Of a DNA stretch of 64,000 bases, positions 1 to 64,000 are shown one piece after another. The stretch is from Podarcis cretensis (Eukaryota): NCBI GenBank assembly GCA_951804945.1, contig OX638158.1, positions 31,062,001 to 31,126,000 of the forward strand. Direction: 5' to 3'. The translations under genes were made by a program, and so were the position numbers. The notes beneath the pieces were generated by a model. It saw only the letters and a program-made list of their open reading frames with translations, was not told the DNA's origin and ran no database searches. Positions within the stretch are counted from its first letter, which is position 1, and every line of letters starts with the position of its first letter.

Positions 1-1942
1 CTGTTTCCTCCTCGAACCGTAGAAATAATAACCTTTAAAAACAGACCAAGCCCCTCTCCGTGGGGCTCCTGCTGCTTCTGTTTATCCCATAAGTGATCAT
101 CATTTCTATGAGGAAGGTGGGGTGGTGATCCAGTGTGCAGGGCATGTAACTAGTGATATATCTGCAAAATTGTTCCAGGAAAAGATCTGTGTGCGTAGGA
201 CCAATAACATGTTCCCTTTATGTGTGTTCTCGTATGTCTCTAAATATGGCATAGCAGGTATGAAGGACATATGATATCTGACATGGGTTCCTTATTGTTC
301 TGTGGGGGTGGAAAGCAATGGGGAGGGCTCAGAAATTCCCCCTTCCTGGACCAGGCTTTCCTCTTTCTATTTAACTTTTGGCTAAACCATCTCATAGCAA
401 AAGATGTTTGACTCTGCTGCTGCTCCTACCCCTTAATTTGACTCTGTGTTTAAAAGCCCTGGGATCTCTTCACAATGTTGTTGTTTAATTTGTTTTTTTG
501 GGGAGTAATCCTACAGTGGTTGTTATTTCCTGGCAATTGTCTGTGCAGTAGCCCAAAGTGCTCTGGAGAGGATAGCAGTTGGAAAACACTTTATAATGCA
601 ACAAATGATTAATTATTCTCATTATTTGGAGCATGTGGGAAAGCTGTTTCCAAGAGGGAGAGCTTATAAAAAAAAAGGGGGGGGGGGAATTATGTATACT
701 GGCAAATGTTTAGCAGTCTCTTCCTCCCACCTCTCTCCTCTTCTCTCCCCCCACCTCCTTGCTTTTGTATCATTTTGCAACACTCAAGTGAATTCAGTTT
801 GTTTCATGGACACAGGCAACAGTCGGATGAGAAGTAGCTGGAGGTTTGGGGGATGGCAGGGAAGGGGGATGATTTCAATAACAGTCATTGCATAGAAAAT
901 GAAAAACAACAAAAAGGAACCCCCAGCTCACACTGGTTTTCCTTCCAGGCGGAAAAAGATTGATGAGAGAGGTGTTGTCTGGTTCTGTTTAGGGCTTTGG
1001 TTTTCTCTCTTCAGCCACTCTCCGGTGATAGTTGGTATTAGTTCCCTTGTTTCATATAGCAAGCTTTTTGATCTCTCCAAAAACCAGGATGGTAATTAAT
1101 GGTTTGTTTTCTTATTAGCAATTGAGAAGGGAGGGCTCACCAAACTCTTGACTTCCTCCCCTCTCATCTTGTTTTGGATGTGATGCTTCCAATTCTCCCA
1201 AAGCAACTTTTTCAAAATTACTCACCCTTGAGGTGGTGGAGCTGGTGGGAGAAGCCTTATAGGTCATTTCATATGTGTGGGTGATCGTGGATGGATCTCT
1301 GCCTTGATAGATTCTCTGCACACATTCCAACAAGCTAAAGTGGGTTGTGAAGCCGCAAAATATCACGGTATTAATGGCATATCATTCTCTGCTGGCTGAA
1401 ATGGGGTGGGTGGGCTGCAAGGGAGATATTCCCTTTCAGTCTAGACAAGCCTTCTAGAAGGTCACCATCTTCTTGCAGGGGAGGGTGCAGGTGCACCCCC
1501 ATACCAGTGACACATGGACACGCATCCTTGTGCGCCTGACTAGCTTTGGAAGAAATGTCACATTACCCCGCTTTACAAAGGGGGCAGTAGTTATCCAGCT
1601 GCGGCTGGCATTTGTGAGTGTGTCCTGTTGTTTCTGGAAAGAATGGGGAAAGCAGGTTTCCCAGGCATCTCACTAGAAAGCATGTGCCTGGGCACTTGCA
1701 AGCTCAACATGCAGAGCGGACCTGGCACCTGCCTCTCTATGTGCAACAGTGGGAAGGGGCGTTGATGGCTAATTCTGCAGGTGAAGGGTGAATACAGTAT
1801 GTCTGGAAGTGCTTAGGAGTGACCTCCCTTGCTTTTCTATATAATTTTTATTTCAAGCTTTGCGACTTTAGTTGCAACTTCACTGTGGTGAAGGTGGCAA
1901 GAGCACTAGAGGATGCTGCATATGCTATGGGTTTGTGGGAAA

Positions 1943-2098
1943 GGCCCGAGCTCAGTGTCAGAGCATGCAGAAGGCCCCGTGTTCATTCCTCAGCATCTCC
2001 AGGTAGAGATGAGAAAGACTCCCTGTCTGAAATCCTGGAGAGTCAATGCCGGTCCTTGTGGGAACCCTGAGCTGGATGGTCCAGTGGTCTGACTTGGT
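1943..2098 (+). mobile_element. tRNA-Ala-like SINE copy
   Basis: Same family as 56579-56762. Confidence 0.65.
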
Positions 2099-5000
2099 CC
2101 CATGCATCCATCTTTATCCTGGGGGAGTTGCTGGATCTCCCCATATTATGCTGTCTGAGTTGATGGATACAGGAGACTGAACTGGGGCGTAAACATTTTA
2201 TCTTGCCACTCAATCCAGCCAAGATGTAAAAAGGAAAGGCTCATGCATGTAGAAATCCACTCCAGTGCTGCCACAGCTTTCTTTCATCCCTACACTTTCT
2301 TCAAGGAGCTCTGGGTGAAATACATGGGGGTTATCCTGTTTTTTAAGCAGATTAGTCTGGGATCTGAACTTGGGTCTCCTTAGTTCAGCACTCTGAACAT
2401 TGCCGCACTTTCCACCATGAACCCCATGCAGGGATAGGGGACCTGTAGTCCTCCAGTTGTTGCTGGACTCCCCAGCTCCCATCTGCCCCAGTTAATATCG
2501 ACAATGAGCAATGCATGGTGGGAATTGTAGTCTAGCAATATCTGAGGGCCGCAGGTTCTCCATCTCCATGATACATACTGTTTATCCCCTAGTAGGGGAT
2601 TTCTCACCACTGCTGAATTATTTCTATATATTTCATTCCTTGAGAGTTCTTTCCTATACTGTTTCATTGCTTCAGGTGCATAACAATGACTTACCACCAC
2701 AAATATATGTGAAACAGATACATATAAAACAGGATAAATGCATGGCAAATGCCAAGGACTCCACTTTCTGCTGGTTTGACCATGCTCCCCAAAAGCCAGG
2801 TGAAGCAGTCAAGTCCAGCAAGAGCTCCTGCCAACATTGGCTCAGAACTACTGAGAGCGAGAGGTAAATATTATTGGTACAGTAGCTGTGTGCAGAAAGG
2901 CTGGGGTGCTTCCATTTGAAAGATTTATCAGCTGTTGGGCATGCTTGCAGCCATGGAGGCCTGTGTCAGTCTCTTTGCCTTTAGTTCAAAGGGCATAGTG
3001 TGATGATTTGCAGAGTCAACCCAGGTGACACAGCCCAAAGGAACTGCGTTCCTTAAAATCTCAGGCAGTCCTATGATTCTTTTCTCCAGCACATCTTTCC
3101 ACACTTCTGCTGAGTGTGAAATTGTGCATCTGGAGAAACAGGCAGCAATCCGCAATCCGGACACACAGCTCCAAAGCACTTGTGTAACAAAGGCCGCAGC
3201 GAGTAGTTTCTGTGGTTTGCAAAATAGCTAGGTGCACTTCATATAGTGAGAAGGATAAGGAATTGTGGGGAGAAAGGGGAATTTTGAGACGTGAAAAGTC
3301 TGTAAGGCTGTGTATCAATCTGTCAGTATGTGTGTTGCTGTGCAAGCCCTTGCTGTTCTCCAGCTCATCTCCTTCTGGTTCACTCAATGCACTTCCATAC
3401 CTGACTGTCCTTTCTGCTTGCTCTGGCATTCCTGGCCTCCTTGCTTCTTCCAGCCCCAGGTCCACTTCTGCATTTCAGTCGTGACGGTTGCGGCATCTCC
3501 CAAGTGAATCCAGATTGGGAAACTCCATAGAGCTCTGCCTGGTGCAACTCACTTTATTACAGCAGCCTTGTGCTTCAATAAAGAAATGCCCAAATATTGC
3601 AGATTTTCAGAGTAGGAGAGGAGAGGATAAACTTGTATCACTTGTGGATGGGGAAGGGAAAGACTAGAATCTCAGCCACTGCACATAATGACACACAGAA
3701 GTTGTTTGATGCATTTTCTTTGATTTGAAATGCAGAAATGTGGGGTGGGTTTTGTTCCTGTTTATTTCTTGTTGCAAAAGAGAAACAACAATTAAAAAAC
3801 AAATAAATCCAATCCCATTGGACTCATAACTGTGTGAATGCAGCAGAATTCATTAAAATAACCAGGCTCTGATTTGCTGGAAGCTGTATATTTCTAAAAA
3901 CTGGTCCAGCAGCCTAGGGCCTGCTTCTGAGTCTTTATACCTGCCAGTGGGCTATGTTTAAGTCAATGGACCTTTGCGTGAGCTGACCCGTTGTATTTTA
4001 GGATTAAGGCCACAGGGTCTCTCTGCTTTAAAACCAACTGACAGAATCGTGGGCATTCTAGCTGCCTCCTCACCAAGTGATTTGTTGCTTGAAGTCTCAC
4101 AGCTGAACATGTGAATCACCTGCGTTGAAAAGCATTGCGTCTGCAGTGACTTCAAAGCTCTGTCTGTGATAATTTAACTGTTTATCAGATGGCTGTTCCA
4201 CACATGCTGGTCTCCCTTTGATGTTGCACTTGTTGCATTATGAATGTGCATGTGTAAACTTGTCGTCACTTCCCCGTCCAAAAAAATGACCGTAATGGCT
4301 CTTGGCTTCTAAAGGCAAGGTGCTTTGAGGGCTTTGGATGTAGTATGCCTTTCATTTTGGTGTACGTTTGTTATTTGGTATTGTACAGTTAGAGAAAGCC
4401 ACTATGGACATACTGTACTCAATTGCACTTGAACGGGCCCCATGTTGTTCATTATCTGAAGAGGCTGTTTTGTAAAGTGTGCCTTTCAATTATCAGCTCC
4501 ATCGTCTGTCTGTCCCCCCTCCCCCACATCAATTTGTCATGACTCCCATAACCATTGTGCAACTTTGGAACAGAGGCAGGAAAAGAGAGTGCGCATGCGC
4601 TGAGTTTTTGGGCAGGCAGACTGAATGGAGATGGCAGAGGACAGGTCAGTGACAGATAATGTGGAAGAAACCAGGTTGGGTACAAGAAGTCTGGATGTGC
4701 AGTGGGAGGACACAGTGGCCTCCTCTAGGGACAAGTTATCCACAATGAGGCTAGCAGGTCTTGATATCCTGTAGTAGCATCAGGCCATAACTCAGAGGTT
4801 GAGCATCAATCACTGGCAGCTTCCTATGCTCTCCAAGCGCCACCGGGTTTCCCCAAGCCCTGAGGAATATGGGCTGCTATAGCAAACTCCTAGCTGGCTT
4901 GCCCTGCCCATTCTCACCTCCCAGTGCTTTGATGCTGCAGGGAGCTGGTGCCTGAGCCATAAGGCCCCTGGTTTGAATCTTGCCTGTGCAGATGCACAGG

Positions 5001-6460
5001 TGGCGACTGATAGTGTGGGACTTCCTCAAAGCCAGTGAGTTCATTGTTTAAGCTAGGACACAAACCCAGCTCTTCATATCCCACAAGTTACTCATGGGAT
5101 CACACTGGTGGTCTCTTGGAATTATCATCCCTCTTGCAGAAAGTGAACCAGTCCAGTTCTAAATGTAGTGCTTGACCTAGTTTAAAGTTGTTGACATGAG
5201 CTTGTGGGCAGAGAAATGAGCCATGCATCATTTACCAAAAGCCACATAGACCTATGGATAGTGTTGTAGGCTTGGATCCATGAGCCTTGAGTTCAGCATG
5301 ACCACTCTTCCTGTACCTTAGGAACATCACTTTCTTAGCCTTAGGAGAATAGTAGCTTACATCAGAACTGTTTTGAGGACAAATGAGGGAACATTTGCTA
5401 TGTACAGTAAAAGCATATTAATAATAACTTTTAGAAGAGCACTTCAGGCTCTTTTGAAATAGTAAAAGAGGCCAAAGCCTAAACTACTTTTGGAAAACAT
5501 TATTTCCATTTAAGCATTGAGAATTGCTTGGGATCTGTAGATGAAAACTGACCTTTCAGATAGGTAGGCCAACAACCACCCAAATTTTTCTTCATTGAGA
5601 GCAACACCTCTGGATCTGTTCTGAACTGCACACACTGCAGACAGGGCATCATGTAATAAATTAGTAGTGCTTTCTGCACTTAGTTTTAAGTGGCCTTGTG
5701 GTAGATCCACATGTGGATCATAATGTTGCAGCCTTGTCTTCCAGTAGCCGCCAGTACACCACTAAAGCCATGTCTGCTGTGCTTTAGCAACAGAAGACAG
5801 TGAGGAGGAGGGTTTTCAAGGTAGCTCAAAAAGTAAGAATGGTGAGACAGAGTTTCAGGGATCCTTGAACTAGGAACCTTAGAGCAGGAGTGGGAAACCT
5901 CAGATACATATATGGCCCTCTAGGCCTCTCTTATCCGGCCTTGGAACTATTTCCTCTTTTCCTAGGCCACACCTATCCTGACTGGCCTTGCTCTGCACCC
6001 CAGTAAAGCACTTTTGCTTTGGTGGCCCATAATTTTGAATGTGATGATGCCTCTTCTTTGCCTCTGTAGAGGATGGAGAGGCATAGATCCCAAGTCATGG
6101 TTTTGCCTTAGTTGGAAGGTAGCCTATTGTACAAAGACTGTTTAAGTGGCCTTGTGGTAGATCCTCTGACGCCACTCACTGCTGTTATGTGGCCCTCAGG
6201 AGTTGTACTTGAGGGAATGATAACTTTACTTCATTTCTTAAGGTGTGTCTCAGTTGTGATCATAGCAAGGTTTGTGTATTTCCCCCCACATCCATCCTGT
6301 CCTTGATGTTCATATAACTACAGTACAGGTTGTTGTTTTTTTAGCTCAAATGAGCTGATGTGGGATATGCTCCACTCTCTGGTTCTGGCATTTTAATCAC
6401 TCTATTAGATTAGAATCTCTCTTTTGAAAGCATTCTCAGGATTGGTTTATGAAGTCAGTA

Positions 6461-6684
6461 CAGTGGTACCTCTGGTTAAGTACTTAATTTGTTCCGGAGG
6501 TCTGTTCTTAACCTGAAACTGTTCTTAACCTGAAGCACCTCCTGCTGCCACCGCACTGCCGGAGCACGATTTCTGTTCTCATCCTGAAGCAAAGTTCTTA
6601 ACCTGAAGCAATATTTCTGGGTTAGCGGAGTCTGTAACCTGAAGCATATGTAACCTGAAGCGTATGTAACCTGAGGTACCACTG
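6461..6684. mobile_element. Tc1/mariner (pogo/Tigger-like) MITE
   Basis: TA|CAGTGGTACCTC...GAGGTACCACTG|TA; internal taacctga repeats. Confidence 0.88.
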
Positions 6685-8545
6685 TATCCCTTTCTTCGCA
6701 CAATCAGGCTGGTAAAGAGTCAGGCTCTGCTACTGTTTCAGTGACTATTTAGGAAAACGTCCTCACAACCTTGAATACACCCATATCTTCTATCCAGGAT
6801 TAATTAACCTAAAGTGTACTCACACAATCCCTTAAAATGGAATGGTTTGTGTGTTTTGGAAGACTGGAAAATGCCTCCCACTTTAACTATTGTAGGTTGA
6901 AGCATCATTTGCTGTAAATTTATCTGAATTAATGTACAAATGTATTTGTAGCAGTAGTTAATGGTTTTGTATGTTTGGTATTTGGGTTAATAATGGTTAA
7001 GATGAACAAATCTGGCATGTAGATGTGAGGGTGATTTTACTGTCTGCACCTTTGACTTTTATTGATGGTCTTGCTGAGGTCTCCATTGGTGTGATTCTGT
7101 GTACTTCCATACTTCCAGACTGTCACTATTATCTGGTGGGATTCAGTCACATCTCTACAAATTATGACTGCATTATTGAAGCCAGTTTGGAGCTCTTGCA
7201 AAGCAAACCCAGTTCCCCTAAAGGTCAGACCTTTTCCCGATAAGGAAAGTGTGGGATGATGCTTGGTAAATACAACATCATCTACCCAGACAACAAACAA
7301 ATCTGGCTGAGTGTTCATGAAATGGGTCACCAGGAAGCAGCTTTTAACCCAGGAGAGGCTAACTCTGTGTCCCTCCTGATATTGTTGAAGTCCCAATTCC
7401 CATTAGCCTCACCTGCCAAGGCCAGTGAGCAGGGATGATGGGAGTTGTCATCCGGAAACATCTGGAGAGCCATAGAAGAGTCACCTCTAACTCTTGACAA
7501 ATAATATTTGTTTATTGGGAATCTCCCTGATTTTTATTTCCCCTGTAGGTGTGTTTCCAATCGGCTAGCTATTTGGATTGGTTGTAGTGGAGCCACAACA
7601 AACAGAGGGTTGGCCTAAGTATTAAACATAGGATACTATACTGTGTGCATCCCATTCCCTCACTTGGTGAAGGTGGCAAGAACACTAGGTGTCTGGTTTG
7701 TCCAGAGCACAGTACATCTTCAGGCTGCCCCCAATATAATATTTGAGGGAGCAGAAGCCCCCAAAGTTGATGGACATTGCAATTCAAATGGTGTGCACAT
7801 GCTGTATTTTGTGATCGATTATGTGGGCTTACCTGCCCCCCAATATTTTATTCAAGTTGGCACCCCTGACCTCTACAATTTTTTTGGAAATAAATCAGGA
7901 GCACAGGAAATCTTTATGGCTTGAGTAAGGGTGATGTTGCCGGAAGCAACAATGTACATTCATGCTCCTTCCAGTGGTGCAGACTCTGCTTTGTGATCTG
8001 ACTCTTTTGTGATTTCCATATATTGTTGAGACAGAAGCAGGTCAGATGTAAGGTATATTGTGATCAGTGAAGGCTGGATGGGTCTTGGAGTGGTTCATAT
8101 TTCTAGACCTGGCTGAAACATAGTGAGGCATAATTCTAGGCTGGTTTTTTTTCTTGGAAGGTACACCAGTGCATATTTTCTCTCTTGCACGATTATACAG
8201 CTTCCCTCACTCATACGCTGTTCTATCTTTGAAATTATCCCGGCAGGAAATTTGGTATTCTGCACACCTTGCTGACCAGCTTATGTGTATTTCAAATTTT
8301 CCTCCAGTTGGGAGCATAACCACTGTTTCCCATGTCTAGCAATGAGGGATCAGCCATCATAGTGGAAATGCTGGGGAGTTCAAAAGAAATCCAGCACAAA
8401 ACCCCTCCTTTTCGCTCTTGGGTAACGGTTTCATGCCCAAGACCCTATTCTGTACTCTGCATTAAGGTTAGTCTAGCCCTCAGCTTGAGAGACCTGAATC
8501 TCCAGAAAGTGCAAGCAGGCCTTTGTACAACCACATTCTCCAGTA

Positions 8546-8776
8546 CAGTGGTACCTCGGGTTAAGAACTTAATTCATTCTGGAGGTCCGTTCTTAACCTG
8601 AAACTGTTCTTAACCTGAGGTACTACTTTAGCTAATGGGGCCTCCCGCTGCCGCCGCGTGATTTCTGTTCTCATCCTGAAGCAAAGTTCTTAACTCGAGG
8701 TACTATTTCTGGGTTAGTGGAGTCTGTAACCTGAAGCGTCTGTAATCTGGAGTGTCTGTAACCTGAGATACCACTG
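8546..8776. mobile_element. Tc1/mariner MITE, same family
   Basis: TA TSD and same TIRs. Confidence 0.88.
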
Positions 8777-8783
8777 TATAGAC

Positions 8784-9490
8784 AATAAGAACGTAAGATG
8801 AGGCTGTTGGATCAGGCCAATGGCCCATCTAGTCCAGCATCCTGTTCTCACAGTGGCCAACCAGATGCCTGTGAGAAAGCTGAAAGCAGAACCTGAACAC
8901 AAGAGGCCTCTCCTTTCCTGCAGTTTCAAGCAACTGTTATTCAGAACCATTGTGTCAGGGAACTGCCATCGGAGCCAGAGGGAGAGGGAGGGCTCCAGAG
9001 GGATTACGGAGAGCGTCCCAGGAGGGAGAGAAGCAGCCCATCTATTGGGGAGGGAAATCAGCGTAGCACCAGTGGAGAAGATGGGGGAAGCGGCGAGGTG
9101 GCTCCATGACTCCGCGCCAGAGACCAGCGGGGAGAGTAGGGGTCCTCCGCTGCCCACACCTTCCCTGTGCAGAAGGCTTCCGCGCAGGGAGAGTAGGAGG
9201 AGACTGGGCATCGAAGAACTTCTTTGCTGGAAGAAGTTCAAGAAACGCCCACAGACGGATTCTGCCAGCGACTGAGACAGCCACGGGTGAGTGGCTATCC
9301 GGACAGAATAGGGTTCACCCAGGTAACTCAGCCAGGTGTGGCAACGACTTACGCACGAGCAACCCCTAGAACCATTACACATTACTGCCTCTGACCCATG
9401 GAGGCAGTAATGGGTCATAGTAATTGATACCTTTACTCTCCATGAATTTGTTGGTGGCCATCACTGCCTCCTGTGAGGTCCTGTAGTTTA
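8784..9490 (-). mobile_element. CR1 3'UTR fragment interrupted by a solo LTR
   Basis: ataagaacgtaaga tail; ccagcatcctgttctcacagtggccaaccagatgcc is the reverse complement of the 46190-46225 region; resumes after 9380. Confidence 0.75.
8953..9379. mobile_element. Putative solo LTR (TGTCA...TTACA) with 5-bp TSD
   Basis: TG...CA termini, flanks cattg/catta, GC- and CpG-rich block that cleanly splits a CR1 remnant. Confidence 0.65.
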
Positions 9491-9814
9491 ACAAATGTGC
9501 AAAAGACTTTACTTTCAGTGACTACTGTACAGCTGGAGGCCGGAACTCTGTAAGAAAATGAGGATTGTGTGTGTGTTTGTTATGCCGATAAATATTCTGA
9601 CCTTAATCAAATACCCTGGAGAAACAAAGACCTCCTCATACACTGAACAGGTAGTTATAAGATAAGGAATATTAGGCGAGTGGCAAAGAGCTTTTTATTC
9701 AGCTTCTACTCTCCTGCCACCAACGCTAAACATCCTGGCCTGAGGCATCTAGCAGTCAGGACAGCTCCAATCCCTTTTCTCTTGGGAGCTTCCAGGCTCT
9801 TCTCCGCCTCCTTC

Positions 9815-9980
9815 TCAGGTCCCATCGTCCTTAACATCTTCATTAGCTATCTGGAAGGAGTAAATAGCATGTTAATGAAATTTACAGATGATAATAAATT
9901 AGAAGGGTTTTTTTTTAATACCACCGAGGATATAGAAATGATACAATGAGAACCAGAGAGATTAGAAGTGTGGATCGGAA
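9815..9980 (+). mobile_element. Ancient CR1 reverse-transcriptase fragment
   Basis: GPIVLNIFISYLEGVNSMLMKFTDDNKLEG resembles the CR1 GP.LFNIFINDL...KFADDTKL motif. Confidence 0.7.
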
Positions 9981-10025
9981 AAAAAAGAGATAATGAGATT
10001 TGGCTTTAAGAAACAAAGAAGCCAA

Positions 10026-10596
10026 AGGAACATTGGAAGCTGCCTTCTACAGACTCAGACTGTTGGGCCATCTAACTTATTATTATCTACACTGACTGGC
10101 AGCATCTAATAATAATAATAATAATAATAATTTATTATTTGTACCCCGCCCATCTGGCTGGGTTTCCCCAGCCACTCTGGGCGGCTTCCAACAGAGATGT
10201 AAAATACACTAAAATGTCACATATTAAAAACTTCCCTGAACAGGGCTGCCTTCAGATGTTTTCTGAATGTCAGGTAGTTGTCCATCGCCTTGGCATTCCA
10301 CAGGGCGGGCGCCACCACCGAGAAGGCCCTCTGCCTGGTTCCCTGCAACTTGGCCTCTCGCAGTGAGGGAACCACCAGAAGGCCCTCGGAGCTGGACCTC
10401 AGTGTCCGGGCAGACTGATGGGGGAGGAGACGCTCCTTCAGATATACTGGACCGAGGCCATTTAGGGCTTTAAAGGTCAGCACCAACACTTTGAATTGTT
10501 TCAGGCAAGGGGTCTTTTCCCAACCCTCTCTGGAGATGCCAGAGATTGAAGCATGGATCTTTCTGCGTGCAAAGTCAATGCTCTACCAATGAGCTT
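10026..10596 (-). mobile_element. tRNA-Ala-like SINE split by the L2 insertion at 10107-10498
   Basis: 3' half at 10026-10106, 5' half at 10499-10596. Confidence 0.7.
10107..10498 (-). mobile_element. L2-clade LINE 3' fragment with (TTA)n tail
   Basis: Minus-strand FKVLVLTFKALNGLGPVYLKERL...RAFSVVAPALWN is typical of the L2 ORF2 C-terminus. Confidence 0.88.
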
Positions 10597-10708
10597 CACC
10601 ACGCTCATGTCTCTGGGATGCGGGAGGGTGGGGGGCAGAAAGTAATTGTAAATCTTAAGCAGGTGGTGCTCAAAGGTTACAATATCAGAGTAGACATGTT
10701 GAAGTTTA

Positions 10709-11058
10709 GGGACGTGGGTTGCGCTGTGGTCTAAACCACTGAGCCTAGGGCTTGCCGATCGGAAGGTTGGCAGTTTGAATCCCCACGATGGGGTGAGCTC
10801 CCGTTGCTTGGTCCCAGTTCCTGCCAGTTCGAAAGCACGTCAAAGTGCAAGTAGATAAATAGGTACCACTCCAGCGGGAAGTTAAACGGCATTTCCATGC
10901 ACTGCTCTGGTTTCACCAGAAGCGGCTTAGTCATGCTGGCCACATGACCTGGAAAAACTGTCTGCGGACAAACGTTGGGTCCCTCGGCCAGTAAAGCAAG
11001 ATGAGCGCTACAACCCCAGAGTAATTCACGACTGGACATAACTGACTTACCTTTGCCT
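10709..11058 (+). mobile_element. Sauria SINE (Squam1/POM-type)
   Basis: GGGACG.GG.GCGCTGTGG head, AAGTGCAAGTAGATAAATAGGTACC core, degenerate ACCTTT tail; 13-bp TSD atgttgaagttta/atgctgaagttta. Confidence 0.93.
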
Positions 11059-11750
11059 ATGCTGAAGTTTAAGGTATGAGAGAAATCAGCAAATAATCTG
11101 GGTATGAACTTGCCCCTTGAAAGGAGGGCGTAAAGGCTGGGGAGGAAATCAGCATGGTCATTTGAGGTGCCATCTCAACACGAATGCACCCATTTTCTGT
11201 TTCTGCCTGTGACCTCTCTGAATACAGTTCTTAATTGTTGGCATTTTACTGCCTGTAATATGCTGGAAAATTAGAGGGATTTAATGAAGGAGGACACAGT
11301 TGACCAGGGGGCTTGGAAGATTAATTTATCAGGGAGGATTAAGAATTAAATATGTATAGGTTGGTAAAGTGAAAGGACATGATAGGAATCTACAAATATG
11401 TGGCAACTATAAATCCTGTGGATGGAGACAAGGCACGGTCAAACGTCCATGGTAATTCCCATCATGTTCCTTTTTTCATCATCCGCTTGCCAAGCTGAAC
11501 CTATTTCAAACCACAGTATCAAATGTTTAGGAGATGCTGTGCCTGAAAAGTGTTAGTGAGGTCTATCATAGCTCCAACTTAGAGTGGTCCACAACCATTA
11601 CTAAGGTCCAAGCTTCATCCTCTAAAGCAAACAAGAGCCAGAGCATGAAGATTTTATGGGATTTTTGGCAGAGTTCTGCTTCCCTTCCAAAAGTGGCCTT
11701 ACCATGAGGAAAGGCCAGGTGGCAGGTTTTGGTAGCCATTAAGAAGGAGC

Positions 11751-12150
11751 AGAGCTGGAACATAAAGAAGGCTGATCGCCGAAGAATTGATGCTTTTGAA
11801 TTATGGTGCTGGAGGAGACTCTTGAGAGTTCCATGGACTGCAAGAAGATCAAACGTATCCATTCTTAAGGAAATCAGCCCTGAGTGCTCACTGGAAGGAC
11901 AGATCGTGAAGCTGAGGCTCCAATACTTTGGCCACCTCATGAGAAGAGAAGACTCCCTGGAAAAGACCCTGATGTTGGGAAAGATGGAGGGCACAAGGAG
12001 AAGGGGACGACAGAGGACGAGATGGTTGGACAGTGTTCTCGAAGCTACCAGCATGAGTTTGACCAAACTGCGGGAGGCAGTGGAAGACAGGAGTGCCTGG
12101 CGTGCTCTGGTCCATGGGGTCACGAAGAGTCGGACACGACTAAACAACAA
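11751..12150 (+). mobile_element. Bov-B (RTE clade) LINE, 5'-truncated 3' fragment
   Basis: Uninterrupted ORF SWNIKKADRRRIDAFELWCWRRLLRVPWTARRSN...VHGVTKSRTRL, (CAA)n tail, TSD aagaaggagcagag/aagaaggaccagag. Confidence 0.93.
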
Positions 12151-15100
12151 AAGAAGGACCAGAGACCAGTCTGACCTATGGATGGGGCCAGCCCTAACAT
12201 TAGACAGAGTGAAGCAATCACCTCAGGTTGCAGATGTTGCTGCTGCTGCTGAAACGTTGGAAAGACAGAAAAGGAAGAGGGTCATTGCTGATGTAGCTGG
12301 AGAACAGGCAGGCTAGAGCTTTCACCTTCCACATCCATCTTCTCTGTTGCAGAGAATGACAAGGGAAAGGCATGTGGTGAACTTATCGTATGAAAAATCA
12401 TTATGTAATGTGGTTATGGGATGCCACTAAATGTGATAACTGAGTCATGTATTCCGATCTGTGTTTTGTGGGTGAAGCACGTTGGCAACTGTTCACCATG
12501 TGCACTCTTTCCTGTCCCCCCTTTGTGCCAAAACCCTTGTGTGACTCAGCAAGCCACTAACATTAAGTTTGAGCCAGTAATTAAACCACAGCTTCATAGA
12601 TTGCATGTTGAAGAGCAAAGAATTGAACCTGGGTCTTCCCTGGCCCTAATTTTCACTTGAGTCATTAGGCATCAGTTTCTCCTAATAAAACAGAGCAGAG
12701 ATGAGGATGATAATGTAAAGCACTTTAGGTTCCGATGAGTGGTTCGTGAAGGACATGTTCTGTTTACATGAACTGTCTTGATTGTTCTCAGGCACATATC
12801 TGTGAGGACAAACTTTTGAGTCCTCTAAACAACCTGTTGATTCCGCATTCATCCTAATTTTCTTGCAGACAGTTTATACAGTGGTTAGGTTATATCTAAT
12901 CTTCAGTAATCTTCAGGGGGTTTTGTGTGTGGCAGTTATACAACAATCAGGATCCATCCTGAGTTGCTTGTGAGGTGTTTACACACCTTCATTTGTTCTC
13001 TTCGCTATCACTTTCCTAACTACAACAAGTCCTTTTAAAAAGTAGATTTGTTGCACTAGGGTGGCAGCCTACTTTAATCCAATTCACTTGTACAACTTAA
13101 TGTTTCAATGTGCGCTTAAATGCCTCTTGCAAAATAGTGACCATATGAAGGAACCTCTGTGTGTGATTCTCGTGATCATGGTGGCTGGCTCGAAGAAAGA
13201 ACCATTTTGATCACATGAAGTGTACCTGGTCATATCACCCAGTGTATTTATCCACATAAATTCATACTCTGGGATAGAAATATATTTCAAAATCTTGTTC
13301 AAAGAGTGGCATAGAAATGTTAAATAACAATTCTGTTTTCAGTACACAGAGAGAGATGCAATCACTTGCTGCCTTCAAATCTGAGCTCTTACCCCTACCC
13401 TCTTGTCAGTTGTCACACAATTCTGGATGATAAAATGCTTCACTGGAGACTGCAGAACCAGGCATATTTTAAGTGGTACAAACTGTTGTGACAGAGGTGG
13501 CCCTTTGCCTACCACTCTCTGAAGCACCTCTCTTGTGCCTTCAACACCAGATACCTTTTTCTCCTCATTAGGAAGCTCAGAATTTGAGACCAGCTGCTTC
13601 CAGAAGAATCAAAATACACCCTCCAACCTTCTGGCTGCAAAACCAGCTACTTCTGAAGCCAGAAAGGGGCAAGCTAAAGGCCATTAACTACCTGTGATGG
13701 CCAAATGAGCAAGCTTTCTTCATATTAGTGCATGTGCAAGACAGAGGGAGATGCAAGATTCATGAAACTAGGGAGCAATTTTCAGGGCAAGGCTGTAAAA
13801 TAACTATTGGTATAGTGGTTCTTAAGGGAGGATGGAGCAGAGAATGTCCATTTCTGTGACCTCAAATGCCAGTAACATTTTGGGTAGATGCAAGGAAGAA
13901 GAAAGAGAGTGAGAGAAATTTTGTTGGATTGTCATGTTCCCTGAGGCTCTTTCTCAGGCAGCTTTTAATTTTTCTTGAGAAAGGGCACATTTGTTAGCAT
14001 TGCTGCTCCTGAATATTGCATTTTTTCCTTATTAAATAAGGCTAGATTTGCACAAAGACCCACATGAATTGACTTCCCTTTTCTATAACCTACACAGTTC
14101 TTTGATCATTTTCTGTCTAAACCCACGTGATGGAAATTTACCTTGAATACATCTTGGAGTATTCCTTTCTCAGTGAAGCTCTTATCACACAATTAATCTG
14201 TTCTGGTTTCCACTTGGGATGTCTTCCTTTTCACTACGAAAGCAGCACACCCTCGTTCCATAGATACGGATAAAGTTATCCCTCCCTGCCAGAGATAAGT
14301 GATGAGCATGGGCGGTGATTCAGTGGGCTCCTCCTCATTTCTCCTGTGAATGTGTGACCTGTTCCATCACTAGGTAATAGATAGCTAGGCAAGCTGCATG
14401 ACTGCAGCTGGGCATATTTAAAACCAGCAGTCCAAGATGGGGAGGCACTCCCCTGTTTAAATCAATTGAGAATACACATTTGTAACAGGGTGACTCTTGA
14501 CCCTAATGGATTGTGCAAACGTGTCCTATTTCTTTTGTCAGAAATCATGGCATCTCTCCATGTAAATTTTACCTGAAATTGGCTTTTTACAAAAGGCGTA
14601 CATGATTCCCCCCCCCCCCTGCATCACTTGATCTACCTGTGCCAGTTTCCAGGGGAAGCAGAAGTGGGAAATACTGACTTCAAAAATAAGATAATCGCTG
14701 CTCTTCTATTCTAGGGCAGCAGATTGTCTTCATGACTCATGGTGTTCTTTACTGCAGATGCCCACAGTGACCTGTTCAGGTGCTCATAATGGGCTTGATT
14801 CAACTAGCTGTGTGAGAGGGAGCTAGAGCAGCAAGTCCTGCTAGTGCAATCGTATCTCCCCCTCTCCTCCCCCACTCCCCCAGTTCAGTTCTAGGTGGGG
14901 GTCGGGAGATCTCCCAGAACAGTGTGCAAGGATAAGAGAGGGGCTATGTACCCTGAGGCCATTTGGGTAAGGAAATGTTAGGAGATAGAGAGCAGCAACA
15001 TCAACAGGTTCTGTAGTCTGATGGAGGTTCAGATGTTACATTTCTTGTCCATGTGAGTTGAATGGGCCCTTGCCATTTCAAACATAGCATGTGATGCCAA

Positions 15101-15628
15101 GTCATTGCAGATGTTGGCCAACTACATCAGTTGCATCCACATCACAGACTTAAACCCCTTTAAACAACTTCAGCTGTTTGGGCTTTCACTTGAAGAACCT
15201 TGGACATCATTAGGTCTGTAGAGAGAGCTTTACAGGCTCCAATCCCCAAGGTTTAAGTTTGTGGTGTGGGTGCACCCATCCTTTGCAATTATGGAACTTT
15301 TCCTGGACATTGAGATAATGGAAGTTTCTGCTACGTACATCCACATTATGTTTGCATATCTGCATTTAAACTTTAGGGTGCTTGGGATGTGTGCAGAAAA
15401 ACCATCACTTCTCAACCACCCTTGAAAGATTTTGACCCTCCCTGATTAGAACATTTTGCTAAATGCATTCAGTTTTTTTTCCTGATCCCCCCCTCTCCAT
15501 TCAGAATGCTCTCTTCTAGCATAACAGCTGTTGGACTAAGATAGAGGTGAATAGTTGTGTTCATTAAATACTCTTTTATCTCGCTGACTTATTCTTTTGC
15601 CTCTGAACAAGACTTTCTCAACTTGGTT

Positions 15629-15879
15629 GAGAGCCAGTGTGGTGTAGTGGTTAAGAGCAGTATACTCGTAATCTGGGGAACCGGGTTTGCGTCTCCGCTC
15701 CTCCACATGCAGCTGCTGGGTGACCTTGGGCTAGTCACACTTCTCTGAAGTCTCTCAGCCCCACTCACCTCACAGAGTGTTTGTTGTGGGGGAGGCAGGG
15801 AAAGGAGAATGTTAACCACTTTGAGACTCCTTCGGGTAGTGATAAAGCGGGATATCAAATCCAAATCCAAACTCTGCTT
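15629..15879 (+). mobile_element. Squam3-like tRNA-derived CORE SINE
   Basis: GAGAGCCAGTGTGGTGTAGTGGTTAAGAGC head with A/B boxes, GGGTGACCTTGGGC core, short CTT-type tail. Confidence 0.85.
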
Positions 15880-15905
15880 CTTGGTGCCCTACAGATATTT
15901 TAGAC

Positions 15906-16041
15906 CAGGCATCCCCAAACTTTGCCCTCCAGATGTTTTGGGACTACAACTCCCATCACCCCTAGCTAACAGGACCAGTGGTAAGGGATGATGGGAACTG
16001 TAGTCCTAAAACATCTGGAGGGCCGAGTTTGGGGGTGCCTG
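15906..16041. mobile_element. 136-bp palindromic hAT-type MITE
   Basis: CAGGCATCCCCAAAC...GTTTGGGGGTGCCTG with long internal inverted repeat; degenerate TSD ttttagac/ctatagat. Confidence 0.85.
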
Positions 16042-17333
16042 CTATAGATTTCTAAGTTTACAAAAATGCATGCATTGTCTCTCTTTTCAAGTTATTCCCT
16101 CCCCCCCTACAGATCAGTTCCATTTGTTGTGAGACATCAGTGCTGCATACAATGTTAGGTTAGGAAGAAAGGAGGGGGAAAGAGGGAGAGGGGGGAATTG
16201 TGAGTGGGATGGGGTCGGCTGGCAATGCTTCTATTCTTCTATTTAGTGTATATGTGGGGTTTTGTGTCAGCATCACTTGTATGGGTTCTCTTACTATTCA
16301 CTTGTTGTATTTCCTTGGTGGTGAGATAGGTTGGGGTGTGGCTTAGGTTGTGGTTGGTTGTCTTTGGTTGGTATTGATGGGAGTTGTAGTCCAAAACATT
16401 TGAGGACACTATATTAGGAAAGGCTGCTCTCTAGGTGTCCGTTGCAGCCTTGGCATATGAATGGCTAATTGTCCTTCTCAGTCACTGAAATGTGGCTCCT
16501 TTTGTATGATGTAATCACGCATTAGCCAAAAAAAATGCCAGCAACTCTCATGCACAAGGTTTCAATTTAGCTGCTTTGAGATTGGCTCAGTTTATTTTGT
16601 GACACGTTGGCAGCAATTCTAATCTCACTTACCTGAGAGCCAACCCCATTTAATCTGGTAGGTTTTCTCTGCATACATGGTTAAGCTTGTGTTGTTAGTT
16701 GAAATTCTCCAGACTGACAGTGGGTTTTTAACGAGTGATTATTTTTAAGACACATCAGGGCTGAAATTGCTGCATATTTAATTGCTGTGGACTATTTCAT
16801 TAGATATTGGTGGGTCTCTATGATGGCAGTGATGTCAGCAGTGGGCGTGGAAGAGGCAGGTTATTTTTCCTGTGATCCTGCTTCTCCTAGGGGTCCACAG
16901 CCACCAGTTTCAGGGCTCCCACTTTCTCATTTTGATGCTGTGTTACTGCATATTGGCTTTTCAAAGTAAGGGCACAGAGCAGGGAAAGTTTGGCTCTCTG
17001 CTTCTATTTCTAGTAAAGAAAACTGGATTCCAGCAATATGGTAGCTGCATACACATGCATCTTGGTAACCAGGGAAGGGATAGTGCTGCAGTATCCAGCC
17101 TTTCCTGGGAAGAAAGAGCCATGCAACTGAAGTAGCCTAGCTGCTAAGCAACTTAGGTCACATCCACACTATGCATTGAAAGCACTCTTATGGAACTTCT
17201 AACATTTATGGCTTTCCCCAAAGAATCATGGGAACTGTAGTTTGAAAAGGGTGCTGAAAGTTGTTAGGGGAACCTTGACATACTTTAGCTCCCTGGATTC
17301 CTTGGGTGAAGCTATGCTTGTTAAAATGGGATA

Positions 17334-17700
17334 AAGGTAAAGGTAAAGGTACCCCTGCCCGTACGGGCCAGTTGTGTCCGACTCTAGGGTTGTCCGCCAA
17401 TATCACTTAAGAGGCCGGGGGCAGCGCTGTCCGGAGACACTTCCGGGTCACGTGGCCAGCGTGACAAAGCTGCTCTAGCGAGCCAGCACCAGCGCAGCAC
17501 ACGGAAACGCCGTTTACCTTCCCGCTATAAAGCGGTACCTATTTATCTACTTGCACTTAAGGGTGCTTTCGAACTGCTAGGTGGGCAGGAACTGGGACCG
17601 AAAGACGGGAGCTCACCCCACTGCGGGGTTTCTAACCGCCGACCATGCGATCGGCAAGCCCTAGGCACTGAGGTTTTACCCACAGCGCCACCCGCGTCCC
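17334..17700 (-). mobile_element. Sauria SINE, second subfamily
   Basis: (AAAGGT)n tail at the left end, ...cccgcgtccc head at the right; TSD ttaaaatgggata/ttaaagtgggata; inserted into a palindromic MITE. Confidence 0.93.
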
Positions 17701-18871
17701 TTAAAGTGGGATAAGAGTGCTTTAAATGTGCAACATAGATGTAACCTGACAGTGCGATCCTACCCATGGTTGTTTCCAGGCTAACTGTATATTGAGCATT
17801 CATTGTGATTGTTTGCACAAAATTCATAGGGAGGTTAGGTGACCTCTGCTAGTATTTACTGAGCATTCATTGTGATTTGTTTGCAGGGAGGTTAGATGTG
17901 GTGTTCCATCAATTAAATGTTATCCCACACTTCCCAATGCATTTTTCCTTTCCTTATTGCAAAAGGTCCAACCTAAAATTTGCTGATAATGTGATGGAAT
18001 CCCTGAAAATCGCAAAACTCTGGATGCACCCCATATCTACTGAGAAGTGAGTCCTATTCAGTGGGGTTTACTTTCAGGCAAGTAGGGTTGGGATTGCAGC
18101 CTCAGCAAAGCAAGAGGAACTGGAGGTGGACAGGAGTCCCAGTCTCTTCAAAGTCCCAATATTTCTTTTCAAGTTCCTTATTGTCAGCTGAGGTACCCTT
18201 CTCAATTCAGATGACAAATTCGGGTTGATTAAGTGGTGTACATTTTGTTAGAGAAATTATTTTATGATTTGCATTGAGAAATCATAATAATTTATCTGCT
18301 AATTAGTGACAACCAAGAAAATCAACAAGCTCCTTACTTTGCATAAATGCAACACACACCCCAGATATGTTGCTAGTCTGCAACTATTTTTTTACAGAGC
18401 CATATTTTGACTGATAAGCAACAACCAAAGGGCATCAACACTGGCTCAGCTCACTGAATCTCTCCTAGTGAGCTGGGAGACAGGAAAAGGACACTTTCAA
18501 CTGATGCCTTAACCACTGGACCAAACTGGATGAGATGCTGGAGCTCCTTGATTGGATCTCTCAGTTCTTAGGTGGTGTTTTTTGTTTTTGTAAAAAGCAG
18601 TCAGAAGGAGTGGAGAAAGAGCTGAGTGTAAGAGCCAGCTGTTCTGCCCAAGGCTACTGAAGATATCATTGTTAATTTACATTAATTAACATAATTATAA
18701 TGCATGCATTTTTTAAACAAGTTGATTTGTGAGGTTATTCAGCTGAAAATATTCTAATAATGAATAAATTACACATGATATCTCCATTGTTCACCACTGC
18801 CATGGGATGTGGGCTGGTGGAAATGTTCCGTGCTGCTGGGTTATTAACCCAAAAGAAATATCAGGAGCCAA

Positions 18872-19208
18872 TGAATCTGCCTTCTACCAGATCCAACTAC
18901 TTCTTGCTGACTACTCTGATTGGCACTTGTTCTTCAGGTTCTCAGGCAGACGCCTTTCCCATCATCTGCTGCCCTATCTTCTGTTGAATGGAAGTGTCAG
19001 GGATTGAACCTGGGACATTCTGCATGGTCCTAGCTATGGTCCTTTCACACTGTGTCCTACAAGGGAACATAGGAAGCTTATACCATCAGACCATTCATTC
19101 ATTTAGCTCAGTATATATAGGCTACACTGGTTGGTACTGGAGATGCTGGGGATTGAACTTGGTACCTTGTTCATTCAAAGCAGGTGCTCTACCAATGAGC
19201 TATGGCCC
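18872..19208 (-). mobile_element. Two adjacent tRNA-Ala-like SINE copies
   Basis: gggattgaacctgggac and ggagatgctggggattgaacttgg...gctctaccaatgagctatggccc. Confidence 0.65.
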
Positions 19209-20511
19209 TTCCTCACGTGGGTGATCTCCAAACAGGGGAAATGGCATGAATCAGCCCTAAGGGCCAAAGAGTCCCTATCCACTCCTATCCTGCTCCTCGA
19301 ATTACAGTACGCTGCCTCCCTAGGAAGTAACTAAGCACGATCCTGCTGGCATCTGAGCTGGATTGATTGAAGGATTTTATTTGAGCTGGATGGGGTGGGG
19401 GCTATTCTCTGTCAAGAGGGTGCTCTTAGCTTCACAGTGCCCATACTGGTTAATCTGCTTCTGCATTCATGCAGCCTGTAATGAATTGTTTAGGCTGTAG
19501 CAAATTGGAGTAGATAATCTGTCTGATGCAGCAATTCCTTCCTTCCTTCACTCACAAAAAAAGGTATCCCTGGTGCACTACCAGACCAGTTGCTACCCCA
19601 CCAGTGAGTGCTCTAAGGCATAAACTGTGTCTTTCAATGCCAGAGGAAGAGAGTTGTGCTCTTCACTATGGCGGATACCTGGCAGCGGGAGTGCAAAAGA
19701 AATCCTGAAAATAAAACTGTGAGCGGAAACTGGGAAATGCTAATGAGGTTGCTTTCCATAGCTTTGTTGCATTGTATTGTTAATTATGAAGCCGTGTAAA
19801 AAGCATAGCTTGGAATTGCCATCCTTCTAGTCTTTTGGAGCTTCCACAACAAGCAAGCCTTTTCTCCCAGCAGGCTCCAACTAACCTTTCACCTCTGTGG
19901 CCTTGACGGAACAGAAGGTGGACTCAACAACAGCATGCTGGGAGGCTGTAGGGAAAATCCTGCTCAAGTTGTGAAAGGGAAAAGGGATCTGCTTCTATGT
20001 GTGATGTGTCTCAGAAGTCACTGCCCGGTTATCTGGAACAAACGTATCACCAAAGGTGCAAAAAGCAAACAGTTTTGAGAAAAAGGAGTTGGGTATTTTG
20101 GGATTTTTGTGGTGTGCCGTAAGAGCATCCTTGTGCTTGGATTGACTGGAGGCAGATCTGTGTTTTTTAATGGTTGGAAAATGAGAATGAATGAATGGGC
20201 TCAAAAAGGGCTTTTGCTGGTATGGTCACAATGGCCAGCATTTTTTATGGTGCCACCAAGACACTGGATTGCTGCAATGACCTGTATCTGTCATAATGGT
20301 GCTGGGGTCAAACCTGTGGTATAATGCAAATTCTGTGGCCATGTATGTAATCATTTTGGGAACCAGACACATAAGGTCTAATTGCTTATATTTTTTAAAA
20401 AAAGCTTTTTCTTTGTTTTTAATGCTGATGGGTTGATGTTTATTTGTTTAATAATTGGTTTGTGTATTTCAACCATGCTTTAGCTATGATTTTTTGGATC
20501 AAACAGTTTAT

Positions 20512-20556
20512 TAAACAAACAAACAAACAAACAAACAAACAAACAAACAAACAAAC
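20512..20556. repeat. (AAAC)n microsatellite
   Basis: Direct reading. Confidence 0.95.
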
Positions 20557-22688
20557 AGTGTAGCCATTTAGTGAACCCATCAGTGTCCATTTGGGATATT
20601 TGCCCATGTGTTTCCTAATCCATCCTCACACTAAAATAACAACAGCTTGTATCCACCACTGCATGAGCAGAGCTTTGCTCTTGCAATGGGACTTCTGTTT
20701 CCTCCACCTCCCCCAATCTGTTCCAGAAAGTCCAACAAACCCCCAGAGCTGATTTTGAGGGCACATGGGGCCTTGGGGGACAGGAGAGGAAGAAGTTCCA
20801 TTGGAAGCATGCAAGTTTGTTGTGCGAGTAGAGCTGTTGCGATGGATGCAACCTTCTGAACAGGACTTTGGGTGAACTATAAGCAGATAAAACAAGCCAT
20901 GTGTCCCTGCCAGAAGACAACACACCTTTGTATCTCACCAAGTCCCACTGAGTTCAGTTTGATATGCTCCCGTGTATGTCTGCACAGTACTTATATCGCT
21001 ATCTTATGCAAGTTTACTCTGAAGTAAGTCCCACTGCATTCAGTGGGAATTACTGTCAGGTAAGTGGCATAGAACTGCAGCTGCAGAGTATCAGTAAAAT
21101 ATTACAGAATACTGGCAACGCATGCTAACATTTTAATTTAAAATGTAATTTATGCAAACAATTTCAGATCTTAATGCATTATCCACAGGGTCGTGAGAAT
21201 GTGCAAAGATTTTTCCTTATAATTGTTTTACTTGGTTATAAGGAACATTTATTTGTACTAATATTTCTCTTAAAATAGATTCTAATAATTTTTAGCTAGC
21301 TTCAGATGTTATTTCAGAGTAAGCATTCTGTAACTCAAACATAAGTTTTTGATCTAGACACTATGATGATCCCCATCATGCCATCCTGAAATATACAAGG
21401 AAATAATAGACTCTGGGTAGCCTCACCTGTGATCCTCCCACTTCCATCAGCCACAATGAGTGTGACCAGTGGTCAGAGACTCCTACTCCTGACATCTATC
21501 TGGACAGTCACAGATTCCTACCCCCCCCCCATAATAGACCGTTCTGTTAATATGCAAACTGCCATTTCTTTTGGGAAGATTTCCTCACTTTTCTTGGGCG
21601 TAAAATATTTGCACATCTCCAACATAATGTACTCATTTCCCTGTGTTCTTGCTGCAGTTCTAAATATGCTGCGCATCTGTAGATGCTTCCCCAGTGCCCG
21701 GGGTAAACTCGCCTTGATGGAAAGAACTTGAGATATAATTTATTAAAACAAACTAGAAGCAGGTATAAAGACTGCCCACAGATTAGAGAGCAAGGTGTTG
21801 GCCCCACTGTGTCCAGGCGTGACTGGAATGCCTGGAAACAGATCTGCACGGAGAACAAGGGTCTGCAGATAAACAGCAGGAGGTGCTGCACGTCTAGACC
21901 AAGCAACATTGATTGAACATGGGCTGTATAGCAACAGCACAACAAAGGCAAGCTCATGGGCAGAAAGATCTGGGAAACGCGGAAGATAATGTTCCGCTTT
22001 CAGAGTGGAGACAGGATTATGAGCAGATAAGCTCTGTGTTTTGGATCTTTGTCACTGATAAATCCTCTACTGTTGGCAATTGGATTTTACTGGAAATTGA
22101 TGTTTTTAAATGCTTTCGCATTGCTACATAAGCCACCCCAGTGTGACACGCTGTTCTGTGCTGCCCTCTTTGTAATAACACAATGAGGGGAGACGCATTC
22201 CATCACACAGCAGACCAGAACGCCATCGCATAAGGCGCCAGGAGGGGGCACAATGCAGTCTTCTGTCAATAATTGCGCTTCCTCCTTGCGCTCTGGCATC
22301 TAAGCTGTTTTTATGTGTTTCAGAAAAAAAGCAAGTGCTCTTCCCTGCTAGGGCTCTTTAAATGAAGGGGGGGGGACACAACAGGGACATCATAAATGTT
22401 TATGCAGTGCCCCCTCTGCAATTGGTGCTCAGACACTTTACATAGAAGTTAATGCATTTAAATCTACATTTTTTAAAAGGAAAAAACCTTTTTCAAACCA
22501 AATAAACACTAGATGGAAGCCAACATTGGATGTCCGCGAAGAAGCGCAGGTGTTTTCAGAATGGGTGTAGGGGTCAGGGTGCTTCCAGCCTGTAACTATT
22601 CTTTTTTTGAGAGGGGAGATTCCATCACATACCAGCCAGTTCATGTTGCATAATTAAAGTTAGTCTGGGACTCCTACTTACTTATCAC

Positions 22689-22805
22689 ATTTATATCTCA
22701 CCTTTTCCTCCAAGGAGCTCAAGGTGGCATATATGGTTCTCCCTCCCCTCATTTAATCCCAACAACAGTCCTGTGAGGTAGCCTAGGCTGAGAGGCAGTG
22801 ACTGC
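22689..22805 (-). mobile_element. MIR/CORE-like SINE 3' fragment
   Basis: Reverse-complement similarity to the 3' half of 47372-47545. Confidence 0.6.
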
Positions 22806-23669
22806 ACTAAGGGTTTTTGCAGGCAGTTGCAACTGAGGACTTCTATACCCCCCCAAGTATCCCAGAAAAACTGGGACATCCTGTTTTCCCCTGCAACCAT
22901 TTGAGAGGCCATGATCTTGCATGATTTTGTGCTGATATCTCTCCTTGGAAAAAAATGCAGGGTGGGGGGCTGGGATCTCACATGGTGCCCCCAAAAGCAC
23001 ATTTTGGGGCACTGTGAGAGCACGCTTCCCCCAAGCACATATTCTGGACTCTGTAATATTCCACATGAGTCATGTGACCCGCATGAGAACGGATGGAAAG
23101 ATGCATGTCCCGGTTTTGGGACTCAACATCTTGGAGGGTATGGACTTCATGGGCACCAGCTTGCTCTCTCACATCCATGAGCTTTTGCGTAATTGTGCCT
23201 CCCCTGGGAGCCTAGAGGTTCTCCTCAAGTAAACCCCGTTGAAATGCTGACCTTACCTCCTTTTTTGTGTTCTGTTACATGAAGTACATGTGCCTGCTTT
23301 TCTAATTCAGCCAATAGTCATTATGTGTTTCTGAATGACTTAAGCAGCTGTTTGGTAGGGCACTGTGCCAGAACCAGCAGTGCTTCAGGGCTGCTGTGGT
23401 GAAGCCTTATGTCCTATGCTTCTCAGTAACCTTTCCTCACCTTTTGATTAATCTTCCTAAAAAGCCACAGTATTCCATAGCTGTTCACTTTGTGGAGCAG
23501 AGCCTTGCTTCAAGTGAGAACTGGAGCTGCTCAACACCATCCCCTCCCACCTGCACCTATTTAATAGCTGCCACATTAATTTTTTCCTGATTATTTTTTG
23601 TTTGTTTCCAGAGTGCACTGCTGTGTACCTGGTACCAGAGCTTACCTTTCAGATTCAGCTGGTTGCTAT

Positions 23670-23910
23670 TTCATTTCTGGGCCCAGTTAAAGGTACTCAC
23701 ACTAGTGCTGAGAGTCCTCAATGATTGAGGTGCTGGATATCTGAAAGACTGCCTCTATCCCTGCTGACCTTCTGGGGGCACCCTTGGGAGTTCAGAAGTA
23801 CAGGGAATCGTGACCCAGGAGAGGGCTTTCTCTGTGGCAGCCCCTAAATTGTGGAACTCCTACCCCACAAATGGGCTTCTGGCATCTTCATTGTACACCT
23901 TTCACTGGGG
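23670..23910 (+). mobile_element. Degraded L2 fragment
   Basis: TQERAFSVAAPKLWNS motif. Confidence 0.65.
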
Positions 23911-24468
23911 CCCATCTCTTTTGTTGAATTTACACTGGGGTGTTCCATTGATAATGGTACATTATATTGTTGTAACCTGCCTAGGGACCTTATGGGGAAA
24001 GGCAGGTTTGATGGCCATGTCCCAACCACCTGGCTTTCTGGCCACAACAGAGTGTATCCCTTTGTTTCTGCCACTCTTCCCCCATTTGAGGTATCCCCAT
24101 GTAAACATTACATATAAATGCAATGTCCCAAACCTGCTGAAACAAAAAATATTCTCTTCAGAACAAAATTGGATAAATATGATCCTTTAGCCCTAGTCTG
24201 AACCATCCCTAATTTACCAGGCTTCTTTGGTCTCAAGTAGGCTTTTTGTTCCTTGTTCCTTCTTCCCAAATTTGGATCCCCTTAATCCGCTTGTCTCTTG
24301 CCTGTCTGTCTATCTGTATTCATGGCATTGCCTGTCAATCATATGCTCCTCCACTTGGGACATTTGCTCAAAGAAATTTAGAGCTTTCACATTTTCTGCC
24401 CTCAGATGAGGGCTGTACTATCCTTCACATCAGCAATGGCAGATGCCTCAACCCTGTTGTTTAATTAA

Positions 24469-24606
24469 TCATAGAATCTTAGAATTGTAGAGTTGGAAAG
24501 GACCATGAGGGTCATCTAGTCCAACCCCCTACAATGTGGGAATCTTTCACCCATTGTGGGGCTCAAACCCACAACTCTGAGAACAAGAATCTCATGCTCT
24601 GAGCTA
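24469..24606 (-). mobile_element. Short SINE: tRNA-Lys-like head plus CR1 3' tail
   Basis: Reverse complement tagctcagagcatgagattctt...gtgggtttgagccccac joined to ggttggactagatgaccc...attctatga. Confidence 0.75.
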
Positions 24607-25449
24607 TTTGAGCCTTGACAAATCTGCCAGGTCTCCAAGTTAACCCTATACTCCCCATAGACAACAAAGCTATGTATCCCTTTGCCAGTTGCATGAAGAC
24701 ATAACAAGTACATCATATACACAAGCAGTCCAGGACTATAAATTCATTCCTTCAAAAGGGGGAAGGAAATTTTCAGCTGAATTTTAAGTCCCAGGGAAAA
24801 ATAGTATTTGAGAGTGAGATGTTATATGATAATGAAAACCATACAAGTTTTATACTTTTTCTAAATGTACTCTCTGAGTTTCAAGGCATCATGCTGAACG
24901 TTGATGCAGGATTCAAGCTAGAATCCTGAAGGGCCTTTAAAAGACAGAAAATGGTTTGTATGCAGTGTTGTGTTCATGGAATATGTAGGACCAGTCAAGT
25001 GGCTCACACTGTATAATGGATTAGAGAGTGATGTGGTTTGATTAAGTAGCAGGAAAGATGACTTTGGCAACAAGTTTCTAAATGGATTTTAGTGGATGAA
25101 GAGGGAATAGATGGGGTGAGACTCTCATTTTTAAATGACGCAACCAAAGTGGGACGTTGAATATGTGAGCTGAGTGGATTTTGCGTACAGTGTCCAGGCA
25201 GCATGTGGTGAAACAGTTGGGTGATTGCATCACTGCCCGCATAGATCATGGCATGATTCATGTGAATCGTTCCAATACTCAACCAACTATAGGCAACTTT
25301 GCAGGGGCCTGTTACATGTGGGCTGAGTTGCCAACCAAATTTGGCACGGATCCTGTCAACCCACATCCTCAATATGCCAAGTTTTTTTGGGGTATAATTA
25401 GCCGTAGATGGAGGTCTACCATGATGTTTCCTGGCCTCGTCAACAGTGT

Positions 25450-25452
<3 letters not shown>

Positions 25453-25484
<32 letters not shown>
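25453..25484. repeat. (AC)n microsatellite
   Basis: Direct reading. Confidence 0.95.
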
Positions 25485-25486
<2 letters not shown>

Positions 25487-25720
25487 ACAGATTGCGCTAC
25501 TTCTGCCAGTGGGGTCTGTATCGAGGGCTATAATATTATTGCCTTTTCATCATGAATGTGTTTATTGAGCCAGAGTGAGGAGGAGATATGAAAACTCCTC
25601 AGTATGGCCTAGAATGAGAAGAACATTAGTAAGCAAGCAAGTTCATCTAACATTTTGGATTGGTTCTATCAAAGCAAAGGACAGTTGCGCTGTGCATTTG
25701 GTGGTGGACTGTTCGTCAAC

Positions 25721-25744
25721 TGTGTCACTTCTGTCTCTTTCCAG
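25721..25744 (+). promoter_or_regulatory. U2-type 3' splice site preceding the first coding exon (exon starts 25745, 21 nt of 5'UTR)
   Basis: tgtgtcacttctgtctctttccag|G: pyrimidine tract plus CAG/G, 21 nt upstream of the ATG. Confidence 0.7.
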
Positions 25745-25765
25745 GGATTCTCATTTCATGCCAAC

Positions 25766-26055
25766 ATGGCCGAACATGGCTCCCACCCCTCCTCTACCCG
25801 GCAGTCGGGGAACCCACCCACTCGCAATCCCACTCTGTGCTCTCTGGAACATGTGGATCCAGGAATGAGTGAGCAACCAACTCTGCTGGAGCAACCACCA
25901 CCATCCCCAGACCTGGGTGACGAAGATGATGATGGTGACATGGAGCCTCCGCCGGATCCAGATGTGCCCTATCCTGATTTGGCCCCCGTGGTTTTCTTCT
26001 GCCTGAAACAGACCACCAGCCCTCGCAGTTGGTGCATCAAGATGGTGTGCAATCC
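25766..26055 (+). CDS. CACNA1I: First coding exon of T-type voltage-gated calcium channel alpha-1I (Cav3.3); partial CDS, 96 codons + 2 nt, ends in phase 2
   Basis: Translation [10 protein letters not shown]...[33 protein letters not shown] matches the recalled Cav3.3 N-terminus (human ...[31 protein letters not shown]). Strong Kozak context ccaacATGg. Similarity stops exactly at a U12 donor. WCIKMVCNP favours 1I over 1G/1H. Confidence 0.93.
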
Positions 26056-26064
26056 ATATCCTTT
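26056..26064 (+). promoter_or_regulatory. U12-type (AT-AC) 5' splice site
   Basis: AATCC|ATATCCTTT is a perfect U12 donor consensus at the position where Cav3 genes carry a minor intron (NP/WF). Confidence 0.93.
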
Positions 26065-26089
26065 CAAAACCACAAGCTGCCCTTTCTAG

Positions 26090-26154
26090 CCTTTCTCCTT
26101 CCTCTCTGCCCTCCCTTTGTTCTCCTGCTCTTGCAGAGCACCTGACAGGTAAGA
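26090..26154 (+). other. Candidate 12-nt microexon (26137-26148) or recursive splice site, with U2 acceptor and U2 donor
   Basis: About 45-nt pyrimidine tract, then ttgcag|AGCACCTGACAG|gtaaga. Confidence 0.45.
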
Positions 26155-26534
26155 GACGGCGTTTCTTACATATTTAATGCGTCACTTTGTTCCCTGCTTG
26201 CATTTAAACAGTGCCTTGGCTGCTGCAATATGCAAGCAAAAAGGAGCTGCTTGCGAAATGGGAGACTTCAGAGGGAGCGACTGTCAGTTAGAATCAGAAG
26301 AACAGAGATGAGGGGCAGGGAGAAGAGAGGGGACAAACATTTTAAAACGTATTCCCCCCTTTTCATCTCTTTACTTTTCCTACACTACCAAAGGCGTCAC
26401 GATATGACTCTTTGAAAGCTTCAGAGCATAGGTTATAGCAATGCTAACTTGTTTCTAGGAGAACTTGATGTGGTGGCAGGCATTTATATTGTAGTCTTCT
26501 CTGATATACAGTAAGCTATCTGGTAGCTATAAAC

Positions 26535-26805
26535 ATGGCCACCCCAAGGCTTATTGCTGTCCTGAGGCAAAGGACAAGATCCCCTCCCCATTCTGTGCAC
26601 AAACGCTTGCAAGGGATCTAGCAGTCTGATTGTTTTTCAGCACTGGTGAAGGGACAGCGTCCCTCACTGCATCTGAAGGGCAGTAGGGCAGCTTAGAAGG
26701 TGCAAGGTAACCTGTGTGGCACACACAGCCCTGCCTATTCTCCATCCATCATCATCTGCCTCCTCAGGCAACCACCTTGCTTAACCTAATGGTAGGGCCA
26801 GCCCT
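26535..26805. mobile_element. Degraded GC-rich MITE-like repeat (related ends near 27290 and 44080)
   Basis: Recurrent terminus ctaatggtagggccagccctg and tgctg.cctgaggca motif. Confidence 0.45.
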
Positions 26806-29800
26806 GGTAATAAGATTGATTGATTGATTGATAATTAAATTTTGCAACAGGTTGCAGTTGTGGTTCATAACTGCTTCACAGCTGGAATTATTATGGATGG
26901 TCCGGAAATTTTAGGGCTAACACTGATCATTAACTAAAATGGGGTTTTTGGAGAGGATCTTGTCTGGCCACATTATTCCACGTGCCAGCAAGAAGATACT
27001 GGATTGGGTGAAAGAGGAGTCTGAGGGCCAGCCCAATACAATTTTCTGCCTGCAACAATAGCCAAGATGCACCTGTTCCTCTTTCCAGGATGGGCAGTTT
27101 AATCTTCAATATAACTGACAAAACAGCTTATTATCCTGCATCTGAGGACAACAGGCCAGATTAGTGGGTACAGAGCAGGCTGTATGGGGCACACACACAG
27201 TTCTGTCCAACTCCTTGTATCTGTTGCCTTCCCTTCCTACTGCTAGCCCCAGAACTGCCACCTGAAGCAGCTGCTTCACTTTGCCTAATGGTAGAGTTGG
27301 CCTGATGAGTCTTTCTGACATACTACAGAAATTCTTGCCTTTGTATATTTACTGAATTCACTAACTGCTTAGTTTATTGCCCTAGAAGTATTCGATCTAT
27401 GTCCTCTCTCAAAACACATTACATGCTTGCCCCTAGGAAACCACTCAAACTTTTTAAAATCCTGGGCTAAACACATCCTGGAGGCAAGGATTTGGGCAAG
27501 AATAGTAGTGTGGATAATTCATCACAATCCACCAAGTATTGCTCCCATGAAGAGCCTATTGTTTTGCAGCAACACCTTATGGATTGTGACCATGATCAGA
27601 TGCTCCTTTTATCATGCATTTCCCTACTGAATCATAGAGATTAGCTCTGAAGCTGCTGTAAGTCTATTCAGCCTCAGTCTTTGCCTCGTCACTATAACAA
27701 TAACATCTTTTGGAGACTCCCAAGTTCATTCCATTCTCGCTATACCTGTAAATCTAAACAGTGCTTCCATGGACTTGTGGTCTGCCTGTCATGTGTCTCA
27801 CTATTATCCTGTTGGCAGCTAAGGTGGTGGGATTTCGTAGTTCTTGAAATGATTCCTGGGGTGCAATGAGCAGAGACTATCAGCTGATTGCAGCAGCAAC
27901 AGCTGTCTGCAGCTAACTTACATGAACTCCCTGAGAAGGCTATGTTGTGGAGGAGCAGTTCATTTCCCTTGGCTGTTTTTGTAGACATAGCATATAACAA
28001 GAAAGCATCCATCTTCCACATGTCCTCTTTGCAGCCACATTTAATGGGTGTCGCACTTGTGCCAGCCAGAAGTCTCCGGAGAGCTGAAAACTCTATAGGA
28101 GTCGTGGCCTCTCCCTGACTTTTCAGCATGAGCTCGCTTGCAACAGCTGACTGGATGGGAGGGGAACCCCACTTCATCATCTTCTGAGAGGCAAAGGTAT
28201 TTGTCGGGGGATAATCTGAACGCTGATTACAAGTCAGTGACACTGGGCTTATTTACAAAGTGTTTGCATTAGGATTAAAGGATTTTGATGAAGCTTCTGT
28301 CTTTTGAACCAGTCTTCAGAGGACTTGTGTATTACCATAACCTCCCTAAAAATGACTGCTTGAAATAAAGTAAGAGAACTTATTTAAGAAACCCCAAAGG
28401 CCACTCATTGTAAGAAGTAAAGGGGTGTATTGCTCCATCTGTGGCAACTTCACTAGCACAGCAGCCATTCTGCTAGTGGGAGCCCCGTTCTTAGGGTAGT
28501 ACAATTGCCAGCTTGGGTTGGCAGAAGAGTTGCAAGTCTTGTATGCTGTGTTGTACTGTTACACTGCTTCTGCTGCAACTTGAGCAACACCTCAAACTCT
28601 CCTGCTTCTTTCACTAATGTTAGATTGCATCCAACTCAGTAACATGTATTTCATTTCTTACTGTGGTAACATGCCAGTACCATCAAAATAACCTACAAAT
28701 ATGAAGAAGTGTGCCTTTAATACACCCGCCCACTAATTCAAATTGATTTTCATTGGTTAAAATCAGTACACAATAAACTTGAACTCTAAATCTACCAATT
28801 CAAGCCAGTAGTCTTAGGGCACAATCCATCCTTATGCATCACCCACTCATGGATGGATCACCAGACAAAGTTTTCAACAGACAAATGACTGGTGGGTCAT
28901 GGACTCCAATATGGACTAGTGTCTTCGGTGGGCTTATTTGTAAGGCTTGGTTTCAGTACAAACCAAAAATTGAATGTAGTTCTGGTGGTGGGGAATAGGG
29001 AGCCAGGTTTTGAGATTGAGTTCACAGTCAATATTTGGGCTCTGACACAGATTCTCACAGGAAAAGGTACATTATAGATTGCAACAGTTTAAGAGGGAAG
29101 CTCAGGAAGGTTTAGTATTGTGTTTTGTATGCTTGTTTGAATTTAGGGACCAGCGGAGGACCATTAGGGAAAATGGGGCACCATGACAACCCCTACCTGA
29201 CCGCCATCTTACTTACAACCAATAAGGAGGTGGCTCTGCCTGTCATTGACTTTGGCTTCCTGCTTTCTGCCCCACCAGTCCCAAAGGACACTGGGTACCA
29301 GGTACCAGTGGTAAAGACACTGAAACTATAGAGTGAGGAGAGTCTGCATTAATGTACATAGATTTACTAATCTGTTTCTCACACTAGTAGAATGCTTTGT
29401 GGTTGAGTGTACTATTGTCCAAGACAGATAATACACTGTACAGCAGTGGTAGGTGGAGCCAAGAGGGTGTGGGGAGACTGACAGCTTTCTTGGTATTGTT
29501 GCTGATGTCCTCAGCCTCTGAGAGCAGCATGAACTGGTTGGTCATGTGAGAAAGGATGGGTAACTTTGCTAGTATTTGAAAGGGTCCAGTTTCTTTATGG
29601 GGGTTTTCAGTCTAACTGTATTTATTTTATAAATTCCAAAACAGAACCAATTCAAACAATCCCACTGCTGTTTCCTAGCTTCCATTATTTAACGCTGAAG
29701 GCCGTAATAGTGGTATGAAATTCAGGATTCACATGTCTCCCTACTGGCCATGTGTAGATGTAGTCCTTTGGGTATGGAATCTCTCATGCAAATCTGGTAT

Positions 29801-30777
29801 AGATAAACTAGTTCATTTGTTGCCTTGGACCTCTTTGCACTAATGGATTGCAATGCACTACCTATTCATTATACAAGCAATGTAATGACATATGACCCAA
29901 CAATTTTACCAAATTCTGACTTGAGAACCACCCACTCTCAAGACTTCAGTTTGTCAGGATTCAGCCTCACTGTAGTGGCCTTCATCCAGTCCATTCCTGT
30001 TTCCAAGAATCACCTTATCTGACTCAGATAATGATGAGAAATATTGCTGGGCGTCATTAGCATTAAGGAGAGGGAAAGTGTTTGTTTTTTAGTCTACTTT
30101 CACTGCTCAGAATTTTAACAAAGGATCTAGACAAGCTAGCGTCACTATGGTTTTCTCAATTTTTCATTTGCATTTAGTAATGCAAGTTTGAAAGGGCTGA
30201 ATCACAGTTACTGTGCGGATATTTATTAGCAGAAAAAATTATTAGCAGATGTCTGTCTCTGTTAGATCATTTTTTAAAACAATCCTGAAATTTCAGTTCT
30301 GAAGGCATTGTGTTTTTCAGAGCCCAGATTATTTGTGAAAGATCAAAATTTAGATTGGAAATGAGAAAATGAAAAGCATTTCTTTATAGTTTTATCAAAG
30401 CTTAGAGAGATAAAGAAAATGTGTTAGTCTTTAAAGTGCTGCAAGACTCTTCCTTGATTATGCTACAACAGATGAACACACCTGCCCCTTTGGAAAGAGA
30501 TAAAGAGGTTGAGGTAGTAAATTGTTTCTCTATTAAAGGGGAATGCGATGTAACTGCCTGTAACTGTCAATGAATCTCCCTTCTGAGAATCTTCATTTTT
30601 TTGCTGTTGTTGCTGCTGCTCCACTTCACTTGATAACCATTGGCTGATCTGCTGTGAGGTCACAGCGGGCCTCTGTTGACTTGCTGGTCTAGATGCAAGC
30701 CCACATCTGCAAACTGCTTGGGGGAGATGGTGGCTTTTGCAAATTTTGCAATCCAAAATTGGAAGCCAATTAGCAAC

Positions 30778-30975
30778 ATAGTTCAGTGATGAAGCCAATG
30801 CTTTGTACACAGAAGTCCCAGGTTCAGTTTTGGGCACCTCTCCAGTTATAAAGACATGGTGAGTTGAGAAATCTTTTTGCCTAAGGCCCTGGGCACCAGC
30901 TACTTGTCAGTGTAGACAATACTGGGCCTGATAGGCCAATTGTCTAAGCAGGTATAAATTAGCCCCCTCTGTTCT
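30778..30975 (+). mobile_element. tRNA-Ala-like SINE copy, degraded
   Basis: gtcccaggttcag...tcagtgtagacaatactgggc. Confidence 0.6.
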
Positions 30976-33900
30976 AAACTACTTCATCAAGAGCAGAGGT
31001 CATTGGCCAAGTTGGCCATGTTGGCTGGGGCTGATGGGAGTTGGAGCCAGGCAACATCTGGAGGGGGCACCAGGTTGGTTTTCTCTGATCTAAGGCAATG
31101 TGCTATAGGCTTTCCAGTTGCATGCATACTTGCTGAGTGGTTTTGTATTGTTACATAGATTACCCACAAGGATCTTGGTGCCCTTTATAAACTCTAGTTT
31201 AAATTCCCAATCAGAATGGCACAGTCTACTTTCATATAATCACCATTACTTTGTGGAGATGCCATGGCCAATTGCCTTGTACAGCCCCAGTGCCATCTCA
31301 TTATACCCATGGAAATTAGGACCAGAAATAATAAGTGTGGTTAAAATAAACGCCGGAGCACCCATGCAGTGTTTGTTGAGCATGTAAAAGGATAGCGGGA
31401 CTGTGGTTATACTGCATAAGCATCTCAACTGACATACGGAATTTGCTGACCCCGGACCAGAGTCTGGAAGCATCTGTAGGGGGGCTTGTTCAGTAACACA
31501 GATTCTGCACTGACCTCGGTGGGACACTGCATGGATCTAAATGTGGATTTTTGGAGTTACATCTTTACTTTGCCGTTTTAAAGTTCTGTGCAAATGGAAT
31601 CTCTTTAACAGGCCTATAAACCCGCATTCTCCCTCCTTCCCCAATGGGAGGTCAATATTTTAGATGGGAGCATGAAAGCAAGAATGAGCATGCCATTAAA
31701 AAAGATCAATATAAGAAACAGGGAAATAACAAGGCATATTATGCAGTTCACTGGCTCAGTTGCTTGGCTTTTGTTGCATCCTGGACGCATCCTTCTTTGC
31801 TCATAGAGGAGATGGCTGCTCCTTCTGCAGCTGTTGTCACTGATAAATTGCCATTTAATTCCATGAGTCTTGAACACGGCATTCATGGTCCAGGAAAGCA
31901 AAATAGCATGTTACATACTTGAAATAAAGAGCTGGGCTGTAACCAGTCACACAATTTCAGCTTTGCATCGGGTGAACATAAGCTCTCTCTTTTTTGCCAA
32001 TGTTTGACATACCTCTTGAAATGGTTTATTTTAATTTTTGAAGGCTTAGGTACAAAGTCAAATGATTGTTTCTGAGTGTGTTTCCTTGGAGTTTGCCTGG
32101 GAGTTTTAACACTCAGGTTTCCATAAAACAGTCTCGAAAGCTAGTGTGTGTGTGTATTTGCATAAGTTGCCCATGTTTTCAACAAAAAAGTTCTATCTTG
32201 TTGAAAAGGCGGCTTTCCGAGTCATAACTGAGTGCCCCTCCTGATGTACTTTGATTGTGCATTCCTGGTGATTTGTGCTCATGACTGTATTGGGGTGATT
32301 ATATGTGATAGCCTGTTTTCAATACAGCTTGCACCTGCAAAAAAAATGGAGAGGCCATTCGGCTTCATTTTCTGTCAGCATATATCCTGTAATTTCCTGC
32401 CGAAGTCCTGTAATTTTTTTATACCGCAAATGTTCTGGGGTTGTTGTTGTTGCTGCTGCTTCTAGCCTACTTTTATTGTACACTAGCACAAGAGTGCCCC
32501 TCCAGATGGCAGTAATGTGATAACATTGGGGAAGCTTCACAGGAAAAGTAACAAAGTGAAATGAAGTGTGGACGGTCCAATCTCACCAATGCACTAATTG
32601 CATGTTAAAGAACACACCTGCAGAAAACGACAGGGCAGCAGTCCAAAGGGGCCTTGAATGAAATGACTACACACACACACACACACAACCTGCATCTTGT
32701 TGCATCACCTGTAAATATATAGTTGCTGTGCTGGTGTAAGCTCTGGACAAGTCTTCCAGTGCACCAGCCTGCAAAAGAGTGTTTCCAGTCTGTGAACATT
32801 AAGAATTAATGGTGACATTTCTCCTTGGAACAGGTGGTTATTCCAATTGCCTGGTAAAAATTCACTTTCAGTTCCCTTCTTCTGTCTGCATAAAATTCCC
32901 ACCAGAGTTTTCAGTGAAATCCCAGCCCATACGTTGGGGTATAAATGATTTTTTTATTTTTATTATTTTTGTTTAGACTTTATCACAGCAATAGTCTTTA
33001 CCAGAGGTGGTAACTGCAAATCATCTGCAACGCAAATAAAGCTGTTTCTCTAACAGTATATTTTAGAAACTGAACCCCTTGGTTTACACTTGCTATAGGG
33101 GAACCAGAAGGGTCACACAGTCTTAACTAAGAAGCCTTATATGGGGGGAAGAAAGTTGTCTTTGTAGAAAGCCTGTTAAATGCCCTACAAGAGAAGACAT
33201 TTTGGCAATACAAAATAGTATTTTTTTGATACACGGAAGCTGGAGATATTTCTGCTGCACTTTGGAATATGCTAAAATGTGGATTTTGCAGCCATTTTGT
33301 TCCATTGAAAGGCATAGACGCAAGCATTACATGAAAGCACATCCTGCAGTGCTCACAGGATGTGGTCTGAGTGACTCCGGAGAGGAAAATGAATGTTGCG
33401 TTTTTGTGTTTGAGTTCATGTACAGGACAGTTTACAGCAGGAGATTTTGACAAAATGTCTGCAGCTAAGAGGGCAAGCTGAAATCCTGTGATAGCACACA
33501 AGAGAGTGAGGCCCCACATATTTGAAGGGAGTTATCATGCTTGTTCGCTGCAAGATATTTTATGTGGAGTGTGTATATATATATCTGTGTGAGAAGCTAG
33601 ACATATTAGTGTTACTGTATTCCCAGGGAAGGGATTCTGAAGCATGGTGATTATACCATCTTGCTTTCAGATCTTCAGCTTGCTATTTTGTGAGCTCACC
33701 GGTAACATAGTTTTAGAATTTGCAGATTGTTGCTGTGGAAACAAATGGTAAACACTGATCCCCACCCCGCAAGAACCTCAACTTTTGATGTTGAAGCTGG
33801 AGTGGAAGAAGCAAATTGTTTGCCTTGGTGCCAATAAGCTCTCCAGGCACAGCAGTGACTTGAGTGAATTAAATTTCTTTGCTCTCCTGATGGATGACAA

Positions 33901-34167
33901 TGGGTCTGTTCTAATGGGAAGACAGTGGTGGCTACTTAGAGATTCTGCCTTTACTGTGATCCAGAGCAGCAGGTTCCTGTAAGGTTCCAGAAGTGTCTCT
34001 TATTTGTTCATTTTTGCCATTTTGCTGATCTATATATTTTTTTCATGTTGTGGTAGCTCATCTGCCTCACTGGAACAAGGAACATGCAAAGTACGCAGAG
34101 GATAAGCAACTATTTTAACTCATACTACAGACATGTAAGCAGCAGGGACTTCCCACCCACATTGTGA

Positions 34168-34312
34168 ATTTAAAGCACATGGCTTCCCCCAAAGAATTCT
34201 GGGAACCATAGTTTACCTTCCACAGAACTACAATTCCTAGTACCATTAACAAAATGTAGTTCCCAGTATCCTTTGGGGAAAGCCATGTGCTTCAAATGTA
34301 TGGTGTGTATGG
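34168..34312. mobile_element. Palindromic MITE family 2 (also about 17155-17745, 52425-52595, 57475-57995, 60950-61105)
   Basis: tttaaagcacatggcttccccc aaagaattctgggaa...ttcccagtatcctttggggaaagccatgtgcttcaaa inverted repeat. Confidence 0.7.
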
Positions 34313-34481
34313 GGCTAATATATAATTGAAGCCTTTTTTTAAAATATACCTTTTCTGCAGCAGCTATGTTATATCTCACTAAGGGATGTGGAGAATTTTA
34401 CTACACATTTGCCGTCAATAGGAAATCCGGTTGGCACCTGCTCCATCATCCTATGCCCTTTACCCTCTTTGACTTATTTTA

Positions 34482-34482
<1 letters not shown>

Positions 34483-34525
<43 letters not shown>

Positions 34526-34752
34526 ACCGCCCATCTGGCTGGGTTTCCCCAGCCACTCTGGGTGGCTTCCAACAAAATATTAAAATACAATAGTCTGTCA
34601 AACATTAAAAGCTTCCCTAAACAGGGCTGCCTTCAGATGTCTTCTAAAAGTCTGGTAGTTGTTTTTCTCTTTGACATCTGGTGGGAGGGCGTTCCACAGG
34701 GCGGGCGCCACTACTGAGAAGGCCCTCTGCCTGGTTCCATGTAACTTGGCTG
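34483..34752 (-). mobile_element. L2-clade LINE 3' fragment, same family as 10107-10498, with (TTA)n microsatellite
   Basis: Near-identical ccgcccatctggctgggtttccccagccactctggg and gagaaggccctctgcctggttcc. Confidence 0.88.
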
Positions 34753-35384
34753 TAGTTACATGTAATCCTATGTGAGCTCATTGGTTGCCTGTATGTGATA
34801 CCTTACTTGATTTTACTTTTGTGTCTATAATTTTTTACAATACATTTTATATATTAACTTAAGGATCTAGCATAATTCAGTACTGTATATATTTAAAAAG
34901 TTACTAAACTTGGGGGGGGGGCAGGTTTCGGTCTGTACTCTGTGCGATGGGAAATGGCACCCGTATTTTCCAAAGGTCCTCTGGTTCTTGGGAGTTTGGC
35001 AGTCCAGGAGTTTGTCATAATGCAGAGGCTTGTGTGAAGACAGAACTTGAATTGCTAACGGGGGCAAATGGGGCTCCTTGGATATAGGAAGCAATTTCAT
35101 TTTTCTTCCATAGCCTGGCATTGGGAATGCTTGGCCTGCAGTTGTGAGACTAGATCACATTTGCTGTGTAATCACTAGCACCACCAGGGAAAAGCCTGGC
35201 TTTTGGCAGTGACATCCTTCTGTTGATGTCTTACTGCATAAGGACAAGGAGCAGAAGAGGGAGCATTGGAGTGAAGCTCAGTTCAGGACCTTGGTCAGCT
35301 ACCTGTGGAACTGTGTAGAGCTGCTCCAGATCTGAAGCCAAATGAGGTCTTTAAAAATAGTTCCTCTGTCAGGTTTATGCTTCT

Positions 35385-35522
35385 ACAGAATCACAGAGTT
35401 GGAAGGGACCATGGCGGGTCATCTAGTTCAACCTCCTGCAATGCAGGAATCTTTTGCCCAACATGGGGCTCAAACCCAGAGCCCTGAGATTAAGAGTCTA
35501 ATGCTCTACAGACTGAGCTATT
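35385..35522 (-). mobile_element. Short SINE: tRNA-Lys(CTT)-like head plus CR1 3' tail
   Basis: Reverse complement tagctcagtctgtagagcattagactcttaatctcaggg...gagccccatgttgggc closely follows tRNA-Lys(CTT). Confidence 0.8.
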
Positions 35523-36615
35523 CTAGCTTTGAGGATATTGGAGTTTAAAGGAGCTGCACTCTATTCAATGAAGGCTGGATCTAGCAGTATGCTCCCATAC
35601 CATTCTGCTCCTGAAGACGATACGGTAAGCAAGAGGTACCCCACCCTGCACAGATGAGGGTTCTGGATAGGAGTCCATGGAGAAGGGACCATGGCAACTA
35701 CCTCAGGCCTTGTGGCTTAAGGCATCTCTGACTACCAAGTTCCCCTAGTGCTGATGGGAATATTTCTGGGAATGGTTTCTGCACCCAAGTCTTTGCCAAG
35801 ACCTCTGGGTCTTCAGACCCCTTCTTTTCAGGGCACAAAACTGAAAGGGGGAAGATGGGGTAGCCAGATCAGTACAAGGAAATTGGGGCCTGAATGGGAG
35901 AGTTTTTATGCAGGACTCCTGGCCTACTGGAAGACAGAGCCAGCAACAATCATGTTTTTCATTCTAAACTGGAAAAAAGATATATGTTCAGGTCTTGGAG
36001 TATCTGTGATTGGTCTTGGGAGGGATAAAAGGGGAGGGTGAATGTCAAATGTCTCAACTGGAGCAAATTAGCATTAGCTTTGTTGAATTCAGTAGAATTG
36101 CCTGCTTACTAAGTCTTGCACTGAGTATAGCCTCTGTGCTTCAGGCCATCTGTGGAGAACAGAGTCTGTTCTGTGTCATATACTGTGCAGTATAAGCCAG
36201 TGGATAGATTGGTGGTAATGTCAGTTCAAAGAACAAATGTAAAGGTGATTTTTTTGGATGGATGGAGGAAATGTATAGTAAAGTCCCCCAGGGATAAGAA
36301 GACGACTGACTTCTTCCTGTCTGGAAGGGTAGTAAGGGTTTAGAAGTAGGATCCCCTCCCTATCCATTAAAAGATTAAACTCTTGTCACAAAATGAACAC
36401 TAAAACCCCATCTGGAGCATATTGTGAGCACTCACTGGAACATAATTTTGCTAGAAGAGAAGAAAGACATTTGATGTGCATCAGGCAGGTTATATATGTG
36501 TGTGTATAAAAAGACACATCATTTTCTTAACTCTTTGCAAATATTTGTTTATTCATTTATTTAAAAGTATTGATAAACTGTTGAAAATATTTTGCAGGTC
36601 TCTAAGCAGTATACA

Positions 36616-36978
36616 GGGACGCGGGTGGCGCTGTGGGTAAAAGCCTCAGCGCCTAGGGCTTGCCGATCGAAAGGTCGGCAGTTCGAATCCCCGCGGCGGG
36701 GTGCGCTCCCGCTGCTCGGTCCCAGCGCCTGCCAACCTAGCAGTTCGAAAGCACCCCCGGGTGCAAGTAGATAAATAGGGACCGCTTACTAGCGGGAAGG
36801 TAAACGGCGTTTCCGTGTGCGGCTCTGGCTCACCAGAGCAGCGATGTCACGCTGGCCACGTGACCCGGAAGTGTCTCCGGACAGCGCTGGCCCCTAGCCT
36901 CTTGAGTGAGATGGGCGCACAACCCCAGAGTCTGTCAAGACTGGCCCGTATGGGCAGGGGTACCTTTACCTTTACCTT
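36616..36978 (+). mobile_element. Sauria SINE, second subfamily
   Basis: Full length, CpG-rich, (ACCTTT)3 tail, TSD taagcagtat. Confidence 0.93.
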
Positions 36979-38319
36979 TAAGCAGTATCTAATATAAAAG
37001 GAAGCAGCATTGTTAAAAAGAAATGCTACCCAAAACCAGTAAAGTAGCAGCATAAAAGCACATTAAAACAAGAATCTAGGAGAATCAAATGCATGAAACG
37101 GGGTCTGATCTTGTGGCTCAAGGAAAGCCTTATATGAGGATAAGTTGTGCTCAAGTGAGGCAAGAGAACTCCCAGGGGCATCTAAAGATAGCTGAGCTAT
37201 TTTTAAGTTTTAAAATAAACTGATTTGATTTTTCCAAATGGAAGGCACAAGAACAATAGGAAGAATGTGAATTAAACAGCATGTCAATCCAATTTGCAAA
37301 GTCGCTTATTAAAGGGTTCCAAAAAACAGACTTTTTTTCCTGCCATGTTTTTCTAAATGTGTCCACGGTGATGAATGTTCATTCTGTCAAAAATGCGGGC
37401 TCTGTTGGCGCTTCACTGAAAATATTCTGACACCCCTTCTGAGACCTTCTACATTATTAGGGGCTATTTATGTGAACACCTGTAGTGATTATAGTTCCAA
37501 CAGAAAGCTATGATGAGAGCAACATTGGGACAGCCATCACGAGATATGAGAGTGTCTGTGAAAAATACTCTCTCTAGAGAAAAATAAACCCCTTTCCTTT
37601 GTCTTTTCAAGATTTTCCTTATGCTGTTGGAATCCAGCGTGTACAGATTCAACTGAAATACAGTTTTAAAGTGCAATAAACATTATAGGGTACTGCACAA
37701 TCCTCATTGTTCTGTGAAATGCTATTTCCTTACAGGTTACAAATGATAATTCTATTTGCTCCAAAATTTCTTGAGGTTTCATCTGTATTTATCACCCTGC
37801 TCCAACCACCCAGTTCCTTTAACATTTCTGATTTATTTATTTTTTAAATGCCAGCCTGCACAGCAGGGGGCTGTGAATAAAATGGCTTGCACAGCTCCAC
37901 TGTGATTTTGATATTTGAAGATCCGGAAGGAATCGTGCTCCAGAGACTTGCTGGAGACTCAAGGCTGCAGTCCTGTCTGCTGTGTGGGCCAAGAGCAGGT
38001 TGCCAGTGCAGCTTCCCATGAGGCTCCAGCTTAACTTCTCCTCTCCTGGCAATTCATCTTTGCAGCTGGCACTGTGCTGCAATGACTTCACAAGTTGTTC
38101 ACTTTTCAAATGAGGTTCCACCACTCCTCACAGGAGCCCAACTCGTGCCCATTGCTTCAGCTGAGAGCAGCCTTGTCCGAGCCTGGACAGAGTTCATATG
38201 CTGAAGTCCATATTCCCTGGCCCCCTCTCCTAACACGTCATACACCCCATTCTTCCAAATGTGGTCTGATATATTTATGTAACCTTTTATAATTAAAGGG
38301 CTCCTTTGGAAGGAAGGGT

Positions 38320-38656
38320 GGGACCCAGGTGGCGCTGTGGGTTAAACCACAGAGCCTAGGACTTGCCGATCAGAAGGTCGGCGGTTCAAATCCCCGTGAC
38401 GGGGTCAGCTCCCATTGCTTGGTCCCAGCTCCTGCCAACCTAGCAGTTCAAAAGCACGTCAAAGTGCAAGTAGATAAATAGGTACCGCTCTGGCGGGAAG
38501 GTAAACGGCATTTCCATGTGCTGCTCTGGTTCGCCAGAAGCAGCTTAGTCATGCTGGCCACATGACCCGGAAGCTGTACGCCAGCTCCCTCGGCCAATAA
38601 AGCGAGATGAACGCCGCAACCCCAGAGTCGGCCACGACTGGACCTAATGGTTAGGG
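38320..38656 (+). mobile_element. Sauria SINE lacking its tail
   Basis: Same head and core as the other copies. Confidence 0.9.
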
Positions 38657-38702
38657 ATGATCTCTATGTCATACTCTTATAGTGCTTAAGTGTGCATAAC
38701 TA

Positions 38703-38849
38703 GATAGCTCTGTTGGTAAGAGTGTGGTGCTGATAATGCCAAGGTTTCAGGTTTGATCCCTGTATGGGATAGCTGCATAATCCTGCCTTGCAGGGGGTTG
38801 GACTAGATGGTCCTCAGGGTCCCTTCCAGCTCTACAATTCTATGATTCT
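38703..38849 (+). mobile_element. Short SINE: tRNA-Ile-like head plus CR1 3' tail
   Basis: tagctctgttggtaagagtgtggtgctgataatgccaaggtttcaggtttgatccctgtatggg follows tRNA-Ile; tail ggttggactagatg...attctatgattct. Confidence 0.8.
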
Positions 38850-39957
38850 GTTTCTCTGTTCACCTCTGCCTCCCTCTCTCCTAGTCTTTGCTTGTCTCCT
38901 CTGTATTAAATTATAAGCCTCTTGGGAAAGGACTGGTCTTATAATCTGCAAAGAACCATGCCCCGTGATGGCACTATACAGTTGCTGCTGCTGTAATACT
39001 AATTATTATTTGTAACCAAAAATATTAATTACTGAGGGTAGAGCAGCCTTCTCCAACCTGGTACCTTCCAGATATCTTGGATTACAGACCCCATCACCCA
39101 AAGCCTGTGTTGGGTGAGGCTGATGGGTACTTAGTCCACAGCATCTGGAGGGCACCAGTTTAGGGACTATGTTTTGCTTCCTTTATTGGTGTGATTTTAT
39201 TGGTTTCTTTTTAGTTTTAACATTTAATAACATGAGGTAGATTTGCATTTCTGTATCTCTAAACTTTATTCCCCCGCCACCACTCATGTATGAAACTGAC
39301 TGCAGGACTGTGATTCTGGGATGTGGAGAGGTGCTGCTTTCATTCCTTCTTTTTGTGGTGGCCTGTGGCTGATACAAATAAACTTGACTTGATTAGACTT
39401 GATGGCTTCCTGAAGGGACTGACCTTCATGACCTTCACAAATTCAACTCCTCCTAGGTCAAAGCCTACCCTTTCAGTAACAGTAACAGCCAGGAGATTAC
39501 TCAAAGGCAGAACAAGTACAGAGCAGCACATAATGTTTTCAAATAGCAATTTATGTTTGCTCTTCAAGTGCAGGGCTTAAAATAGAGAGAGGCTGTTACG
39601 GGAATTATTGTGTATCTACTGAGAGTTGTGTTGGAACCTCCTCAGATTTGTGAGAAATCAGGAAGTGCTTAGTGGTCTGATTATTCCCAAGAATCAATAG
39701 GATCTCCCAGTTGCTCCCAACAGGGGCCCAATTCCCTCTTGTGAACTGGAAAGTCATAAATAACATCATCTACTAGATATATTATGGGTCTTGAAGAATA
39801 CACATATATTGAATTTTGTACAAATTGTACATTCTCTGGCATGATGGAGTTTATGCATATTGATCAGGACAGATTATGGACACATCCATCATCATGGACG
39901 GATAATGAACACATTCTCCATAAGGCCTGGTGAATGTGCACAAAGGCCAGGTGTTGT

Positions 39958-40030
39958 GCACATTAACCATTCAATTTACATTGCTTCCCCTAGCACATTA
40001 ACCATTCAATTTACAATGCTTCCCCTAGCA
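39958..40030. repeat. 35-bp tandem duplication
   Basis: gcacattaaccattcaatttaca(t/a)tgcttccccta twice. Confidence 0.9.
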
Positions 40031-40889
40031 TATACATTAAGTGCCAACTGAATGTTCCTCACAGTGGGAAGACAGAAGGACTATTGACTAGAATAGTGCT
40101 TCCACTTTAGTGGGGAACCACATTTTTGGTTTTGCTGTAGACACACTTGCAGATCCATCTTTATACACACTTGTGTATTACACAGCATCTCCAACATGCA
40201 GTGATCACATGTGACAACTCTTGAAATTCACTGAATTTCTACTTATCATTGAGGAACCACTTGGTCAGGAAATAGGATGGGTCACTTGAGGGGGAGGTAT
40301 GAATAGCAGAGAGGGAATTGGTAGGTGGAAAATGGAGAAGTAGAGAAGAAGACCCCCCATCAAGAAGGGGGAAAGACAAAGGAGTTTAATGAGAGGGCCA
40401 AGTTGTCCCCAAATGCTGTGGATGAAAGGTGGGTGATTATATAGATTGGAGATAAAAAGATGATGTTTGAGGAGGATGCTTTAAGTTACAGAGAATCAAG
40501 AAAAGATTTTTTGTAGAGTTTCCTTCTGGCTGTGAAAGAGAACAGAGCTGATTGTAAATCCATGCTGAGAGTCCCCAGCCATGTCAACAAATCCTTTTGA
40601 TTGATGTTATCAGAGGCAGCGAATAGATCTAAAAAGAATCAGCATGCACCCTTGACCTTATATGTTGCCATCATTGACTAATGGAGCCAGAAACTGAGGG
40701 TGGGGTGGGAGGAAATGCAATAATGTTTTGTGCCAAATGCAGTTATTCCAGAGAATTTACCTTTGCAGGAGGTAATCAAGAAGCAAGGTTGTGGTTGTTG
40801 TTTTAATATATTACCCATCCTTCACGCTAAAGTTTCAGGGTGTGTTAAAACCATTTACAACATAGAATTAAAAAAAAACCAGTTTAAAA

Positions 40890-41025
40890 CAGGCTTCCTC
40901 AACCTCTGCCCTCCAGATGTTTTTGGCCTACAACTCCCATGATCCCTAGCTAGCAGGACCAGTGGTCAGGGATGCTGGGAATCGTAGTCTCAAAACATCT
41001 CGAGGGCCAAGGTTGAGGAAGCCTG
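40890..41025. mobile_element. 136-bp palindromic hAT-type MITE
   Basis: TIR CAGGCTTCCTCAACC; perfect 8-bp TSD gtttaaaa. Confidence 0.9.
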
Positions 41026-41729
41026 GTTTAAAACAACTCACAATCTCAAATAATTTTTAGACTATTTAGTGGTCTTTGAAGTGAGAAAAGGAGGCCCAAA
41101 GCAGTTTCAAAGCAAGTTTAGACAGGGACTTGTAGCTATGTTACATCCTCAGTTTAATAAACTTTGGCACTCTTGTACTCCTTTCCTTATCCTGGTGTTT
41201 TTTCATGGAAGCCCTTCTGCACTGTTCCAGTTGACATCTTTGCACATAGCTGATGTAGCATATTGAATTATTCATACATCTTGGATTTTGGGGAGGGAGA
41301 TAATTTTGCAGGATTTAGAGGCTGGTTACAACATCCATGCAACAGAATCATGCAGCCATGTTTTGCGTTGTTGTACTGGAGTCCCAATACAACCTACGCT
41401 CTGAGAGGCTGCAAGGACTGGGTTGGATGGAACATGTACTTTCTTCACATGGCTACTTCTGCGTGCCACTCTCCCAACTGGGAACTTGACCTACAGTTGC
41501 CATATCAGAACTGAGTGAGGGCCTTTTTTCACGATCGTTTCAATATGCTACAGTTGTGTGCGGTGTCGGAATGTCCCATCAACCTCCAACTGGGCTTCTG
41601 GATAAAAAGCAGCAACCTCCAAGATCCCTTAAGGAGTGCATGTGAAGCATTGAAAGCCACGGTGAAGGAAGTCAAAGTTGGGTGTTCTCCCACCCCTACC
41701 AGCTGGGTTAGGCTACAAAGATCACTTCT

Positions 41730-42172
41730 TTTAAAAAAATATATATTATTGATTTTCTTTTCACATAACAAATATCCAGTATCATTACTAAACATTCATT
41801 TTTAAATTTCCACCCTCCCTGTTGACTTCCCTCATCTTCCATTTCTGGTTTATTACATCAAATGATATATTCTGCTGTTTGTATATAATACTATGTTATC
41901 ACATTGTTATACTTCTTGTTTTCTGTAAATAAAATTGCAAATGTTTATTCAAATCTTGCCAGTGAGTCCATTTTTTTTTGTTTTGTTTCTGCAGATATAT
42001 TGTGAAAGGTTCCCATTCTTTTTCAAAATCACTATTGTCCTTTTCACGCAGTTTGTCCGTTAACTTTGATAACTCTGCATAATTCATCAGTTTTTCTTGC
42101 CATTGTTCTTTTGATGGTACTTCTCCGGTCTTCCAGTTTTGTGCTATGAAAATTCTTGCTTCTCTTGTCGCA
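41730..42172 (-). mobile_element. L1-clade LINE 3' fragment
   Basis: YATREARIFIAQNWKTGEVPSKEQWQEKL...FEKEWEPF is a squamate L1 ORF2-like C-terminus; perfect 16-bp TSD tacaaagatcacttct. Confidence 0.85.
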
Positions 42173-45029
42173 TACAAAGATCACTTCTGGTAAGCTGGGC
42201 TGTGCACACATTCCTGCTCTCCCTCACATGGGATCGAGTGTGTGTGTTAATAATGCAATAAGGATTACTAGAAAGTTAGTGAAGTGCACTTGGGAAGAGG
42301 GTTTAAATGATTCTATGAATCTCTGCAAACCTCCCATCTCCTCTAGAGCCAAAATGTGACCCTCACTAGCATCATTTTAGGACGGCTGGGTTTTCGTAGC
42401 CCATAGTCTTCCTGGTTGCACTCAGAAGTATAAGTTGACGCAATAGTCAAATGCAAGAAATACATCAATCCAGGAGAAATTTCTAGAAGTCTTGGCACAA
42501 GAGCAACAAATTTCTAATATAAGCCTACTGAATTTAGTGTAGCTATGTCAGGAATGAATTTGCTCCCCCTTGCAAAGCAGAGGGGGAAAGTAAGCAGTGC
42601 ACACTACTCCCCTGCCCTGTAAAATATTAACCTCCTTATTTAAACAGGCTGGTAGCTCATAACAAACAGCAGCTGTTCACTGGCTGGGTTTGGAAGAGGC
42701 AAGGGGGTTCAGTATGCCAAAGCGGGAAGAAATTGTTCTTTAATAAAACACACACAACATAAAATACTTGTGTATCTGATGGGTCAGAGCTCCCACATTA
42801 CCTTTCATTTTTTGCAAATGCACTTGAAAATCAGTTAACTTGTACTTTGCAAGAAAATTTTTTAACCCCCGCAACTCATAATTTGCCCTCTTCTCAAGAA
42901 TCTATACCTGAATGGCATGGTGATGTTTCATCTGAGAATGATTTCATTATTTTTGCAAGGGAGTACTGAAGCAAGGGAGCATTGGCATCAATAATTGAAG
43001 CCAAAATGTGCATGTTAAATAAATGAACAAAGTACATCTGTTGGTGCACGAGCCCCACTTTTTAATGTTATTGTCTTTGTTCACTTGCTACTAATTTGCA
43101 AAATGAATCTGTGGGGGATGGGGAGAGGAGAGAGAGATTGCATAGCAACATGAGAGGAAGCAATGTTGTGAGCTTACAAGGATTGTAGTTAAGGTTTTTC
43201 ACAGTCACTGCCTACCTTACAACGGCACATTAATGCTGGGTATCTCTTTGCAGGGAAAAGTAAGATTACATGGATGTACTGTAATGTTTCGGAGGTGTTT
43301 GACAGTGGAAAAATTTGTTCCCTTGTACCACCTAGACTCTCTTGTACTCTTATGCTGTAGTAATTGCCTTGCAAGGACTTTTGAAAGCTTAGCCACATTT
43401 CCATTCAAGTTTCGTTGCTGGGATTTAGATGAAGAAGCTCTACAGCTCTAACAGCAGCATTTATAAGCACTGTAGGCATTTTTGGGAAAGAACAGCAAAA
43501 TGTACCGACATATGCATGTATATATATGCATATGTATATGTACTGGATTTACAAATAGAAGGAGTTGTGGTGATATCATAAACTGCTTGAAGCTGAGTAT
43601 ATTGCCAATATTTCATAATGAAAGATCTTATTTTACCTCCTGGCAATTACATTGATTGCAGTTGTCTACACAGCAAATTGCTGTTAATGCTATTGAGGGG
43701 ATAATTTTCTTCTAGTGATATTTCTCTTTTCAGGTCTCCTTGCTTGCCAGGTAGCTTTTGGTGGAGAGATGTAGTGTGCATTATCAAGTGCTCTGAAATT
43801 TGGTGCTAAAGTTCAGTTTCTGGGCTTGGAATAGTGTGGATTTGGAATTCAGGACCAAGGCCAGCAACTAAGTGGGCTTAGGTATTATTCCAGCATCAGA
43901 GAGGAGCCCTTTTGAGCACTGAACTACTGCTTATTTTGATCATGGCGAGAGAAATTCCCACAAGTGCCTATTGCTTGGCATAAAAAATATAATACTAAGA
44001 AATAAAAAAGTAACCATTTGCTGCCTTTTTATGAAACCCAAAATCAACTGCCTGAGGCATTTGCTTCACTCTGTCTAATGATAGAGCTGGCTCCCATGAA
44101 ATCTCCTAAGGGCAATAGAACAGCAATGCAGTCACATATACGAAATAGATAATGGCATGACTTAGATTACAATATTTAATAAGCAGGGTTCCGTTTTCAA
44201 TGTTTGCAGATGTCCAGATTATATAAAATATTTTTCACACTGTTCCTATAAGCATTCAGTGAAAAGTAAGTCCTGCCAAGTAGTTTCTGGAATTGCAGCT
44301 GTAGAAAGCAACCTCTTTCTTCCTCAGCTAGGCATCTGTTGCAAGTGTCCATGGAGACAGCACTTCAGCAGCTAGCTGAACTGTGGCTTGTTAGGAAAAT
44401 CTACTTCTTAATTAAGCAAAGAAGCCCTTTGATTTGGAGTAGGTCTGACCCACCAAGCCAAACACAGCTCATGATCTTTGTCAGCCTCCCTCTAGTGGTG
44501 CCCTCTGGTGCCCTCTAGATGTTGTTGGATTACAACTCCTACCAATTAGGTCAGTTTTTTGACACGATGATGGGCTGGATGTGGGCTGATAAATGTGGAG
44601 TGGGGGAGATGGCCTGGCCTGGACGCAGTTGTAGGAGCAGGTCTGTAGCTTGGGGTGCTTGTGGATCCAACACTGTCCCCAGGGACTCAGGGGCTCTGAG
44701 TGCCCTTTCCCACCTATGGCTGGTTCACCAGCTACAGCCGCTTTTGGATGGAAATGACTTGGCTGCTGTACTCCATGCTCCTGATCAGTTCCAGACTGGA
44801 AGCTCTCCTTGGGCTCTCCTTGAAGGTCTCTTGAAAGCTTCAACCAGAGCAAAATGCAGCAGCCAGATTACTGGCTGAGGTTCCTTTTAGAATATTTAGA
44901 TCTGGAGTTGCTTTTAGTACTTTTAAAAGAACTTTTAGAGCTTTTAGAACATGGGTCTATGCTTTAAAACAGCTGCATTGGTTGTCAGTTTGTTTTGGAT
45001 CCAATTCAAAGAGCTCACATTAGCATTAT

Positions 45030-45480
45030 AGTATTATTAGTATTTTAATATTTTAATGTTTCAATATTTTAATGTTGTATTTTAATTTTGTTTTTAAGTT
45101 GTATTCATTCAACTTGTTTTTATTATTGCTTGTTAGCCGCCCTGAGCCCGGCCTTGGCTGGGGAGGGCGGGATATAAATAAAAATTATTATTATTGTTGT
45201 TGTTGTTATTGTTATTATTATGCCCTAAGTGACTTGGGCCTTCGAATAGCTGAAAGACGGCCTCCTTCCCTACAGATCCCCTTGAGTTTTAAGTTCAGCA
45301 GAGGGCTCTCCTTGGTAGCTCCACTATCCCCTGGAAGCTCAGGAGTGGCCTGGCAGAGGATATTCTTTGTAGAAGCTCCTAAATTGTGGAATTCCTTCCC
45401 CATAGAGAGCATCTGGCACCTTCACTATACAGTTTCCAGCAAATGCTGAATATGCATCTCTTTACCCCAGCCTTTGACCA
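45030..45480 (+). mobile_element. L2-type 3' end with TTA tail, followed by a degraded L2 fragment
   Basis: ttgttagccgccctgagcc...gggcgggatataaataaa terminus; downstream RIFFVEAPKLWNSFP. Confidence 0.6.
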
Positions 45481-45611
45481 TTGAGGTGCATATTTTTGGG
45501 ACTCACTCCATCCAAATGGTTGAGACCCAGCCGTGAATGAAGGGTAGGTAATAAATCAAATTAATAACAGTAATCCGGGACCATTGGCAATGCTGGCTGC
45601 GTCTGAAGGTG

Positions 45612-46235
45612 CAACCACATTGGAAATGCTGTGTACGGTTCTGATCATCTCACCTCCAAAAGGATATTGTAGAGTTGGAAAGGTATAGAAAAGGGCAACC
45701 GGAACGATCGAGGGGATGGAGCAATTCCCCTGTGAGGAGCGGTTTCAGCATTTGGGACTTTTTAGTTTAGAGAAAAGGTGAATAAGAGGTGACATGACAG
45801 AAGTTTATAAAAGTACACATGGCATGGAGACAGTTGATATGAGAGGATGAGAGAAGCTTTTCTCTGACACTAGATCTCTTGGACATTCAATGAAGCTGAA
45901 TGTTTGAAGGTTCAGGGCAGATAAAGGAAAGGACTTTTTCACACAGCACATAGTTGAACTATGGAACTGGTTCCCACAGGAGTCATTAATGACCCACCAG
46001 CATGGATGACTATAAAAAGAAGATTAGAGAAATTCATAGAGGACGAGGCTATAAACGGCTACTACCCACAATGGCTCTGTTCTACCTCTGCTATTGGAGG
46101 CATGCTGCCTTTGAATACCAGTTGCTGGGAACTGCAGGAGGGCAAAGTGCTCTTGGGCTCAAGTCCTGCTTGCAAGCTTCCCAGGGGCATCTGGCTGGCC
46201 ACTGTGAGAAAAGGATGCTGGATTCGGTGGACCAT
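45612..46235 (+). mobile_element. CR1 LINE 3' fragment (decayed ORF2 end plus 3'UTR)
   Basis: aaggatattgtagagttggaaagg...agggcaacc; aagaggtgacatgacagaagtttataaa; ttcacacagc...gaactatggaact. Confidence 0.85.
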
Positions 46236-47371
46236 TATTTTGTTGAATATTTGGTTGAATATTCTTCCCACCTACCATTGTTAATATAGTAAATCATTTT
46301 GTACTGCTGTACACATGTCCTTCCAGGCTCCAAATTAAAGGCTAGTTTATTATGCCACCACCCCCCGGAAGTATGGCCGTGAATGTGTGTATACCACTCT
46401 TTCAGTATGTCATGGTAATTAAAAGCAAACAATAAGCTTTTAGGATTCACGAGGCTGCACTGGCAGACATTCTCAAGAGCAGCACTTAAAATGGATTAAT
46501 TAATCTTTAACAGACTTTAAACATTCTGTTGTTCCTACTACACTGTGGTTAAAAGCCTGGTAAAAGGGTTCATTTTTCTTCCATTTTTTAAAATGCGTGC
46601 GCAGTCTACAAAACTGTTGGTAAGAGTGTTCCAATTACTTAATACAAACTCAAAGAGCGCATCAATGCAGGATTATGCTTATTTTTCCAGGCACGGCCCT
46701 GTTGTTAGGTATGGTGATGTGACAGATTTTAGAAATAATTAAAGGGAAGCAAAAGGAGAATTATTAGTATGTTGCAATTTCTTTCTGCCCTGGGGAGCAC
46801 CCAGGGAGCGATTTATTTTCACAGGTACAAAAATACATAAATGTATGTATGCATAATTTTATTTGTCCACCGCATTTCTATAGTTCAAACCCTGCTCAAA
46901 GTGGCTTATGACATGAAAAAATACGTAACGACAACATAACAAATGTAGTCATAAACCATAAATAAACCATTAAAAGAATACACAACCAAGCTGAACAATT
47001 TCAACATAAATCACAATGACATCTATAATAAAGATACCAAAAACCAACAGCAACAACTGCCCCCCCCAAAAAAAAACTCCCCAAAGAATACCTCAGCTCA
47101 AGATGAGGTTCTGCAGCCTCATCCCTTTTAGCTGGAATCAGTCAGGGCTCTGCCCTCTCAGTCGAGATGGGAAAAGGCCTGCAAGGCAGGGAAGCGGGTC
47201 TCCCAGAACTCATAGCCAAGATGGTAGAGGTTACACTGATTGTGTCCTTCATAGATATGCTTTGGAACGGGGCGTGATTAGAGCTGACATACTCCCCAGA
47301 TTCCCCACCAGCACAAGATTCTGAGCTTAAATACTTGACAGATATTCAATATATTTATTTGCTTCTTTGAT

Positions 47372-47545
47372 TGGTGCAGTGGTTAAGAGTCTTGGACTAG
47401 GACCTGGGAAACCAGGGTTCAAATCCTCACTTGGCCATGAAGCTCATTGAGCAAGTCACTGCCTCTCAGCCTAATTCACCTCACAGGGGAGAACCATGTG
47501 TGCCAGACTGAGCCCTTTGGAGACAAAGGTGGCATATAAATGCAA
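47372..47545 (+). mobile_element. Older MIR/CORE-like SINE
   Basis: tggtgcagtggttaagag...gggttcaaatcc tRNA-like head and caagtcactgcctctcagcct core. Confidence 0.7.
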
Positions 47546-47979
47546 TCCATCAATGAAACAAATATCCCATATACTTCCGATACCTCTGCAGTGTTCAAGT
47601 TGGCTTGGGGGTCTGAAACCCAAAACAATCCCTTAACAGAAATAAAACAGCAGCATGAAAACTGCTGTGCACAAAAAATAGCATAAAATGAGGGTCTGCC
47701 TACCTACCTACCACATGGAAACCATCTAGTAAGGCAAAGTTTTGCTACTTTAATCACGCGGCAAAAAACTGTGAGGAAGGGGGAAGCTATCACAAGGTAA
47801 AGTGTTCCATGATTTGAGTGCAGCCACCAAGAAGGCTCTCTCCCAATCAAACATGTCTCAGCCACAGCTGGGACATGAGACGCCTACAGACAACCTATTT
47901 ATTGAGCATTCTTTCCTGTTTGCTTGCACAAAACTTATGTGGCAGTAAAATTACATCCAGTCTTTGTTGAGCAATTGTT

Positions 47980-48499
47980 TTTTTTCTTTTCAGTTTTAGA
48001 TTTTTACTTTTTTTAAAAACAACTTTTTTTATTCAAAATTAAAACAAAACATATTATCCAGAAACATATCATCCTTATTTCTCACCACATTTTCCTCCCA
48101 CCCACCCACACAAAACCCCCCCACCCCCACCCCCGACTTCCCTCAGTTCCAGTCTTTGATTTCTCTAAGAATGCTGTTTTCTGCATGTTACACAGCTGTA
48201 TAGATCCTCAAACTATTTAGCTGATTATTATCAATAAAAAGTTTGTGAATGTTTATTCAAAGCCAGCCAAGGAATCCAGTTCGCTTTGTTGCATCTTCAA
48301 ATACTTTGTAAAGGGTTCCCATTCATCTTTAAAGTCACAGTGATCCTTGTCCCGTAGCTTATATGTCAGTTTTGCCACTTCTGCATAGTCCATCAATTTT
48401 TCTTACCATGATTCTTTAGTTGGGGTTTCTTCAGTCTTCCATCCTTGTGCTATTAAAACTCTCACGGCCGTTGTCGCATAAATAAAGATGTTTTTCAGC
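47980..48499 (-). mobile_element. L1-clade LINE 3' fragment, related family
   Basis: T-rich tail, similarity to 41730-42172 (ttgtcgcata, ttcccattc), perfect 16-bp TSD ttgttgagcaattgtt. Confidence 0.85.
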
Positions 48500-48748
48500 T
48501 TGTTGAGCAATTGTTCTGATTGGTTTGTGGGGTGGTAAAAAAGAGAGTATTTGTCCTGATGTGCTTTCATGGTGTTTACATGTCTTCCTGCTAGTCATTT
48601 GTTCATTCCACACTTTTCAATGCATTTCCCCATCACTTTCCAAACTGCAAAAACTCCTGTTTTCGTCATAATAAAAAGCTGCCTTTTTTGTTCTAGAGTA
48701 AAGTAGTACTTTAATCTACTTCAAATGCCCAAACCTAAGGTTCTAATG

Positions 48749-48884
48749 CAGGCATCCCCAACCTTCAGCCCTCCAGATGTTTTGGCCTACAATTCCCATC
48801 ATCCCCAACCACTGGTCCTGTTAGCTAGGGATCATGGGAGTTGTAGGCCAAAACATCTGGAGGGCCAAAGGTTGGGGATGCCTG
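48749..48884. mobile_element. 136-bp palindromic hAT-type MITE
   Basis: TIR CAGGCATCCCCAACCTT; TSD ttctaatg/ttcttatg. Confidence 0.9.
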
Positions 48885-49821
48885 TTCTTATGTATACTTG
48901 AACACACATACCACCCCTTCCCCACAAAATATTGGTGGTCTGGAGGCAGCCAGGTGGAGAAGGACATCTCCAGCAGATCTTAGAGAACATGTAGGAGGAG
49001 TTGGCCCTCAGGCATCCAGGACTCTCTAGCCACTTAGGGTTTTAAAGGTAATTGTCAACACTTTGAATTGTACCCAGAAACAAACTGGCAGCCTGTCATT
49101 CATTCATTCATTCATGCTATGAAAAAGTGGGTGAGTGCCCACTGATATCCTTGCTGCTACATTCTAGACCGAATGAAGCTTCAAGGTAACTTCATGTAGG
49201 ATGCCTTATAGTAATGAAGCTGAGTTACTGCCATCTAATTTTCTCAAGGATGGGAGCAGCTGGCTCAGCAGTGTGAGATGGGCAAAGGCACCTCTGGTGA
49301 CAGCTGCTATCTGGGTATCCAGAACCTGTCATATCCAGGATCATCCCCCGATTGCAAATCTGACTTTTCATGGGAAGTGCTATTCCATCCAAAGTAGGAT
49401 GACCCAATGTCCACCTCTTTCCTGATCATCTTTCCCCGCTACTTCTCTAGATTAAGCTGCAGCAGGATTTGAGAGGCAATGCTCTATTTGATTTCTAATG
49501 TATATCCTAAGTAGCATTTTGGTTACATTCCAGCTTTGCAAAGTCAAAAATTAATTTGCATGTACAGGCACCTCTTCATCAACCCCTCAGGCAAGCAAGA
49601 GGCCCTGTCACAATTCATAGACCCCTCCACTTAAGCAAAAGCTCCGAAGGAGGGCAGAGAGAGTGGGCCAGTAAAGAGGGTGGCCTGGGGAGAAGGGCAG
49701 CTATGGAGGACTCACATCCCCATAGAGTCCTCTAGCTGTACTCTATATAAAATACAGCTTGCTATTTATCATATATATTTGCCACTTGATAGCTGAAATT
49801 CAGTACTGGAAACTTGTGATA

Positions 49822-50055
49822 CAGTGATACCTCGGGTTACAGACGCTTCAGGTTACAGATGCTTCAGGTTACAGACTCCGCTAACGCAGAAATAGTACCT
49901 CGGGTTAAGAACTATGCTTCAGGATGAGAACAGAAATCGTGTGGCGGCAGCAGCGGGAGGCCCCATTAGCTAAAGTGGTACCTCAGGTTAAGAACAGTTT
50001 CAGCTTAAGTACGGACCTCCAGAACGAATTAAGTTCTTAACCTGAGGTACCACTG
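49822..50055. mobile_element. Tc1/mariner MITE, same family, opposite orientation
   Basis: TA TSD and same TIRs. Confidence 0.88.
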
Positions 50056-53000
50056 TATTAGTATTTTAAAATCAACCCAAGTCCCTGGTGACAAGACATT
50101 GCAGTTCATTTTGTCTGGCACAATCTCACTTCCTTCAGTCCTCACTGGAAAACCTTTATCAAGAAGCATGCATTAGATAATGAAACTTATTCTTCTTGGA
50201 AAAACTAATCTTTTCTTACCGCTAGTCATAATTATACCTAGATAGTGTGAAGCATGTGTGTTTGTAAAGAAAAGAAACAAAAAGAAAAAGAAAAAAGCCA
50301 GCACTGTCCCTAATTAAGTAGCTGTGTTGGGTCTACTCCAGGCACACACTCCACCCACTTTCTCCTCAAAATATATGATTCCCTAGGGGAAAGAATTAAA
50401 ACATAAGAGCAGATCTGAAAATTGCATGGTAGGCTAATGCACTGAGCTCTTTCATTAGCAGGGCATTTGTCAATAGCAGACTGTCTTATTCTTAAACTAG
50501 GACAGATTGTCACCAGATGCAATTGGTGATCACAAACCAGTGGCTGAAAATTGGAGGCCAAAATCTCCGTCCAGAAACTAAGAGGAGTACATGCATGTAG
50601 CCAATAAATGTGAAATATAAGTGCCAAGACACTTTCTGATTGAATTTGCCAGCCATGGAGAAGTAAAAGACGGCACCTTTAAAATGGTCAGAGACCACTT
50701 TCAATTTCCTATAACTGTGATGGAAAAAGAGTCAAAGCAGTTGGCATTGTGCAATGTGACCCTTCTGCTGCCAGATAAAATGGATAGTAATAAACCATAG
50801 ACAGAAGTCTCTGCCCAAAGGGCTTGCGGTGGCTCTTAGAAACACAAAGCAGGGGTGAGGAGGAGGTCACAGAATCAGTTTTAACCTAGCAGGAAACATC
50901 CCCTTAAATTGCTGAAATAATGATCTAACCAATAAACTTCCTGACAAAGGGATGGGGAACCTGTAGCCCCTGAAGTGTTGGACTCCAACCCCCATCAGTC
51001 CTGGCCAGTATGGTCTATGGTCAGGGACAATGAGAGTTCCAGTACAGCAGTATATGCAAGGCAACAGGGTCCCCATCCATGCCTTATGAGGTTATTTTTA
51101 TCAGTTGAATGGCTACCACAGTAACTTTTAGTATTTTCCATAGACAGTACGAGCAGCTGTGTGCTGCTCCAGTGTTAACTTCCAAACCCAAATGTTGGTA
51201 ATTCTAAAATACTCTGGTTCAGTTTCTCCCAACTTGGTGCTCTCTAGAGGTTTTGAACTACACCTCCCATCAGTCCCAGCCAGCATGGCCTGGGATGATG
51301 GGAGCTGTAGTCCTACAATGCTGGGAAGACTGTAGGTTCCCCATCTCTGTCTTATACCAGAACAGCCACATGAAACCCTTGGGATATAAGAGGGGCAAAT
51401 GAGCACCTGCAAGCTTGGCTGAGATATTTTATGGTCCCATACAATATGTGGATGCACAATATGTGTCTCAGCTTTTCTTGGCTGATGGAGACATAGGGTT
51501 CCCCAGCCTGTCTCTCTTAATTGTGGCGCTAGGGGTATTATCTATATGTTCAAATTGTTTGAGAAGTTGTGTTATCATCAGCAACTATGATCACAGTGAG
51601 AGAGGGCTGTGTTTTTTCTAGATTAACAAACCTCCCGATTGTACTGTTTTCTGAGTGGCAATAAAGGCCAAGACATGTAAGGTGTGTCTTCTGTGAAATT
51701 GGTATTCTGGAGAAAGTGGGTGGATAAGAGGATCCACCTTCAAATGCAATTTATTATTAAGCAGGAAGGGGCATTTCAGACAAACAAGGTCAGTCATGTG
51801 TAACCAGTTGCGAGTTTTGTTTTGTTTTTTTTGTAGTCCTTGAAGTTGACTACTGTGTGGTAGCCTTTAATTGAGCTGGGGATGCACCTCGCAGATTTCC
51901 CCTGGATGCTTAAAATCCATTTGGATGGCTCTCAAGTAGGATTAAGCAGATTAGTGTCATAGAATTTAGATGTCTTTAGGGCTGCACGGTAATTTATGGC
52001 AGAGAGTCTCTATTATTTCAGCGCTAGATAAGGACGATACAGTCACAATGCTCATGAATTGGGGTGCTTGGAGATAACGGAGAGCAAGGATGAAAATACA
52101 CAAATATAATTAAGCAGAAGTCAAGGAAAGCCTCGACATTATAGAGGTTGTGTTTGTGGCTGGTGCAGTTCTAAAGTCATAGAAAAGGAGCAACTCGGAC
52201 AGCTCGACAAATCTGAAGCTCTGGTGTGCTTATTTTATTTATAGGGGTTTCTGCTACTTGCCTGCATTGCTGTTGTGCTGCATTGGCGTGCCTTGAAAGA
52301 TACACAGATTCCGCCTTATATTTGGAAACTGCAGTGGGGTCCAAAGAAATTGTAGCAACAGGGCTGTCATGCCTCAGTCACACCTGACACATGTGGAGAC
52401 CCAGGTTCGGATTGAAAACAACTCAGGCTGTGTACACACCATGCATTTAAATCACACACACACACCCAGAATCATGGGAACTATAGTTTGCTTATCACAA
52501 AGCTGCAACTCCCAGCCAGCAGTTCACAGGATTCTTTTGTTTCGGGCATGTGCTTTCAATGTGCTTTAAAATTGCTTTAGATGTATGGGGCGTATGCAGT
52601 CTTAGATAGCTGCCAAAGAGACCATTACCATGTTAAGTTGTAGGATCACTTGTTCTGTATCATGCCATCACATTCTGTTGCACCAGCCAATTGTGTAGAG
52701 TAGATCTGGGGAAGCTTTGCCCTCAGCATGCTGCTATACTGCTGATCCCATCATTTCTGGCTGTTGGCCATGTTTACTTGGGCTGATGGGAATTGCAGTT
52801 CAGCAACTGTTGGTAGAGAGGGTGGCATGGGAAACACATGTGGTAATGATGATGATGCCAGTTGCATTGGGGAAAGCCTCTAGACAACATGCAATAAAAA
52901 TTAAAACAATTTAAAGCATAGCAAAATATAAACAGTTCATCTTAAAACAAGCCAACTGCAACAGGAAACGAATATCAGATCATCTGTTTATTTGAATGCC

Positions 53001-53429
53001 ACTTTCCCACTAAATTCTGTTCAAAGTGGCTCATAAAATATCAAATGAACAATAATATAACAATTCAAAAAGCATATTAACAATAAAAAATAAGCAAAAT
53101 ATAAGTAAATACAAAAAACCAACCCGTATAATAAAACAGTACAAACAGGCTAACCTAATTTAACCATTTAAACAGGAAGGAGAATACTGCGCAGTGCAGA
53201 AATTTAATGATAGCCTACAAATCTGATGGAAGAACCACTATTCCCAAAGGACATTCAACAGAATCTTACTACAATTAGCTGGCGTCCATTGGGTAAGTTA
53301 GTCAGTCATGTAAGTCAGTCATGTAACAACCATACAAAAACAAAAAACTTCCAAAATGCTCAACCCATGCAAGCAAAAACTAGTTGCAGTCCCATGCTTT
53401 TAAAATGTTAGACATTTAAAAGCCAAAGG

Positions 53430-53720
53430 AAAAGGAAAAGTCTTTGCCTGGCACTGAAAGGCCATTATGGAAGACACCAGAGAGAATGTTCTACAGATTA
53501 AGTGGGGGAAACACCTCCAAAAAGGCCTCTCTCATTACTGGCCTCTGTGCCTTAGAATTAGGGGGCGTCCAGAGGAGGGCCTCCACAGATGATCTTAGGG
53601 CAGGGAAATATATTTGTTGGAAGAGAGGTACCATTTGGTACCAGGGGCCCAGACCATGTAGGGCTTCATAGGTTAAAGCCAGCATTTGGACTTGGGCCTG
53701 GAAACAAATAAGAAGCCATT
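53430..53720 (-). mobile_element. Degraded L2 fragment
   Basis: LALTYEALHGLGPWY...LRSSVEALL on the minus strand. Confidence 0.65.
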
Positions 53721-55982
53721 AGTGGTGGGAAACGATAATGACCCAATACGGGGTTGAGGAGAAGGACTTAATATGGGGGTGCTGTTTTCCAGTGCCATTG
53801 CCATGCAGTGCGTCATATGCAATTCCTCTTTTCTGTTCAGTCAAGATCTCAGGCACAGGTAATTTCTAGCTTGGCTACCTGAGAGCTTATTAACTGGAGA
53901 TGCCAGAGATTGAATACAAGATCTTTGACATGCAAAGCCTGCAGTCTCGACTGTCAGTGAGAAAGACTAATCTGCCCAAGATATGAACCGAGCCCTTAGT
54001 CCTTAAAGGACTCCTGCCACCCTCCTGTTTCTAGCAAAGCTTTCGGTCTGCATGGTGTGTGTATGCGTGTGTGTGCTTGAAATTTAGGCTGCAATTCTAA
54101 TCCCACTTATTTGAGAGAAAACCCTACTGGATTTACTTCTGAGTAGACATGGTTAGCAGCATGCTGTTAATTACTGTACTTATACAAGCTGTCTGATAAT
54201 GCATGCTCTGGACTGTTCACAAGAAGTAAAAGAATGAAAAATAGTATTTAAATATCAGAACCAAGATAAAATACACAGCAGCACAAAAACCATGTTAACT
54301 AGCAGAGAAAGAGATGGAAACAGTCATCCCCAAGAATAAAAAACCCCCCTTTGATCCAGACATTAAGAGATTGTGTGTGATGACCAAGACGTAGTGGGGA
54401 CTGAGCTGTGATCTTAGTGGGTTTCCAGGCAGCTAAGCGCCCACCCAGATGGCCTGTTTGTTAAGCATTCATCCTGATCTGCTTGTTCAAAACTTAGATG
54501 GAGGTTTCATTATATCAGGTCTTAGGACTCCACTCCAGATTTGTGTAGGGTTTACTCCTTAACAGTTTGACTTTGCCTCCAGAGATGCTCTCCATTTTCT
54601 CTCGAGACAGATGGTTGCCATAAAAAATTATCAACTATTCATTCAGATTGAGTTTGGGAGATGGATGTGGGTTATGCAACAATGAACATTTACCCTTGTT
54701 TGCTTGCAGGGTGTTTGCAAATCTTGCAATTAGTCATTTTCTCACTCCAAACTTTTCATTGGACTTCCTCATCCCTTTGCTACGCACAAAAATCAGTTTC
54801 TTTTTCAAAGAGGGTTTCTGGCATGGTGACACAGACTACTTTAATCCACTCTTCATTTGTGCAAACCTACATTTCCCAGCTTGAATCCCTCTTGCGAAAT
54901 AGGAGGTGCCATAGGGCTGAACTACTCAAGATGGGGCATGAGACAGCTTTAAGTAAAAACTAGTATTTGCTTTGATAAAGGGATCTAAGCACCTTGGGAG
55001 CCCATACCAATGATCCAAGTCCTACTCCTAGATGCAGTATTAGCAAAGATGTAAATGGGCAGCATTCTGGTGTTACTGGGTGGTTTTCATCCATACCATC
55101 TTACATTGGCAGGGGGACACCTTGAATAAATGGAGATGTGGAACCCAGTGTCTCAGTTGTAAAGCTACAAATCAGGTATCAAACCCTGTATCTCTGGGTA
55201 ACCCACAGAGTACTCTTCAGATTCCCCTGGGGTAGAGTCCTGCTGACCCACGCCTAGACAGATCTCCTTTGCATCAGAATCACTGTTGAAGGCACCAAAT
55301 ATATGATGCTGAGTTCTAGTTTCAGTCAAAGAATAGTGACGAGAAGCACCTTGATTCTCCCTGCAGTGAAGTTCAAACTGGCATTCTTCTGCTGTGCATC
55401 CAACACCCTATTTTTTTCTCTTGATTGGGATTGCTTATTCTTCTCAGCTTGCATTATGTTGTAGCCACGTTTTCCCCACCGTAGTCATATGAGACCTCCA
55501 CTGTGTGCGCCGATTGCAGTTGAGCACAGCGCACTGTTGCACAAACCTCCAAAAAATGAGCAGAAAAGGGCCATCTGGCTGTGGAGAGGAGCACGACTCT
55601 TTGCAGATGGTTGGTGTGAAAACACGTGTTAGATGATAAGAGTAACAGTAATACCGAACTCAATGTTTTGCTTGGGTAGGCAGAGCGGTAGCTGTTGCAT
55701 GCTCACACTGCTGAAGATGGCAGGTGGATGTGGCAGATCATGACACAAATTGAGCATGTACACGCACCCTCTATCGACAGTAGAATCATGTGTTATTAAG
55801 GCACGTTTGCTAGAGGAGACGGTGGTGCCTGAAAGGAGGGGGGGTGAAAATGAAGGGAGAAGAGGACTGGAAATAAAAGGATACAGACCATTCACATGTC
55901 TCTGAGTTGGTTTGACTTTTAAAATCTGGCGTGTTGCCATTGAGTGTGTTGGGCAGTGAGCTCCTTGCACTGTATCTCTAAT

Positions 55983-56122
55983 CAGTGCTATTTTTCTAGA
56001 AAAAGAAGTGCTGTAGCTCACCATGAACACCTCCCTCGTTCTCTTAGAATGGCAATGGTGCCTACCTGAGAGGTGCTGGAATAGAGTTCCGGCAAGTTCC
56101 TGCTAAAAAACCCCCACACCTG
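55983..56122. mobile_element. Small hAT-type MITE
   Basis: CAG...CTG ends, 8-bp TSD tctctaat/cctctaat. Confidence 0.55.
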
Positions 56123-56578
56123 CCTCTAATGCTGCTCAGGAAATGGAGTTGGAGGGTAGATTAAAACATTAAATGAAGCCTCTTTGTTTCCCACATTACT
56201 TTCTCTCACTACTCAGCCAGCACTCCCATCCCTTCTGTGTGAGCAAAAATGCTGTGCGTGACTCATTCCTTCAGCCTCTGCAAGCTGGGCAGCAGTAATG
56301 TCTTTCTCGTCTGCATCCCCAATGTGTGGGTGTTCAGAGAACATGGCCTGAGCAGGGGTGGGTGGGGGGTAGCCCTGTGAACCTCCACATGTTGCTGCAT
56401 ACAGCTCCCATCAGTGCCATCCAGTATGGTCAATAGTCAGGGGGACAGGAGTTATGAGGTTCAGCAGCATCTGCATAGCTGCAGGTTCCTTTACACGTGA
56501 AAGGACCCTAGTTCTGTTCCTAGCATCTCCCATTAACAAGGCTGGGAGAGACCTTTGCCCGAAAGACCTTTAGGGAAA

Positions 56579-56762
56579 GGGCGTAGCTCAACGGGAGAGC
56601 ATCTTGATTTGCATGCAGAATGTCCCAAGTTCAATTCCTGGCATCTCCAAGTAGGGCTGGAAGAGAACTCTCTCTGAAGAATTACTGTCAGGCCGTGTAG
56701 ACAATACTGAGCCAGGTGGACCAGGTTTCAGCCTTAGTATAAGGCAGCTTCTTCTGTTCCTA
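56579..56762 (+). mobile_element. tRNA-Ala-like SINE with CR1-like tail
   Basis: gggcgtagctca...tttgcatgcagaa.gtccca.gttcaattcctggcatctcca head; gtagacaatactgagc...ataaggcagcttc tail. Confidence 0.75.
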
Positions 56763-57610
56763 GCCTGGAATGCCACTACCAAATTGGGTAGTTAGACCAA
56801 TAATCTGCTTTTGGTAGAAAGCAGATTAACTCAGCAGCTCTCCTCACCGGAACTTTTCTGTAGCAAATGAAGGTGCAAAGGAAAAGAGATGCTTCTTTGA
56901 AGAGAAAACGCGGCTGATTCTTCTCATGAGGTTTTGAATGAGCCAAATTGGCACTGTCATCTGGCTCAGAGCAGCACTGTAGTTGAAGACTGGAATTATT
57001 TAATATTTTGATTCATTAACTAGAGGTTAAAAACCATAAAATGGAAGTTTGCACGAGGCCATGCAAAGCATAGAATTGTGAGATGGAATTCAACTCAATT
57101 GTAATCTTTCTCATATCTTTCTTTCTCACCAACCATGGCTTTTTGTCAAACGCCACCTCTTCTGTGAACCCTCTGGATACAATCCTTAATTGAAATGAAG
57201 CCTAAGTGCATTCAACTGCATTTGCACAGCTTTCCACTCCCACTGCCAAAAATTCAGCAGTAAACCCTTCCTTATAAAGACTGGCCTTCTTTGCTTATGT
57301 TATTATGTGAGGTGCTATGTACTTTGATGATGCTCTTTAAATAAAGAAAAAGAATTTCCCACCCCATTTTCCCTCCCCATTTTGCCATCTTCACTGCCTT
57401 AAGTGTCTGATTCTGAAGTGGCTCCTGTTGTTTCACCAATTCACTATACTCCGTGGACACCACAAGGTCACCTTCATGCCATATATCCAAAACACATGCA
57501 AAGTACAAGGCGTCCTCCAAAGAATCCTTGGAATTGCTGTTTGCCCTTCACAGAACTACAATTCTCAGCACCCTTAACAAACTATGGTTCCCAGGATTCT
57601 TTGGGAGAAG

Positions 57611-57969
57611 CCAAGTGGCGCTGTGGTCTAAACCACTGAGCCTAGGGCTTGCTGATCGGAAGGTCGGCAGTTCGAATCCCCACGCCGGGGTGAGCTCCCA
57701 TTGCTCAGTCCCTGCTCCTGCCAACCTAGCAGTTTGAAAGCACACCAAAAAGTGCAAGTAGATAAATAGGTACCGCTCTGGCGGGAAGGTAAATGGCGTT
57801 TCCGTGCGCTGCTCTGGTTTCGCCAGAAGCGGCTTAGTCATACTGGCCACATGACCTGGAAAAACTGTCTGCATACAAACGTTGGCTCCCTGGCCAGTAA
57901 AGCGAGATGAGCGCCGCAACCCCAGAGTAGTTCGCGACTGGACTTAACTGTCAGGGGTCCTTTACCTTT
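57611..57969 (+). mobile_element. Sauria SINE
   Basis: Core and ACCTTT tail; inserted into a palindromic MITE. Confidence 0.9.
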
Positions 57970-58468
57970 TTTTAAAAAGTGCTTTAAACATATTGTGAGA
58001 ATGAAAATTAGACCAGACCAGCTTTGTCCCACATGCTGCAGTAGACTGACCAGCTGACCTCCATCTGATTTAAAAAACTTTTTCATTGCAACGAAAATCA
58101 TACACACAAACACAAACATGGTCCTTTGTCCAAGGTATTAGTTCAGCTTCTAATGTGCTCAGTGGAAAAACCACCAGTGATTTGAATAGGGGGATTAACC
58201 AAAGGAAATAGAGTAACCTCTAATTCACCTCTAGCGGAGGGATTATGTAAATGAATCCACTTGTTTTTCAACTGGGAAGTTTCAGCAATTGCATATTGTG
58301 TGACCTTCACCTGTCCTTTGACTCTGCAAGTGCCTTTCTGCCTTGGCCTCAAAACCCCTCCTAACAATCCTATATAACTCTGCCATTACTTCCTACTCAT
58401 ATCTCCCAGGCCACTGGAACTATTTGCTCGCCGTCCTTTCCTCCTAACTTCCTTTCCTGTCACTGTAC

Positions 58469-58652
58469 CAGGCATGTCCAAAGTCCATTTCGGGAGCCTA
58501 ATTTGGTCGGTTTAATCCCTAAATTCATGAAAAAGCTCAACAACTTCAATCCTAAAAAAAAGTCAACAACTTTGGTCGGCCTTTTAGTTGGCCCTCATGG
58601 CCCTTCACTTCATCAAATCTGGCCCTCTTTGAAAAAAGTTTGGACACCACTG
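58469..58652. mobile_element. hAT/Charlie-like MITE
   Basis: CAGGCATGTCCAAA...TTTGGACACCACTG imperfect TIRs; TSD not evident. Confidence 0.5.
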
Positions 58653-58927
58653 CTAGCCCCCAAAGAGGCTGTGAATACTCTCCCTTCTACTCTGCATCCA
58701 ATGCACTCCCGCAGCTTGTTTGGGAAGCGGCGTCCACACAACAGCATTAGCTCCAGTCCACATCTACCTTGTATCTACCCTGTTGCTATGGAACACTGCA
58801 TCTTGATGTGTTTCCCCTGCAGACAGCTTCAGTCTGAATAGAGACAAAGAATGACCTAGCTCTGTGTTCAGCTGGTGGTATGTACCCATCCTCAATTCCA
58901 GCAGGTGACGAAACTGAGGAACATTAA

Positions 58928-59310
58928 AGGTAAAGGTAAAGGACCCCTGACAGTTAAGTCCAGTCACAGATGACTCTGGGGTTGTGGCGCTCATCTTGCT
59001 TTACAGGCCGAGGGAGCTGACATTTGTCCGCAGACAATTTTTCTGGGTCACGTAGACAGCATGACTAAGCTGCTTCTGGCACAACGGAACACCAAAAACA
59101 GAGCAGCGCACGGAAACGATGTTTACCTTCCTGCTGGAGCAGTACCTATTTATCTACTTGCACTTTTTTGGGCGTGCTTTTGAACTAGGTTGGCAGGAGC
59201 TGGGACTGAGCAACTGGAGCTCACCCCATCATGGGGATCCAAACCGCAACCTTCTGATCGGCAAGCCCAAGAGGCTCAGTGGTTTAGACCACAGTGCCAC
59301 CCGCGTCCCT
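58928..59310 (-). mobile_element. Sauria SINE
   Basis: Full length; perfect 13-bp TSD tgaggaacattaa (58915-58927 / 59311-59323). Confidence 0.93.
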
Positions 59311-59541
59311 TGAGGAACATTAATCCAGACATAAAAATCCATTTCCTTTTAACAAAGGAAAAAGGGGGAAAGGATCGACAAATGTGTATTACAAAGAGAG
59401 TGGGGAGGTAGATAAGAGAGGAAGGAGCAAAATTCAGAATGTGGGTAGAAGGGGAAGAGAAGGTAATAGGTGAGCCTCAGGGCAAGGGCAGGATAAAGGA
59501 CCAACAGAGCATTGAGAGAAGGAAAGAGAGAAATCGTTTTT

Positions 59542-59566
59542 CTGCTGCTGCTGCTGCTGCTGCTGC
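59542..59566. repeat. (CTG)n trinucleotide repeat
   Basis: Direct reading. Confidence 0.9.
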
Positions 59567-59919
59567 ATTGCTTCTGCTTTGCACAGGCTGAGCCGTGACC
59601 TGAAGGAAGGGAGAGGGAGACTTCATGGGGGGAATCAGAAAACCACACACAAGAGATAACAAGATAAAATAAAGGAGGGTACGGTTGCATAGAGTTGAGG
59701 GGGAGGCATTTCAGTCAAAAGACACTGACGAGAAACCAGCCCAGATGGATACCTGCCCAGTGCAGTATTAACAGGGTCTCCCCACCTTTCTGTCAGCAAA
59801 AACCTTCGTACGTATTGCAAGCTGTCAACAGCCTTGCAGAGCTCTAAGTGGTGTCATTCACATATGCCATTACATGTGGCAAAGTAGGATGTGCTGCCAT
59901 TCCCACATGGGAGGAACAT

Positions 59920-59920
<1 letters not shown>

Positions 59921-59953
<33 letters not shown>
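59921..59953. repeat. (GT)n microsatellite
   Basis: Direct reading. Confidence 0.95.
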
Positions 59954-59954
<1 letters not shown>

Positions 59955-61276
59955 CTGTTGTTGTTTTCAGGCCATAAACTCCAACCCCACATCAGCCTCA
60001 AGCCCATTTGTGTCCTTTGCACGCTGAACACCCTTGCAATGCACCGTTTCTTTCCAGAACTGGAAATCTGCTAGCAGTTTCTCGGCACTCTGGATGTGTG
60101 TATATCCCAACCTGGTGAGTGAAGTGGGGAAATGGCTTTGTCTTGCCTTGTGTGTGTGTCTAGCGGGCCCAGGGGGAGCACAGTGCTTTCCTCAGGAAAG
60201 GACCAAGGGCCCACAGGCAGTGTTGGGAAGGAAAGCAGAAGAGCTGCAGGAGGGAAAGAGTAAGGGGGCAGAAGTAAGCAATAGACTATGTAAAGCATTT
60301 ACATTGTTCCATAAAATAAAAACAAAAAGCCCTATCTCACAGCAGCAGCAGCGAGACGCAGGATGAAAAGGAAAAAGAGAAACAATATTTTGACATCTAA
60401 TGGGAAGGTTACAAAAAACACACACACAGGGCTCTAATCCCCAGCTTCCTCTTTCCTTCTCTTTATTTTCTTGTCTTTTGTTTGCTTCCTACCACTTTGC
60501 TTGCACTGCTGGCAGGAAAGGCACATTTGGGGAATAATCCAATTATGCCAAATGCAAGGGAGAGCTTTCTTTGGCCAGCTATTTGGATGGCAGCCTCCCC
60601 ATGTTTCAATTTCCCTTAGATCCAAATGGATGCTTCTGTAGTTACTGCTTATGGTTTGATGTCCCACCACCACCTGTCTAAACTCTGCTTTGCTGAAACA
60701 CCTATCCTCTCAGTCTTGTGATGTTCTCTACTTTCTGCTTTCTTTCCTATGAATTACATTAGTCTTCCCGTCCACTGACCACTGTACTCACTCCATTTTG
60801 GTTTTGCCTCCTTGTACTCTTCCTCCTTTGGCTGTCAGCAATAGCCCTGCTCTTCTGAACTTGACCTTGGATTTCAGCTCATGGGTAGATGCTGCTAAGA
60901 AGGGTTCAGCAGGGTCACCACAGCAGTTTAACAACCAATCCCTCTTCACAGAGAACGCTGGAATTGTAGCTCTGGGAGGAGAATAGGGGCCTCCTAACAA
61001 CTCTCAGCACCCTTCACAAACTACAGCTTCCAGAATTCTTTGGGAGAAACCAAACTGTTTGAAGAGGTATCACAATGCTTTAAATGTATGGTGTGAATGT
61101 GGCATAAGCCTAGGAAGATTTTGTACTGGTACACCAGTGCCATGTTCTGGTGGGGAAAGGAAGATTCATAGGGTGAAACAACAGAAATGATTAACAGAAC
61201 TATTTGGAAACTCCACCAGTACTTAATCATTTTATGCATTGGCATGATGGGGAAACTGAGGCATGGCTACCAAGTT

Positions 61277-61598
61277 CATAGAATTGTAGAGTTGGAAGGG
61301 ACCGCAGGGGTCATCTAGTCCTACTCCCTGCAATGCAAGAATCTCAACTAAAGCATCCATGACAGATGGCCATCTAACCTCTGCTTAAAAACTTCCAGTG
61401 AAGGAGAGTCCACCACCTTCTGAGAGAGTCCATTCTACTGTCGAACAGCTCCGGTGGTCAGAAAGTTCTTCCTGATGTTTGGTCAGAATCTCCTTTCTTG
61501 TAACTTGAATCCATTGCTTTGAGTCCTACCCTCCAGAGTTTGCTCCTTCTTCCATGTGACAGCCCTTGAGATATTTGAAGGTGACTATCATATCTCAG
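61277..61598 (-). mobile_element. CR1 LINE 3' end (second CR1 family)
   Basis: catagaattgtagagttggaagggacc...ggtcatctagtcc terminus followed by the ORF2 end (agaaagttcttcctgatgttt). Confidence 0.85.
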
Positions 61599-61954
61599 GG
61601 GACGCAGGTGGCGCTGTGAGTTAAACCACAGAGCCTAGGACTTGCTGATCAGAAGGTCGGCAGTTTGAATCCCCGCAACAGGGTGAGCTCCTGTTGCTTG
61701 GTCCCTGCTCCTGCCAACTTAGCAGTTCGAAAGCACGTCAAAGTGCAAGTAGATAAATAGGTACCACTCCGGCGGAAAGGTAAACAGCATTTCCGTGCGC
61801 TGCTCTGGATCGCCAGAAGCAGCTTAGTCATGCTGGCCACATGACCCGGAAGCTGTACGCCGGCTGCCTCGGCCAATAAAGCGAGATGAGCGCCACAACC
61901 CCAGAGTCGGTCACGACTGGACCTAATGGACAGGGATCCCTTTACCTTTACCTT
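61599..61954 (+). mobile_element. Sauria SINE inserted at the end of a CR1 fragment
   Basis: Full length; perfect 13-bp TSD tatcatatctcag. Confidence 0.93.
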
Positions 61955-62085
61955 TATCATATCTCAGTCATCCCAGCTACAAGTATGAATGAAGATTGAA
62001 ACACACCGTACACTTGCAGGCGGGAGGGTGGATGTATTGCTCTAAATGAGATGGGGAGGAAAATTCTAGGCAAAGGGAGTAAGAC

Positions 62086-62199
62086 CATGGGCATAGCCGG
62101 GGGGGCGGGGCGGGCAGGGGGCAGCTGCCCCCCAATCAGTAAAAAACAATACAAATCTGAGGTTCTGCCCCCCTAACAAGAATCCTGACTACTCCCATG
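62086..62199. mobile_element. Small hAT-type MITE
   Basis: Imperfect TIR CATGGGCATAGCC / GACTACTCCCATG; perfect 8-bp TSD agtaagac. Confidence 0.75.
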
Positions 62200-64000
62200 A
62201 GTAAGACAGGATGGCAAATGTTAACTTTGTAAAGAAATAAGGAACTCAGAACTGGATGTTTTCCCCTGGGATGGTAGGTAGTTGTCATAATTTAGGCTGG
62301 AATGTCCAAAGAGGCCTAAGAGATTTATGCACAGCTGAGCTCCCAGTGGGATTTGGGAACTTTTCTTCTACACGTTTCCTAGCTGGCATCTGAGACCATT
62401 AAGGCAAATTGGTGCACTTGGCCATGTTTTTCAGTAATACAGAATTTCACTTGGAGGTTATGGTGACTGCAACCTTTCTTTTTTCTTATGCAGTAATAAT
62501 GTAAGAATTCAAAACCTGTCAAATGAACCGCTATCAAAGGATGTTAAAGGTTTTTTATTCTCCATAGTTAAAGTTGCTTTAATAAATCTATTAGTTTGTC
62601 TGCAGTCTTCTTATCTATCTTGATTGCCCCTGCTGATCCCTGATAGTCTAGCAGATGCATTTATACTTATCTAGTCTTTCTTCTTCGACACTTAAATTAT
62701 ATTTACTTCCTTTTGTATATCCCGCCCCCACAGACTTTTTCGAAGTGATCAGTTCAAAGTGTGCCCTGTCACATTTTAGCCAGCAACTGGTTTAAAGGTA
62801 ATAGTATGATATCCAGTCCACACATAATGGGGTGTTTTGTGGGGTGGTGGTGGGGGACTAGGTTTTATGAATGACTAGGTTTTATGACTAGGTTTTATGA
62901 ATCCATAGTCCCTTTTGAGATCTTGTGCTGGTTTTTATTCTTTTGCCTCACATGTATTTGTTGAACTATAAACCAATCATTATTTGGAAATGCCCTTAGT
63001 CTGTCTAACTCCCATAACACACTTTGGCTGTGTTCAGATGTGGGGTTTGTTGTGTTAGATTTACTGGTTAGATTTACTAGGCGTCTTTAGCTGTAGCATG
63101 ACTGGTTCAGCTGCACTGCAGGGCACGCCACAAGAATGCTGTAGAATGGAATGTGAGGGGCAAGCAGGTGCCGAATTTTAGTGCCACACAGGTTGCCGCT
63201 GAAATCTGAGAGCCCAAAGTCTACCACTGATATAATCCTAGTGCTTTTGTCCCAATTTCTAATGTTCCTTTTACACTGCAGTGCCTGTTGCATTATGCAA
63301 CTGTGGCCTTGTGATCAATATACCCCCATGTCATGCTCAATTTTAAATGGTGGGAAAGAACTGCATGACAGGATACTGCACCAAATTTTGTATTGTGAAA
63401 TTATAGTACAAAACTCATTTTTTCCTGAGTTAATAAGGTTGCAAACAGATTTTTTAATGGAAACAACATGGAAATGAGCACTAGCCTTTTACGTCATGTG
63501 AACGATCACATAAAATGTAGAGGTTATCAGGCAAGGAAATGTCAGGAAAATGGAATAAAGTGCTGCCTGAATGCATTGTTTCTCTGGACAAATGCAGCAG
63601 CACAGGGAACCTGTAGCCCTCCATATGTTACTGAATCACAGCTCCCATCATTCCTGATCTTGGGCCATGCTGGTTGGGGCTGATGGAAGTTGGCGTCCAA
63701 CAACGTCCACAAGGTTGCAGGATCCCCCTTCCTGTGCTCTCCTGTGACAAATGTTCACTAGCGGGTTCTTTTTTCCTATTCGTTGCCCTGCCACAAAGAG
63801 AGCAGATGGTAACAGCAAGGAAGCGAAGTGCAAATCACTGTCAAACTACAAAGATTAATTACTCTGTTGTCAATGTGTAGTACAGTAATAGCAAACACAT
63901 AATAATAGGAAATTACTAGCTTGCATCATTCATGGAAAAAACAAAACCAGGTTTACTGGAGTCTGGTTCCAGAGAAAGCTGTTATAATGTAATTTGGCCC

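Follow-up and report, generated by a model that had tools for sequence, protein, structure and literature searches.

A U1-type donor-like site in a conserved block behind the U12-type donor of a lizard CACNA1I-like gene, a candidate splice-site look-alike

A genome holds several hundred U12 introns, and the major and minor spliceosomes normally do not mix sites. All genes for the alpha-subunits of voltage-gated calcium and sodium channels retain minor introns (PMC6865273). Minor introns have been described that harbour competing U2 sites, cryptic exons or decoys (PMC8329584, PMC6717393, PMC6097662). In the so-called twintrons of Drosophila prospero and vertebrate SRSF10, a U2-type intron is nested in an AT-AC U12 intron (Janice et al. 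2013). The published list of 18 human twintron genes does not include CACNA1I (PMC3564746). Intron 5 of CENATAC (CCDC84) carries conserved U12 and U2 donors that compete for one shared 3′ site and are both used. Exon 11a of Tmem87b and exons 6a/6b of Mapk8/9 are cryptic or mutually exclusive exons situated in minor introns (Olthof et al. 2019). In MAPK8/9 two U12-type 5′ splice sites compete, the inner exon having a U12 donor of its own (PMC8329584). Retention of introns can be promoted by decoy exons (Parra et al. 2018, PMC6097662), and Rous sarcoma virus has a negative regulator of splicing that binds U1/U11.

The site studied here, near the start of the U12 intron of a CACNA1I-like gene in the window (the whole 64,000-nt stretch of lizard DNA that was analysed), shares features with each of these systems. 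As in the twintrons, a strong U2-type donor (CAG/GTAAGA at 26149, a match at the motif level) is found shortly 3′ of an AT-AC U12 donor. The same intron could thus be contested by both spliceosomes, and splicing at the U2 site would yield another mRNA, here an unproductive one. Unlike the twintrons, only the U12 isoform is seen at this locus and the CACNA1I site is known as a motif. An intron with a U12-type and a U2-type donor that are both conserved, one of the routes leading to a premature stop, also recalls CENATAC, whereas only the U12 route is seen here. As in Tmem87b and Mapk8/9, an exon-like unit with a U2-type acceptor lies in a minor intron right after the exon that bears the U12 donor. 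In contrast to MAPK8/9, the inner unit has a U2-type donor, and skipping of the upstream exon would lose the start codon. A mutually exclusive pair of the MAPK8/9 type was rejected, the inner unit ending in a U2-type GTAAGA with no U12 donor of its own. The resemblance to decoy exons and to the Rous sarcoma virus regulator, that is to splice-site-like elements which bind spliceosome components and modulate their host intron without productive splicing, is an analogy drawn from sequence alone.

Two further kinds of splicing unit come close. The signature of SRRM3/4-dependent neural microexons is a UC-rich tract with UGC next to the AG; real representatives lie between two U2-type introns and can be observed in RNA from neural tissue, and the flanks of real microexons are typically conserved. 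Like them, the unit in the window is 12 nt long and frame-preserving and follows a UC-rich tract with UGC beside the AG; unlike them, it has a U12 donor 81 nt upstream and is not included in the sole spliced contig. Recursive sites lie deep inside U2-type introns. The pyrimidine tract, an AG (26147-8) abutting GTAAG, a first coding intron of more than 38 kb and a neuronal gene are all reminiscent of recursive sites and RS-exons. Unlike these, the site is found only 93 nt into a U12 intron whose donor cannot pair with it, and the tract stops 13 nt before the AG that abuts GTAAGA. The recursive splice site proposed in a preceding sequence-only reading of this DNA was consequently rejected on position and intron type. 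The features of the locus are compiled in Table 1; all coordinates and letters given in that reading were confirmed on the sequence.

Table 1. Features at the 5′ end of the U12 intron in the CACNA1I-like gene (window coordinates)
Feature	Position	Strand	Evidence	Remarks
U2-type acceptor ahead of the ATG exon	25725..25744	+	sequence	pyrimidine-rich (…tctctttccag)
First coding exon, CACNA1I-like T-type calcium channel gene	25745..26055	+	translation, similarity, contigs X1 and X2	
U12-type AT-AC donor ATATCCTTT	26056..26064	+	sequence; contig X2 junction; read-through ORFs	
Conserved non-coding block at intron start	26070..26340	+	tblastn of read-through ORF tails on window	
In-frame TAG when exon is read into intron	26087..26089	+	translation	
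Pyrimidine tract	26090..26134	+		45 nt, 91% C+T, no A; TGC at 26126 and 26132
AG of acceptor-like site	26135..26136	+		further AGs at 26137-8 and 26147-8
Putative microexon, 12 nt AGCACCTGACAG	26137..26148	+	sequence	
U1-type donor-like site CAG/GTAAGAGA	26146..26156	+		8 contiguous consensus matches; GT at 26149-26150

The host exon starts translation at 25766 and ends in phase 2 after …WCIKMVCN-P, its last letters being ...TGCAATCC. Its peptide is 98% identical to an ORF from Podarcis lilfordi and 58-80% identical to the CACNA1I N-termini of gecko, skink, turtle, alligator and birds, which identifies the animal as a lacertid lizard. This N-terminal similarity and the spliced contig described below bear out the earlier identification of a CACNA1I first coding exon with a U12 donor. 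A conserved U2-type acceptor sits 21 nt 5′ of the ATG, and its translated trace, '…(Q/K)(G/E)FS…' before MAE, is common to lizard, turtle, alligator and bird ORFs. As this acceptor precedes the ATG exon, the exon is internal, and a non-coding exon must lie upstream. At the exon end, the 5′ splice site /ATATCCTT is that of a U12-type AT-AC intron, and it was used in RNA exactly at 26055 (contig X2, one contig with a depth of 2.4). Read-through ORFs from fish, amphibians, reptiles, birds and non-human mammals have (N/S)P-YPF/L, corresponding to ATATCCTT, at this place. Because all of them carry it, the U12 intron at this position is ancient in vertebrate T-type channel genes. A scan of the window between the exon and position 64000 revealed no WFE-type ORF of the IS1 exon. 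Thus, the intron is longer than 38 kb; its 3′ end lies beyond the window, which holds the donor side alone.

The RNA data came from two runs of assembled contigs and two of raw bulk RNA. Contig X2, which differs at 2 of 141 nt and thus stems from a close relative, leaves the match to the window at 26055 and continues with 88 letters unlike the intron. The first 30 letters past this point, (CC)T TGG TTT GAG TTT GTC AGT ATG ATG GTG, read P-WFEFVSMMV and match NPWFE…SM.VILLNC, the start of helix IS1 in T-type channels. Hence, the sole junction observed joins 26055 directly to the IS1 exon without the 12 nt (X2, depth 2.4). As contigs drop rare isoforms, a minor isoform could still exist. Contig X1 consists of exon sequence only and begins at 25750, 5 bases into the exon. 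The raw bulk RNA runs (n=2) had 0 reads anywhere on the stretch and hence provided no test. The contigs of 'organism A' differ from the window by single bases at 25861, 25882, 25953 and 25957 (~98.5% identity), which indicates that the RNA-like runs derive from a close relative or another population and not from the assembled individual.

Conservation of the intron start was read from translated ORFs that run from the exon into the intron, so that third codon positions are not readable. The read-through ORF P0045, whose N-terminus we take to resemble human CACNA1I, was left out of all comparisons. In tblastn searches of the window, the tails of duck-like birds matched 26101-26247 and reached 26337 with 48% identity (E 1e-12), the parrot tail matched 26070-26174 (E 4e-6), and the tails of two turtles matched 26130-26174 (E 0.001-0.003). 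To judge from these translated matches, a block of at least ~250 nt is conserved among turtles, birds and lizards. Squamate ORFs end at the TAG equivalent to 26087 ('CPF*/CAF*' in Podarcis, skink and gecko). Because the frame of similarity shifts along the block and the lizard frame has stops, the block is considered non-coding. In broader searches, the exon peptide retrieved mainly short read-through ORFs from the whole library, a profile search aimed at full-length sauropsid CACNA1I had only fish CACNA1G among the matches listed, and a search with the tail of the bird ORF alone found no match besides itself.

Individual splice-like sites were compared across sauropsids by degenerate back-translation of the ORF tails. 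The donor-like CAG/GTAAG is compatible with five of the six non-squamate lineages, namely two turtles, parrot, crane and duck-like birds, the residues at the donor region being TGKR in turtles, AGKE in parrot, GR* in crane and CQVS in duck-like birds. The GT is established in duck-like birds (Q-V) and in crane (R-stop), whereas turtles and parrot are compatible with G/G-AAG, the T of GT being a third codon position that cannot be read there. In alligator (TGQK), position +3 is a C and the donor motif does not fit. The acceptor AG, readable in crane and duck-like birds and not in turtles, parrot or alligator, is GG in crane, and the acceptor codon of the duck-like variants is CGN, TGG or CAR (R, W, Q), with the A replaced in two of the three. 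This R/W/Q variation among closely related birds is the pattern expected from CpG transitions and looks like free drift. The AG/12-nt/GTAAG arrangement holds for its donor half in most lineages, alligator excepted, and breaks down at its acceptor half in crane and two of the three duck-like variants. The duck-like ORFs (P0033, P0292 and P0302, Logan) owe this name to a tail whose beginning resembles that of the Anser ORF P0013. The CAR (Q) form among them would recreate the AG-12 nt-GT arrangement.

We tentatively favour the explanation that the unit is a splice-site look-alike, a pseudo-exon in a conserved intronic block, and that its U1-type site acts on the U12 donor as a competitor or modulator; this is plausible and by no means certain. 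The near-perfect conserved U1-type site would then act in the splicing control of a long minor intron, in one of two ways. As a competing U2-type donor, it would extend the exon by 93 nt, include the TAG at 26087 and yield an unproductive transcript. As a non-productive U1 landing site or decoy, it would modulate recognition or retention of the U12 intron; in lizards, a decoy acceptor may be contributed by the AG and the tract before it. U2 and U12 sites may compete, with the donor-like GTAAG at the centre, and the conserved element is probably a U1-binding competing or decoy site rather than a coding cassette. A bolder version, which we regard as quite unlikely, would make the conserved U1-type donor and the decoy acceptor of lizards and turtles a built-in competitor of the U12 site that ties Cav3.3 output to the minor spliceosome across sauropsids, i.e. 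an undescribed twintron-like or decoy-exon switch. In its rarer form, lizards and turtles would insert four residues (APDS) before helix IS1.

The block might instead be a cis-regulatory element of another type, in which the splice motifs are incidental; it could enhance transcription, belong to the promoter-proximal elements or act from within the intron as an enhancer for the minor spliceosome. We consider this rather unlikely, although several observations agree with it. Conservation extends over at least 250 nt, well beyond the motif, and is strongest in a core at ~26195-26230, 45-80 nt beyond the donor-like site. Bird and lizard cores both read …LAFKQ..GCCN… in one arbitrary frame, and the core, which is not splice-like, may be a separate protein-binding element. 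With its most conserved part beyond the donor motif on the 3′ side, the block may have a different role altogether. Moreover, it is located no more than 300 nt from the ATG exon of a neuronal gene, and use of the U2-type site is absent from the transcript contigs. Arguing against incidental splice motifs, a donor of this strength is rare (2 per 64 kb on the + strand) and has been kept in most of the sauropsid lineages sampled.

It is unlikely that the locus has no function at all, with a chance AG…GTAAG in the pyrimidine-rich start of an intron and a similarity that reflects slow turnover beside a conserved exon. Among the 6,721 GTs of the two strands, the one at 26149 ranks in the top 9, and on the + strand it is one of the two that are so strong, according to a simple log-odds score valid for ranking inside the window only. 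A stretch with at least 80% pyrimidine that is followed by YAG, 3-30 nt and a strong donor is present a single time in the 128 kb of both strands, namely at this site, compared with an expected count of 0.28 per 128 kb in first-order Markov simulations, and a strong donor is expected by chance in a ~280-nt block in about 1% of cases (from the 2 such GTs per 64 kb of + strand); these rarity figures concern a site chosen post hoc among the several hundred U12 introns of a genome, which weakens the case against chance. The arrangement of motifs is statistically unusual. A chance origin is further disfavoured by the bird-lizard similarity (E 1e-12), which extends over ~150-240 nt of intron and is unexpected for neutral sequence at that divergence. 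On the other hand, one of the two sites has been lost in alligator and in some birds, no RNA structure was evident at the site (z = -0.2), and no Rfam family was matched there, all of which would suit a sequence that does nothing. The block is single-copy within the window, where a repeat-element origin was checked.

It is very unlikely in our view that the unit is a genuine neural microexon, or an exon that comes into play on skipping of the ATG exon, included by the major spliceosome in some tissue of at least lizards and turtles. Its appeal lies in a textbook appearance: the unit falls in the 3-27 nt range of SRRM4-type microexons and is in frame, the tract is UC-rich, and UGC is found close to the AG, as the sequence-only reading had pointed out, at distances of 6 nt and 0 nt. 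That the 12 nt preserve the frame and introduce no stop was likewise correct, and since the first base of the next exon is T in contig X2, the insert would read P-A-P-D-S. The interval of 12 nt is free of indels in ungapped ORF alignments with turtles, parrot, duck-like birds and alligator. Between lizard and turtle, all three readable differences in the 12 nt fall on third positions of the would-be frame, which has a chance of ~7% (4 of 56 ways); this pattern is suggestive of a coding frame and no more. The conserved block would fit the conservation typical of microexon flanks, and cryptic exons inside minor introns exist (PMC6717393).

Against inclusion speaks, first of all, the spliced contig X2, which goes without the 12 nt. 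Furthermore, the unit is not flanked by U2-type introns with usable branch points: upstream is the U12 donor 81 nt away, and the unit's own donor is of the U2 type, whereas the intron is a U12 AT-AC intron and has the 3′ end that goes with it. The 81-nt stretch contains no U12 branch site TCCTTAAC, the best match having 3/8 mismatches. The letters 26089-26134 are devoid of A, and the nearest branch candidate, the A at 26088, has a poor context and is only 32 nt from the U12 donor, which makes an in-frame AT-AG event implausible. A hybrid AT-AG intron of 81 nt was therefore rejected, being too short and without a branch site, and because the two spliceosomes do not normally mix sites. Splice sites and peptide are not jointly conserved either. 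The turtle sequence is compatible; the acceptor AG is missing in crane and two of the three duck-like variants, and the peptide encoded by the 12 nt is not kept in birds. Taken together, the in-frame coding microexon that had been suggested found no support, and from the inability of a U12 donor and a U2 acceptor to pair, the lack of a branch site and the short interval we infer that the 12 nt are not an in-frame cassette. A literature search yielded no description of an N-terminal Cav3.3 microexon.

The other routes by which the unit could enter an mRNA are unattractive as well. Splicing from an upstream U2 donor to 26137 would skip the ATG exon and thus remove the start codon, so that entry via skipping of the first coding exon, as previously considered, is unattractive. 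Splicing from the GT at 26149 to a U2 acceptor would lengthen the exon by the 93 nt containing the premature stop. Any use of these sites in the lizard would therefore be unproductive, either because the start codon is lost or because TAG 26087 is included.

If the favoured interpretation as a competing or decoy site is true, a conserved major-spliceosome site 93 nt behind the Cav3.3 U12 donor would provide a testable handle on whether neurons use minor-intron splicing to gate the expression of channels. Should the element prove to be no more than an enhancer or a chance motif, there would be nothing special about the locus, and the lesson would be that microexon-like motifs in U12 introns need junction reads before they are believed.

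Two observations were made elsewhere in the window. On the + strand, no donor-like site is stronger than CAGGTAAGT at 21060, which does not belong to the conserved block. It sits in repeat-like sequence with two similar 'aagtcccactg…' stretches, which follows a (CAAA)n microsatellite at ~20510-20557 (window 20500-21065). Evidently, perfect donor motifs arise in repeats too. On the - strand, 24548-24613 matched the Rfam tRNA model barely over the gathering score (31.3 vs 29 bits) and was not called a tRNA by ARAGORN; this segment is probably a tRNA-derived SINE remnant.
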